Part shown: positions 1 to 40,190 of the stretch, piece after piece | How the letters are laid out: each line of letters starts with the position of its first letter | How positions within the stretch are numbered: position 1 is the stretch's first letter | NCBI GenBank assembly: GCA_012523265.1 | Contig: JAAYIU010000071.1 | Span: forward strand, 1 to 40,190 | DNA from: Bacteroidales bacterium | GTDB taxonomy: Bacteria > Bacteroidota > Bacteroidia > Bacteroidales > 4484-276 | Direction: 5' to 3' | Length of the DNA: 40,190 nucleotides | The notes under the pieces: model-generated | The model's input: the letters and a program-made list of their open reading frames with translations, nothing else | The model's database searches: none | Told to the model about the DNA's origin: nothing | Made by a program: the position numbers and the translations under genes

Positions 1-223
1 TATCGATATCTTTGTAGGCAGCCTCCTGATCGGAAAAATGAAACCCGATGTCGCGCAGGTTGGCAGCGCCCAACAGTGCATCGCAAATAGCATGTATCAG
101 CACATCGCCATCCGAATGCCCCAACGACCCGCTGTGATGCGGGATGTGCACTCCGCCAATCATCAGTGGCCGCCCTTCGGCCAACCGATGTACATCATAT
201 CCTAAACCTACCCGAAAATCCAT
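1..223 (-). CDS. ispF: 2-C-methyl-D-erythritol 2,4-cyclodiphosphate synthase, 5' part (runs off window)
   Basis: Not in the ORF track. Manual translation from ATG at 223 gives [60 protein letters not shown], with the IspF GxGxDVH and GHSDxDV motifs; porV-ispF adjacency is typical of Bacteroidota. Confidence 0.95.
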
Positions 224-295
224 AGACTACATTTTTAATTTACGAAAGTAGTTTTAAAATCACTTGAATGCACAAACACTAATAATCCAGGGCAT

Positions 296-328
296 AAAAA
301 AGCCGGGAGAAATGATTTTCTCCCGGCT
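296..328 (-). terminator. Intrinsic terminator after porV
   Basis: 12-bp perfect stem AGCCGGGAGAAA (301-312) / TTTCTCCCGGCT (317-328), followed by a T-run on the minus strand. Confidence 0.8.
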
Positions 329-371
329 GTATTTCTATAAATTTTAAACCCGCATAGGGGGCTTTTTACTT

Positions 372-1565
372 TTAAAACTCGGCAAAGTCGAAGCTCAGGG
401 TAAAACGCAATGTGTTTTCCAGTGGGTTTTGCTGTTCCAGCGGTATCAGATACGAGAAGTCCAACCCGAACACATTGTATTTAAGTCCGGCTCCCAGGGT
501 GAAATATTTACGATTTCCTTTGTTTTTATTTTCATAAAAGAAACCACCGCGAACAGCAAAAACCTTGTTGTACCAATACTCTGCGCCGACGGAGAAATAA
601 AATTCGCGCAGCTCTTCTTCGAAGCCGCCGGGTGCGTCGTACCACGACTGGATCATGCCTTCCACAGGCCCCACATTGGGATCTCGTCCGGCTTCGATGA
701 CCCGTTGCCCGTCGATAATAATATAACCTGACGAATCCCTGGCATAGACCGGAGGGGTGGGAACGAGCAGCTTGTTAACATCAAACATAAACGACAGGCG
801 GTTGTAGTCGTCCAGATCGAGGGTAAGGCGCGGGCCGATGCGCAAGTTGGTAGGAATAAAATCTTTTTCGGTGGTAGCGTCAGAATAGGAGATTTTTGAT
901 CCGATATTGGAGATATTAATACCCAGAGCGAATTCGGCATATTCAAAGTTGCGCCAGTCGAGTTCGCGCTGATGATACACCGCAACGTCGGCTGCCACTG
1001 ACTGGCCGGGCTTGGTAGCCTGTCCGCCCACGCTCACGCCCTGTGTAAGGTTGGAGTGGATGTAACGGGCGGCAACAGCTCCCGACCAGGTTTCGGAGAA
1101 CTTACGGCTATAGGTAGCATCTACCGAGAATTCGTTAGGCCGGTAGTTACCGATAGCATAACCTTCGATGTTGGTAAACTGAATATCACCCAAAGTAAAG
1201 TAAAGCAGCGAAGCGGCAACCGTTTGCTTGTCGTCGATGCGGTAAAAGCCTGACACATACGCCAGGTTGATGTCGCTGACCAATGCGCGCAGCCACGGGC
1301 TGTACGATGCCGAGAAACCGGCTTTAGGTTCGATGAAAGCATATTTGGCAGGATTCCAGTGCATGGAGGCGGCATCGGGTGTGGAGGCAGCGCCAACATC
1401 GCCCATGGCACCCGAACGGGCATCAGAGGCTATCAGCAGAAATGGCACTGCCGTAGTGATGGTGTTGGTTTGCCCGAGATAATTGGGTTTTTCACTATCC
1501 TGCGACCAGGCCAGGTGTGTCAGCATCATACATGCAGTTACAACTGCAAGGGTTTTTTTAATCAT
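372..1565 (-). CDS. porV: T9SS outer-membrane beta-barrel shuttle protein PorV
   Basis: Signal peptide, N-terminal ITTAVPFLLIASDARSGAMGDVG, WNPAKYAF, C-terminal NPLENTLRFTLSFDF; lies directly downstream of porU. Confidence 0.93.
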   Translation of the reverse strand: MIKKTLAVVTACMMLTHLAWSQDSEKPNYLGQTNTITTAVPFLLIASDARSGAMGDVGAASTPDAASMHWNPAKYAFIEPKAGFSASYSPWLRALVSDINLAYVSGFYRIDDKQTVAASLLYFTLGDIQFTNIEGYAIGNYRPNEFSVDATYSRKFSETWSGAVAARYIHSNLTQGVSVGGQATKPGQSVAADVAVYHQRELDWRNFEYAEFALGINISNIGSKISYSDATTEKDFIPTNLRIGPRLTLDLDDYNRLSFMFDVNKLLVPTPPVYARDSSGYIIIDGQRVIEAGRDPNVGPVEGMIQSWYDAPGGFEEELREFYFSVGAEYWYNKVFAVRGGFFYENKNKGNRKYFTLGAGLKYNVFGLDFSYLIPLEQQNPLENTLRFTLSFDFAEF

Positions 1566-1656
1566 AAAGATCGGATTTACTTTTGTTGAAATTATGAAGG
1601 TAAACGGACATTCATTTTTAATATTGTTTTAAGCCATTGGCCAGAAACCATCGGGA

Positions 1657-4600
1657 TTAATCTGTGATAATGAGTTTCTGCACCCGTTCGGTAAACTGAC
1701 CTTTGGCGTTGCCCACACGCATGCGATACAGGTACATGCCCGGCGCCAGCTTCTGGCCGCCATAGCTGGTGCCGTCCCAGAAAATGGGTTCCATAGCATA
1801 GCCGCTGGTGGAAATCGTGTGTGATTCGAGTGTTTGTACCAGCTTACCATAAAAATCGTAAACTTCTACAGTAGCCGTCAGGTCGCCTTCAAACTGATTG
1901 TGGCGGAAGGTGAACCACGTTTCGTTGCGAAACGGGTTGGGATAGTTAAAAACATCGAGCAGGCTGACGCTGATACTGTCTGAAACAAAAAACTCCAGGG
2001 TTTTCTCCGAAGAGTTGTTAAACATATCCCAGGCGCGCAGACGCAACGTGTGCACCCCGTTTGACAATGGGCCGAGCGGCAGGGCAATGCTTCCGCTGCT
2101 GTGGTCGTCAAGCTCGGGATCGAAAAGATGGTTGAGGATCATCGAGTGATAGCTGTTTCCATCGATGGTAAGCACAATGTCGTGGCCTATGCCGGCACCG
2201 GTAGCGTTTATGCCCGATGGGTCGGAAAGACGCGCCAGAAATAGTGGCTCAGGATTGATGGCCGTACCGGGTATAAAAGTGCTGTCGTTAAGAAACATTT
2301 TGATGTCGGGGCCTTCATTATCGACCTGTGTGCTTTGTGGTGTGCCGCCCACCACCAGTCCCGAAAAGTAACCACTGGCATCGCGGGTGCTATCGATGGC
2401 ATAATAGCTCAGCTTTCCGTAGCCAAAATTATAGTCGATGTCGCGCGGGAGCATGAAGGTGTAGCTGAACCTGCCGTTTTTAACGCTTGCTTTTCCCTGG
2501 CAAAGGATGTTGTTTTGTAATTCAAAAGTATAAGGATAGCTTTCGGAGGCAGCGCCGAGTGTGGTTACCTGTTCAGGTTTGTCGTAAAGCACCGGGTATA
2601 TGGTTCCGTGAAAATCGCTAAGCATAACTCCCGGCATATTGTGCTGCTGAATGTGTCCGCTAATGGTGATGGTGCTGTTGGCGCTCAGCGTATCTTTAAA
2701 ATGAATAGCCGGCTGTCCGTTGATGGAATCGGTGATGATGTCGTGTTGTGGCAAGGCAAGCCTGAGGGCAGGATCGCCGAGCAGTGCAAAATTTAAGAGG
2801 CTGGTGCTGGTGGGCAGTTTTGATTTCATAATCAAATCGCCAAAGCGAAGGCTATTGGTACCTTGTACTGTAAAAAGTGTGTCGTAAACGCGCTGGTTGA
2901 GAACCAGGTTCACGCTGGCAAAAGCAACGCGTGTAGTTGTTAGCAGTGCGATACCGCCGCCATGCGGATTGAGCAGCACCAGCTCGCCGGCGGAGGTGAG
3001 TGCAGGATTATCATAACGACTAAACTCACAGGTAGCTGTTATTACCAGTGGCAGCCGGTCGTAGTTTTTCCAGGAGAGGATGTCGCTGATCTCTACCACA
3101 CTTTCGTGCGTAAGGCCGGTTTCGCCGCCGTGGCCGGTATAATTTACGATCAAAGCGCCTTCCTGCATCTGATCGTTAAAGGCTCTGTTGGCCTGCGGGA
3201 AAGTATTTCCGTTGGCAGTGCTTTCGAGCGGATAGGCATCGATATAAATTTTGTTGATGTTCACATCGCGGTTTTTGCGCCTGATGTCGCGCACCAGAAT
3301 CGTATCGGCCTGAAACAGGTGCAGGTTGAAATTGCCGTCGTCGGCCATAAAGCACATTTGCTTGCGCCAGGCGCCCTGGTTTCGGCTGGAAAGACGCATA
3401 TAGCGTTCTACTTTATCCACCATATCGTTAGCCTGTTGGGGGGTAACCACCGGAAATCTTCCGATACCCAGATCGATACTTCCCACCGATTCCTGACCCT
3501 CGCCGGCATCCATCATACCAAAAAAGTCGTCGGTGACAAAAGAGCCGGCATACCAATGCGAATTTTTGGCTTCAAAAGTGGGAACCATATTATGATTTTC
3601 ACCAGCGCGGTTTTTGAGATCGTAAGAAGCATCGCCAAAGAGCAACAAATACTTGAGCTTGGGCGCTGCCGGCGAGCGGTAATAAATCATGCGCACAAAA
3701 TCACGGATGGCTGACGGATCGGCTATTCCCGAACCAAACTCATTATAAATCTGGTCGGTAGTCACCACATGCACAGCCATATCATCCACCTCCTGGTGAA
3801 GTACTTTGAGCCGCTGGGCCTGCGCCAAAAAAAGCGGATGCGTAATAATGATAAAATCAGCGGCGCCAAGCTGATGCAGATTTTGATTTTCGACAGAACC
3901 CATCAATAGTGGTGAACGGTAATCGTTGGCGGTAAAGCCTACAAATTCGTTAATGGTATCGGATTTAATGATGAATTTGCATGCATCATTTTCAAAGGTG
4001 GTGTTCATCTGATAGGGTAGCAATGGGTTGTTGATATTCCAAACCTTAAGATTCGTTTCAGCATTGGCAATTACATATTGGCTAACACGATTGGGAAGTA
4101 CCTGCTGGCGATTTCTGAATGAGAAAAATTTACCATCATAAACCAAATGACTTACCACATTTACGGTAACGTAATTGAGCCATCCTGTCGAAAAATTGTC
4201 AGGTCTTAGATAGGTGATGTTAATGGTTACATCGGGGGTATCGTTAATTTTCAACCAGCGCGCTTTATTAGAAACGTTGGCATATTTGGTGACCGAATTC
4301 AACATAACATAACTCACCCTGTCGTAATACATTGAATCGCCGTTTGCACTGATTACAAACTGACTTGTCGATGCCGAGCGGGCGGCGAAGTCGGTGCTGA
4401 TGTGTGTGTTGGCGCTTACGTCGCGGTGCGGGAAAGGGAAGAAGAAGTCGTAGCTCAGCTGTTCGCTAAAGGTTTCGCCGTACCATTCGCGACCCGAACG
4501 AATAAGGTTGATGGAGTCGATTTCGTGCGTGGCATAATCGTCGTAGGTGGTTACAATATTTTCGGCTGTAAGCGTCTGTTGTGGCTGCATCTGGAGGCGC

Positions 4601-5496
4601 TTTCCGTCGATGGCTGAGGTATTAATAAAATAAAAGGCGGTATCCGAGTACTTATTCAGCGAAAATTCGTAAGCCTGCTTTATGTTGCTGTACTTCCATT
4701 GGTGTGGCGACTGGCCATAAAAGACGAAGTAGTCGCCGGCATCGAAAGAGCCATCGCCACCGTCGAACATTTCGATGGCATTTTCCTGCAGGTCGTCGTA
4801 GCGGAAGTCGTCGTTGGCCTGTGGCAACATGCCACCACCATTGCCATACACAGCAATAGCCGAAGAGGGGATGCTGCCCTGTGCCCCCAACTGCTGCAAA
4901 TGCTCCCAGGTAAGCTTGTAAATACCATCGGTGAGCAGGCCGATCTTAAACCACGTTCCGGCAGCCAGCACCGAGTTGTCGGCATAGTTAGGAATGGAAT
5001 CCCGCTTTACGCGGATATTCGCTTCGAAAGGCGATACTTCCCAGGAAAGCTCGAAGGAGATTATCTTTTCGAAATTGCCGGAGACGGCATTAAAGCGCAG
5101 CGGCATCAACCGGAAGATGGTGTGCCGCTCGCCCCGCGTCACGGCAATCTGCTCCGAATATTGTGGCGCGTCAGTGATCAGTTGTGCGTCTTCAATCAAA
5201 CGCATGTCGGCAGCTACGGTAGCCCATTTTACATTTTTTAATTCAAAACTAAGGCGCTCCGTATTTTCGTTCATCGGAATGCGCCGCGTAAAAACGGGCA
5301 GCAAGCCATAGGCATCCACGAAAGTGGCATCATCGAAATTCAGCACCAGCTCTGTCGATTCTTTTGCAGAAGCATCCCACGGCGCCGGAGCATTCCATTG
5401 CAGGATGTGATGCTCAGCAGAAACAGCCTGGCCAAAGAGATCAAAAGCTGCCGTGATGAGTAGCAGCAGCAGCAAGGGTTTATAAATATTCTTCAT
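1657..5496 (-). CDS. porU: T9SS sortase PorU paralog B (peptidase C25 family), divergent copy
   Basis: 1279 aa; signal peptide; YADNSVLAAGTWFKI, YLLLFGDASYD, catalytic NYTGHGGE and TATCEF motifs; C-terminal YPNPF...KLII CTD-like end. Confidence 0.85.
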   Translation of the reverse strand: MKNIYKPLLLLLLITAAFDLFGQAVSAEHHILQWNAPAPWDASAKESTELVLNFDDATFVDAYGLLPVFTRRIPMNENTERLSFELKNVKWATVAADMRLIEDAQLITDAPQYSEQIAVTRGERHTIFRLMPLRFNAVSGNFEKIISFELSWEVSPFEANIRVKRDSIPNYADNSVLAAGTWFKIGLLTDGIYKLTWEHLQQLGAQGSIPSSAIAVYGNGGGMLPQANDDFRYDDLQENAIEMFDGGDGSFDAGDYFVFYGQSPHQWKYSNIKQAYEFSLNKYSDTAFYFINTSAIDGKRLQMQPQQTLTAENIVTTYDDYATHEIDSINLIRSGREWYGETFSEQLSYDFFFPFPHRDVSANTHISTDFAARSASTSQFVISANGDSMYYDRVSYVMLNSVTKYANVSNKARWLKINDTPDVTINITYLRPDNFSTGWLNYVTVNVVSHLVYDGKFFSFRNRQQVLPNRVSQYVIANAETNLKVWNINNPLLPYQMNTTFENDACKFIIKSDTINEFVGFTANDYRSPLLMGSVENQNLHQLGAADFIIITHPLFLAQAQRLKVLHQEVDDMAVHVVTTDQIYNEFGSGIADPSAIRDFVRMIYYRSPAAPKLKYLLLFGDASYDLKNRAGENHNMVPTFEAKNSHWYAGSFVTDDFFGMMDAGEGQESVGSIDLGIGRFPVVTPQQANDMVDKVERYMRLSSRNQGAWRKQMCFMADDGNFNLHLFQADTILVRDIRRKNRDVNINKIYIDAYPLESTANGNTFPQANRAFNDQMQEGALIVNYTGHGGETGLTHESVVEISDILSWKNYDRLPLVITATCEFSRYDNPALTSAGELVLLNPHGGGIALLTTTRVAFASVNLVLNQRVYDTLFTVQGTNSLRFGDLIMKSKLPTSTSLLNFALLGDPALRLALPQHDIITDSINGQPAIHFKDTLSANSTITISGHIQQHNMPGVMLSDFHGTIYPVLYDKPEQVTTLGAASESYPYTFELQNNILCQGKASVKNGRFSYTFMLPRDIDYNFGYGKLSYYAIDSTRDASGYFSGLVVGGTPQSTQVDNEGPDIKMFLNDSTFIPGTAINPEPLFLARLSDPSGINATGAGIGHDIVLTIDGNSYHSMILNHLFDPELDDHSSGSIALPLGPLSNGVHTLRLRAWDMFNNSSEKTLEFFVSDSISVSLLDVFNYPNPFRNETWFTFRHNQFEGDLTATVEVYDFYGKLVQTLESHTISTSGYAMEPIFWDGTSYGGQKLAPGMYLYRMRVGNAKGQFTERVQKLIITD

Positions 5497-5552
5497 AATA
5501 TCTTTACGGAATTATCAGCAGTTTTATTTATCAAAAATAATTTCTTAAAAAA

Positions 5553-8500
5553 TTAGCGTGCAATTACAAGCTTACTTACCGCAGAGGTAGTGCGTCCGAT
5601 TTCATCTCTAATCTGAACCCTGTACACATACACGCCGCCGCCCAGACTTCGGCCACTGTCGGTGGTGCCATCCCAACGAATAGGCTCAGCATAGAAACCG
5701 CTGCTCAGGTTGTTTTGTTGCAAGGTGGTCAACAACCGGCCGCTAAGATCGTAAATTTCTATTTTCACTTCTGTAAGCTCGTTGGCCTTATTGTGATTGT
5801 ATTTGAACCAGGTTTCGGTGGCAAAAGGATTTGGATAGCTGTAGATTTTATCAATAATGATCTGATCGCCACCTACTACAACAAATTTGAGCGATGCTTC
5901 GGAAGAGTTATTAAAAACATCCCACACCCTAAAAGTAACCATATGCTCTCCCGGCTCCAGGTTGCGAAAGGGAAAGCGCACGTAGCCGCTGGTATACCCT
6001 TTGGCATCCGACTCGTAATAGTCGTTTAGGTTATAGGGTCTTTCGGTATTTCCATCCAGCACGGCAGTAATATCGTGGCCAATGCTGTTGCCCACAGTGT
6101 TGATGCCGCTGTGGTCGAAGACATGCGCCAGCAGCACAGGGTTTTCGTTGGTAAAGTCGCCCCAGCGGAAGGTGGTGTCGTTCATATAAAGTTCTACCTC
6201 CGGCCCCTCTTTATCGGCAAGGGTGTTTTCGTCGAACCCGCCGACGATCAGATTAAAGTCATAACCATTGGCCGTTTTCACGCCGTCTTCGGCAAAATAA
6301 CTGATTTTACCCTGCCCATAATTGTAGGCTATGTCGATGGGAACCATAAATCTGAAAGAGAAAACGCCGTCCGTCACCTCGGTTTGTCCTTTATAAATTA
6401 CATTTTTGCGCAGCTTGAAAGTGCGCACCTGGCTCGACGAATCCTGACCCAGTGTACTTTCCACCGATTCTTTGTCATAAACAATGGCTTTTAATATCCC
6501 GTTAAAATCAGATTGAACGGCACCCGTGTTATCGGTAACCACGCCTTCGATTTTTACATTCGACAATGCATTGATTGTATCGGCCACTTGTCCGGTTTCT
6601 GCAAAAGTGATAGCGGTGGTGTGCACCTCGTAATCAGGATAGGCAATTTTCAGCGCGGGATCGCCAATCAGCAGAAACTTCAAGCCGTTGCCCAGTGTAT
6701 TGCTCTCGCGTTTGGCCAAACGGATAAGATCGCCCATAGCGTAATAGGCGCTGTTATTTTTAGAGAACATTTTTTGGTAAATCTTTTCGTTGAGCGTGTA
6801 GTTGGAACCGGCATAAGTGGCACGCGCCGTAGTAAACAGGGCTATTCCGCCGCCTTTGGGATTCAGGAAAACATACTCGCCTGCCGAGGTGCGCCCGGGG
6901 TCGTCATAGCGGGCAAACTCACAGGTAGCGGTGATAAACACAGCCATCTTATCGTAGTTTTTCCAGCTATTAATATCTCCGTTTTGCAGAACGCGCTCAT
7001 GTGCCCAGCCCACTTCGCCCCCGTGGCCGGTGTAATTCATAACGAGTGTACCTTTTTCGATGCGGTTGTTGATGGCCTCATTTACATCGGGATAACGCTG
7101 CCCGCCGGCAGTAGTCTGCTGCGGGTAGGCATCGAGATAAATCTTGTCGGTGTTGTATTGCGGATAGTAGTTCTCGATAAGTTTTGCCAGGTCGTCGGCC
7201 TGATTGGTGTGCAGATTGCCTTCTTCGTCGTCGCCGACAAATGTTAACACATTGCGCCAGTCGTCCATGCACTTGCGGCTGGTGGCATAATGCATTACCT
7301 TGTCCACACTTCGCTTGGCTTCTTCAGGCGTGGCTACCACAAAGCGTCCGATGCCGATATCTACCAAATCTCTTTCGCTCACACTTTCGTTGGGATCGAG
7401 AAACCCGAAATAGTCGTCGGTAGCAAAGGAGGCGATATACGAAATGGAGTTGACCGATTCGTAGGTCGGGACAAAGTTGGTGTTGTTTTGCAGGCGGTCT
7501 TTGTAGTCGTAGGAAGCATCACCAAAAAGCAGCAGATAGCTTGGCATCACCTCGCCATTGCCGGCGCGGGTATAAAACATGCGCATCATCTCTTTGATGG
7601 CTGTAATATCCTGCGCTCCCGACGAAAATTCGTTGTACACTGCCTGTGGCGTAGTGACCATTACCGTCAGGTTAGAAAAATCGCGGTGGAAATCGGCCAG
7701 GCGGTCGGCCTGCTCCAGAAAGTCGGGATGTGAAACGATGACGTAGTCGATGTTGCGCTGCGCGTGCAGGTTTTGGTTGGTAATAGTTCCGGCGGCTTCA
7801 GCCGTTAGAAACTGGCTGCCGTCGAAAGCCATAAATTCGCGGATCACGGGAGTTTCGAGCTTGAAGCGCAGCGTGTTATTTTGCGCTGTGGTTTGCACCT
7901 GATGCGCGTCGGTGGGTGATGTTACCTCCCACACAGTAATGCCGGAGCCTGCATTCCCGAGTACAAATTGAGTAATGTCTCCTTCCCCAAATGTGTCTGT
8001 ATTTCTAAAATCCATTTGCGCCCCGCTGAAAACCAGATTGCGCACCACGTTCAGTTCGATGTAGTCGAGCCAGCCAATGGAGCTGCTCACGGATTTGTTG
8101 TATTTGAGGCCGACGTTAACATCGCTGTCCGAAATCTCCAGCCGTCTTGTAATGGTATTGTCTTTGGCATAATCGCCTTGTGACGTTTCGGGAGCACCCT
8201 GTATGGGTATGGTTGCAACATTGTCGCCATTCATCGAAACTGTAAATGATGAAGAGACTACTGATTTCGCCACAGCTCTTATCATCAAGGTGTGTTGCGC
8301 TGAGGTAACAATATTGGGAAACGAAAAAGCAAAGTTGTGGGTTGTCTGCACGTCAAAGACCTCGCCCAGCCACTGGCGACCGGTTTTATAAATGCTCAGA
8401 TTGTCCCGCTCATGAAACTTGTGATCGGCAAAAGTAGTGGCCTCGTGTGTAGCGGCCTGGGTAGCCTGCGGCAGCATAGCGATGCGTTTTCCTTCGCCGG

Positions 8501-9365
8501 CTTTTATGGTAATAAAATAATAGGTGTGATCGGAATAAATGTTTTGCTGATGATCAAATTTCAACGCGCTGGGATTGTACTTCCAGGCGTGCGGCGACTG
8601 GCCATAAAACAGGAAATAGTCGCCCGGATCGAAACGGCCGTCGCCGCCATCCATCATTTGAATAGCGTTTTCTATCAGGTCGTCGGGGCGATATTCGCTG
8701 TTGGCTTCGGGCAGCATGCCGCCGCCATTGCCGTAAAGGCGCACTGTGGCCGAACTCACGCCGGAAAGATTCATCCCCATTTGCGCAAGCTGCTCATAGG
8801 TAACTTTGTAAATGCCGGTTTCCTGCACACTTATCCTGAACCACTCGCCACTGGCCAACACCGAGTTGGCGGCGTACTCCTTGGCGGCTGTTGTATTTTT
8901 TAATCCCTCCTTGGGCGTCAGCTCCAAATCGAACGCCACCAGTTTTTCGTATTTCCCGCTAAGCATGTTCAGCCTGAAGGGGAGCAGATGCACCATGGCA
9001 ACCGATACACCACGTGCACCGGCAATGTGGCTTTGCGGCTCGATGGCCGGCGTTATCATCAAAAGATTATCTATCAGCATCAGCTCGTCAGAAGTCAAAG
9101 GCAGGTATTCGGCATTGAGCAGTTTGGCTTCCACCGAGGTTGCTGCATTCTCCAGGGGCATCGCGATTGAAAACAGTGGCAGATTTGCGGATTGGCTTCC
9201 ATAGTCAGCACCGGTAAAAAATAAACGCGAAACTACAGGCGCCTCGGGGGTGGCCTGTTGATGTATGGTATGCCACTGGAGCTGGTAATGTTGCACCAGC
9301 TCGCCGGCCGATGCCACGGCTGAAACCAACACCAGAAAAACTGTAAAAAAGTGACGATTGATCAT
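5553..9365 (-). CDS. porU: T9SS sortase PorU paralog A (peptidase C25 family)
   Basis: 1270 aa; signal peptide; NSVLASGEWFRI, YLLLFGDASYDYKDR, NYTGHGGEVGWAHER, ITATCEF; YPNPF...KLVIAR end. Confidence 0.92.
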   Translation of the reverse strand: MINRHFFTVFLVLVSAVASAGELVQHYQLQWHTIHQQATPEAPVVSRLFFTGADYGSQSANLPLFSIAMPLENAATSVEAKLLNAEYLPLTSDELMLIDNLLMITPAIEPQSHIAGARGVSVAMVHLLPFRLNMLSGKYEKLVAFDLELTPKEGLKNTTAAKEYAANSVLASGEWFRISVQETGIYKVTYEQLAQMGMNLSGVSSATVRLYGNGGGMLPEANSEYRPDDLIENAIQMMDGGDGRFDPGDYFLFYGQSPHAWKYNPSALKFDHQQNIYSDHTYYFITIKAGEGKRIAMLPQATQAATHEATTFADHKFHERDNLSIYKTGRQWLGEVFDVQTTHNFAFSFPNIVTSAQHTLMIRAVAKSVVSSSFTVSMNGDNVATIPIQGAPETSQGDYAKDNTITRRLEISDSDVNVGLKYNKSVSSSIGWLDYIELNVVRNLVFSGAQMDFRNTDTFGEGDITQFVLGNAGSGITVWEVTSPTDAHQVQTTAQNNTLRFKLETPVIREFMAFDGSQFLTAEAAGTITNQNLHAQRNIDYVIVSHPDFLEQADRLADFHRDFSNLTVMVTTPQAVYNEFSSGAQDITAIKEMMRMFYTRAGNGEVMPSYLLLFGDASYDYKDRLQNNTNFVPTYESVNSISYIASFATDDYFGFLDPNESVSERDLVDIGIGRFVVATPEEAKRSVDKVMHYATSRKCMDDWRNVLTFVGDDEEGNLHTNQADDLAKLIENYYPQYNTDKIYLDAYPQQTTAGGQRYPDVNEAINNRIEKGTLVMNYTGHGGEVGWAHERVLQNGDINSWKNYDKMAVFITATCEFARYDDPGRTSAGEYVFLNPKGGGIALFTTARATYAGSNYTLNEKIYQKMFSKNNSAYYAMGDLIRLAKRESNTLGNGLKFLLIGDPALKIAYPDYEVHTTAITFAETGQVADTINALSNVKIEGVVTDNTGAVQSDFNGILKAIVYDKESVESTLGQDSSSQVRTFKLRKNVIYKGQTEVTDGVFSFRFMVPIDIAYNYGQGKISYFAEDGVKTANGYDFNLIVGGFDENTLADKEGPEVELYMNDTTFRWGDFTNENPVLLAHVFDHSGINTVGNSIGHDITAVLDGNTERPYNLNDYYESDAKGYTSGYVRFPFRNLEPGEHMVTFRVWDVFNNSSEASLKFVVVGGDQIIIDKIYSYPNPFATETWFKYNHNKANELTEVKIEIYDLSGRLLTTLQQNNLSSGFYAEPIRWDGTTDSGRSLGGGVYVYRVQIRDEIGRTTSAVSKLVIAR

Positions 9366-9540
9366 AAGATTATTATTTTATTAATAAAAGAGCCAACAAC
9401 ATGAGACAGACTATTGTTTATGGGAGCTTTACTGCCAATGCTGCTGACTATTGCCCGGTAACTACCTGTAATTAACACTTTGAAAAACGAAACTTTCGGG
9501 GCAATATTGCCGTTTTTTCCGTTTGCGTTCTTGCTGCGCT

Positions 9541-9548
9541 TATATTTG
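9541..9548 (+). promoter_or_regulatory. Bacteroidota primary-sigma -7 box upstream of porP-gldJ
   Basis: TATATTTG matches TAnnTTTG, about 100 bp upstream of the porP start. Confidence 0.6.
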
Positions 9549-9647
9549 CACGCTGAACGCATCAGAAGGATTGTTGTTAAAATATCCCGAAAAATAAAGA
9601 GTTAATAATCAAGTGAAAGGTTGCGTAACATCTCCGGAATGGTCATC

Positions 9648-10646
9648 ATGAAAAAGCTCCAAAAGCTTTCTGTCCTGCTGTTATTAATTGTTCTGGCTGC
9701 TACTATGCAGGCTCAGGATTACACCTATTCACAGTTTTATGCCAATCCGGTTTACCTCAACCCTGCCCTTGCCGGCTCCGCCTATTGCCCGCGCATTACG
9801 CTCAACTACCGCAACCAGTGGCCGCAGTTGCCGGCGTCGTTTGTTTCGTACAGCGCTGCCTACGACCAGCATGTCGATTTTATCTCCGGCGGCGTGGGCG
9901 TGCAGTTTCAATACGATAAAAGCGGCCAGGCAGCTATCCGTCAGTTTCGCCTTGGCGGGATGTATGCTTACCGGCTCGACATCGCCGAGCGGTGGCAGGC
10001 AAGCATGGCCCTCGAAGCGGCCTTTGGCCAACGGGGCGTCAGTTGGGACGACCTCGTTTTTGCTTCACGCATCGACCCGGCAAGCGGCAACCTGCTCCCA
10101 TCGGGGCCTCCCCCCGACAACTTTCGCGACAACGTCAACTACGCAGATTTTGCAGCCGGCTTTGTGGTAGGTTTTGATGAGAAAATTTTTCTGGGTGGCG
10201 CCGTGCATCATCTCACCACGCCTGACGTAGGCTTCATTAGCGAAAGCGACAACAAGCTGCCGATGAAAATTACGGTACACGCCGGGGCAAATATCGAAAG
10301 TGGCGGCCGCCGCAGCTACCGGAGCCGCGGGCCGGAACTAACCATTTCGCCCAATATTCTGTATCAGCAGCAAGGCGACTTCCGTCAGCTCAATATTGGC
10401 ACCTATTTTACGTTTGCACCTTTTGTTGGCGGCCTTTGGTATCGCCATGCGTTCGAAAATGCCGATGCCGTCATCGTACTGCTGGGATTACAATACAACA
10501 ATCTGAAGTTCGGTTACAGTTTCGACTACACTGTCTCCACACTGGCTATAGCCAGTGGTGGAGCACACGAAATATCTGTCGGCTGGCTTTTTGATTGCGA
10601 CAAAAAAAGTAACCGTTCCAGAGCAATAAAGTGTCCATCGTTTTAG
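9648..10646 (+). CDS. PorP/SprF family T9SS outer-membrane protein
   Basis: AQDYTYSQFYANPVYLNPALAG, NYRNQWP, GYSFDYT, GGAHEIS and C-terminal CPSF are PorP/SprF hallmarks; start moved to ATG 9648 (MKK signal peptide). Confidence 0.9.
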   Translation: MKKLQKLSVLLLLIVLAATMQAQDYTYSQFYANPVYLNPALAGSAYCPRITLNYRNQWPQLPASFVSYSAAYDQHVDFISGGVGVQFQYDKSGQAAIRQFRLGGMYAYRLDIAERWQASMALEAAFGQRGVSWDDLVFASRIDPASGNLLPSGPPPDNFRDNVNYADFAAGFVVGFDEKIFLGGAVHHLTTPDVGFISESDNKLPMKITVHAGANIESGGRRSYRSRGPELTISPNILYQQQGDFRQLNIGTYFTFAPFVGGLWYRHAFENADAVIVLLGLQYNNLKFGYSFDYTVSTLAIASGGAHEISVGWLFDCDKKSNRSRAIKCPSF

Positions 10647-10676
10647 TTAATTAAACCTATTTGCAAAAAAATCTTA

Positions 10677-12173
10677 ATGATGATAATCAAAAATCAGCAA
10701 ATTATAAGCCTGATAACCGTTGTGGCGTTAGCGTTCACGCTCTCTTCGTGCAGCGGAATCTTTGGATCGAAAAAGAAAACTTCGGCTACCACCGGATGGG
10801 ATTACAACAGTAGCACCAACGGAGGCTTTGCTGTTTCGGATATCAACGAACAGGAAACCGGCCCCGGATTGGTTTTCGTAGAAGGCGGCACCTTTGTTAT
10901 GGGACAAATGGGTGAAGACCCGATGTACGAAAATTCCGCTCCCGCACGCCGCGTCACGGTTCGTTCGTTTTATATGGACGAAACAGAGGTTACCAATCTC
11001 GATTATCTGGAATACCTCTACTGGCTAAGCAGGGTTTTCGGCGCTGATTATCCGGAGGTTTACCGCAAAGCGCTACCCGACACATTGGTGTGGCGCTCAC
11101 GGCTGGCTTACAACGAACCGTTGGCCAACCTTTATCTGCGTCATCCGGCCTACCACGATTATCCTGTGGTTGGCGTTACCTGGGTGCAGGCCACAGATTA
11201 CTGCCAGTGGCGTAGCGATCGTGTAAACGAGCTGTTGCTCATCAAAGCCGGCGTATTAGCCGAAGACCCGGACCAACGCAATGAAAATAGTTTCAATACC
11301 GAGGCTTACCTGGCGGGACAATATACCGGCTTGGTAAATAAGCCTATCGAAGACCTGGATCCCAGCAGCACCGGCGGGCGTAATGCACGCCTGGAAGACG
11401 GCATTATGCTTCCCAACTACCGGCTGCCCACCGAAGCCGAATGGGAATATGCTGCCTTAGGACTTTATGGCGACAATGAGCTTATCACCGAACGCCGCAT
11501 CTATCCGTGGGACGGTCATCTGGTGCGCAGTACCGGCGGCAAAAAAGAATATGGCAACTACATGGCCAACTTCAAACGTGCACGCGGCGACTACATGGGC
11601 GTTGCCGGAAGCCTCAACGATGGCGCCGACATCACAGCGCCGGTGGGCACCTATCCGGCCAACGACTTTGGCTTGTACAATATGGCCGGCAACGTTTCGG
11701 AGTGGGTGCAGGATGTCTATCGTAGCCTTAGCCACGAAGATGTTGCCGACTTCAGCCCGTTCAGAGGAAATATCTTTACCACCCCCGTGCTCGACGCCGA
11801 AGGCAACATCGCCGAAAAAGACAGCCTCGGACGAATCCGCTATCGCGAAATAACCATTAACGAAGCGCAGGACAGGTTTAACTACCGCGAAGCCGACAAC
11901 GTAAACTATCTCGACGGCGACAACCGCTCGGTGAACGATCCCGGCAAATGGCTCGACGACGTGAACAACGCCAACTCAACCAACCTGATGTACGACTACA
12001 AAAGCAGCAGCCTGATCAACGACCAGGCCCGCGTTTACAAAGGCGGCTCCTGGAAAGATGGCCCCTACTACCTCAGCCCGGGCGTGCGCAGATATCTCGA
12101 CCAAAACAAAGCCACCGATTATCTCGGATTCCGCTGCGCCATGGATCGCGTAGGGACTTCCGTGAAATTTTAA
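10677..12173 (+). CDS. gldJ: Gliding motility lipoprotein GldJ (FGE-sulfatase/SUMF1 fold)
   Basis: Lipobox LSSC; SATTGWDYN...GGF, GPGLVFVEGGTFVMG, ALPDTLVWR, YRLPTEAEWEYAA, GFRCAM; synteny with porU and murF. Confidence 0.82.
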   Translation: MMIIKNQQIISLITVVALAFTLSSCSGIFGSKKKTSATTGWDYNSSTNGGFAVSDINEQETGPGLVFVEGGTFVMGQMGEDPMYENSAPARRVTVRSFYMDETEVTNLDYLEYLYWLSRVFGADYPEVYRKALPDTLVWRSRLAYNEPLANLYLRHPAYHDYPVVGVTWVQATDYCQWRSDRVNELLLIKAGVLAEDPDQRNENSFNTEAYLAGQYTGLVNKPIEDLDPSSTGGRNARLEDGIMLPNYRLPTEAEWEYAALGLYGDNELITERRIYPWDGHLVRSTGGKKEYGNYMANFKRARGDYMGVAGSLNDGADITAPVGTYPANDFGLYNMAGNVSEWVQDVYRSLSHEDVADFSPFRGNIFTTPVLDAEGNIAEKDSLGRIRYREITINEAQDRFNYREADNVNYLDGDNRSVNDPGKWLDDVNNANSTNLMYDYKSSSLINDQARVYKGGSWKDGPYYLSPGVRRYLDQNKATDYLGFRCAMDRVGTSVKF

Positions 12174-12211
12174 AAAATAACGCCGCTTTAGGCGGAGATC
12201 AAAAATTAGAT

Positions 12212-12256
12212 AAACGCTGTATCTGTTTTCACAAAAAACGATACAGCGTTTTTTTT
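12212..12256 (+). terminator. Intrinsic terminator after gldJ
   Basis: 12-bp stem AAACGCTGTATC / GATACAGCGTTT followed by a T-run. Confidence 0.8.
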
Positions 12257-12298
12257 GTCTGCTTTTTTTCGATTATTTTGCCATCACAATAGCAACCT

Positions 12299-13594
12299 AT
12301 GACGACAAAAGAACTTTACGAAATTTATAACCGACACCCGCAAATCACCACCGACTCACGAAACATTGCTGCCGGCAGCATATTCTTTGCCCTGAAAGGT
12401 GATAGTTTCGACGGGAATCGCTTTGCTCTGGCTGCACTGCGCGAAGGCGCCGCGTGGGCAGTGGTGGACGATGCCGGCCTGGAAAATCATCAAAAAATAA
12501 TTCTGGTGAATGATGTGTTGGAATCATTGCAACAACTGGCGCAACATCACCGCAGGCAGCTCTGCATTCCCGTTATCGGTATTACAGGCAGCAATGGCAA
12601 AACCGCCACCAAGGAGCTTATCAGCCAGGCGTTGCTGACAAAGTATAAAACTACGGCTACCCGTGGCAATCTCAACAACCACATCGGTGTGCCGCTTTCT
12701 ATTCTTTCGATTACTAATGATGTTGAAATAGCAGTGATAGAAATGGGCGCCAACCACCAGGGAGAAATCGCATCGCTGTGCCGCATCGCCCGTCCCGATT
12801 ACGGCATCATCACCAATATCGGGCGCGCCCACCTCGAAGGCTTTGGTGGCTATGCCGGTGTAATAAAGGCCAAAACGGAGCTGTACGATTTTATCCGTGA
12901 AAATGGCGGGCATCTTTTCGTTCATCACGACGATGCTTTATTGATGGAAAAATCTGCCGGCATCCCGCGCACCACTTATGGCGCTTTGCCTGCCGCTGAC
13001 GTTCAGGGATTCATCACCGAAAAATTCCCCGTACTGGCACTGCAACTTGCGCATCCCGCTAAGGGAACCACCATCAACACCCAACTGGCCGGCAGCTACA
13101 ACTTCCCCAATGTGATGGCCGCCGTTGCCATTGCACGCTATTTCGGCGCCGACCTGCATGCTGTAGCCAGGGCTTTGCGAAATTACCAGCCTGCAAACAA
13201 TCGCTCGCAATGGCAAACCACATCCCAAAACAAACTGCTTATCGACCTCTACAACGCCAACCCCGGAAGCATGGCTGCGGCAATCGAAAACTTTGCCCAA
13301 GCGCCTTACGGCAATAAAATGCTCATCCTGGGCGATATGCTGGAGCTGGGCGCCGAAAGCTATGCCGAACATGCCACCATCATTAGGATGGCGCAAGATG
13401 CTGATTTTGAAAAAGTGATTTTGGTAGGAAAACACTTTTTAGCTTTCGCTGATGAAGCCTCCACGAAATTCTTGCTTTTTGTAAATGCCGATGCAGCCCG
13501 TAAAGCTATTCATGAAATGAATTTAAAAAACAAAACAATTCTGCTGAAAGGCTCGCGGGGTATCCGGCTCGAAAAAATATTGGATATTTTATAA
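12299..13594 (+). CDS. murF: UDP-N-acetylmuramoyl-tripeptide--D-Ala-D-Ala ligase
   Basis: TDSR, ITGSNGKT, GNLNNHIGVP, EMGANH, YNANP, ILGDMLELG and LKGSRG motifs. Confidence 0.95.
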   Translation: MTTKELYEIYNRHPQITTDSRNIAAGSIFFALKGDSFDGNRFALAALREGAAWAVVDDAGLENHQKIILVNDVLESLQQLAQHHRRQLCIPVIGITGSNGKTATKELISQALLTKYKTTATRGNLNNHIGVPLSILSITNDVEIAVIEMGANHQGEIASLCRIARPDYGIITNIGRAHLEGFGGYAGVIKAKTELYDFIRENGGHLFVHHDDALLMEKSAGIPRTTYGALPAADVQGFITEKFPVLALQLAHPAKGTTINTQLAGSYNFPNVMAAVAIARYFGADLHAVARALRNYQPANNRSQWQTTSQNKLLIDLYNANPGSMAAAIENFAQAPYGNKMLILGDMLELGAESYAEHATIIRMAQDADFEKVILVGKHFLAFADEASTKFLLFVNADAARKAIHEMNLKNKTILLKGSRGIRLEKILDIL

Positions 13595-13604
13595 AAAATG
13601 GGAT

Positions 13605-13653
13605 GTACAGACGCACGGCTCCCGCTTGGGCGGGGCAGGCCGTGCGTCTCTAT
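13605..13653. repeat. REP-like palindrome with a 21-bp hairpin inserted at its centre
   Basis: GTACAGACGCACGG-[CTCCCGCTTGGGCGGGGCAGG]-CCGTGCGTCTCTAT; the outer arms form an 11-bp perfect inverted repeat. Confidence 0.7.
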
Positions 13654-13668
13654 AAATAAAATTTTATT

Positions 13669-14724
13669 ATGGAACAAATCACCGCCTTAGGAATGATGTC
13701 GGGCACTTCGCTGGATGGCCTCGACATCGCCTGCTGCCGCTTTGGCCTGGCAGAGGCTCGCTGGGATTATGAGATTCTTTGCGCCGAAACCATCCACTAC
13801 TCCGATCATTGGCGCCGGCGCCTGGATCGGGCACCGCAGCTTAATGGCTTTGATCTTACGGCGTTGGATGCCGACTTTGGGCGCTATGCCGGCGAAGAGG
13901 CCGCAGCGTTTATTCGTCGCAACAATTGCCGGCCGCTTTTCGTGGCTTCGCACGGGCACACAGTTTTTCACCAGCCGGAGCAGGGGCTAACGCTTCAGAT
14001 CGGCCATGGCGCGCATCTGGCTGCCGCGGCAGGCATAAGAGTAATCAACGATTTCCGTTCGCTGGATGTGGCGCTGGGCGGGCAGGGAGCTCCATTGGTC
14101 CCCGCCGGTGATGCTTTACTTTTTGAACAATATGGGCTGTGCCTCAATTTGGGTGGTTTTGCAAATATTTCTTACCAGCTGGGTGATCATCGTCTTGCCA
14201 GCGATATTTCGCCGGCTAATATGGCGCTCAACTTTTTGGCCCGGCGCGCCGGAAAACTTTACGATAAAGATGGAGCTATGGCTGCCGTCGGAGCCATTAT
14301 CCACCCACTGCTGGAGCAGCTCGACGCATTGCCATTTTATCAGCAACCTACTCCAAAGTCGCTGGGACGCGAATGGTTTGAATCGCAAATGCTGCCGCTG
14401 ATAGAAGCGCACCATGCAGCTCCTGCCGACCTTTTGTGCACCCTCACCGAACATATTGCCCGGCAGGTAGCGGCTGTGGCTGATGTGGTGCCATCCTCCA
14501 CTTTGCTGGCAACAGGCGGCGGCACCCACAATCATTTTCTGATACAGCGCATTGGCCATCACACCCGACACGAGATTATTATTCCTGAGCCTTTGCTCAT
14601 CGATTACAAAGAAGCGCTGGTTTTTGCCTTTCTGGGAGTTTTGCGCTTACGCGGAAAAAATAATTGTCTGGCATCGGTTACGGGTGCCCGCACCGATAAC
14701 AGCGGCGGGAGTATTTGGGGATAG
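13669..14724 (+). CDS. anmK: Anhydro-N-acetylmuramic acid kinase
   Basis: GMMSGTSLDGLD, SHGHTVFHQP, GGQGAPLVP, LNLGGFAN, PKSLGRE and KEALVFA motifs. Confidence 0.95.
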   Translation: MEQITALGMMSGTSLDGLDIACCRFGLAEARWDYEILCAETIHYSDHWRRRLDRAPQLNGFDLTALDADFGRYAGEEAAAFIRRNNCRPLFVASHGHTVFHQPEQGLTLQIGHGAHLAAAAGIRVINDFRSLDVALGGQGAPLVPAGDALLFEQYGLCLNLGGFANISYQLGDHRLASDISPANMALNFLARRAGKLYDKDGAMAAVGAIIHPLLEQLDALPFYQQPTPKSLGREWFESQMLPLIEAHHAAPADLLCTLTEHIARQVAAVADVVPSSTLLATGGGTHNHFLIQRIGHHTRHEIIIPEPLLIDYKEALVFAFLGVLRLRGKNNCLASVTGARTDNSGGSIWG

Positions 14725-14816
14725 ACTTTAATAATCCCTAAAGCTGCTGCCTTCCGATTTCTTCCTAAAGCAAGCTAAGATGGCTACCATAAACGCATCC
14801 TATTATTCTGATTATT

Positions 14817-14872
14817 TGGGCTAAAGCCCACTGAAATTTTTCTACCTTTTCCCCCCGGCCTAAAGGCCAGGG
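14817..14872. repeat. Pair of REP-like hairpins sharing a CTAAAG core
   Basis: TGGGCTAAAGCCCA (14817-14830) and CCCCGGCCTAAAGGCCAGGG (14853-14872) between the convergent anmK and trpF-like genes. Confidence 0.55.
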
Positions 14873-14959
14873 TTAGTGAACCCCCGGCTACAATAATTTA
14901 TATCAGAGCCGATAAGATTGGATTAACAAATTTATTTCTGTATTAACAACTTTCCAACG

Positions 14960-15664
14960 CTACAACCCGCCAGTTTTATGATAACTTTCCTTTGCGTTTT
15001 CCACAAACGCTGTTACCAGCCGTGGGTCTTTGCAACCATTGGCATCTTCCACGCCGGTATGTACATCCACGCCGGCAGCGCCTGTAATTCGGATGGCCTC
15101 AGCAACATTGCCGGGGTGAAGTCCGCCGGCAACGATCACCGGGCGGGGGCTTTTTGCAACGATGCGCCTGGTGATGTTCCAGTCGTGGGTTTTGCCGGTA
15201 GCTCCGGAGGCGCCGGTGACAGGATCGTAAGTGTCGGTGATGAAGGCATCCACGAAAGGTGCGGTGGCGCCAAAGGTTTGGAGCAGCTCCTGCTCGTTTC
15301 CGGCTTTTACTACCAAACTTTTCCAGATTTCAATAGCCATTGCCGGCAATGATTCCGACCGACTCAACCGCCGCAGCTTTTCGAGCTCAGCCACCGAAAC
15401 GGCGCCATGCAACTGCACGATGTTGCAACCAATTTGTTGCAATAATTCATAAATAGCTGTCGCTTTCGCTAAATAGGTGATCAGCACCGGACGAATGACC
15501 GACGGTAGTTTGCGAATGATTCGGGCGACAGCTTCGTCGCTTAGGTCGGGACGGTGGACGTCCAAATGCAAAGGAAAGCCAATATGTGTGGCGCCTGAAG
15601 CACTGATCATTTCGGCTTCGTCCCAATTACGAACACCGGCAATCTGGATAATGGGAGCTGTCAT
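14960..15664 (-). CDS. trpF: Phosphoribosylanthranilate isomerase-like TIM-barrel protein
   Basis: VQLHG, GATGKTHDW, VAGGLHPGNV, GVDVHTGVE and KDP motifs; N-terminal QIAG replaces the usual KICG. Confidence 0.75.
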   Translation of the reverse strand: MTAPIIQIAGVRNWDEAEMISASGATHIGFPLHLDVHRPDLSDEAVARIIRKLPSVIRPVLITYLAKATAIYELLQQIGCNIVQLHGAVSVAELEKLRRLSRSESLPAMAIEIWKSLVVKAGNEQELLQTFGATAPFVDAFITDTYDPVTGASGATGKTHDWNITRRIVAKSPRPVIVAGGLHPGNVAEAIRITGAAGVDVHTGVEDANGCKDPRLVTAFVENAKESYHKTGGL

Positions 15665-15748
15665 ACTATTAAAACATCCAAACTTAAATAGTTAAAAAAT
15701 AACGCACTTAATCTTAAGAGATCACCAGCTTCCCAATCCAGCCGAAAG

Positions 15749-16477
15749 CTACTTTTCTATCAATCGACGAAGCGCCACCGAGGCACAGTAGCACCCAAAC
15801 ATGGCCGGCATATAGGAGATGGTGCCAACGGTAGATTTTTTGTTGGGTTCGTCATCAACAGGTTTTACAGCACTTTTCTCGACCGTTTCCGGCGAAAACA
15901 CCGCCTGAAAGCCATCTTTGACGCCGAATTTCTGCAAGCGTTTGCGAATGTAAAAAGCCAACTTGCAGCCGGAGGTCCGGGAGATATCAGCCACGGTGAT
16001 CATGGCCGGGTTGAGTTTGCCACCGGCGCCCATAGAGCTAACCAGAGGGCGATTGTAGCGCAAAGCCGCCAGGATAAAAAATACCTTGGGCGAGAGCGTG
16101 TCGATGGCATCGATCACATAATCGTAAGGATGACTTAGCAGCTCGTTGATTCGTTGATTTTTTAAAAACTCATCAACAACCACCAGCTCTACATCGGGAT
16201 TGATATCGCGCAGCCGCATGGCCATGAGCTGTGATTTGCGCTGGCCTTGTGTGCTGGCGAGCGCGAGCAGTTGTCGGTTGCGGTTGCTGGGCGTCACGCT
16301 GTCGCCGTCAACAATGGTGAGCTTCCCCACTCCTGCGCGGCACAACTGTTCGGCAGCAAAGGCGCCCACGCCGCCCAGGCCGGCCACCAGCACATGGCTT
16401 TGCTGCAGCCGCTCCAGCTTTTCATCTCCAAGCAGCAACCCGGTGCGGCTTCTCCAGTTTTCGTCAGACTGCATCAT
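15749..16477 (-). CDS. tcdA: tRNA threonylcarbamoyladenosine dehydratase (ThiF/E1-like)
   Basis: GLGGVG, DGDSVTPSNRNRQ, VIDAID, SSMGAG and GTISYMPA motifs. Confidence 0.88.
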   Translation of the reverse strand: MMQSDENWRSRTGLLLGDEKLERLQQSHVLVAGLGGVGAFAAEQLCRAGVGKLTIVDGDSVTPSNRNRQLLALASTQGQRKSQLMAMRLRDINPDVELVVVDEFLKNQRINELLSHPYDYVIDAIDTLSPKVFFILAALRYNRPLVSSMGAGGKLNPAMITVADISRTSGCKLAFYIRKRLQKFGVKDGFQAVFSPETVEKSAVKPVDDEPNKKSTVGTISYMPAMFGCYCASVALRRLIEK

Positions 16478-17139
16478 TTACCAAAACATTTTTTAAAATT
16501 ACGCTCAATTATTTCCATCAACTGCTCCGTTTTTAAACTTCGCAGCACGGCAGCCCGCTCATACAACTGCTTGATGTCGGCATCGGTGTTGTCGGTTTCC
16601 AGAAACAATTGTTCGGTGGGAATATTTTGAAAAACCTGTGCCAGTCTGGAATTTTGTTTTAATAAAGGTGTGCCAAATGAGAGATAAAAACCATGTGTGA
16701 GAAGCTGCCTGGCCGCCTGCTGGTTACCACGAAAGCCATGGATAATGAGTGGAATATGGGCTTTGGATTCTTTGTACGCCCGGATAATGTCGGGATAGGA
16801 TTTTACTGCATGCACGATCACAGGCATGTCGGATTTTTCGGCCAGAGAGAGGTGCCGGGAGAAAATATTGTGCTGAAGCCCTATCGCCGTTTCGAGGCTT
16901 CGGTCGAGGCCGGTTTCGCCAACTGCGATCACTTTTTCATGGTGCACTGCCTTTTCAAGCCATGAAAATATTTCATCAGACCTCCGGGCATCGACGTGCC
17001 AGGGATGCCATCCCACCGAGTACCACACCTGCGGCTGCGGCTGTATTAGCTTTAGCTGATCATGAAACAGGCTGTGAATCTGCACCACGTTTTCGGAGCG
17101 CTTATCGGTGTGTGTATGTACGTCGTAATAAACCGGCAT
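16474..17139 (-). CDS. tatD: TatD family metal-dependent hydrolase/DNase
   Basis: DVHTH, GWHPW, AVGETGLD, IVHAVK, IHGF and LETD motifs; start may instead be TTG at 17157. Confidence 0.85.
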   Translation of the reverse strand: MPVYYDVHTHTDKRSENVVQIHSLFHDQLKLIQPQPQVWYSVGWHPWHVDARRSDEIFSWLEKAVHHEKVIAVGETGLDRSLETAIGLQHNIFSRHLSLAEKSDMPVIVHAVKSYPDIIRAYKESKAHIPLIIHGFRGNQQAARQLLTHGFYLSFGTPLLKQNSRLAQVFQNIPTEQLFLETDNTDADIKQLYERAAVLRSLKTEQLMEIIERNFKKCFGK

Positions 17140-17153
17140 GGAACATAGAAAAA

Positions 17154-17879
17154 TCAATAGCTTTCAAATCTAAAAAATTCGCCATCGTCCCACTGCTTCT
17201 CGCCATGCCACCAGCCTACGGAGCCTTTGTGTGGGATCAGCCGGTTTTGATACAATATCTCTTTGTGGATGTGTCCGCCAAAGGTGTGGTATTCAAAAGT
17301 TTTTACCTCGCCGGGGTTGCCCCATCGTTTCATCCACACCTCTTTAAGAGCGCCTTGCTCATCGATGATAAGATGCAGCGGTTGGTCTTCTGTATTGATT
17401 TTCCACCGGGCAGTGATGTGATTTTTATCTACCACTTCCCAGGTTACTGCAGGGTGGATGAGCAGATGTGGCGCAAAGATGCCCTCAAGGCGGGCACGTC
17501 CTTCGGCTGAGCGGCTTACGTCGGCGCCATCAGCGCGCGTCACAGGTATCACACCAAACAACTTCCACTGCATGGCGCCGGTATTTTTATTAAAATAATC
17601 ATACCCTTTTATAGGTAAAATTCCCATGCGTACCGTAGCTTCCCACAGAAAACCTTTGAGAGGGTTTGTGTAAAGTGTTGATGTAAAATTAGACCAATTA
17701 ACCAACTTGATGATGCCCCGCAAACGCGTGCTAATGAGCGTTCCTCCGGGAATTCCTTGTGGCAGATGACGACGGAAATACCTGGCTACGGGTTCGGGAT
17801 AACTCTTGAGCAGCTCCATGCGGTCGAAGCCGCTGCTGCTGTCGAGTGTTAAAGCTGCAAGAATTTCGTCACGGTTCAT
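17154..17879 (-). CDS. Conserved hypothetical protein (DUF6544-like)
   Basis: PEPVARYF, GFLWEA, G.D.F...GAMQWKLFG.IPV and RWG motifs resemble DUF6544; start uncertain (17879 or 17912). Confidence 0.6.
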   Translation of the reverse strand: MNRDEILAALTLDSSSGFDRMELLKSYPEPVARYFRRHLPQGIPGGTLISTRLRGIIKLVNWSNFTSTLYTNPLKGFLWEATVRMGILPIKGYDYFNKNTGAMQWKLFGVIPVTRADGADVSRSAEGRARLEGIFAPHLLIHPAVTWEVVDKNHITARWKINTEDQPLHLIIDEQGALKEVWMKRWGNPGEVKTFEYHTFGGHIHKEILYQNRLIPHKGSVGWWHGEKQWDDGEFFRFESY

Positions 17880-17963
17880 TGGTGTTTTGTTTTTATTAAT
17901 TTCCAAACGCACGTTGATTTTAAAAAAAAATTTAAAACATTGCGATGTATTAAAGTTTTATGT

Positions 17964-18037
17964 TAGCTTTGCCAGCTATCGTTTATGAAGGAGGATTACT
18001 TGTATCCCTGTTGCCTGATTTGCAGCAGGGATTTTTT
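17964..18037 (+). ncRNA. Candidate small RNA unit (promoter box, ~60-nt transcript, terminator)
   Basis: TAGCTTTG -7 box with TTG 21 bp upstream; stem ATCCCTGTTGC/GCAGCAGGGAT plus T-run on the + strand, opposite to both flanking genes. Confidence 0.4.
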
Positions 18038-18052
18038 AATTTACTCCGCCGG

Positions 18053-18724
18053 TTAAACGTTAGAAAGCATGTTTCGCAGGTGGTCGAATTTCTGCTGGTA
18101 GTCGGTCACGCTGCGTACGATTACTTCATGAGCTTCCTCTATTCCGTAGGTATGTGTGATCTCGGCATTGCGATGGCGGCCGGGTAAATCTTTGTAGGTG
18201 AGGAAGTAATGTTTTAGCCGGTCGATGACCAGCAGAGAGCAGTCGGCCAGGGCGTTGTATCCGCCATACACGGCATCGTCGGCCAGCACGGCCACAATTT
18301 TGTCGTCGGCCTGATTGTCGTCTATCATTCTGAAACCGCCAATAGGACGTGCCTGCACCAGTATGTCGCCGTGGGCAATTGTTTTCTCGGTGAGGATGCA
18401 AATGTCGAGTGGGTCGCGGTCGCCGGTGATGTCGGTACGGCCGGTTTTTTCCATGCAAAACTCGGCCACTTTTTCCCAGCAGAAAGTCTGTGGGATGAAA
18501 CCATACAAGGCCGGGATGACGTTGGAATATTTCTGTGGGCGGTCTATTTTCAGATAGCCTGTCTCTTTGTCGATTTCGTATTTCACCGTGTCGGTAGGAA
18601 CCATTTCGATGAAACAGGTAACTACTTCGGGCGCATTATTGCCAATATCTACGCCATGCCACGGGTGCGATTTGTAGCGCAGCCCCATCAGCTTGCCGAT
18701 GGGATCCATCAATTTGTTGCTCAT
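18053..18724 (-). CDS. ppa: Family I inorganic pyrophosphatase
   Basis: HPWHG, KYEIDK, YGFIPQT, DRDPLDI, DDKI and HYFLTYK motifs. Confidence 0.92.
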   Translation of the reverse strand: MSNKLMDPIGKLMGLRYKSHPWHGVDIGNNAPEVVTCFIEMVPTDTVKYEIDKETGYLKIDRPQKYSNVIPALYGFIPQTFCWEKVAEFCMEKTGRTDITGDRDPLDICILTEKTIAHGDILVQARPIGGFRMIDDNQADDKIVAVLADDAVYGGYNALADCSLLVIDRLKHYFLTYKDLPGRHRNAEITHTYGIEEAHEVIVRSVTDYQQKFDHLRNMLSNV

Positions 18725-18755
18725 ACTGTTGATTGCTCTTATGTAAATTTTGCCG

Positions 18756-18763
18756 CAAAATTA
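18756..18763 (-). promoter_or_regulatory. -7 box for ppa
   Basis: CAAAATTA reads TAATTTTG on the minus strand, about 30 bp upstream of the ppa start. Confidence 0.6.
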
Positions 18764-18847
18764 CAGATAATATTTTTGCACATAAATCGTATTGCGGAAA
18801 GCGGCAATCAAAAGGCAAAAAAAGTTAGTGACTTTGATAAAATGACC

Positions 18848-18855
18848 TATTTTTG
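18848..18855 (+). promoter_or_regulatory. -7 box for wza-wzc
   Basis: TATTTTTG matches TAnnTTTG. Confidence 0.6.
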
Positions 18856-18902
18856 CGCTCATTTTAAGCAATCTTACGTACATGCTGCAAAAGCCCTCAG
18901 TG

Positions 18903-19703
18903 ATGAAAAACCCAATGTCCTATATTCTTCGTGTCCTTGTTTTGCTTGTGACAGGGTCGCTGTTTTTCTCGTCGTGTATCCCGATGAAACGCATCGAGTA
19001 TCTGCAACAGGAAGCCCGCAAAGGGGATACCACCCGCACCCATTTTAAGAACATGAATCTTACCACCTACCGCATACAGGCAGGCGATAACCTTTACATC
19101 AAGGTGAACAGTGTGATGGCTGTGTCTGAAAACATTTTTGCTGAAGAAGGCTCCCGAACCAGCAACAACTATTACAGCGATGCTGGCATTTACCTGAACA
19201 GCTATCTGGTAAACGAAGAGGGCTACATCGACTTCCCCTATGTGGGCAGCATCTATGTGAAAGACCTGAGCGTGGAGCAGGCCAAAGATTTAATATCGGG
19301 CATCGTAAAAGATTACATCAAAGAATCGACGGTAGTGGTGCGGCTGGCGCTGTTTCAAATTTCTGCGTTGGGCGAGGTGAATCGCTCAGGACAAATGAGC
19401 ATTTATCAAAATCAGGTAACTATCTTCGACGTCATTGCTATGGCCGGCGATATGACCACCTTTGCCCGTCGCGACCAGGTGATCATCATACGTGAAAACC
19501 CCGATGGCGTTAAAACAAAAAAAATAAACCTCAATGATTTGTCAATCTTCGACAGCGAATATTACTACATTCAGCCCAACGACATCATTTACGTGCCGCC
19601 GGTAAAAGGCAAAAACTTTGCGTTCAGCCAATTTCCCTACGCACTGGTATTTTCGACCATCTCCACAACACTGCTTCTTATTAATTTTTTCCAAACAAAC
19701 TAA
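18903..19703 (+). CDS. wza: Polysaccharide export lipoprotein (Wza/Poly_export family)
   Basis: Lipobox FSSC; YRIQAGDNL, GYIDFPYVG, GEV, AGD and IQPNDIIYV motifs; start uncertain (18882, 18903 or 18915). Confidence 0.85.
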   Translation: MKNPMSYILRVLVLLVTGSLFFSSCIPMKRIEYLQQEARKGDTTRTHFKNMNLTTYRIQAGDNLYIKVNSVMAVSENIFAEEGSRTSNNYYSDAGIYLNSYLVNEEGYIDFPYVGSIYVKDLSVEQAKDLISGIVKDYIKESTVVVRLALFQISALGEVNRSGQMSIYQNQVTIFDVIAMAGDMTTFARRDQVIIIRENPDGVKTKKINLNDLSIFDSEYYYIQPNDIIYVPPVKGKNFAFSQFPYALVFSTISTTLLLINFFQTN

Positions 19704-19711
19704 TACAATAA

Positions 19712-22165
19712 GTGGAACCTAATCTCAACAGCCAATTATCGAATCAGGAAGAATCGATCGACATCAAACTGTTATTTATCAAGTTTTTCAGATACTGGTA
19801 TTTCTTTGCCCTCACCGTTTTTGTTGCACTGGTGATCGCTTTTCTTTTTAATAAATACACCAAACCAGTGTATGAAGTGAAGACTACCGTGCTGATTAAA
19901 GACGACAAAGCCGGACAAAATCTCATCGGCATCGGCATTGGCAACAGCCAACAAAATCTGGAAAACGAAATGGGGATCATCAACTCTTATGCGCTTGCTG
20001 CACGCACCATCAACAACCTGAATTTTGAAGTTTCCTACTACAAAGAAGATAATTTTATTACCAGCGAGTTGTACAAGTCGTCGCCCTTTGAGGTGGTGAT
20101 GGACACCGCGCATGTGCAACCCATCAATGTAAAGTTCAGCATCATCATCCAAAGCAACTCAGCTTACCAGCTCATACTTCAGGCCGAAAATGCCTCGCTC
20201 TACAGCTTTGGAGAACGCGAGGAAATTTCTACCGTCGACGACCCGATTGTGATAAACAAAACCTACAAATTTGGTGAAGAGATAGAAACCGATATTTTTA
20301 AATTCACCATTTTGCTTACTGAAAACTTCGACAAGGAAGCTATCAACCAAAACCTGTCGTTTGTTTTTAACGATTACCAAAGTCTGATCAGAACCTTCAG
20401 AAGCACCAAGCTGGAGCCTATCAACCGCGAGGCTTCCATCATCGACATCTCGATAAAAGGTGGTAATGCCCAAAAGCTTTCGGATTACCTCAACGAGCTA
20501 ACCAACCAGTATCTGCTGCGTGGCATCGAGAAGAAAAATCAAATTGCTGAGAACACCATTCGCTTTATCAACTCCGAGCTGGTAGATATCACCGATTCGC
20601 TGACATACACCGAGGGTGAGCTGCAAGATTTCAGGGTAAGCAACGAATTTATGGATATGGATTTCAAATCCACACAGGTATTTGAAGGGATGAAGCAATT
20701 TCAGGATCAAAAGGCGCAGCTCATCGTCAAGGCCAAATATTACCGCAACCTGCAGGATTATCTAAAGAAAAACCAGGACAACATCGACGACATTGTGATT
20801 CCTTCGTCGATGGGTATTGAAGACCCGTTGCTTTCACAGCTCATCAGCGGACTGGCCGAACTCTATTCAAAACGAGCCGAGGCCTTGTTCAGCTCTTCAG
20901 AGAAAAACCCGCAGGTAGCAGCCATCGACCAGCGCATCCGCACCACCAAAAAAACCATCCTGGAAAACATCCAGAACATCGTCGTTACTTCCGAAATTTC
21001 TATCAAAGACATCGACGGCCGCATAGCGGCACTTAACCGGGAAATGAACCGACTGCCCGAAACCCAGCGTCGACTGGTAGGCATACAGCGGAAGTACAAG
21101 CTCAACGATGCGCTGTACACTTTCCTGCTGCAGAAACGCTCCGAAGCACAAATAGCCAAGGCCAGCAACCTGCCCGACAACGAGGTTGTCGACATTGCCC
21201 GCAGTGGCGAACAGGTGTACCCCAAGAAGAGCCTCAACTACCTCATAGCATTGGTGCTCGGATTGTTACTCCCGGTAGCTTACATTTTGGGTAAAGATTA
21301 TTTTAATGATAAAATCATCGAGCGCAAAGACATCGAAAAGATTACCAACGTACCAATTGTCGGGCACGTGATTCACAACAGCAAGGAATCGGCACTCGTG
21401 GTGAGCGAATCGCCAAAGTCGAGCATCGCCGAATCGTTCCGCTCCATTCGTACCAACCTGCAGTATCTTACCAAAGGCAAAGAGAAGCAGGTGATATTGG
21501 TAACCAGCGACATGGTGGGCGCCGGCAAGACGTTTATTGCCATGAACATCGCCTCCATCTTTGCCATGTATGATAAGAAAACCCTGCTCATGGGCTTCGA
21601 CCTGCGCAAGCCCAAAATTTATCAGGACTTTGGCCTCACCAACACCGAAGGCATCAGCTCCTATCTTATCAACAAGAGCAGCTTTGAAGACATCGTTCAA
21701 ACCTCACCGGTAAAGAATCTCGACATCATTATGGGAGGCCCTGTGCCACCCAACCCCGCCGAGCTTATCGCGTCAGCAAAAACCAACGAGCTGATGAAAC
21801 GCGTGATGGAGGAGTACGACTTTGTGATCATCGACACCCCGCCGGTGGGTCTGGTTACAGATGCTTTCCTGCTGATGAAATATACCGACGCCAACCTGTT
21901 CCTGGTGCGCCAAAACTACACCAACAAGAAAATCTTCGAGTCGATTATCAAAGACATCGAAAACCGCAAGATGCCCAACATGTACATCCTCATCAACGAC
22001 GTGAAGCTGGGCAAAGGCTCCTACGGCTATGGTTACGGGTATGGATACGGATACGGCTATGGATACGGATACGGATATGGCTACGGCTATGGTTACGGCT
22101 ATTACTCCGAAGACGAGAAAACCGATAAGAAATCCATCATCAGCAAGCTTTTCGGGAAAGCGTAA
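19712..22165 (+). CDS. wzc: Polysaccharide co-polymerase / BY tyrosine autokinase (Wzc)
   Basis: Two TM segments flanking a periplasmic coiled region; ESFRSIRTNL, Walker A GAGKT, DLRKP, PPNPAEL, IIDTPP; C-terminal (YG)13YY. Confidence 0.92.
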   Translation: MEPNLNSQLSNQEESIDIKLLFIKFFRYWYFFALTVFVALVIAFLFNKYTKPVYEVKTTVLIKDDKAGQNLIGIGIGNSQQNLENEMGIINSYALAARTINNLNFEVSYYKEDNFITSELYKSSPFEVVMDTAHVQPINVKFSIIIQSNSAYQLILQAENASLYSFGEREEISTVDDPIVINKTYKFGEEIETDIFKFTILLTENFDKEAINQNLSFVFNDYQSLIRTFRSTKLEPINREASIIDISIKGGNAQKLSDYLNELTNQYLLRGIEKKNQIAENTIRFINSELVDITDSLTYTEGELQDFRVSNEFMDMDFKSTQVFEGMKQFQDQKAQLIVKAKYYRNLQDYLKKNQDNIDDIVIPSSMGIEDPLLSQLISGLAELYSKRAEALFSSSEKNPQVAAIDQRIRTTKKTILENIQNIVVTSEISIKDIDGRIAALNREMNRLPETQRRLVGIQRKYKLNDALYTFLLQKRSEAQIAKASNLPDNEVVDIARSGEQVYPKKSLNYLIALVLGLLLPVAYILGKDYFNDKIIERKDIEKITNVPIVGHVIHNSKESALVVSESPKSSIAESFRSIRTNLQYLTKGKEKQVILVTSDMVGAGKTFIAMNIASIFAMYDKKTLLMGFDLRKPKIYQDFGLTNTEGISSYLINKSSFEDIVQTSPVKNLDIIMGGPVPPNPAELIASAKTNELMKRVMEEYDFVIIDTPPVGLVTDAFLLMKYTDANLFLVRQNYTNKKIFESIIKDIENRKMPNMYILINDVKLGKGSYGYGYGYGYGYGYGYGYGYGYGYGYGYYSEDEKTDKKSIISKLFGKA

Positions 22166-22204
22166 TCCCTATCATTTTTTAACGCTTCCATGGAAAATAA
22201 AGCT

Positions 22205-22920
22205 GTCCACTAATTTCCGCTAATCTTTTTTTTAACCACAGAGAACGCAGAGAAGACGCAAAGAGCGCGGAGGAAAATCTCTGTGCACACTGTGAAAAAC
22301 TCCGTGTCCTCTGTGGTTTTTCTTTGGTTTTAATCTAAAATTCGTGCTCATTCGCCTAATTTGTGTGAATTCGCGGATGCTTTTGACCGTCCACTAATTT
22401 CCGCTAATTTTTTTTTAACCACAGAGAACGCAGAGAAGACGCAAAGAACGCGGAGGAAAATCTCTGTGCACTCTGCGAAAAACTCCGTGACCTCTGTGGT
22501 TTTTCTTTGGTTTTAATATAAAATTCGTGCTCATTCGCCTGATTCGTGTGAATTCGCGGATGCTTTTGACCATCCGCTAATTTCAGCTAATCTTTTTTTA
22601 ACCACATAGAGAACGCAGAGAAGACGCAAAGAACGCGGAGGGAAATCTCTGTGCACTCTGTGAAAAACTCCGTGACCTCTGTGGTTTTTCTTTGGTTTTA
22701 ATATAAAATTCGTGTTCATTCGCCTAATTCGTGCGAATTCGAGGATAAACCGGCTGTCCGCTAATTTCCGCCAATTGAGCTAATTTCCGCTAATTATTTT
22801 TAACCACAGAGAACGCAGAGAAGACGCAAAGAACGCGGAGGAAAATCTCTGTGCACTCTGTGAAAAACTCCGCGGCCTCTGTGGTTTTTCTTAAAATTGA
22901 ATTCGTGTGAATTCGCGGAC
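22205..22920. repeat. Tandem array of four ~184-bp nested-palindrome units
   Basis: Units start at about 22205, 22389, 22572 and 22756. Each has an inner 85-87 bp AACCAC...CTCTGTGGTT palindrome enclosed by TCCRCTAATTTCCGCTAAT ... ATTCGTGTGAATTCGCGGA arms. Confidence 0.95.
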
Positions 22921-22927
22921 TTCATTA

Positions 22928-24370
22928 TCATTTAGCGACAGCGAAAACACGCCTTCTCATCCACCACAACAAAAGATACACCACTGCCGAAGTGGTAATA
23001 CCAAAGATATTGGCATCGAGGCCGAAAGGTAAATTCCATTCGGCGATGATAAGGGTGATGGTGGTAGTGCCACCAAGCAACATAGCTGCAAATGCCGCCA
23101 CCTTATCGGGCTGGCGCGTGTACAAAGCCGCAATGACAGGAACAAAAAGTCCGGAAACCATAAAAGCGTAAGAATAGAGCATTAGCTCCAGCACGTTTTG
23201 CATGGTGGTGGCAAGCAATAGCGCCAGCGCTCCAATGAGAAATGTAAGCAGTTGCGAGATGCGCAACATGGCCTTGCCTGTGGGAAGCTTCACCAGGCGG
23301 CTCACGATATCGGTAAGCACATTGCCCGACGAGGCCATCAGGCAACTATCAGCGGTGGACATGATGGCCGAGAAATATGCCGACATCATCAGCCCCATCA
23401 GGCCTACCGGTAAAATGGTGCGCAGCAGCAGCGGCAGCCCCATTTCGGGATCGATATCGCTTAACGAATTAAATCCAAGATACTCGAACATACCTTCCTG
23501 CAGCGCTACACGCGAAAAAAGCCCCAACAGCACGCCCATAAATGCCATGAGCGGCCACTCGAAAACGCCTGCTATAAACCATGCTTTGCGTGCCTGTCGT
23601 TCGCTGTTGCTGGCATAGATGCGCTGGTAGAGTGTCATACCCACAAACCAGATGGGAATAATGGTTACCGCCCAGTTGACAATGGTTTGCCACGACACGT
23701 TGGTCATGCTGAAAAAACGTGCCGGCAATGCAGCCAGAATGCTTTGGTATCCGCCTAAAGCGAAATAACTCAATGGGATGCCGATAAGGATAAGTCCGGA
23801 GATAAGCAGCAGCCATTGGATGGTATCGGTATAAATTACGGCCTTGAGACCACCCATCACGGTGTAGGCCACGGTGATGATGCCCATTATCAAGAGCGCA
23901 GTATCGAAACTAAGGTTTACAAATGAAGCAGAGGCCAGCTTGGCTCCGGCCAGAATTTGGGAGCTGGTAAAGCCCATGTAGCCAATAGCCGAAATAATGC
24001 CCGCCAGAATGGCTACCTCTTTGCCATAGAAATGCCTAAAGATTTCGGGGAAGGTGAAAAACTTATGTTTTGTCGAAAGGCGAAAAACACGCGGGATAAG
24101 AACAACAGCACTCAGCCAGGCACCGATAAGACCGGTAAAGAGCATCCAGGAGCCGGCCAGCCCCAGCACAAAACCCAATCCACCAAGGCCAATAGAAAAA
24201 CCGCCACCCACATCGGTGGCTACCACCGACAAGCCAATATGCCAACTGCCCATGGTGCGGCCACCCACAAAATAATCCTCAGCGCTGGTGTTGCGACGCA
24301 TGAAATAATACCCAACACCCAACATCGCCAACATGTAAAGAACAAATATCGAAAGGTCGATCCAATGCAT
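22928..24370 (-). CDS. Sodium:solute symporter (SSS) family transporter
   Basis: Highly hydrophobic; EDYFVGGR, YTVMGGLKAVIYTDTIQ and SAIMSTADS motifs. Confidence 0.9.
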   Translation of the reverse strand: MHWIDLSIFVLYMLAMLGVGYYFMRRNTSAEDYFVGGRTMGSWHIGLSVVATDVGGGFSIGLGGLGFVLGLAGSWMLFTGLIGAWLSAVVLIPRVFRLSTKHKFFTFPEIFRHFYGKEVAILAGIISAIGYMGFTSSQILAGAKLASASFVNLSFDTALLIMGIITVAYTVMGGLKAVIYTDTIQWLLLISGLILIGIPLSYFALGGYQSILAALPARFFSMTNVSWQTIVNWAVTIIPIWFVGMTLYQRIYASNSERQARKAWFIAGVFEWPLMAFMGVLLGLFSRVALQEGMFEYLGFNSLSDIDPEMGLPLLLRTILPVGLMGLMMSAYFSAIMSTADSCLMASSGNVLTDIVSRLVKLPTGKAMLRISQLLTFLIGALALLLATTMQNVLELMLYSYAFMVSGLFVPVIAALYTRQPDKVAAFAAMLLGGTTTITLIIAEWNLPFGLDANIFGITTSAVVYLLLWWMRRRVFAVAK

Positions 24371-24400
24371 ATGCTATTTTTAAATGAATAAAACAGCGGA

Positions 24401-24408
24401 CAAAACTA
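24401..24408 (-). promoter_or_regulatory. -7 box for the SSS transporter
   Basis: CAAAACTA reads TAGTTTTG on the minus strand. Confidence 0.55.
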
Positions 24409-24656
24409 CCAAAAATGAAGTTTTGACAAAACATCCCCTACCGGACAAGTTCAAAAAGATCATAAAATAATGCCCAACGAAATCTTAAAATTAAAAACAC
24501 AACCTCAAACATTGAACAACTATTTGAACAAATATCAGGCATGGTCAGTTTGATAGGTAAATAAGCAAACAGCCACAAAAGCTGCCCAGACATAAAATTT
24601 CTGCCCATAAAAAACAGTTACTTTCGTCAACCGATAAAAAAAATATGGATTGAACC

Positions 24657-25247
24657 ATGGACAAAATAAGACTTGAGATTTTAGGAATGTCGTACAGCCA
24701 GTCGCAAAGTGGCGCCTATGCGCTAATCCTTAGCGAAAGTAAAGGCCAGCGGCGGCTGCCCATCATCATTGGCGGTTTCGAGGCACAGGCCATCGCCATT
24801 GAGCTGGAAAAAATGAAGCCGGCACGTCCGCTTACCCACGACCTCCTGAAGAGTGTGGCTGATGCTTACAACATCAACGTCCGTGAGGTGGTGATCAACA
24901 AATTTTTTGAAGGTGTTTTTTACGCACAGCTTTTTTGCGACGACGGTAAAAAAACCACCGAGATCGATTCGCGCACTTCTGATGCGGTAGCACTGGCCAT
25001 CCGTTTCAACTGCCCCATCTATACCACCGAAAAAATTATGAGCGAAGCCGGCATTATCGTTAAAGAAGAGAAAAACAAACAAGAAGAAAAAGAGTGGCTG
25101 CCCAATCAGCCCAAAGGACAGCGCCCTTTCGACAAAAAATCCATCACCGAGCTAAAAGAGATGCTTCAAAAAGCTGTCGAAAAAGAAGAATACGAGAATG
25201 CTTCGATAATAAGAGATGAAATAAAGCGACGGGGTCAAACAAAATAA
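24657..25247 (+). CDS. Bifunctional nuclease family (DUF151) protein with C-terminal UVR domain
   Basis: LPIIIGGFEAQAI, RPLTHDL, IDSRTSDAVALA; C-terminal AVEKEEYENASIIRDEI UVR motif. Confidence 0.9.
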   Translation: MDKIRLEILGMSYSQSQSGAYALILSESKGQRRLPIIIGGFEAQAIAIELEKMKPARPLTHDLLKSVADAYNINVREVVINKFFEGVFYAQLFCDDGKKTTEIDSRTSDAVALAIRFNCPIYTTEKIMSEAGIIVKEEKNKQEEKEWLPNQPKGQRPFDKKSITELKEMLQKAVEKEEYENASIIRDEIKRRGQTK

Positions 25248-25295
25248 TGATATTTGCAGCTCTTTTTTTCAAAGCTGTTTTTATTATTATTTTTT

Positions 25296-27035
25296 ATGAT
25301 GAGAAAACCCTTGTTGCTCCTGCTCACGCTGCTCCTTAGCTTTACGCTTTTTTCACAATCCTCACCTACCTCCGACGACACCACCCTCCGGCTACTTTCG
25401 GCACACTGGATAGCGGTATCGGCTGCCGATAGTTTAGGAAATGCTGTGAACATACCACCCGGACAAGCGCATTTAAATCTGAAAGGTGATTCAGGTCTTT
25501 TTGAACAAAAATTTACCGAAGCCTCCCCAGCATACACAGGACAATGGGCTTTACATCAGAAAAATCTCATTCTTAATTACGATCCCACCACCATTCCCGA
25601 CAGCCTGCCCAAAATCGACAGCCGTAAATACGACATCGCTGCCATAGCCAACGACACGCTAAAACTCGTTGCCGACGGCACCACAATCGTTTACCTGCGC
25701 GAAAAACATGTGGTGGCATCGGTGGTAAAACGTGGCGGCGGCATGACCGTGACGACGCTGCTGCGCGGCCTGCTAGGCATGATCGTACTCATCTTTCTGG
25801 CCTGGCTTTTCAGCTCCAACCGCAAAGCCGTATCGTGGCGCGTGGTAGGCGTAGGCCTGCTCATACAGATAAGCATAGCGCTGGGAATCCTCTTTATCCC
25901 ATTCATCGAAGACTTTTTTGGCATCGTGGGCAGCATCTTTGTCGTGATTTTGGATTTTACAAAAATAGGCAGCACCTTCCTTTTCAACGATCTGATGGAC
26001 ATCCCCAAAGCAGGCTACATCTTTGCTTTGCAGATTTTGCCCACCATCATCTTCTTTTCCGCTTTGACGAGCGTACTTTTTTATCTGGGGATAATACAAA
26101 AAGTGGTGTGGGTGATGGCCTGGCTGATGACCAAGGCGCTGCGCATCTCCGGCGCCGAAAGCCTCTCGGTGGCCGGCAACATCTTTCTGGGCCAAACCGA
26201 ATCGCCGCTGATGATAAAAGCCTATCTCCCAAAGATGAACGATTCGGAGATGCTGCTGGTGATGATTGGCGGCATGGCCACAGTAGCCGGCGGCGTAATG
26301 GCTGCCTACATCAGCTTCCTGGGCGGCGACGACCCGGTGCAGCGGCTGATGTATGCGCGCCACCTGCTCACTGCCTCGGTAATGGCAGCTCCCGGCGCCA
26401 TCGTAATGTCGAAAATCCTGATGCCACAAACCGAATCTGTAGATATGAAAGTGGAGGTGACGCAGGAGAAAATTGGTAAAAACTTCCTCGACGCACTCTC
26501 AAACGGCACCACCGAAGGCCTCAAGCTGGCCGCCAACGTCGGCGCCATGCTGCTGGTATTTTTTGCCTTTATCGCCATGATGAATTTTATTTTGCTAAAA
26601 ATCGGCGTGTGGACCAACCTCAACGTAAGCATCGCCGCACTCACCAGCGGACAATACACCGAGCTGTCGATGGAGTTTATCCTGGGCTACACCTTTGCAC
26701 CGCTGATGTGGATAATAGGTGTCGGGCCGCAGGACATCACACTGGTTGGGCAACTGCTGGGCGAAAAGCTCATCGCCAGCGAGTTTGTGGGGTATACCAG
26801 CCTGGCCTCCATGAAAGAAACGGGGTTGTTTACCGATCAAAAATCGGTGATCATGGCTACTTACATGCTTTGCGGCTTTGCCAACTTCGCCTCCATCGGC
26901 ATCCAGATTGGCGGCATCGGCGGACTGGCACCCAACAAGCGTTGGTTCCTGTCGAAATACGGAATGAAAGCGCTGATTGGCGGTACGCTGGCCTCGCTGC
27001 TTTCGGCCACCATTATTGGAGCGATTATCGGGTAA
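25296..27035 (+). CDS. NupC/CNT family Na+-dependent nucleoside transporter with N-terminal extracytoplasmic extension
   Basis: LPTIIFFSAL, GAESLSVAGNIFLGQTESPL, GGMATVAG, EFVGY and CGFANFASIGIQIGG motifs; start set at ATG 25296. Confidence 0.9.
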   Translation: MMRKPLLLLLTLLLSFTLFSQSSPTSDDTTLRLLSAHWIAVSAADSLGNAVNIPPGQAHLNLKGDSGLFEQKFTEASPAYTGQWALHQKNLILNYDPTTIPDSLPKIDSRKYDIAAIANDTLKLVADGTTIVYLREKHVVASVVKRGGGMTVTTLLRGLLGMIVLIFLAWLFSSNRKAVSWRVVGVGLLIQISIALGILFIPFIEDFFGIVGSIFVVILDFTKIGSTFLFNDLMDIPKAGYIFALQILPTIIFFSALTSVLFYLGIIQKVVWVMAWLMTKALRISGAESLSVAGNIFLGQTESPLMIKAYLPKMNDSEMLLVMIGGMATVAGGVMAAYISFLGGDDPVQRLMYARHLLTASVMAAPGAIVMSKILMPQTESVDMKVEVTQEKIGKNFLDALSNGTTEGLKLAANVGAMLLVFFAFIAMMNFILLKIGVWTNLNVSIAALTSGQYTELSMEFILGYTFAPLMWIIGVGPQDITLVGQLLGEKLIASEFVGYTSLASMKETGLFTDQKSVIMATYMLCGFANFASIGIQIGGIGGLAPNKRWFLSKYGMKALIGGTLASLLSATIIGAIIG

Positions 27036-27040
27036 ACGGT

Positions 27041-27144
27041 GTTCGTTGTTTGTTGTTTGTTGTTCGTTGTTTGTTGTTTGTTGCTCAAAATTGTTCTTAC
27101 TGAAGGCTGGTAACTGCTAACTGTGAATTGTGGACTGTTGTCTG
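27041..27144. repeat. Two adjacent 7-bp-period tracts
   Basis: (GTTCGTT GTTTGTT GTTTGTT) x2 at 27041-27082; degenerate CTGnnnn x6 at 27100-27144. Confidence 0.8.
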
Positions 27145-27227
27145 CCTTTTATTTTGAACACAAGCTACCTGCAACAGGTTAATGTTTCGCTAATAAATAT
27201 TTCTAAGATATTAACTACCGAAACTAC

Positions 27228-28685
27228 ATGAACAATAGAATAACAATAGCCAAAGGCGATGGCATCGGGCCGGAAATAATGGATGCAACACTGCGTATTA
27301 TGCAGGCAGCCGGCGTTGAGCTGGAATACGATTTCATCGAAATTGGCGAAAAAGTTTACCACCAGGGGCATAAGTCGGGTATCACGCCTGAATCGTGGGA
27401 TTTGCTCAGGCGCAACAAAATATTTCTGAAAGCGCCCATCACCACGCCACAGGGAGGCGGCTACAAAAGCCTAAACGTAACCATCCGCAAGTCGTTGGGG
27501 TTGTTTAGCAATGTGCGTCCCTGCCGCGCCTATACGCCTTATGTGCACTCCAACTTCCCAAAAATGGATCTGTGTATTGTGCGCGAAAACGAGGAAGACC
27601 TCTATGCCGGCATCGAACATCAGCAAACTGCCGAAGTGGTGCAGTGCCTCAAGCTGGTATCCCGCCCGGGCAGCGAGCGCATTATCCGCTACGCTTTCGA
27701 ATATGCCCGCGCCTACAACCGCCGCAAGGTTACCTGTATGACCAAAGACAATATTATGAAACATACCGATGGCTTGTTTCATCAGTTGTTTGATAAAATA
27801 GCGCTGGAATATCCCGACATTATCAGTGAGCACCGCATCATCGACATCGGCGCGGCTTTGCTGGCCGAACGTCCCGAAGAGTTTGATGTGATTGTAACAC
27901 TCAACCTTTACGGCGACATCATCTCCGACATTGCGGCGCAGGTGGCCGGATCAGTTGGCCTGGGAGGCTCAGCTAACATCGGGCAGGACTTTGCCATGTT
28001 TGAGGCCATACACGGATCGGCACCCGACATTGCCGGAAAAAATATTGCCAACCCGTCGGGGCTGCTCAACGCCGCCATCATGATGCTGGTGCATATTGGC
28101 GAAACCAAAGCAGCCGAAGCCATCGAGAATGCCTGGCTCAAAACCCTGGAGGATGGCTACCATACCGGCGATATTTTTCAGCGCGAAACGAGTTTTAAAA
28201 AAACCAGCACCGAAGAGTTTGCCGACGAAATTATACAGCGCTTTGGGCAATTGCCTTTAGACCTGACGCCGGTAAAATATGCCGCGGGACGAAGTCATAT
28301 CAATATAAAAACATCGGAACCGGTGCCCGTAACGAAACAACTCGAGGGTGTCGACATCTTCCTGGACTGGAGTGAACCCGGTCGCAATCCGGCGGTTTTG
28401 GGCAAAAAACTCAAAAGTCTTACCCGTTCGCCACTTAAGCTAAAGATGATCACCAACCGCGGCGTGAAGGTTTATCCCGACGGACTTCCTGAAACCTTCT
28501 GCACCGACCACTGGCGCTGCCGTTTTGTGGCCAATCCGGGAGCAGCAAAAAACACTGAAATTACGCACAACGACATCATCACACTGATGACGGAGTTGAA
28601 TGAGCGTAATTTTGATTGTATTAAAACAGAAAACCTCTACAGCATCGACGGGCAACGTGGATATTCGCTGGGGCAAGGTGAATAA
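27228..28685 (+). CDS. icd: NADP-dependent isocitrate dehydrogenase
   Basis: GDGIGPEI, KAPITTPQGGGYKSLNV, RENEEDLY, KDNIMK, NLYGDIISD and FEAIHGSAPDIAG motifs. Confidence 0.93.
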   Translation: MNNRITIAKGDGIGPEIMDATLRIMQAAGVELEYDFIEIGEKVYHQGHKSGITPESWDLLRRNKIFLKAPITTPQGGGYKSLNVTIRKSLGLFSNVRPCRAYTPYVHSNFPKMDLCIVRENEEDLYAGIEHQQTAEVVQCLKLVSRPGSERIIRYAFEYARAYNRRKVTCMTKDNIMKHTDGLFHQLFDKIALEYPDIISEHRIIDIGAALLAERPEEFDVIVTLNLYGDIISDIAAQVAGSVGLGGSANIGQDFAMFEAIHGSAPDIAGKNIANPSGLLNAAIMMLVHIGETKAAEAIENAWLKTLEDGYHTGDIFQRETSFKKTSTEEFADEIIQRFGQLPLDLTPVKYAAGRSHINIKTSEPVPVTKQLEGVDIFLDWSEPGRNPAVLGKKLKSLTRSPLKLKMITNRGVKVYPDGLPETFCTDHWRCRFVANPGAAKNTEITHNDIITLMTELNERNFDCIKTENLYSIDGQRGYSLGQGE

Positions 28686-28849
28686 TACATCTTCATTTGC
28701 ATGGCAATGCAATAGGAAACACGGGGGGATTTTTAAAAAAATGTAATTGTAGTTTTTGCTAAAATTTAGATGAAATGAAAACTGGCATCAGCACAATCTG
28801 ATGCGAAAAGAATAATTCACGGATCGACAAATTTTAAATTTTTAATACT

Positions 28850-30103
28850 ATGAAAACAACACAGTTTACCGAGCATCCGACAGTATTTCATCTCATCGAC
28901 GACTTAAAAAAAGAGGGCATCCCGCAAAAACTTTTCTCCGATGTTGTCGACGACAAGGGGAATCAGTACGTCGAGCTGGTGATGGAAGGCGGCGGCGTGC
29001 TGGGCGTGGCTTTGATAGGCTACAACTATGTGCTCGAACAGATGGGGATTCGGTTTTTCAGCCTGGCGGGTACATCGGCCGGATCGATCAACGCATTGCT
29101 ACTTGCCGCTTTGGGCGACGTTTCGCAGCCCAAAGCAGAGCGGCTGGTGGAGATTCTGGCTAACAAAAACCTGATGGAATTTGTAGATGGCGATAGTGAC
29201 GCACAAAGTTTTGTTAAAGCGCTGATTCAGGGCGACAGCATGATGAAGATGATATGGAAAGGCGCGCAGGTGATCGACAACCTGCGCGAAGATATCGGAC
29301 TAAACCCCGGCGATGACTTTCTGCAATGGATGACAGGGATTTTGAATGACAATGGTATAAAGACAATGGCCGATCTGCAGCGGCAATTTGGGCAGGTGCC
29401 ACCGTCGCTAAAAATCCGCAGCGGTGTCGATAAAAGCATCAGCGGCCTGAATCCGCGCTTTGCGGTTATTGCTGCCGACCTGTCCACCGAAACCAAAGTG
29501 GATTTCCCACGTATGACCCCACTCTATTGGGAAAATCCTGAAGAGGTGAATCCCGCCATTTTTGTCCGCGCATCCATGTCGGTTCCTTACTTTTTCCGGC
29601 CACTCACCATTACCGATTGTCCGGAAGGGCCTCAAGCGCTGACAAATTGGGAGAAGCTGGCCAGCTTCTACGGCGAGCCTCCAAAGACGGCTTATTTTGT
29701 AGATGGCGGCATCCTGTCGAATTTCCCGGTGGATATTTTTCATAAACAAAATGTAGTGCCGCGACTGCCTACCTTTGGCGTGCGACTGGGCATAGACCGC
29801 AATACGGCCAACAAAATTACCGGCCCGGGCAACCTGTTTGGCGCCATGTTCAATTCTATCCGCCACCTGCACGACTACGATTTTATACTGCGCAACCCCG
29901 ACTACAAGATGCTACTCGAAAAAATCGACATCGGCGACCACAACTGGCTCAACTTTGCCATGGATGAGAAATCCAAAATCGACTTATTTGTGCGTGGAGC
30001 AAAGACGGCGGCCAATTTTGTGCGCCGTTTCGACTGGAGCAAATACAAACAAATACGCCAGGCACTGCGCGATTCGGCACTGCAAATTGAGCTGAGGCAA
30101 TAA
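28850..30103 (+). CDS. Patatin-like phospholipase
   Basis: GGGVLG oxyanion loop, GTSAG nucleophile, ASMSVP and DGG motifs. Confidence 0.9.
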   Translation: MKTTQFTEHPTVFHLIDDLKKEGIPQKLFSDVVDDKGNQYVELVMEGGGVLGVALIGYNYVLEQMGIRFFSLAGTSAGSINALLLAALGDVSQPKAERLVEILANKNLMEFVDGDSDAQSFVKALIQGDSMMKMIWKGAQVIDNLREDIGLNPGDDFLQWMTGILNDNGIKTMADLQRQFGQVPPSLKIRSGVDKSISGLNPRFAVIAADLSTETKVDFPRMTPLYWENPEEVNPAIFVRASMSVPYFFRPLTITDCPEGPQALTNWEKLASFYGEPPKTAYFVDGGILSNFPVDIFHKQNVVPRLPTFGVRLGIDRNTANKITGPGNLFGAMFNSIRHLHDYDFILRNPDYKMLLEKIDIGDHNWLNFAMDEKSKIDLFVRGAKTAANFVRRFDWSKYKQIRQALRDSALQIELRQ

Positions 30104-30120
30104 ATCTGATTGCTCCGCAC

Positions 30121-30156
30121 AAAAACCAATGGCGTCGCTTGGAGCGCACCGTTGGT
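30121..30156 (-). terminator. Possible terminator hairpin between convergent patatin and lipid kinase genes
   Basis: Bulged stem ACCAATGG..CGCT-tgg-AGCG..CCGTTGGT with an adjacent A-run (T-run on minus strand). Confidence 0.45.
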
Positions 30157-30175
30157 AAGTTTATGAAAGATAAAG

Positions 30176-30327
30176 AAAAATCGAATCTTGAATATCGAAC
30201 ATTGAATTTTGAATGTTGAAGTTGCTCGATGTATGATGAATCTGAATTCTACGGAAGCAACTGTAGCTGCGCCCCTCTCCTTGCTCTTTGCGCCTTTCGT
30301 CCCGCGCGCTTCGCCCTGCGCCCCGCG
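30176..30327. repeat. Two 7-bp-period tracts, one AT-rich and one GC-rich
   Basis: GAA recurs at 30183, 30190, 30197, 30204, 30211 and 30218; about eight TGCGCCY-like units at 30268-30327. Confidence 0.75.
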
Positions 30328-31239
30328 TTAGCAAATCAGCTTAACGGCTCCCGGCAGCACCTCTATGTCCAGTTGGCGTATGCGCCCCGCCACCTCACCA
30401 TCTACCTGCAGCTCCAGTTGCTTGCTGAAACGAATCCGGGCTTCGCGGCACGAGGTTACTTCCAGATGATCGGGATGATAGCCGGGCGCTTCGGTGACGA
30501 TAGAAGCGGCTGCGTTGAGGAGAAGCATCATGTTTAAGTTTTTAATAATTACCAACTCCACCACGCCATCGTCGGGCTGCCCCTCGGGATTGATGATAGC
30601 GCCGGTGCCATAGCTGCGTGCGTTGGCAATGGCCAGCATCACAGCTTTGCCATGACGGCGCTTGCCTTCCACAGTGATGTGGTACCTAAACCGTTTCTTT
30701 TTGGCTGTCATTTTTTTGACAAACTGGCGGGCATACCCCATCAAACCACGGCCTCCTTCGGCTTCAAAACCTTCGACGATCTGTGCATTAAAACCTGCAT
30801 CACTCAGATGAATCGAATAGTGATCGTTGATTTTGATCATATCAATGTTGCGGTGTCGGCCTTGTTTTATCAGCTCCCAGCATTGCATCAGGCTTTGGCG
30901 GCGGGCAGCGATGGTGATGCCTTTTATCGCCGGAATGTTTAGCTCCGCAGCCATGCCGTTGGCCGATCCTGATGGAAATAGGCCGATGAGCTGATCACGA
31001 TTTTTCAATAAGCGCGACACCATCAGCAAAGAACCATCGCCACCTGACACCACAACCACTTTGGGAGCGTAATCGCCCACCAGTTGCCCGATTTGCTTTT
31101 CGTCGCCGGTGCCGGTAGTTTTATAAATTTTGTAACCGAAACCTTCCTGCTGGGCGCGTTCAGCAACGAAATCTTCGATCAACTGCTTGTCGATTCCGCC
31201 TGCAATAGGATTGATAATAAAAAGGTAGCGTGCCGGCAT
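30328..31239 (-). CDS. Diacylglycerol kinase family lipid kinase (YegS/DgkB-like)
   Basis: INPIAG, SGGDGS, PSGSANGMA, AGFNA, ANARSYG and QVDGE motifs; start uncertain (31239 or 31263). Confidence 0.88.
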   Translation of the reverse strand: MPARYLFIINPIAGGIDKQLIEDFVAERAQQEGFGYKIYKTTGTGDEKQIGQLVGDYAPKVVVVSGGDGSLLMVSRLLKNRDQLIGLFPSGSANGMAAELNIPAIKGITIAARRQSLMQCWELIKQGRHRNIDMIKINDHYSIHLSDAGFNAQIVEGFEAEGGRGLMGYARQFVKKMTAKKKRFRYHITVEGKRRHGKAVMLAIANARSYGTGAIINPEGQPDDGVVELVIIKNLNMMLLLNAAASIVTEAPGYHPDHLEVTSCREARIRFSKQLELQVDGEVAGRIRQLDIEVLPGAVKLIC

Positions 31240-31328
31240 AACTTGTAGTGTTTTGATAGACATGAACGAATTACTGAACAAAAAGTAATTTTTTTAATTC
31301 ATTTTAATAAACAATATCTGATAACACG

Positions 31329-32237
31329 ATGAAAAGCGAAATTATCCCTTACAGCGGATTTGCTAACCATGAAAAGATTTATGTCGCCGGCCATGCTTTC
31401 AAAAGCTATAAACTGGGTAATGTGCGCGAAGATCAGCGCCGGCTTCGCAACTTCCTGCAGATGATCCGTCGCTACCGACTCCGGCCACTCACCGATATGC
31501 CGATAGAGGTGCAGATAAACGGCAGCGTCCATACCGTTACCACCAACAGCAAAGGTTTTTTTAGCGGCGTGTTTCCAAGTAGTGGCAAGCCCAAAGGCTG
31601 GGAGCCTTATCAGCTTAAGCTCGACGGGATGGACAAAACCGTGGAGGGACAATTTCTGGCTGCCGACCGGCACAGCGTGGGCGTTATCTCCGACATCGAC
31701 GATACGCTAATTGTTTCGCATGCTACGCGTTTGCTAAAAAAGGTGGCGCTGATGCTTTTCAAAAATGCTTACTCCCGTAAAACCGTTCCCAACATCGACG
31801 AGTTTTATGAAAAAATCAAAAGCCTCAACGACGGCAAGCTCCCCAACGATTTTTTCTACGTAAGCAACAGCGAGTGGAACCTCTTCGACCTCTTGCACAA
31901 CATCTTCTACATCCATCATTTACCCGAAGGTATATTTTTATTAAATGAGCTGAAAGTTGGATTGTGGGAGCCTGTGCGTGCCGGCAACACACATTCTAAG
32001 CATAAAATTAACATCATCAAGTTTCTTTTAAAGTTTTACCCCGACAAACAGTTTATCCTGCTGGGCGACAATGGCCAGAAAGACATGACCATCTATTCGG
32101 AGATATGCACCAGCCAGCCGCACCGCATAAAAGGGGTGCTGATACGGATACTAAAACGCAAAGGGATGAAGCAATACCACGCTTTCGAAGAGCGCATTTC
32201 AGGGCTAAATATTCCGGTGGGATATCTTAGCGAATAG
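31329..32237 (+). CDS. App1-family phosphatidate phosphatase-like protein (DUF2183)
   Basis: GVISDIDDT HAD-type motif, FYVSNSEWNL, and FILLGDNGQKD..IY motifs. Confidence 0.8.
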   Translation: MKSEIIPYSGFANHEKIYVAGHAFKSYKLGNVREDQRRLRNFLQMIRRYRLRPLTDMPIEVQINGSVHTVTTNSKGFFSGVFPSSGKPKGWEPYQLKLDGMDKTVEGQFLAADRHSVGVISDIDDTLIVSHATRLLKKVALMLFKNAYSRKTVPNIDEFYEKIKSLNDGKLPNDFFYVSNSEWNLFDLLHNIFYIHHLPEGIFLLNELKVGLWEPVRAGNTHSKHKINIIKFLLKFYPDKQFILLGDNGQKDMTIYSEICTSQPHRIKGVLIRILKRKGMKQYHAFEERISGLNIPVGYLSE

Positions 32238-32273
32238 GCCTTGGTCTTCAGTAAGAAGTCTACATCAAAAATT

Positions 32274-32550
32274 ACTGCAGAGAGCCTCTGCGGTGATTCT
32301 TATCTTTTCTCTGTTTTCTCAGTGCCTTCTCTGCGTCCTCTGTGGTAAAAAAAAGAGCGCGCAGCGCGATCTTTATTCCTCTGTGGTGATTATTCAAAAA
32401 GCAAAAACCGCGGAGACGCCAAGACGCGGAGAAAAAGATAATAACGCTGCGCCTCTCCGCCTCTGCGGTGATTCTTATCTTTTCTCTGTTTTCTCAGTGC
32501 CTTCTCTGCGTCCTCTGTGGTAAAAAAAAGGATCGCGAAACGCGATCTTT
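32274..32550. repeat. Two tandem copies of a ~175-bp modular palindromic repeat, left of ssb
   Basis: CTCTGCGGTGATTC...CTCTGTGGTAAAAAAAAG recurs at 32286 and 32461; the first copy has a collapsed first hairpin. Confidence 0.92.
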
Positions 32551-32630
32551 GAAAACTTGTTGCATATCGAAAACAACTTGTCTCTCCTTTCGCTTTCATC
32601 ATGTCCGCAGTTTGTGTTCAGCACTATCAT

Positions 32631-32726
32631 TATCCGTTTGTAAACGGTTAGAAACAACTATATCCGCTTTGAAACAGATACAAATGTTTATTAACCGAAT
32701 CAGGCGCGAGCCCCGTGCTATCTTTG
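32631..32726 (+). promoter_or_regulatory. ssb promoter: -7 box plus upstream palindromic, 10-bp-phased motifs
   Basis: TATCTTTG at 32719-32726; CCGTTT-GT-AAACGG at 32634-32647; a second TATCCG-led imperfect palindrome 30 bp later. Confidence 0.55.
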
Positions 32727-32770
32727 CTTCATAATTATTTATTCATTTATAAATTAAAAAACTTACTACT

Positions 32771-33112
32771 ATGAAATCTTTAAGAAACAGTGTTCACCTG
32801 ATCGGCAACCTGGGAATGGATCCGGAAGTAAAAGATGTGTCTAATGGCCGCAAAATGGCTCGCTTCTCGCTGGCCACCTCCGACAGTTACATCAACCAAA
32901 AAGGCGAGAAAGTTACCGAAACCCAATGGCACAACCTGGTAATCTGGGGCAAGCTGGCCGAAGTGGCCGGGCAATATCTAAAAAAAGGAAAGCAAATAGC
33001 TGTAGAAGGCAAACTGGAAACCAGCATCTTCGACGACAAAAATGGCAACCGCAAGTATTACACGCAAATTGTGGTAAACGACCTGCTTATGCTCAGCGGG
33101 AAAAGCAACTAA
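32771..33112 (+). CDS. ssb: Short single-stranded DNA-binding protein (OB fold only, no acidic tail)
   Basis: NSVHLIGNLGMDPE, FSLATSD, TQWHNLVIWGKLAE and LKKGKQIAVEGKL motifs; 113 aa ending LMLSGKSN. Confidence 0.93.
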   Translation: MKSLRNSVHLIGNLGMDPEVKDVSNGRKMARFSLATSDSYINQKGEKVTETQWHNLVIWGKLAEVAGQYLKKGKQIAVEGKLETSIFDDKNGNRKYYTQIVVNDLLMLSGKSN

Positions 33113-33125
33113 AAGTTGGGATTAA

Positions 33126-33433
33126 ACCGCGGAGACGCCAAGACGCGGAGAAAAAGATAATTACGCTGCGCCTCTGCGTCTCTGCGGTGATTCTACTCTT
33201 TTCTCTGTTTTCTCAGTGCCTTCTCTGCGTCCTCTGTGGTAAAAAAAAGAGCGCGCAGCGCGATCTTTGTGCCTCTGTGGTGATTCTTCAAAAAGCAAAA
33301 AACCGCGGAGACGCCAAGACGCGGAGAAAACAATAATAACGCTCCGTCTCTGCGGTGATTCAAAGCTTTTCTCTGTTTTCTCAGTGCCTTCTCTGCGTCC
33401 TCTGTGGTAAAAAAAGAGCGCACAGCGCGATAT
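33126..33433. repeat. Two tandem copies of the same ~176-bp repeat, right of ssb
   Basis: ACCGCGGAGACGCCAAGACGCGGAG starts at 33126 and 33302, same orientation as the copy at 32407. Confidence 0.92.
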
Positions 33434-33472
33434 TCTTAGTTAAACATCCAATAGTACCGCACTCGAAGAAAA

Positions 33473-34792
33473 CTACTCCCGCTGAAAAGTATAAACACCT
33501 CCACTTTGCATAAGCGTCATTTCGTTCGCTTCCGGATTGAACCGCATGACGATGCCGGCAGGAACAAACCCAAACTGATGCTCGCCGGTGGCAGTGAGCG
33601 GAAATGCCGGCTGCCCGGTAGCTTGCGCCATAAGCGTGCTATCCTCGCGGCTAATGGTGATCTTTAACGGAATATCATCGGAAGAATAAATACCAGTATA
33701 GCGATCGAGCTTTTCGGGTGGTAAAGTCAACGCGGCTGAAAAAACAGGCAACTGATAATCTTTCCCGAAAAATATGCTCAGCGCACCAATCAAAATATCG
33801 TTACGGGGCATCGACACAGCGTTGGTAGTGTAGGCAACGAATACTTCATCATCGGGAAAATAAGCTGCCATCGCCTGAAATCCATCGATGCCGCCGGTGT
33901 GCCCAAAAGCCTGGCGTTCAAAGAAGGGATAGGTAAAAAGCCCTAAACCATAACCATCGCGAATGTCCACCATCTGTTGGCGGGCGCTGTCGCTAATGAG
34001 TGTTCCGGTGAAAAGGCAAATCATAAAACGATTCAGATCGGCAGGTGTCGACACTACCCCGCCGGCGCCCATGGCTGCCGAGGTACTGGTTTCGGGCATA
34101 AGCTCCCACCTGGTGGCGCGGGCATACGAAAATGCCTCGTTGCGATCGCTGTTGGTGGCGCCACCAAAATAAGTATTCAGCAGCCCACAAGGTTTGGCGA
34201 TGCGCTGCTGCAAGAGTACGTCGTACCGTTGGCCGGTAATCTCTTCGGCGATGTAGGAAAGCAGCAAATAGTTGGTATTAGAATATTCAGCCTTTTCATC
34301 AGGCCCGAACACTACACCGCCCTCTTTTACCCGCAGCAGCATCTGCTCGCGCGACTGAGGCTCGTAGCACCATTGCCCATATTCGGGATTATCGGTGTAG
34401 TTGTACAATCCGCTGCGATGCCCCAGCAACTGATGGATGGTGATCTTATCGGCATTGGGAAGAAGCGGGAAAAATTTATCCAGCTTCGTCGCAAGCGTCA
34501 ACTGTTTTTCGTCGATAAGCTGCATGATGATCACCGCAGTAAATGTTTTGGAAATGCTTCCGATACGGTATTTGGTAAGTGCATCGGCGGGCATCTCTGC
34601 TTCGATATTGGCATAGCCAAAAGTGTTTTGATACACTTCCTTTCCATTTTTAAAAATAGAAATGCTGCCCATGCCCTGGTGGTTTTCGTCGATACGCTGA
34701 AACAGCGAGTCGAGTTTGGCTGTGTTTACAGATTGTGCAGCAACAGCAAGGCTGGCCAGCACTAGCGAAAAAAAGAGGAATTGTTTTTTCAT
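33473..34792 (-). CDS. Serine hydrolase (beta-lactamase class C / DD-peptidase fold) with C-terminal DUF3471-like domain
   Basis: Signal peptide; SISK (SxxK), LLGHRSGL, YSNTNY and GHTGG motifs; C-terminal QATGQPAFPL region. Confidence 0.85.
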   Translation of the reverse strand: MKKQFLFFSLVLASLAVAAQSVNTAKLDSLFQRIDENHQGMGSISIFKNGKEVYQNTFGYANIEAEMPADALTKYRIGSISKTFTAVIIMQLIDEKQLTLATKLDKFFPLLPNADKITIHQLLGHRSGLYNYTDNPEYGQWCYEPQSREQMLLRVKEGGVVFGPDEKAEYSNTNYLLLSYIAEEITGQRYDVLLQQRIAKPCGLLNTYFGGATNSDRNEAFSYARATRWELMPETSTSAAMGAGGVVSTPADLNRFMICLFTGTLISDSARQQMVDIRDGYGLGLFTYPFFERQAFGHTGGIDGFQAMAAYFPDDEVFVAYTTNAVSMPRNDILIGALSIFFGKDYQLPVFSAALTLPPEKLDRYTGIYSSDDIPLKITISREDSTLMAQATGQPAFPLTATGEHQFGFVPAGIVMRFNPEANEMTLMQSGGVYTFQRE

Positions 34793-34853
34793 AAAAATAA
34801 TGATTGATTATAACCTTTTAGACATCAAAAAAAGAATTTGGATACACTACATG

Positions 34854-34861
34854 CAAAATTA
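34854..34861 (-). promoter_or_regulatory. -7 box for the serine hydrolase
   Basis: CAAAATTA reads TAATTTTG on the minus strand. Confidence 0.55.
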
Positions 34862-35024
34862 CAGAAACATATTCAGGATGTCCGATATTCCGATTCACAG
34901 ATTACCAATTTTTAAAATTTAAAATTCCACGTTTCTTTTTTTCTTCCAACGCTCTCACCTGACGCTTTTCCTGATTGTTAATAAAAATAGTTCCTTTTGT
35001 TTTTCCATCGCGATCATAATGGGG

Positions 35025-35032
35025 TAATTTTG
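35025..35032 (+). promoter_or_regulatory. -7 box for dnaB, 4 bp before the ATG
   Basis: TAATTTTG-cacc-ATG. Confidence 0.6.
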
Positions 35033-35036
35033 CACC

Positions 35037-36635
35037 ATGGCAGAACAGGAAAAAACATTTCAGAACAAGACGCAGGTGGCTGATACTGAGAACCGCAGGA
35101 AAGTGCAGCGCACCCATACACAGAATTATTTCGAGTACGGCAAAATACCGCCCCAGGCGCTCGACCTGGAGGAGGCGGTGCTGGGCGCATTACTCATCGA
35201 TCAGAAGGCGCTATCGGAGACGGTGGACTTTCTGAAGACGGAGATGTTTTACACCGAAGCACATCGCAAGATTTACTCCGCAATCGTCGAATTATTTGCA
35301 AAGCAGCAGCCCGTCGATATGCTTACCGTTACCAACCAGCTCAAGAGCAGCGGCGACCTTGAACTTGTCGGCGGCGCCTATTACGTTGCGCAGCTTACAC
35401 GCCGGGTAGCCTCGGCGGCCAACATCGAATACCACGCCCGCATCATCCTGCAAAAGTATATCCAGCGGCGTCTCATCGAAATCTCCGCCGAGATCACTAC
35501 CGAAGCCTTCGAGGATTCTGCTGACGTATTCGACCTGCTCGACAAAGCCGAGCAGAAGCTCTTCTCGGTGAGCGAAAACAACCTGCGCCGCGACCATTCT
35601 GATATGACTTCGCTGGTCAGGGAAGCCATCGAAAACATCGAGAAAGCCAGCAAGCAAGATGGCCCCTACCGCGGTGTTCCTACCGGCTTCACTGATCTCG
35701 ACAATATTACGGGCGGCTGGCAAAAATCGGACTTGGTGGTGCTGGCCGCGCGCCCCGGCATGGGCAAAACGGCTTTTGTGCTTTCTATGGCGCGTAATGC
35801 AGCAGTGACTTACAACCGCCCCGTGGCGGTTTTCTCCCTGGAGATGGCAGCCGTACACCTGGTGCCACGACTGATCCCCAGTGAGACGGAACTCTCGGCA
35901 GAGAAGCTCAAAAAACGTCAGTTGCGTGAACACGAATGGCAACAGCTTCACACACGCATCGTTGGTCTGGTAGATGCACCACTGTATATCGACGATACGC
36001 CCGCTCTTACTATCTTCGAGCTGCGTGCCAAAGCCCGGCGCATGAAGCAGCAGTACAACATCCAACTCATCGTCATCGACTATATACAGCTCATGCAGGG
36101 CGGCAACGACAAAGGCAACCGCGAGCAGGAGATCAGCAACATTTCGCGCAGCCTCAAGAGCCTGGCCAAAGAACTCGACATACCTATTGTGGCGCTTTCG
36201 CAACTCAACCGCTCGGTGGAGACGCGAGGAGGCCTAAAAAAACCCATCCTCTCCGACCTCCGCGAATCGGGCGCTATCGAGCAGGATGCCGACATGGTGC
36301 TCTTCATCTACCGCCCCGAATATTATAAAATAGATGAAATGGAAGATGGCTCATCTTCGGCAGGCATGGCCGAACTCATCATCGCAAAGCACCGCAACGG
36401 CGCTCTTGCCGATGTTAAACTACGCTTTATCGCACAGTTTGCGCAATTTACCGATAGCAATGCCAAGTTTAACTATCCGGGTGACGAAGCCATGGCTCCC
36501 AACAATGCTTTCGATGATCGCGTGATTACCTTCCAAAGTAAAATGAACGACAACGACGATTTCACGCATCCGCGCGGGAGCGGCAATGACGAATTTATTC
36601 CGCCAGAGGAAGACCGCGACGGTGCACCATTCTAA
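35037..36635 (+). CDS. dnaB: Replicative DNA helicase
   Basis: PPQALDLEEAVLG, ARPGMGKT, FSLEM, IDYIQLM, LSQLNR, LSDLRESGAIEQDAD and KHRNG motifs. Confidence 0.97.
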   Translation: MAEQEKTFQNKTQVADTENRRKVQRTHTQNYFEYGKIPPQALDLEEAVLGALLIDQKALSETVDFLKTEMFYTEAHRKIYSAIVELFAKQQPVDMLTVTNQLKSSGDLELVGGAYYVAQLTRRVASAANIEYHARIILQKYIQRRLIEISAEITTEAFEDSADVFDLLDKAEQKLFSVSENNLRRDHSDMTSLVREAIENIEKASKQDGPYRGVPTGFTDLDNITGGWQKSDLVVLAARPGMGKTAFVLSMARNAAVTYNRPVAVFSLEMAAVHLVPRLIPSETELSAEKLKKRQLREHEWQQLHTRIVGLVDAPLYIDDTPALTIFELRAKARRMKQQYNIQLIVIDYIQLMQGGNDKGNREQEISNISRSLKSLAKELDIPIVALSQLNRSVETRGGLKKPILSDLRESGAIEQDADMVLFIYRPEYYKIDEMEDGSSSAGMAELIIAKHRNGALADVKLRFIAQFAQFTDSNAKFNYPGDEAMAPNNAFDDRVITFQSKMNDNDDFTHPRGSGNDEFIPPEEDRDGAPF

Positions 36636-36700
36636 CAACGCCTCCACAATAACAGCCGGCATTTTTCATTATTAATGCTGACAATCAATCATAACGCATC

Positions 36701-37963
36701 ATGAAAAAATATTTGATCACCCTACTTTTTTTGTTAACGATCCTCACCAGTCAGGCAGCTTATCTGCTCATCCCGATGGACAACACACAGAAAAACCACC
36801 TGAAGGCCTACGGTGTGGCCTATTGGATTCTGGAGCGCGAAGTGGAGGTGAGCTGGCTACTCAATTACCGCGGAGGAAGCTTTATGTGCCAGCATCATCA
36901 GCAGATAGAAAATGAGATGGTAATACGCGGGGTAAGCTATGAGGTGATTGCTGATGTGCAGTCGCAGCAGATCTTGCTGGAGATAGGCCGGGCCGAAGTG
37001 AACATGGATGAAGTGAAGCTGCACAAAGCACCACACATCGCCGTTTACTCGCCCAAAAACCGCTTGCCCTGGGACGATGCCGTAACGCTGGCACTCACCT
37101 ACGCCGAAATACCTTACGATGTAGTTTACGACAATGAAATTATGGGAGGCGTCCTTCCTATGTACGACTGGCTGCATCTGCACCACGAGGACTTTACGGG
37201 GCAGTACGGAAAATTCTGGCGCGCTTTCCGCACGGCAGCCTGGTATCAGGAGGATGTGCGCGTTAACGAAGAAAATGCCCGCATGCTGGGATTTGACAAA
37301 GTTTCGCAGCTCAAATTGGCTGTTGCCAAAACCATCCGCGACTTTGTTTCAGGCGGCGGCTATCTGTTTTCGATGTGCTCGGCTCCCGACAGCTTCGATG
37401 TGGCGCTGGCAGCCGATGGGGTCGACATTGTGGATGTTATGTTCGACGGCGACCCGCCCGACCCCAACGCACAGCAACGCCTCAATTTTGACAACTGTTT
37501 CGCTTTTCGCGATTTCCAAATCTCGACCAACCCATACGAATATGAGATCTCTTCCATCGACGTCACCGATACCCGTTCACGAAGCATCAACGAGCAAAAT
37601 GATTTCTTCACACTTTTCGACTTCTCAGCCAAATGGGATCCGGTGCCTACCATGCTCTGCCAAAACCACATGCAGGTAATCAAAGGTTTTATGGGACAAA
37701 CAACAGCCTTTAATTCAAAGTATGTAAAACCAAATGTGCTGATTATGGGGGAAAATAAAGCTGCGGGCGAAGCACGCTACATTCACGGCGAGTACGGCTT
37801 TGGGACCTTCACTTTCTATGGCGGCCACGACCCCGAAGACTACCGCCATCTGGTGGGCGATCCGCCTACCGATCTCAATCTCTATCCCAACTCTCCGGGC
37901 TACCGCCTCATCCTGAACAATGTGCTGTTTCCGGCAGCGAAAAAGAAAAAGCAGAAAACCTAA
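36701..37963 (+). CDS. Conserved exported Bacteroidota protein, possibly class I glutamine-amidotransferase-like fold
   Basis: Signal peptide; NHLKAYG, WLLNYRGGSF, PWDDAVT, HLHHEDFTGQYGKF, GGYLFSMCSA and GGHDPEDY blocks; follows dnaB. Confidence 0.7.
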   Translation: MKKYLITLLFLLTILTSQAAYLLIPMDNTQKNHLKAYGVAYWILEREVEVSWLLNYRGGSFMCQHHQQIENEMVIRGVSYEVIADVQSQQILLEIGRAEVNMDEVKLHKAPHIAVYSPKNRLPWDDAVTLALTYAEIPYDVVYDNEIMGGVLPMYDWLHLHHEDFTGQYGKFWRAFRTAAWYQEDVRVNEENARMLGFDKVSQLKLAVAKTIRDFVSGGGYLFSMCSAPDSFDVALAADGVDIVDVMFDGDPPDPNAQQRLNFDNCFAFRDFQISTNPYEYEISSIDVTDTRSRSINEQNDFFTLFDFSAKWDPVPTMLCQNHMQVIKGFMGQTTAFNSKYVKPNVLIMGENKAAGEARYIHGEYGFGTFTFYGGHDPEDYRHLVGDPPTDLNLYPNSPGYRLILNNVLFPAAKKKKQKT

Positions 37964-38352
37964 TAACTCACCTCCACCGGGCCGCTGTATTTGATGATGT
38001 GACAAACATCGGCGCCAATAGAAAATTGCTGCCTGACGACTTCCGTGGCATTTTTTATTCCTGCAAAAATAAAATCTTCACGCGTGCCTTCCAGCAGCGG
38101 TTGGTAACTGTCGTCGAGGATTGGATACCAATTGCTGAGCGGATACTGCCCGCTTTCGGTAAAGCGAATTGTGTCGGCAGTGGCCATGCGTATGGTATAG
38201 AAATCGTCGAGCCTGCCGCCGATAACCTTCACGCCGATAGTCTTAAACTCATCACTGCAGATAACTTCCTGATCATCATTGCCATTACATCCGGCAGCCA
38301 GCAAAGTGATCCATATTATTAGTAAAGCCACATGTCTATTTTTTATCAGCAT
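37960..38352 (-). CDS. Small hypothetical lipoprotein
   Basis: MLIKNRHVALLIIWITLLAAG-C lipobox from ATG 38352; two further Cys; own -7 box TACTTTTG at 38379-38386. Confidence 0.7.
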   Translation of the reverse strand: MLIKNRHVALLIIWITLLAAGCNGNDDQEVICSDEFKTIGVKVIGGRLDDFYTIRMATADTIRFTESGQYPLSNWYPILDDSYQPLLEGTREDFIFAGIKNATEVVRQQFSIGADVCHIIKYSGPVEVSY

Positions 38353-38434
38353 ATTTTTTGTTTTGATAGATGCACTGGCAAAAGTAATCCAAAAAACATC
38401 CGCAGTTTCTCGCAAATTGAGCGGATAAACAAAA

Positions 38435-39193
38435 CTAATCAGCCTTTCGCGCCAGCTTCAGAAAAACTTCGTTCATGTCGGCAGCTTCGTATTTTATTTT
38501 GAGATTTTGTGGTGTGTCGAGGGCTTCTATACGCCCGTCCACCATGATGGAGATGCGGTGGCAATACTCGGCTTCGTCCATGTAGTGGGTGGTGATAAAG
38601 ATGGTTACGCCCTGATCCGCCGCCTGATAGATCATGTTCCAAAACTGCCGGCGTGTGATGGGATCGACGCCACCGGTAGGCTCATCCAGAAAAATAATGG
38701 CCGGACGGTGCAGCATGGCGATGCTGAATGCCAGCTTTTGTTTCCAGCCGGGCGGCAACGATTTTATGGGCTTGTCTTTAACATCTTCCAACCCCAGCTC
38801 CTCCAAAGCCGCACGTGTACGACTGCGAATATCAGCCCGCGAAAGCCCGTACACACCGCCATAAAACCGGATATTCTCCACCGGTGTCAAATCTTCGTAC
38901 AACGAAAACTTCTGGCTCATGTAGCCAATGTTTTTTTTGATGAGATTGCTTTGGGTATAAATATCGTAACCTGCAACTTTCGCCTCCCCTGCCGTCGGTT
39001 TCCAGAGGCCACATAATATTTTTATGGCCGTGGTTTTTCCGGCACCATTGGCACCCAAAAACCCGAATATCTCACCCCGCCGCACCGTAAAGTTCAAATC
39101 TTTTACGGCAGCAAACGTCCCAAACTTTTTCCACAGCCCGCTTACGCTGATGATGTTTTCGTTGTCGTTGTAAGAGTAAGGTGCTAAGCTCAT
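38435..39193 (-). CDS. ABC transporter ATP-binding protein (YbhF-like, second ATPase)
   Basis: GANGAGKT, GYMSQKFSLY, LPPGWKQK, LDEPTGGVDP and TTHYMDEAE motifs. Confidence 0.92.
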   Translation of the reverse strand: MSLAPYSYNDNENIISVSGLWKKFGTFAAVKDLNFTVRRGEIFGFLGANGAGKTTAIKILCGLWKPTAGEAKVAGYDIYTQSNLIKKNIGYMSQKFSLYEDLTPVENIRFYGGVYGLSRADIRSRTRAALEELGLEDVKDKPIKSLPPGWKQKLAFSIAMLHRPAIIFLDEPTGGVDPITRRQFWNMIYQAADQGVTIFITTHYMDEAEYCHRISIMVDGRIEALDTPQNLKIKYEAADMNEVFLKLARKAD

Positions 39194-39232
39194 GTTATTA
39201 TTGATATTTGTCCAGGCTGATTTGGAATCACT

Positions 39233-40153
39233 TTACATGCTTTGTTTTTGCTGCATCAAATCCATAAAACAATCTTCGATGTTGGGTTTTATTTCGCTTG
39301 CGCTAATGTTGGTGTGATTTTTACTTTTTAAAAATTCCATAATCTCACCGGCTTGCAATCGATCGTCGGCTGGCGTAAGATGCAAAGCCTGACCAAACGG
39401 GAAAACGGTACGCGTTCGGCTGAAATCTGTCAAATCCTGAATGAGACGAAAGGTATCGCGGGTGCTGACGGCAAAAAGGCGATGCGGAAACTGCCGGATG
39501 ATGGCATCAGGCGTATCGGTTTGCATGATGGTACCTTGCTGAATCAGTGCCACCCGGTGGCACCGCTGCGCCTCGTCCATATAAGGTGTCGATACCATGA
39601 TAGTAATGCACTGGCTGCTGATGCGCTGAAGCATGTCCCAAAACTCCATGCGCGACACGGCATCCACGCCCGTGGTGGGTTCGTCCAGAAAAAGCACCTC
39701 CGGCCGGTGTATCAGCGCACAGCTCAACGCCAGCTTTTGCTTCATGCCACCCGAAAGCTTGCCGGCCGGCCGGTCTTTAAAAGGTTCTATCTGGTGATAA
39801 ATATCTTTGATCAGATCATAATTTTCGTGTAGCGTAGTTTTAAAAATAGTTGCGAAAAAGGAGAGGTTCTCTTCTACGGTCAGATCAGGATACAACGAAA
39901 AGCGTCCGGGCATGTAGCCCACCTTTTGCCGGATGGCTTTGTAATCTTTCACCACATCGTGTCCCAACACACTTGCTTTTCCGCTATCGGCAAGCAGCAG
40001 CGTTACGAGTATGCGAAACAGCGTGGTCTTCCCAGCGCCGTCAGAACCTATCAGCCCGAAGATCTCGCCTGGCTGCACCTGCAGGCTAATGTCGTGCAAC
40101 GCCTGCACTTTGCCATAAGCCTTGCTGACATTTATAACCTCAACCGGAATCAT
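39233..40153 (-). CDS. ABC transporter ATP-binding protein (YbhF-like, first ATPase)
   Basis: GSDGAGKT, LSGGMKQK, LDEPTTGVD and STPYMDEA motifs. Confidence 0.92.
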   Translation of the reverse strand: MIPVEVINVSKAYGKVQALHDISLQVQPGEIFGLIGSDGAGKTTLFRILVTLLLADSGKASVLGHDVVKDYKAIRQKVGYMPGRFSLYPDLTVEENLSFFATIFKTTLHENYDLIKDIYHQIEPFKDRPAGKLSGGMKQKLALSCALIHRPEVLFLDEPTTGVDAVSRMEFWDMLQRISSQCITIMVSTPYMDEAQRCHRVALIQQGTIMQTDTPDAIIRQFPHRLFAVSTRDTFRLIQDLTDFSRTRTVFPFGQALHLTPADDRLQAGEIMEFLKSKNHTNISASEIKPNIEDCFMDLMQQKQSM

Positions 40154-40190
40154 GGCTGCGGGTGTTTCACAAAATTCACCTCAGCGGGCA
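40150..40190 (-). CDS. 3' end of a probable HlyD-family periplasmic adaptor (partial)
   Basis: Minus strand reads ...PAEVNFVKHPQP*, resembling the GMPAEV end of YbhG-like adaptors; TGA overlaps the next ATG; only 41 bp visible. Confidence 0.5.
   Translation of the reverse strand, partial: PAEVNFVKHPQP

Follow-up and report, generated by a model that had tools for sequence, protein, structure and literature searches.

Two diverged, predicted PorU sortases encoded in tandem upstream of porV: a conserved variant of the type IX secretion locus in Bacteroidales, with a putative functional split

The window (the whole stretch of 40,190 nt that was analysed, contig JAAYIU010000071.1 of Bacteroidales assembly GCA_012523265.1) carries two paralogous porU genes, here called copies A and B, in the order porU-A, porU-B, porV on the minus strand (Table 1). 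Start codons, stop codons and gaps were checked, giving 56 bp between A and B and 91 bp between B and porV. Two further type IX secretion system (T9SS) genes, a PorP/SprF-family gene and gldJ, diverge from the other side of porU-A. In a search of the window's own genome, porV was the single PorV equivalog found (NF033710, cut-off 250 bits).

Table 1. Coordinates of genes and other features at the porU-porU-porV locus.
Feature	Position	Strand	Length	Description
porU copy A	5553..9365	-	1270 aa	upstream paralogue, more conservative
porU copy B	1657..5496	-	1279 aa	downstream paralogue, faster-evolving; architecture as in copy A
porV	372..1565	-	397 aa	outer-membrane shuttle and anchor of PorU; NF033710 496.8 bits, PF19572 226.7 bits
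A-B intergenic gap	5497..5552	-	56 bp	A+T-rich
Terminator-like hairpin	301..328	-		12-bp stem with 7 G-C pairs, then a T run; 44 bp past the porV stop codon
Divergent intergenic region, porU-A / PorP/SprF-family gene	9366..9620	.		presumed promoter region
PorP/SprF-family gene	9621..10646	+		divergent T9SS gene; TIGR03519 232.6 bits (cut-off 90.55)
gldJ	10677..12173	+		divergent T9SS gene; TIGR03524 461.2 bits (cut-off 458.2)

The hairpin downstream of porV, found by a consensus scan only, probably marks the end of a porU-A/porU-B/porV transcription unit, and a consensus scan found no terminator-like hairpin in the gap between A and B. This gap contains one TAnnTTTG word, 43 bp ahead of the start codon of B. 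It was considered as an internal promoter word and rejected as not conserved: of 29 pairs whose B frame is uninterrupted, only 7 have it. Within the divergent region upstream of porU-A, a scan with a sigma-70-like consensus, which is not the Bacteroidota promoter type, gave matches at chance level only.

Both copies score far above the cut-off (420 bits) of NF033707, the NCBIfam equivalog model for the T9SS sortase PorU (model length 1095). Copy A reaches 1355.2 bits and copy B 1242.4 bits, each covering model positions 1-1094, and they are the sole matches above cut-off in their genome. The peptidase C25 domain (PF01364) is matched at 361.6 bits in A, where the catalytic domain comprises residues 541-906, and at 343.1 bits in B. 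The YTGHGG motif starts at residue 778 of A and 786 of B, and TATCEF at residues 812 and 820. The catalytic histidines are His781 in A (7023-7025) and His789 in B (3130-3132), and the catalytic cysteines Cys815 (6921-6923) and Cys823 (3028-3030). This dyad is kept in all 145 aligned PorU rows, including the 31 B copies. An earlier, sequence-only reading of this DNA had proposed two full-length PorU genes with intact catalytic motifs upstream of porV, and these results bear it out; the stretches it quoted, GEVGWAHERVL in A and GETGLTHESVV in B, are both present in the translations. Aligned end to end, A and B are identical at 504 of 1257 positions (40%), with 20 gapped positions, in keeping with its view that the duplicate is old and not an echo of the assembly. 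The signal peptides it saw in both copies agree with the N-termini, each of which opens with a short charged segment ahead of a hydrophobic stretch, as judged by eye from the sequence.

Upstream of the region aligning to the 1156-residue chain of P. gingivalis PorU, both copies carry the 'long form' N-terminal domain NF052318 (cut-off 40), at 46 bits in A and 49.8 bits in B. At the CTD-like ends that had been reported for both, the NF033707 matches run to the penultimate model position in each copy, and TIGR04183 (cut-off 23) gives 28.4 bits for A and 22.3 bits, slightly below the cut-off, for B. Pfam PF18962 is under its cut-off in A and B alike. The CTD tails of both were caught by a custom CTD profile, and the mean CTD identity is 0.538 for B versus 0.531 for A. 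In a comparison with PDB chains made for copy A only, residues 163-1268 match positions 27-1153 of PorU chain 6za2_A (E = 6.4e-168), and B is collinear with A over the 1257 aligned positions. Gingipain R chains match copy A far more weakly (E = 5e-05, about 120 residues only), and an identity of A and B as secreted gingipain-like C25 cargo proteases was rejected. B falls inside PorU and does not group with ordinary C25 cargo proteases, a placement that had been raised as a possibility. PorU2 was also rejected, as the scores for its model NF052324 (184.4 bits in A, 142.8 bits in B) are far under the cut-off of 450. PorU2 and PorV2 (NF052324, NF052325) are distant relatives of PorU and PorV, listed as a module that may serve as a second sorting system; likely PorU2 proteins, seen in other classes of the phylum, have lengths of 1631-1930 aa and match only about the first two thirds of the PorU model.

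The pair is not special to this locus, as had been supposed, but is widespread in Bacteroidales, where 62 of 251 evenly sampled genomes have two PorU matches (57 without five probable split genes). In the window's family (Lentimicrobiaceae-like), at least two PorU matches are found in 22 of 23 genomes, and in 20 of these they lie in tandem on one contig. A survey of synteny, as proposed by the sequence-only reading, found the order porU-porU-porV kept in nearly all tandem loci fetched, and finished-quality contigs of other families also carry the same ordered pair. Across 29 pairs A and B are separated by a median of 39 bp, the upstream copy is the higher scorer in all 20 pairs with both rows among the matches listed, and the reading frame of B is broken near the N-terminus in 2 of 31 pairs. 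A literature search found no paper describing paired PorU, whether as a redundant arrangement or otherwise; the lone match to the string 'PorU2' in papers was 'PorU' followed by a reference number. The pair is thus a genuine and conserved variation on a known system, with two sortases and a functional split that is putative.

Phylogenetic reconstruction of PorU places the copies in two monophyletic clades, one of A (17 rows and one single-copy PorU, support 99) and one of B (17 of 17 rows, support 97). With A and B held together the likelihood is 18.6 units above that of the free search (p-AU 0.653), and in a rooted FastTree of 196 rows the A side and B side are sisters (support 83). The trees and the AU test are compatible with a single old duplication. 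Since the A and B clades remain apart in all 31 pairs, there is no sign of gene conversion between the copies in this set. Two single-copy genomes (L075 and L176, both of family f48) nest in the A side, so that A can stand alone once B is lost. The FastTree puts two of the 67 Bacteroidales singles with the B side, and it does not follow that A is always the copy retained; the locus of one of them (G195) has no tandem PorU partner. 'B-only' genomes were rejected as a class, the A-minus-B profile scores of the 67 singles ranging from -50 to +120 bits with none clearly B-like. Elsewhere in Bacteroidia there are younger, independent PorU duplications, which are dispersed rather than tandem.

At the level of residues, A, B and single-copy PorU share 141 alignment columns with conservation of at least 90% in each group. 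Fixed functional-shift sites between the copies were looked for and discarded, as no column of the alignment is fixed one way in A and the singles and another way in B. Only four conserved columns are lost in B. Differentiation is seen close to the catalytic Cys, at positions 822, 825 and 850. D822 is kept in all 31 A copies and is N in 23 of 31 B copies, R825 is kept in all A copies and lost in 25 of the B copies, and position 850 is T in 31 of 31 A, A in 30 of 31 B and V in 48 of 63 singles. By alignment to the PDB chain, P. gingivalis PorU, a proven transpeptidase, is unlike both A and B at positions 822 and 825 and has neither D822 nor R825, so these residues are not needed for anchoring. 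On the same grounds, the idea that B has lost an acceptor-binding residue in Arg825 was rejected. The motif following the catalytic His, by which the copies had been told apart, is not diagnostic of the B clade, since W787 is retained in 18 of 31 B copies.

Purifying selection acts on A and B alike, with dN/dS of about 0.1. Six pairs among four close genomes gave NG86 values of 0.088-0.106 for A and 0.100-0.151 for B, with a B/A ratio of dN of 1.3-1.6; the relaxed selection on B that the sequence-only reading had allowed for is not seen. It had also allowed for an unexpressed B, but metatranscriptome contigs from four runs of four studies (at least 95% identity) map to both A and B, and in three of the four runs to porV, although contigs from RNA libraries could derive from carried-over DNA. 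No such contig in the four runs spans the A-B gap, and the uncovered parts are uninformative.

In the window's genome the partners of PorU are not duplicated along with it, PorV, PorQ and PorZ each being present once. Of 57 two-PorU genomes, 53 likewise have a single PorZ, with no second one found, and a complete second attachment complex seems unlikely. An extra PorV/PorQ-family barrel (contig C272) was rejected as a partner of B; it is flanked by an unknown 449-aa ORF and greA and has no PorU link. For cargo, the genome has 218 type-A CTD candidates, of which 150 were scored and all 150 passed the cut-off, and a custom iterative profile found 188 CTD-tailed ORFs. Division of these 188 tails into two clusters (k=2) gives 185 versus 3 with a silhouette of 0.066. 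The tails form one unimodal cloud, so there is no support in this genome for two CTD classes or for the proposal that the copies are split by cargo CTD class. The median number of TIGR04183 candidates is 180 in two-PorU and 88 in one-PorU genomes, as first-look counts that ignore phylogeny. Within-family contrasts lie in the expected direction in five of six cases, yet also track genome size, and the link between cargo count and PorU copy number is weak.

The activity that defines a PorU sortase is cleavage of type-A CTDs with transfer of the cargo to anionic LPS. To our knowledge, mechanistic studies of the T9SS attachment complex have all used organisms with one PorU. P. gingivalis PorU (PDB 6ZA2), which acts in a complex with PorV, PorZ and PorQ, resembles A and B in family and architecture, in its His/Cys dyad and position next to porV, and in the CTD that A and B are predicted to retain. 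The window's genome also has one gene each for the PorZ and PorQ of the P. gingivalis attachment complex, but P. gingivalis has one PorU where the window has two paralogous enzymes. A porU-porV-gldJ locus has been described (bioRxiv 10.64898/2026.09.25.754504), and a published table lists a single PorU for P. gingivalis and a single one for C. hutchinsonii (PMC11611037). Flavobacterium johnsoniae, Cytophaga hutchinsonii and Chryseobacterium have a porU-porV operon with gldJ nearby, as in the window, and a single PorU, whereas the window has a second, diverged PorU between porU and porV. Duplicated T9SS components that both serve in the machine have precedents in GldK/GldJ and GldN/GldO, according to a review (PMC10202324), but those are structural ring parts and the PorU pair is a processing enzyme.

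On balance, it is somewhat probable that A and B are two working PorU sortases of one T9SS, derived from a single old duplication, both kept, and in partial division of labour. The tandem duplication would have taken place once, in an ancestor that a large set of Bacteroidales families, most of them uncultured, have in common, with the order A-B-porV fixed and both copies retained ever since. The three genes would probably form one transcription unit; the T9SS may itself export both sortases, which their retained CTDs would hold on PorV, and both may rely on the same lone PorZ/PorQ pair. Copy A would keep the ancestral housekeeping role, cleaving type-A CTDs and transferring cargo to a lipopolysaccharide acceptor, and copy B would be an accessory sortase for part of an unusually large cargo load. 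The share of B might be a subset of the cargo, or cargo with another fate, such as release instead of anchoring, and the division of labour would be partial rather than pure redundancy. The sequence-only reading had further suggested that the copies might differ in acceptor glycolipid or act as a heteromeric attachment complex. In Gram-positive bacteria, substrates are split between one general (housekeeping) sortase and class-specific accessory sortases. This is an analogy only, as fold and chemistry are unrelated to those of PorU, and substrate motifs separating A from B were not found among the 188 CTD tails of the window's genome. A stronger version can be proposed tentatively, in which about a quarter of Bacteroidales species have two specialised sortases sharing one PorV/PorZ/PorQ set, A anchoring cargo to lipopolysaccharide and B dealing with other cargo or sending it elsewhere, as by releasing it into the medium.

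Alternatively, A and B might process identical cargo in an identical way, the extra gene providing more sortase throughput for a large type-A CTD secretome. The shared conserved columns and the lack of fixed A/B differences at conserved sites would fit this, as would the unimodal CTD tails, the single PorZ, PorV and PorQ, the roughly twofold number of CTD candidates in two-PorU genomes (phylogeny ignored) and the recurrence of independent PorU duplications in other lineages. Pure dosage duplicates are, however, usually young or homogenised. The present copies are 40% identical and in fixed order across many families, their clades stay apart without sign of gene conversion, their rates are asymmetric and clade-specific changes lie beside the catalytic Cys; moreover, 26 of 165 one-copy genomes cope with at least 180 CTD candidates. 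An effect of capacity alone is judged rather unlikely. The fixed order, short gaps, probable co-transcription and co-retention by 22 of the family's 23 genomes would also suit an A-B heterodimer in place of a PorU homodimer, possibly with mutual regulation through an intermolecular latency hairpin. Such a hairpin has a counterpart in P. gingivalis, where PorU activity is inhibited upon dimerisation by a beta-hairpin of the partner monomer, as stated in the same review (PMC10202324). An obligate partnership sits poorly with the singles L075 and L176, in which A stands alone after loss of B, with the full catalytic set in each copy and with the dispersed positions of younger PorU duplicates elsewhere, and a heteromeric sortase appears quite unlikely.

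That B is a decaying or non-catalytic relic is very improbable. It does evolve faster than A, its TIGR04183 score is slightly under the cut-off and 2 of 31 genomes have a break in its frame, but its dN/dS is 0.10-0.15, none of the 31 B copies lacks the catalytic His or Cys, the frame in the window is open and full-length, CTD conservation equals that of A, and RNA-library contigs map to it. The window belongs to a metagenome-assembled genome that is fragmented into 476 contigs and has 2.6% contamination, from which an artefact of assembly or binning joining the PorU genes of two organisms might be suspected; the probability of this is negligible, as A and B lie on one 40-kb contig, 20 genomes of the family carry the ordered pair within one contig, and so do finished-quality contigs of other families.

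How PorU decides between anchoring and release of cargo is not known, according to the same review (PMC10202324). If A and B are indeed two specialised sortases, this choice would be settled genetically in two-PorU lineages, and a conserved, selected sortase pair with a single PorV/PorZ/PorQ would represent a natural experiment on anchoring versus release. The pair also bears on how the T9SS is scaled up for secretomes with about 200 CTD proteins, and it matters for annotation and comparative genomics. Genome annotation pipelines label A and B alike as 'PorU', so that the copy number and the distinction between A and B are hidden unless the locus is inspected.

The tandem PorU pair is real, intact, old, under selection and widely conserved, and it belongs to one T9SS with a single PorV, PorZ and PorQ. 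The sequence-only reading had placed two PorU genes in tandem upstream of porV, and ORF, NCBIfam, Pfam and alignment evidence all confirm this. Start and stop codons were checked for the upstream paralogue (copy A), the downstream paralogue (copy B) and porV, which are separated by gaps of 56 bp (A-B) and 91 bp (B-porV). The two proteins align over their entire lengths and share the residue at 504 of 1257 positions (40% identity). Each carries a complete Peptidase_C25 domain (Pfam; copy A 361.6 bits, copy B 343.1 bits), and the catalytic motifs quoted in that reading are indeed found in both copies, with catalytic codons intact. Among NCBIfam models, both exceed the cut-offs of the PorU equivalog NF033707 (A 1355.2, B 1242.4; cut-off 420) and of the 'long form' N-terminus NF052318 (A 46, B 49.8; cut-off 40), and both lie below that of PorU2, NF052324 (A 184.4, B 142.8; cut-off 450). 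The solved P. gingivalis PorU (6za2) matches copy A at E = 6.4e-168, and gingipains at only 5e-05. The genome is a MAG of 3.98 Mb in 476 contigs (93% complete, 2.6% contamination), and the window takes up its entire contig C436.

Features of the porU-porV locus and its surroundings in the window
Feature	Position	Strand	Description
Hairpin	301..328		between porV and the next ORF; perfect palindrome, 12-bp stem, T runs on both strands
porV	372..1565	-	ORF, 397 aa; NF033710, 496.8 bits
porU copy B	1657..5496	-	ORF, 1279 aa
porU copy A	5553..9365	-	ORF, 1270 aa
PorP/SprF-family gene, gldJ	9621..12173	+	directly upstream of porU-A, divergent
Wza-like, then Wzc-like gene	18882..22165	+	polysaccharide export protein (below cut-off); tyrosine autokinase (TIGR01007, 162 bits)

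With the divergent porP-like gene and gldJ beside porU-A, the locus forms a small T9SS cluster (porV, porU-B, porU-A, porP-like, gldJ). The Wza-like and Wzc-like genes elsewhere in the window are a capsule or exopolysaccharide export pair.

The palindrome beyond porV looks, from its sequence, like a bidirectional terminator, and no terminator-like hairpin was found in the A-B or B-porV gap. The A-B gap has a median of 39 bp across 29 pairs. Four metatranscriptome runs from four studies contain contigs, mostly at least 99% identical, that fall on A and B; porV is hit in three of these runs. The contigs are short, at 158–463 nt, none spans a gap, and DNA carry-over is possible. We infer that porU-A, porU-B and porV are co-transcribed. 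The RNA and DNA runs in which the stretch was found sampled biogas, wastewater, digesters and sludge.

The nearest named records to copy B are MAGs labelled uncultured Lentimicrobiaceae (82% identity), and remoter PorU pairs occur in Prolixibacteraceae and 'Bacteroidales' genomes. Public databases that give relatives of copy B a name use 'type IX secretion system sortase PorU' for some and 'hypothetical protein' for others. A record titled 'Clostridia bacterium' (SABY01000003.1, locus L020) holds a Bacteroidota T9SS locus with 81% identity to copy B, and its label is probably wrong.

At least two PorU matches above the cut-off were found in 22 of 23 genomes of the window's family, its own genome counted; 20 of the 22 have them in tandem on one contig and two on separate short contigs, and the sole one-match genome is 83% complete. 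One genome in the family, from the window's genus, has a third, partial PorU (model positions 1-872; G006:C133:5563-8178, locus L070) besides its tandem pair. The GTDB order was evenly sampled (251 genomes at least 90% complete, about 140 families, two candidates scored per genome), and PorU was found in 227 of these genomes, with two matches in 62. Five were left out as probable split genes (G026, G053, G064, G071, G173), giving 57 two-PorU genomes. Among the matches listed, both copies could be compared in 20 genomes, so that the tandem arrangement occurs in at least 20; the copies were adjacent and on the same strand, and the upstream copy had the higher PorU score in every case. Nearly all tandem loci fetched have the order porU-porU-porV. 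Elsewhere in Bacteroidia, two matches were seen in 19 of 242 genomes, at least one of them a shown split gene, and one family has two in all seven genomes; this tally counts two unpublished genomes (G360, G436) as one-match genomes. No further conclusion draws on these two, and their locus (L092) entered none of the trees or residue counts. In other classes of the phylum PorU is single. Many of their genomes also encode a 1631–1930-aa ORF that matches roughly the first two thirds of the model at 208–281 bits, below the cut-off (e.g., G639:C73:5021-7234, G592:C11:377531-379612); these proteins beside the canonical PorU are probably the catalogued PorU2 family. Full-text literature searches yielded no description of two PorU genes or of a PorU paralogue; copy numbers might be tabulated in supplements to T9SS surveys (background on PorU: PMC10202324, PMC12365241, PMC11285876, PMC11611037 and bioRxiv 10.64898/2026.09.25.754504).

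FastTree on 145 PorU sequences grouped the upstream copies from 31 pairs as a single clade (support 100) and put the downstream copies outside the clade that contains every single-copy PorU; the family-level topologies of A and B mirror each other. A quick IQ-TREE of 80 sequences, rooted on 10 outgroups from other classes, recovered B as monophyletic (17/17 sequences, support 97) and A as monophyletic with one single-copy sequence included (support 99), and only branches of 0.035–0.05 part B from the rest. Forcing A and B together, a grouping chosen after the first tree had been seen, gave a likelihood 18.6 log units above the free quick search (p-AU 0.653), so a single duplication is not rejected and is, if anything, preferred. 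A larger FastTree (196 sequences, with 40 more single-copy PorU and 11 outgroups) placed the A side (37 sequences) as sister to the B side (36 sequences) with support 83. Two single-copy PorU of family f48 (L075, L176) fall inside the A side, indicating loss of B there. Two others (L163, L174) were placed on the B side with ambiguous profile scores, and no tandem partner was found at the L163 locus. Younger, separate duplications with mutually nearest copies were seen in the 145-sequence tree, in tandem in four families (f94, f50, f10, f187) and on different contigs in six genomes (G300, G363, G435, G316, G091, G023); the dispersed duplicates found in MAGs could in part be binned strain variants. 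At a locus of family f3 (L047, G024:C59:50800-61100), the downstream PorU has diverged to an extreme degree (end branch 1.83; 872.8 bits) and the large tree puts the upstream one on the B side; this pair may reflect a further round of divergence.

Nei-Gojobori dN/dS for the six pairings of four sequences (the window plus three close genomes) was 0.088–0.106 for copy A, 0.100–0.151 for copy B and 0.044–0.139 for porV, with dN 1.3–1.6 times higher in B than in A. Divergence extends across all domains, the within-family B/A ratio running from 0.99 (CTD) to 1.20 (catalytic domain). In the PorU alignment, 141 columns are at least 90% conserved in common in A, B and single-copy PorU, and there is no column with a different fixed residue in B; B has lost four conserved columns, and another four are B-specific. 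Next to the catalytic Cys the B clade as a whole has changed: N replaces D822 in 23 of 31 copies, 25 of 31 lack R825, and position 850 is A in 30/31 B copies, T in 31/31 A copies and V in 48/63 single-copy PorU. P. gingivalis PorU is without D822 and R825, so neither can be essential for anchoring. The B frame is broken near its N-terminus in two of the 31 pairs (L059 in G017, L063 in G009), where PorU-like coding runs on inside apparent A-B 'gaps' of 557 and 806 bp, reflecting either sequencing error or (early) decay.

Several features argue against plain redundancy of the two sortases: although diverged, both have long been retained in a fixed order, their rates are asymmetric, and there are clade-specific changes next to the catalytic Cys. 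More plausibly, copy A would be the housekeeping sortase and copy B an accessory one, and both enzymes would be held on PorV. The alternative that a second PorU simply supplies capacity is kept alive by the conserved sites, which lack fixed A/B shifts, and by the unimodal CTDs of the window's genome, among whose tails no split into classes was found. A heterodimer of the two sortases is a further, less likely candidate. The window's genome has 218 type-A CTD candidates, a very large repertoire for a 4-Mb genome, and every one of the 150 that were scored passed the cut-off; only five type-B CTDs pass, and a purpose-built iterative profile identified 188 CTD-tailed ORFs. In the order sample, the median number of TIGR04183 candidates at first look was 180 (45 per Mb) in two-PorU genomes (n = 57) and 88 (26 per Mb) in one-PorU genomes (n = 165). 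The Mann-Whitney p for this difference, 3.5e-10, is too strong given the non-independence of related genomes and the use of proxy counts. At least 180 candidates occur in 26 of the 165 one-copy genomes, and five of the six families holding both states differ in the expected direction, with genome size moving along.

Besides its one PorV, the window's genome encodes a single PorQ (363.2 bits) and a single PorZ (548.7 bits). An extra PorV/PorQ-family barrel (G000:C272:11169-12122; L147:1396-2463) matches the subfamily model only (126.9 bits), and its neighbours, a 449-aa ORF without assigned function on one side and greA on the other, are uninformative. With four candidates scored per genome, 53 of the order sample's 57 two-PorU genomes had one PorZ, two had a pair, and in two none was found. 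PorZ duplication is rare (two matches in 7 of 251 genomes, some probably split genes). Tandem full-length PorZ genes occur in family f2 (G023:C20:212649-217296, G163:C1:531102-535800), and in the first of these genomes PorU, too, is duplicated, recently and with the two copies dispersed.

Follow-up and report, generated by a model that had tools for sequence, protein, structure and literature searches.

Tandem nested palindromes between a wzc-type and a symporter gene of a Bacteroidales bacterium as putative gene-less derivatives of GxxExxY nuclease cassettes

What kind of DNA fills the space between the convergent genes of a Wzc-type chain-length determinant and a sodium:solute symporter in a contig of a Bacteroidales bacterium (GCA_012523265.1, JAAYIU010000071.1; the window analysed is the whole stretch of 40,190 nt)? 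An earlier note, made from the letters alone, had described this interval as four near-identical tandem units of nested palindromes, the fourth with two extra left boxes, and both observations were reproduced. Tandem Repeats Finder (TRF) reported a tandem repeat at 22205-22892 with a period of 183, 3.7 copies, 89% matches and a score of 1016. A direct-repeat search yielded four 99-nt copies spanning the inner element at spacings of 183, 185 and 200, which are 92-96% identical to the reference copy; the pair of left outer boxes was found five times (family D3). The array at 22205-22920 consists of four units of ~183 bp each, a count taken from this assembly alone, since its interior is bridged by no contig of four sequencing runs. 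A purpose-built nhmmer profile placed the inner elements as listed in Table 1, except for that of unit 3, reported as 22605-22686; this element really begins at 22600 and carries a 2-nt insertion (CACATAGAG). Unique spacers are absent, as had been claimed: each segment between the inner elements is itself repeated, and the array lacks the direct repeats with unique spacers of a CRISPR locus. Apart from a 62-aa frame running across the repeats, no ORF of at least 60 aa was found in the array.

Table 1 Features of the array and its flanks (positions in the window)
Feature	Position	Strand	Evidence and remarks
Wzc-type chain-length determinant/tyrosine kinase, left flank	19712..22165	+	Pfam Wzz, GNVR, AAA_31; outside the element; stop codon 40 nt before the array
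Unit 1, B left boxes (GTCCACTAAT, CCGCTAAT) and T-run	22205..22232	+	Repeat family D3
Unit 1, inner palindrome A, 4 + 4 boxes	22234..22318	+	nhmmer 97.2 bits; hairpin -39.5 kcal/mol
Unit 1, A tail (TTTCTTTGGTTTTAATCTAAA), B right boxes (ATTCGTG, ATTCGCC, ATTTGTG, ATTCGCGG), spacer	22319..22388	+	Family D4; blastn with right outer module 95.7%
Unit 2, B left boxes	22389..22416	+	Direct repeats, blastn
Unit 2, inner palindrome A	22417..22501	+	Direct repeats, nhmmer, RNAfold
Unit 2, A tail, B right boxes, spacer	22502..22572	+	Direct repeats, blastn
Unit 3, B left boxes (ATCCGCTAAT, CAGCTAAT)	22573..22599	+	Family D3, 89%
Unit 3, inner palindrome A, first box with 2-nt insertion (CACATAGAG)	22600..22686	+	Sequence, direct repeats, nhmmer
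Unit 3, A tail, B right boxes, spacer	22687..22755	+	Direct repeats, blastn
Unit 4, B left boxes, four instead of the usual two	22756..22801	+	TRF period 10, 4.0 copies at 22757-22795; D3
Unit 4, inner palindrome A	22802..22886	+	Direct repeats, nhmmer, RNAfold
Unit 4, shortened right side, two B right boxes (22900-22920) ending in GAATTCGCGGAC, the right array terminus	22887..22920	+	Sequence, direct repeats, blastn; SSF junction identical in contigs of 3 runs
Sodium:solute symporter (SSF), right flank	22928..24370	-	Pfam SSF 154.5 bits; outside the element; stop codon 8 nt from the array

The inner palindrome, called A here, measures 85-87 nt and sets four CRCRRAG boxes opposite four complements. 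Its left arm contains CACAGAG, CGCAGAG, CGCAAAG and CGCGGAG, with box starts 9, 11 and 9 nt apart, and its right arm CTCTGTG, CTCTGCG, CTCCGTG and CTCTGTG, with box starts 9, 12 and 9 nt apart. The termini are AACCACAGAG and CTCTGTGGTT; their consensus in 32 distinct copies is AACCRCAGAG/CTCTGYGGTT. The linkers (AA/AC, AAGA/AAAAA and AA/CA) are unpaired and are drawn as internal loops by RNAfold, so that the earlier picture of four boxes facing four, with matching termini and non-pairing linkers, is correct. The same is true of the second inverted repeat said to enclose the first. This outer repeat, B, has GTCCACTAATTTCCGCTAAT on its left side and ATTCGTG..ATTCGCC..ATTTGTG..GAATTCGCGGAT on its right; CCRC(T/G)AAT boxes face ATTCGYG boxes and the termini read GTCCRC/GYGGAY. 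A hairpin can also be formed by the B right boxes, the spacer and the left boxes of the next unit.

A repeat of this type could have been mis-joined or mis-counted by a short-read assembler. Contigs end at 22232/22255 and resume at 22887, the interior being unspanned in four runs, and in two runs joints were seen that skip 187-191 nt (22567 to 22755/22759); of the 58 genomic copies of A, 21 lie at contig ends. The missing interior and the unit-skipping joints are indistinguishable from the effect of other genomic copies. Both junctions with the flanks are identical in the short-read contigs of three runs from different studies, and short contigs match unit-specific stretches exactly (22235-22319, 22332-22425 and 22298-22361). 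The units differ by 4-8% from each other, unit 4 has a structure of its own, and the family is found in tandem at 18 loci and in other genomes. An assembly artefact is therefore considered highly improbable. A metatranscriptome contig of 168 nt covers 22062-22229 without any difference, in an RNA library that may contain DNA.

Inner and outer module were searched for separately across the genome, as the earlier note had proposed, and both turned out to be dispersed. The A profile has 58 matches, distributed over 28 contigs and in most cases grouped as 1-3 tandem units; the outer-module profile gives 53 matches on 27 contigs. With their ORF-less units and their many copies, the modules fit the non-autonomous multi-copy element that had been postulated, and tandem amplification is evident from the 2-6 units present at 18 of the 30 A loci. 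Clusters of at least three such boxes number 81 in the genome and 0 in a shuffled genome. Terminal inverted repeats, lack of an ORF and many dispersed copies are MITE-like features. No Rfam family reached its threshold over 21900-23200 at E up to 10: the best match had 22.9 bits against a gathering threshold of 40, and all six matches are to eukaryotic families at chance level. Literature searches returned no described family that matches the array.

A clue to the origin of the boxes came from related genomes. The earlier note had suggested that similar box palindromes often flank GxxExxY genes, and this link to the GxxExxY family of PD-(D/E)xK proteins (PF13366) was borne out. Such genes are present in 32 of the 41 related genomes, and box arrays adjoin the gene in all 20 loci inspected by eye. 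Among the 55 genes for which both flanks were available, the upstream and downstream flanks are inverted-complementary at a score of at least 20 in 24 cognate pairs, as opposed to 7 of 433 non-cognate pairs. On the upstream side the arms start 12-110 nt from the conserved core, on the downstream side 0-98 nt from the stop codon. At least four boxes of one class, of the form CRCNNNN and spaced every 8-12 nt, are present in 45 of 61 gene-bearing loci. The common design is a GxxExxY gene of ~120 aa between inverted arrays of 7-nt boxes, each composed of a constant CRC head and a 4-nt tail that varies by cassette lineage. Arms of the CCACAGAG type and of the CCACGAAT/CGCTAAT type both bracket GxxExxY genes, and B-type arms (CGCGAAT/CGCTAAT) do so within the same genus, at loci L098 (in the sister species G002) and L104 (in G007).

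The box tail follows the clade of the enclosed nuclease. The main split of the protein tree (SH-aLRT 99) separates a clade with 26 AG, 3 GAT and 0 AAT tails from one with 0 AG, 12 GAT and 4 AAT tails, and box type changes 4 times on the tree compared with a mean of 16.3 after shuffling, none of 200 shuffles being as low. Co-inheritance alone can produce the same clustering. Single genomes hold paralogues of different clades, each with different arms. All 61 GxxExxY sequences share G, G, E, Y, D, E-x-K and NF without variation; the structural model has a pLDDT of 96.1 and among solved folds comes closest to those of Cas4, lambda exonuclease and RecB-type nuclease domains. From these residues and the predicted fold the nuclease looks active; a sequence search for a solved structure of a GxxExxY protein gave none at E up to 0.01. 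The function of the family is entered as 'Unknown' in the relevant part of a survey (PMC3424549). Searches on GxxExxY, PF13366, PDDEXK_3, TIGR04256, TIGR02436 and PF05635, supplements aside, returned no link to flanking repeats, and those on REP in Bacteroidetes with a nuclease, on PDDEXK with palindromic repeats and on STRR returned nothing relevant. Likewise, no report of binding, cutting or transposition of such cassettes was found in the literature.

The A arms themselves also occur with a gene. A 30-nt search pattern for the A left arm, with four R positions, gave 41 distinct matches, 20 of which are gene-less palindromes closing at 76-86 nt. Gene-bearing loci found with this pattern are L059 (an Ignavibacteriaceae MAG) and L070. 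The left arm of L059 differs from that of A in the window at 3 of 32 positions; the ORF that follows it in L059/L070 scores 152.5 bits with TIGR04256 and 145.7 bits with PF13366 and runs directly into a right arm ending in CTCTGCGGTT, at a place where A in the window has only a loop. A has a partner with the same arms, which encodes a GxxExxY nuclease and not a known transposase, and this gene-bearing copy belongs to another phylum. The records containing matches to the A-arm pattern are titled Chitinophaga, Bacteroidetes, Ignavibacteriaceae and a doubtful 'Clostridia' MAG. The earlier statement that no GxxExxY gene is present in the window could be extended to the whole assembly, which is 93% complete and broken at these repeats: PF13366, tblastn with 61 queries and a purpose-built HMM found 0 genes or fragments. 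The trans-acting partner in this genome therefore stays putative.

Orthologous loci show how the two palindromes are related. In the sister species G002 the C100 and C114 loci carry B alone, in tandem (left boxes, loop TATTTTTT, right boxes), and in the present genome (G000) A occupies the B loop; G007 and G005 have right boxes only, or unrelated sequence. These B-only arrays at two orthologous loci uphold the earlier claim of nesting and place A in the centre of B. Unit number and content vary between related species at the same loci, one orthologous array having 3 units in another MAG and 7 in this genome. The earlier note had also suggested comparing the wzc-symporter interval in relatives as a way to find empty sites. 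The symporter gene of G002 is accompanied by one B-like element without A, and its left neighbour differs between the sister species. A clean empty site was not found among the orthologous sites compared, nor was a target-site duplication seen at the array ends; these sites are 6-30% diverged and their boundaries blurred. In place of the gene-bearing cassettes of G007 (670-730 bp), G008 and G001 have stretches of 89-134 bp with a few CACAG/CTGTG motifs, the edges of which are blurred at 70-80% identity.

Comparison of these loci has shown, at the level of sequence, that the A and B arm types are arms of a widespread small nuclease cassette. The match of the array palindromes to gene-less cassette arms points to a barely described kind of selfish DNA, which is probably mobile. 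With moderate confidence we favour the explanation that the array consists of tandem, gene-less, nested derivatives of GxxExxY nuclease cassettes. A and B would here be 'empty' forms of the cassette, whether as derivatives that are non-autonomous or as sites that are vacant, and A would be nested where the gene of B is expected. The boxes would serve in duplex DNA as iterated binding sites for the cognate nuclease, which, acting in trans, may make its cut at the arms or between them; the cassette and its gene-less forms could then be moved or copied by repair or by recombination among copies. Unequal recombination or slippage among the many near-identical boxes and units would have multiplied the composite unit head to tail and spread or homogenised it over ~30 loci. 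Because the assembly carries no GxxExxY gene, the arrays in this genome may be relics that now change by recombination only.

The same palindromes could function as RNA or single-strand hairpins, i.e., as terminators, 3'-UTR stabilisers or RNase III sites, with the genes as passengers and the boxes as stem-building sequences; where a gene lies inside, the stem would resemble that of a 23S rRNA intervening sequence, and the insert would be excised from the host transcript. All 23 full A copies fold into one four-helix hairpin of -25 to -50 kcal/mol (RNAfold), the whole array folded as RNA has a z of -5.3, and the array lies within 50 nt of a stop codon in 11 of 15 loci. On the plus strand each A is followed by the T-run TTTTTCTT, and a terminator scan caught one of the four (22870-22884); on the minus strand the A hairpin is followed by an A-run. 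The architecture is shared with four-helix-bundle genes of the rRNA intervening-sequence family, and the intervening sequence of Coxiella is described as having at its termini a 28-bp stem that RNase III cleaves (PMC4990558, in part). However, the helices are just 7 bp long with unpaired linkers between them, the A-T-rich B arms are unpaired in the minimum-energy fold, and a single unit folded as DNA gives a z of -1.0. Two arrays lie between divergent genes, and the orientation to the upstream gene is variable. Arm complementarity is 86-87% in boxes and 63-73% in linkers. Transversions are frequent among the arm mismatches (275 of 1667 aligned columns), and G·U-compatible mismatches are not in excess on the sense strand and have no strand bias (57 vs 68 in 29 gene cassettes, 45 vs 51 in 32 A copies). 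The better pairing in boxes, together with the unbiased mismatches, leans towards recognition of duplex DNA without proving it. Covariation within the A copies is silent on pairing, since they are too alike, most columns being at least 90% identical. On this evidence a hairpin function is thought unlikely.

If duplex DNA is recognised, the protein involved might belong to the host (a nucleoid protein, gyrase or an IHF-like protein), as proposed for REP/BIME; the arrays would then be maintained by selection for chromosome organisation, and the small selfish genes would merely prefer to land in them. The boxes recur at about a helical turn (9-12 nt) and are more conserved than the linkers, and the genome contains hundreds of other short-period arrays (623 by TRF; pairing these by inverted consensus gave 9 pairs only, by a crude method that misses most arms). 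BIMEs are binding sites for several proteins, according to the relevant part of PMC2817692. The box sequence, in contrast, follows the clade of the enclosed nuclease and not the host. Turnover is fast, with 54 family matches in this assembly, 24 fragments in the sister species and at most 4 in each other genome, and orthologous sites are often empty, which together is unlike a conserved host function. We regard a host-protein array as improbable.

The genome also has three genes for Y1 (RAYT/IS200-like) transposases (PF01797, 77-102 bits), and in REP/BIME clusters palindromes form tandem mosaics (PMC3333891 and PMC2817692, in part), so that an ordinary REP/BIME mobilised by such an enzyme was considered. 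A is 85 nt long and carries no GTAG or CGTC tag, and the link to RAYT was rejected: the hairpins beside the three Y1 genes are of another kind, short and G+C-rich with GTAG/CTAC tags (e.g., CCGTAGCCCAGGCCTTCAGGCCTGGG), and A/B boxes do not flank these genes. This origin appears very improbable.

Like the REP, BIME and REPIN sequences of E. coli and Pseudomonas, the elements are intergenic, palindromic, multi-copy, often located at gene 3' ends, and arranged as tandem mosaics of alternating hairpins (PMC3333891, PMC2817692 and PMC3116915, parts of each). As in REP/RAYT, each class of repeat is associated with a single clade of small nuclease-type genes that the repeats of this class flank, and several repeat-gene pairs are possible per genome. 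REPs are described, in the part of PMC3733652 that deals with them, as G+C-rich single hairpins of 20-40 bp with a GTAG/CGTC tag. A, at 85-87 nt, has four 7-bp helices with A-rich internal loops, its ends being AACCRCAGAG/CTCTGYGGTT and those of B GTCCRC/GYGGAY; the arms are 40 nt long, with four 7-nt boxes and unpaired A-rich linkers. The associated gene encodes a PD-(D/E)xK nuclease instead of a Y1 transposase and lies inside the palindrome, and palindromes are nested. The array can be read as alternating A and B hairpins, but it combines two different box palindromes, whereas a BIME has regularly spaced REPs in alternating orientation with short linker motifs.

The 23S rRNA intervening sequences of Coxiella and Leptospira, which hold an S23p/four-helix-bundle ORF, also have a small ORF within complementary termini, are regarded as selfish and occur in gene-less forms (PMC4990558, in part). 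They are located in rRNA and have a near-perfect 28-bp stem that is cut by RNase III, whereas the cassettes found here are located between protein-coding genes and show poor pairing of the arms except in the boxes. Four-helix-bundle genes (PF05635), which encode no nuclease, are found in box-array cassettes of the same kind, with boxes of their own, in this genome and its relatives (flanks complementary in 12 of 25 cognate and 9 of 190 non-cognate pairs); it may thus be that the arms form a vehicle for which a nuclease is not required.

With MITEs, the array shares its short, dispersed and gene-less character, and termini in common with a gene-bearing partner (A in the window and L059/L070). 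It differs in that this partner has no known transposase, that no target-site duplication was found at the array ends, that the termini consist of iterated boxes and that tandem arrays are the rule. Free-standing homing endonuclease genes include PD-(D/E)xK ones, e.g., I-Ssp6803I. In a similar way, a gene for a small nuclease could spread when its product cuts an allele without the gene and repair copies the gene in, with the arms as homology; homing enzymes have one long target, whereas here there would be dozens of vacant short-box sites, and cleavage is putative. Pneumococcal BOX elements and cyanobacterial STRR heptamer arrays are modular, with a variable number of short sub-units, and fold into hairpins. 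To our knowledge these have no mobilising enzyme, and we know of no gene-bearing form. Their likeness to A/B lies in the modular repeats; a sequence relation is lacking.

A wider proposal, possible though doubtful, is that the box-arm cassettes constitute an undescribed class of prokaryotic selfish elements in which a minimal protein, either the 120-aa GxxExxY nuclease or, in a parallel lineage, the four-helix-bundle protein, reads the boxes. The constant CRC head and the lineage-specific 4-nt tail would then form a modular protein-DNA recognition code. The gene would spread in a homing-like manner: its product would cut gene-less palindromes that share its box type, and repair would copy the gene in. 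Palindromes without a gene would become nested, one in the centre of another, and accumulate as tandem arrays. If true, this would explain the hundreds of short-period arrays in Bacteroidota-like, Ignavibacteria and probably cyanobacterial genomes.

GxxExxY (TIGR04256/PF13366) is a large family with many paralogues per genome, for which the link to cassettes provides a testable role, as it does for the equally unexplained four-helix-bundle 'intervening sequence' proteins. If the co-variation of tail and protein reflects direct recognition, a compact natural code for DNA recognition would be at hand, and a second partnership of the REP/RAYT kind with a different enzyme. In practical terms, cassette arms make up much of the intergenic repeat content at which these assemblies break, the arrays cause many contig ends in metagenome bins, and they mark synteny breakpoints, such as the one left of the symporter gene. 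Half or more of the sampled words were recovered in 16 of the 24 listed runs, which are recorded as metagenomes of anaerobic digesters, wastewater, landfill, sludge and manure.

The repeat fills 716 of the 762 nt between the stop codons of the convergent Wzc-type and symporter genes (see the table), on contig C436 of a genome bin of 3.98 Mb in 476 contigs (47.5% G+C, completeness 93%, contamination 2.6%). Tandem Repeats Finder (TRF) gave a period of 183 with 3.7 copies, 89% matches and a score of 1016, and a repeat search of the window returned four 99-nt copies, 92-96% identical to the reference copy. Each unit runs from the left boxes of the outer inverted repeat B through the inner palindrome A and a brief tail to the right B boxes. 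Four boxes in the right arm of A, with start-to-start distances of 9, 12 and 9 nt, lie opposite the left four, and the linkers between the boxes are unpaired across the arms. Unit 4 has four left B boxes and only two right ones, and inspection of the whole array revealed no unique sequence between the repeats. The earlier note, which had described four units of nested palindromes without unique spacers, was correct on units, boxes, spacing, unpaired linkers and unit 4, that is, at every checkable point. Both outer junctions were matched exactly by contigs from three DNA runs; none of the contigs of the sequencing runs spans the whole array, and the four-unit count rests on this assembly. At its 3' end the Wzc-type gene codes for a Tyr-Gly repeat, which is presumably a BY-kinase's C-terminal tyrosine cluster; contigs from many other organisms stack up on this repeat in the sequencing runs.

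A link between such palindromes and genes of the GxxExxY family (TIGR04256/PF13366), mentioned in that note, was borne out in related genomes. Box arrays adjoin the GxxExxY gene at 20 of 20 loci judged by eye. Searches with a 30-nt pattern taken from the left arm of A gave hits in 5 contigs of species representatives and in 30 metagenome loci, with 41 distinct matches (3 of the 44 listed are duplicates from overlapping loci). The left arm is followed by a gene-less palindrome closing at 76-86 nt in 20 matches and by closure at another distance (62-139 nt) in 7; in 12 the search pattern did not find the right terminus. In the remaining two, L059 (from an Ignavibacteriaceae bin) and L070, left arm, ORF and right arm (CTCTGCGACTTCTCAGCGCCCTCTGCGGTT) directly abut, the left arm differs from that of the window at 3 of 32 positions, and the ORF encodes a GxxExxY protein (TIGR04256, 152.5 bits against a cut-off of 35; PF13366, 145.7 bits). 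The position of the gene is therefore exactly that of the 6-nt loop of A in the window. PF13366 genes occur in 32 of 41 related genomes, at 1-13 per genome. Their reported lack in the window extends to the entire assembly, in which none was found by a search for the family, by tblastn (61 queries) or by a custom HMM.

The association of arms with gene extends beyond L059 and L070. A set of 61 GxxExxY genes was taken from relatives, and for the 55 that have both flanks the 160 nt upstream of the conserved core were compared with the 160 nt after the stop codon by an inverted-complementary local score; 24 of 55 cognate pairs scored at least 20 versus 7 of 433 non-cognate pairs (medians 18 and 11). 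The arms begin 0-98 nt past the stop codon. Their boxes, which include CACAGAG, CACAAAG, CACTAAG, CGCAGAT, CACTGAT and CGCGAAT/CGCTAAT, have almost without exception the head CRC (CCRC in terminal position); it is the 4-nt tail that varies. Tails in AAT, as in B, bracket GxxExxY genes in the same genus (L098 of G002 and L104 of G007). In the protein tree the deepest split (SH-aLRT 99) separates a clade of 34 rows (AG tails 26, GAT 3, AAT 0, unclassed 5) from one of 27 (AG 0, GAT 12, AAT 4, unclassed 11). The tail labels, for which a threshold of at least 4 boxes was chosen and of which 16 of 61 loci fell short, require 4 changes on this tree versus a mean of 16.3 after shuffling, and in 200 shuffles no count that low arose. 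Both clades coexist in single genomes, each member with its own arms, so that host relatedness does not account for the pattern; co-inheritance of gene and arms does.

The residues G, G, E, Y, D, E-x-K and NF are invariant in all 61 proteins. An AlphaFold model (pLDDT 96.1) is closest to Cas4 (4ic1, 4r5q), lambda exonuclease and the nuclease domains of AddAB/AdnAB (TM 0.5-0.58), Hjc being less similar, and no solved structure related by sequence was found. The function of the family is given as 'Unknown' in a published survey (PMC3424549). In a literature search covering the main texts of one article collection, no paper connected flanking repeats with genes of the GxxExxY family or PF13366.

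Separate profile searches of the window's genome showed a dispersed family, which supports the suggestion of a non-autonomous element. A profile built from the four A copies matched at 58 distinct places, which are spread over 28 contigs; 25 of these places, on 13 contigs, reach 55 bits or more. The B profile gave 53 matches on 27 contigs. As 21 of the 58 A places are no more than 400 nt away from a contig end, the assembly breaks at A copies and the real number is higher. The A matches group into 30 loci, of which 12 have one unit, 12 have two and 4 have three; the others are the window's array with four and an array with six. Clusters of at least three A-type boxes number 81, versus none in a shuffled genome. 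The units are mosaics: some contain a third module (ACCGCTGAGACGCTGAGACGCAGAGG), a single copy on C13 has the left B boxes and A without the right B boxes, and A-like subfamilies are arrayed without B (C452, unit length 106 nt, 7 copies; C92, 94 nt, 3 copies; also C404, C382 and C235). The right B boxes, spacer and left B boxes of the next unit also form a hairpin, so an array allows two readings, nested units or an alternation of A and B hairpins. Among 15 loci compared, 11 have the array within 50 nt of a stop codon and two lie between divergent genes. Box arrays also adjoin tRNA genes: on C201 two tRNA-like genes lie between A/B units and a B-only array, and on C100 a tRNA gene stands immediately right of the array.

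The 184-nt unit is matched in 12 of 41 genomes, with 54 matches in the window's genome, 24 fragmentary ones in the sister species G002 and at most 4 in each other genome; palindromes of the same design with other sequences occur across the order. Orthologous sites were compared at 6-30% divergence. At the symporter locus, G002 (protein identity 94%) has another left neighbour gene and a single B-like element that has left boxes and degenerate right boxes and lacks A; G001 and G006 have none there. Nesting and tandem amplification, both proposed earlier, could be followed at such sites. At the C100 locus the array of G002 is B alone, in five tandem units (left boxes, loop TATTTTTT, right boxes); G007 has right boxes only, and in the window's genome A lies within that loop. 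At C114 the window's genome has three A+B units where G002 has a B-only array; in G007 and G005 the interval is unrelated sequence, of 146 and 115 nt respectively. B is thus older at these sites, with A central in B in the lineage of the window's genome. In another bin the orthologue of the C452 array counts 3 units instead of the 7 in the window's genome; unit number therefore changes fast. The contig carrying one clearly orthologous array (L056) is titled 'Clostridia bacterium', a taxon label that looks doubtful.

In logic, REP/BIME sequences with their RAYT transposases are the closest analogue, but the array differs from them in size and in lacking a GTAG/CGTC tag and a Y1 gene. The three Y1 genes of this genome carry their own short G+C-rich GTAG/CTAC-tagged hairpins (e.g. 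repeated CCGTAGCCCAGGCCTTCAGGC); they have the look of classical REP/RAYT pairs and differ from the box palindromes, and a RAYT/REP identity of A and B was rejected. Terminal repeats and gene-less copies are shared with MITEs; a partner with a gene exists as well, though it has no known transposase, and no target duplication is visible at the array. According to PMC4990558, rRNA intervening sequences likewise enclose a small ORF between complementary ends. Four-helix-bundle genes of that ORF family (PF05635; 6-10 matches in this genome) have the same cassette architecture with quite different 7-9-nt boxes, and among 25 such genes from relatives 12 of 25 cognate flank pairs scored at least 20 versus 9 of 190 non-cognate pairs. 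The nuclease may therefore be dispensable for the box-arm architecture. In several relatives the two kinds of gene lie no more than a few kb from one another, as if the cassettes were gathered in small islands.

Selection for an RNA stem would fit the folding of A, since all 23 full copies form the same hairpin (-25 to -50 kcal/mol; mean -36.3 on the plus strand versus -33.6, a slight advantage), and the whole array folds as RNA with z = -5.3. A single unit as DNA gives z = -1.0, with the B arms unpaired in the best fold. Arm-to-arm complementarity is 86-87% of columns in boxes versus 63-73% in linkers, and G·U-type transition mismatches have no strand bias (57 versus 68 in 29 gene cassettes, 45 versus 51 in 32 A copies). 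This evidence is indirect; it leans towards recognition of the boxes on duplex DNA, away from selection for a stem in RNA.

The window's array is made up of gene-less arms that are homologous to the arms of GxxExxY cassettes, with one set lying inside the other; gene and arms are co-inherited, and arrays expand, contract and differ between species. The boxes would be iterated predicted binding sites for the cognate nuclease, which might act in trans to promote copying or movement of cassettes and gene-less forms. Recombination or slippage between near-identical units could lead to tandem growth and to homogenisation among loci. As the assembly has no nuclease gene, the local copies may be relics.

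The genome further contains 623 short-period (7-13 nt) arrays, about 22 kb in total, with GCAGGGC (48 arrays), AAATTCC (33), AACAACG (19) and AAATCGT (16) as recurrent families. Several are nested palindromes, such as AAATTCC boxes inside GGGCGCA boxes, and a TGTTTGT array in the window may belong to this population. A second composite box-palindrome family, with two units per side, surrounds the ssb gene; its components are ACCGCGGAGACGCCAAGACGCGGAG...CTCTGCGGT, a module that has only the right arm and ends in CTCTGTGGT, and a small GC hairpin.

Features of the array, of the window's genome (G000) and of related loci; positions are those of the window unless a contig is named
Feature	Location	Strand	Details
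Wzc-type gene	19712-22165	+	Pfam Wzz, GNVR, AAA_31
Tyr-Gly repeat	22022-22102		~GYGYGYGY; TRF period 12/30
Array	22205-22920
B left boxes of unit			GTCCACTAAT, CCGCTAAT
Inner palindrome A			85-87 nt in each unit
A left boxes			CACAGAG, CGCAGAG, CGCAAAG, CGCGGAG; start-to-start 9/11/9 nt
B right boxes of unit			ATTCGTG, ATTCGCC, ATTTGTG, GAATTCGCGGAT
Sodium:solute symporter gene	22928-24370	-	Pfam SSF
Heptamer array	27040-27083		TGTTTGT x 6.3
ssb-flanking palindromes	32290-32550, 33120-33440
ssb gene	32771-33112		Pfam SSB, 114 bits
PF05635 genes within own inverted 7-9-nt box arrays	G000 C20:87-1013, C19:1466-2114, C72:12140-12860, C141:8428-8890; L139-L168
Y1 transposase genes	G000 C465:930-1700, C136:6380-6520, C175:40-80		PF01797
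Short-period arrays (examples)	G000 C65:8371-8501, C69:16185-16400, C230:2593-2892, C188:3300-3730
Box arrays adjoining tRNA genes	G000 C201:4700-5010, C100:12540-12640
GxxExxY and four-helix-bundle genes few kb apart	G007 C25:4166-7563, G001 C315:624-5270, G008 C33:8557-11180
L056 array and flank	SABY01000038.1, 10080-13109		orthologous to G000 C452:3300-4150

Follow-up and report, generated by a model that had tools for sequence, protein, structure and literature searches.

The stretch of DNA analysed here, called the window, is 40,190 nucleotides long and comes from a Bacteroidales bacterium. It is contig C436 of a genome bin (G000) of 3.98 Mb in 476 contigs, 93% complete, and a profile search finds type IX secretion genes among its proteins, which mark it as Bacteroidota. 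The sister species G002, G005 and G007, two independent loci (L080 and L081) and the runs or strains X3, X8 and X11 were compared with it. The site under study reads, in order, app1 (+), repeats, ssb (+), repeats and a serine hydrolase gene (-), with the following features.

31329..32237, + strand: APP1-like phosphatase gene, left flank (PF09949; the G002 protein is 95% identical)
32270..32404, + strand: unit 1, with a short resident hairpin, half-arm, A-run, small hairpin, partial arm and linker
32405..32551, + strand: unit 2, with an ssb-type hairpin head, half-arm and variant small hairpin, up to the left junction
32552..32629, + strand: non-repeat spacer, a presumed donor flank, without meaningful match beyond the site
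32632..32700, + strand: operator-like run of short palindromes 5' of ssb, a conserved motif in the alignment
32719..32726, + strand: TATCTTTG, a match by sequence to the Bacteroidota -7 promoter box, conserved in the alignment
32771..33112, + strand: short SSB (ssb_A, the inserted copy), 113 aa, without acidic tail (PF00436)
33124..33299, + strand: unit 3, the sole full unit (176 bp), with an ssb-type head and a resident-type tail
33300..33434, + strand: unit 4, its head lacking one right-arm period and its tail truncated
33473..34792, - strand: serine hydrolase gene (beta-lactamase-family fold), right flank (PF00144)

The element TATCTTTG was identified by the Bacteroidota -7 box consensus, which we take to be TAnnTTTG, and a scan for sigma-70 promoters found none. 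A long SSB ending in DDLPF is encoded on contig C13; ssb_A is a short paralogue lacking the acidic C-terminal tail.

In a full unit, a hairpin with 8-bp-period arms is followed by a 44-bp half-arm, then by an A-run, a small hairpin and part of an arm. All four units have the same half-arm sequence, and the hairpin of unit 3 folds with a z-score of -4.1. Rfam gave no match at the locus and one chance-level match elsewhere in 13.6 kb. The preliminary description had counted four units in the same orientation, and this is confirmed: they start at 32270 or 32274, 32405, 33124 and 33300, and equivalent positions across the gene are exactly 719 bp apart (32405 to 33124). Its unit length of about 175 bp holds for unit 3 only, the others being 132, 147 and 135 bp, and its bracketing of ssb by two units on each side is true of the window but is not a fixed state, L080 having three on each side. 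The short palindrome of copy 1 is symmetric as described, with a 13-bp stem, but it is not a shortened copy: a homologous short hairpin lies at the same spot in G002, where ssb is absent, so the hairpin of unit 1 is an old resident. In copy 4, described as shortened but symmetric, the right arm alone is one period shorter. The enclosed interval 32551-33120 does contain ssb and its regulatory region, but not exactly these, as the spacer of about 80 bp (32552-32629) lies inside it too.

Is the arrangement an assembly error? Both junctions between ssb and the repeats lie on single unitigs in four of four runs from four studies (unitigs break within the arrays), and L080, an independent metagenome contig that is 98% identical, makes the same join from app1 through array, ssb and array to the hydrolase gene. 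Misassembly was rejected on these grounds.

Empty sites and the junctions of ssb

Did ssb enter an existing array, or did the repeats colonise both sides of the gene? Both had been considered in the preliminary description, and the relatives speak for the former. Sites without ssb were found in all three close relatives that hold the hydrolase gene (G002, G005 and G007), and in each the site is occupied by repeats. In G002, all that lies between app1 and the hydrolase gene is four units of 133 bp, which belong to the repeat family of the window, and in G007 and G005 short repeats without ssb lie at the 3' end of the hydrolase gene. The target was an array of repeats where two genes converge, and ssb_A is an insertion of an extra ssb into this array.

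On the left side, similarity to the relatives begins sharply at 32630, and the spacer intervenes before the array. This 80-bp spacer has no meaningful match outside the site in the G000 genome and the loci compared; since its donor was not found, both junctions are mapped approximately rather than to the base. On the right side, a donor-type hairpin runs directly into the array with no unique DNA between. The hairpin lies within about 10 bases downstream of the ssb stop codon in the window, L081, G005 and G007, and thus it likely travelled with the gene. The best non-self matches of its head are in the ssb arrays of L081 (87-90%) and G005 (83%), other clusters of G000 reaching 82% at most, and the tail has full-length non-self matches at the empty site of G002 only. 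Reciprocally, the arrays of L081 find their best G000 matches in the window array. Judged by these sequence matches, unit 3 is a chimera, its hairpin being of the type linked to ssb and its tail of the type resident at the site.

The native copy and strain variation

Where is the native copy? G002, G005 and G007 have one short ssb each, outside the app1-hydrolase site. It lies between recQ and OsmC/glutaminase in G007, between an xerD-like gene and glutaminase in G002, and after a nitrilase gene in G005, where recQ probably lies opposite, beyond an array that was not assembled (the arrays at the two contig ends are 86% alike over 126 bp). In L081, ssb is at the OsmC site with arrays on both sides, and its protein is about 88-89% identical to that of ssb_A. 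These four loci share one flank in a chain, and we read them as one native locus with one-sided rearrangements. For the same reason the idea that the gene takes up a different place in each species was rejected, and ssb_A is the sole clean two-sided insertion among the loci compared.

The first 1837 bases of L081 are 100% identical to contig C96 of G000, which ends inside OsmC. Sequencing depth at the OsmC locus follows that of the window in three runs (6-9 versus 8-10, 14.1 versus 15/13.6 and 5.6 versus 5-6.6), and both ssb alleles are present in all four runs compared with L081, with no second diverged OsmC/glutaminase version listed. The co-varying depth and the match of L081 to C96 make it likely that the species carries two short ssb genes, ssb_A and ssb_B; the claim is put no higher in view of some 22 kb of duplicates in the bin. 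These duplicates, found in C271/C406 and other contig pairs at 79-95% identity and including recQ, suggest that contigs of a sister species are present in the bin. The identity of ssb_A is 87.9% to ssb_B and 89.1% to the G007 gene, and the tree is a polytomy, so that a copy from the own genome and a transfer from a sister lineage fit alike. The dN/dS of ssb_A is 0.12-0.16 against four sister copies, and the inserted gene is under purifying selection.

With heads written as h and tails as t, the window has the order h1-ta-h2-tc-ssb-h3-tb-h4-td, while L080 has h1-ta-h2-tb-h4-tc-ssb-h3-ta-h2-tb-h4-td, with a 432-bp direct repeat of 97.5% identity around ssb. The L080 order could be obtained by a single crossover if one allele carried ssb and the other had lost it, or by gene conversion. 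The head of unit 2 is replaced by a head of the unit 4 type in the X3 strain, in L080 and probably in X11; in X3 this downstream-type h4 head stands upstream of ssb near chromosome depth (14.6 versus 15 and 13.6). A like swap is present upstream of ssb_B in X8, at depth 13 versus 17.

The earlier suggestion of recombination across ssb is thus borne out for exchange, by the L080 repeat and the swapped units in two strains, but amplification and excision were not seen in contigs. The depth of ssb is close to that of its flanks, and contigs drop rare forms. No circle and no credible ssb-less joint was found in the contigs, which cannot show rare circles. Two candidate circle joints, 33365-to-32479 in the window and 3516-to-2826 in L081, were rejected, as both are near chromosome depth and the former is linear in L080. 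Joints that skip ssb (811-829 bp, and 748 bp at L081) were not counted as ssb-less alleles, as one of their sides is shorter than 30 letters and the sequence in between is mostly foreign.

The repeat family and other genes between its copies

The family was counted by sequence pattern, an HMM of the arm being too insensitive. The core pattern has 92 matches in 39 clusters in G000 versus 0 in a Markov-4 simulation. The refined pattern has 126 matches in 60 clusters in G000, and 19 matches in 15 clusters in the part of G007 covered (2.36 of about 3.7 Mb), with 0 in reversed controls. Clusters of the CACAGAG-type arm are almost all intergenic. A literature search, with most subscription journals outside its scope, returned no description of the repeat family or of a repeat-bracketed ssb. 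Other repeats are present in the window itself. A second array at 22205-22900 has four units of about 183 bp, in which CACAGAG hairpins are combined with an ATTCG-type palindrome family; the array there (22235-22885) is of another subtype and lies at a synteny break relative to G007. An inverted repeat at 13591-13667, between two genes, presumably resembles a REP doublet of the GTAG type.

Is the family a kind of REP? The repeats share with REP, BIME and REPIN sequences, as characterised in the available text of PMC3333891, PMC3116915 and PMC3733652, that they are imperfect palindromes scattered through intergenic DNA close to the 3' ends of genes, that they pair up as hairpins, and that they form tandem clusters whose copy number differs between strains (here 2+2 versus 3+3). 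Their arms differ from those of REPs and REPINs in being runs of 8-bp CACAGAG-type units. There is no GTAG at the feet of the hairpins; CGTC occurs inside the arms, and CGTC-tagged REP families exist according to the available text of PMC3733652. The three PF01797 Y1 transposase genes of G000 all carry other, unrelated repeats, and the family is not placed with REP/REPIN-RAYT because it has no linked RAYT; its candidate partner would be a PD-(D/E)XK protein instead. In behaviour the array resembles BIMEs, for which the available text of PMC3333891 reports occasional capture of neighbouring genes. As in repeat-mediated duplication and deletion, direct repeats on both sides allow the loss or duplication of an enclosed gene. 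A 202-aa ORF that is RAYT-like by eye, and was not listed by the PF01797 search, lies at G000:C133:2520-3127 (L404) with its own palindromes on both sides; these differ from the CACAGAG family, of which one arm lies 150 bp upstream of the ORF.

Are other genes bracketed in the same way? Five intervals shorter than 3.5 kb between two clusters hold genes in G000, ssb's included. The other bracketed genes sought in the preliminary description thus do exist, in four intervals, but those of C155 and C234 give no sign of a move. The C155 pair is collinear with G007. The antitoxin-PIN pair of C234 (G000:C234:1-1650, L369) has direct composite arrays of the same subtype on both sides and occupies the same site in G002 and G005; G007 has there a single hairpin of another family and no genes. 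Bracketing can therefore arise without a move. The bracketed gene of C80 is present in G007, and that of C395 was not found in the part of G007 covered. Among the 469 collinear junctions between G000 and G007, repeats occur at 13/323 without length change, 5/90 with extra length in G000 and 1/56 with extra length in G007; gene gain is not enriched at repeat sites. When G000 was compared with the 64% of G007 covered, 30 relocations were counted in 1126 triplets. Six of these involve a gene, in some cases perhaps a paralogue, and among the six ssb alone is flanked by repeats on the left and on the right. A MITE-like element makes up 16/20 of the G000 relocations. It is about 255 bp long, has short inverted repeats at its ends and palindromes inside, and is represented by 46 BLAST pieces in G000, on many contigs (C210, C283, C327, C372 and C471 among them), and at G007:C9:11230-11484.

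Short ssb genes were then considered as a group. The survey comprises 139 distinct proteins, 106 of them with full flanks, and a DUF2116-like gene, present in 68 flank stretches, is the usual neighbour. Only 3/106 loci are bracketed, all in this clade, which leaves the notion of an ssDNA-binding cargo as suggestive in itself rather weak; five ssb loci have a repeat on one side or the other, and only one of these lies outside the clade. In relatives without these repeats, short ssb is found in several neighbourhoods and with extra copies. A move can thus take place where there are no such repeats, and, as the unmoved C234 pair shows, their presence is not enough to cause one. Tandem short ssb copies occur in relatives without repeats at L359 (G030:C78), L360 (G014:C9) and L361 (G021:C32); the G030 pair is an 860-bp duplication, 100% identical, and may be an assembly artefact. 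At L043:5040-6700 (G006:C16), with genes named by eye, two probable toxin-antitoxin pairs lie downstream of a short ssb, with a duplicated ssb 3' end between them, an arrangement that would be expected if genes integrated at this end of ssb.

The upstream palindrome motif is present within 220 bp 5' of the gene in 89/106 ssb loci, versus 1/106 in the next 220 bp. This palindrome run is conserved across Bacteroidota and is a putative operator. No regulon appeared in G000: among the matches listed, loose ones are scattered and strict forms are at ssb only. Bacteroidetes SOS boxes are given in the available text of PMC8565304 as GGA-N5-TCC or CTAA-N5-TTAG; neither was seen by eye in 32552-32770, and the conserved ssb motif looks unlike them.

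Possible routes of ssb into the array

How did ssb come to lie in the array? Note that the evidence base is a single event, picked by the first reading of the sequence. With moderate confidence, we suggest that ssb was inserted, likely in a single event, when the recombination machinery of the host used the dispersed repeats as an anchor. A donor piece of spacer, promoter, ssb and 3' hairpin would have come from the native locus or from a sister lineage, its right end anchored by repeat similarity and its left end joined at a non-repeat point. The mode may have been homology-facilitated illegitimate recombination, in which one end lies in shared sequence and the other does not. The locus likewise has one junction in the repeat and one outside, which fits a homology-anchored, partly illegitimate event. 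Further copies of the hybrid unit could then have arisen by slippage, and one may have been copied leftward over the 570-bp insert by gene conversion or unequal crossover, homogenising the flanks. The repeats are likely gene-less arms of GxxExxY nuclease cassettes, and at this site they would act as passive homology and probably as terminator-like hairpins. The passive-homology model is tempered by the available text of PMC1428787, where REPs are at only four amplification junctions and are not preferentially used.

Could an enzyme have been at work instead? A GxxExxY nuclease of the PD-(D/E)XK type, or another enzyme that reads the arms, might cut the array, and repair from another array would copy ssb into it in a homing-like manner. 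Such copy-and-paste predicts that the native copy is kept, as it appears to be, and gene capture by nuclease-driven recombination has been proposed for BIMEs in the available text of PMC3333891. GxxExxY genes are present in 7/8 other genomes of the genus. Of 20 such genes fetched, 18 were examined, two broken loci being left out. Arms lie within 300 bp of 2/18 by the strict pattern, versus 0.3% of random windows, and of 6/18 by a loose pattern written after seeing the flanks, versus 0.7%; other GxxExxY genes carry other palindrome types. G000 itself has a possible remnant at C444:4600-4755 (L370), where an arm 90% like the half-arm is followed by 14 codons resembling a GxxExxY start, both absent at that site in G007 and G005. 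The arm and the GxxExxY-like start are fused there in frame to an esterase gene, and G002 has a probable toxin-antitoxin pair at this place. However, no intact GxxExxY was found in the incomplete G000 bin or in G005, gene gain at repeat sites is unenriched, the left junction is imprecise, and the literature searched holds no data on GxxExxY activity. Compared with the arms at GxxExxY genes, the arrays here are direct and chimeric and enclose a housekeeping-type gene rather than a nuclease. We consider this route unlikely. The same holds for the wider proposal of an undescribed GxxExxY-nuclease system for which any CACAGAG-arm array could serve as a landing pad, repair of a cut array from another one copying whatever gene stands between two hairpins, with ssb_A as captured cargo and the chimeric unit as the scar between donor and target.

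Ranking next, and also improbable, is that the repeats were bystanders: an ssb module would have landed illegitimately in a permissive convergent spacer, with its 3' hairpin hitch-hiking, and array turnover would have followed. The left junction is non-repeat and short ssb varies in its neighbourhood without these repeats, as would be expected in this case; arrays also homogenise across the resident toxin-antitoxin pair of C234, and the repeats are often at fixed orthologous sites. Against it, no more than 60 clusters were found in 3.98 Mb and ssb landed in one of them, and on the right the donor-type hairpin abuts array sequence without unique DNA.

In integrons, core boxes RYYYAAC and GTTRRRY bound the attC hairpin. 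That the units are attC-type sites, between which an IntI-like recombinase would have moved ssb as a cassette, is very improbable and largely refuted: the units do fold as imperfect hairpins around one small gene, much as in integron cassettes, but the core is present in 0/4 units, the integrase search of G000 gave eight weak matches with none over the TIGR02249 cut-off (best 120.8 versus 265), no recombinase is among the 28 window proteins scanned, ssb has its own promoter, the left junction is imprecise, and the units also stand in tandem without genes between. The preliminary description had likened the repeats to attC or REP-type sites; with no GxxExxY or RAYT tied to the array either, this site-specific reading is not upheld.

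We return to recombination anchored in the repeats. As one event explicable by ordinary recombination, the case establishes no new mobile system, and no dedicated cassette system was found in this analysis. The results suggest that this is probably a one-off repeat-assisted gene insertion, and that such repeats can occasionally move genes. The locus documents with unusual completeness how a gene came into a repeat array of a bacterium, since sites without the gene, a likely donor locus, a hybrid unit and intermediate strains are all at hand. The repeat family can thus take part in gene relocation, and it provides a substrate for asking whether GxxExxY acts on the arms.
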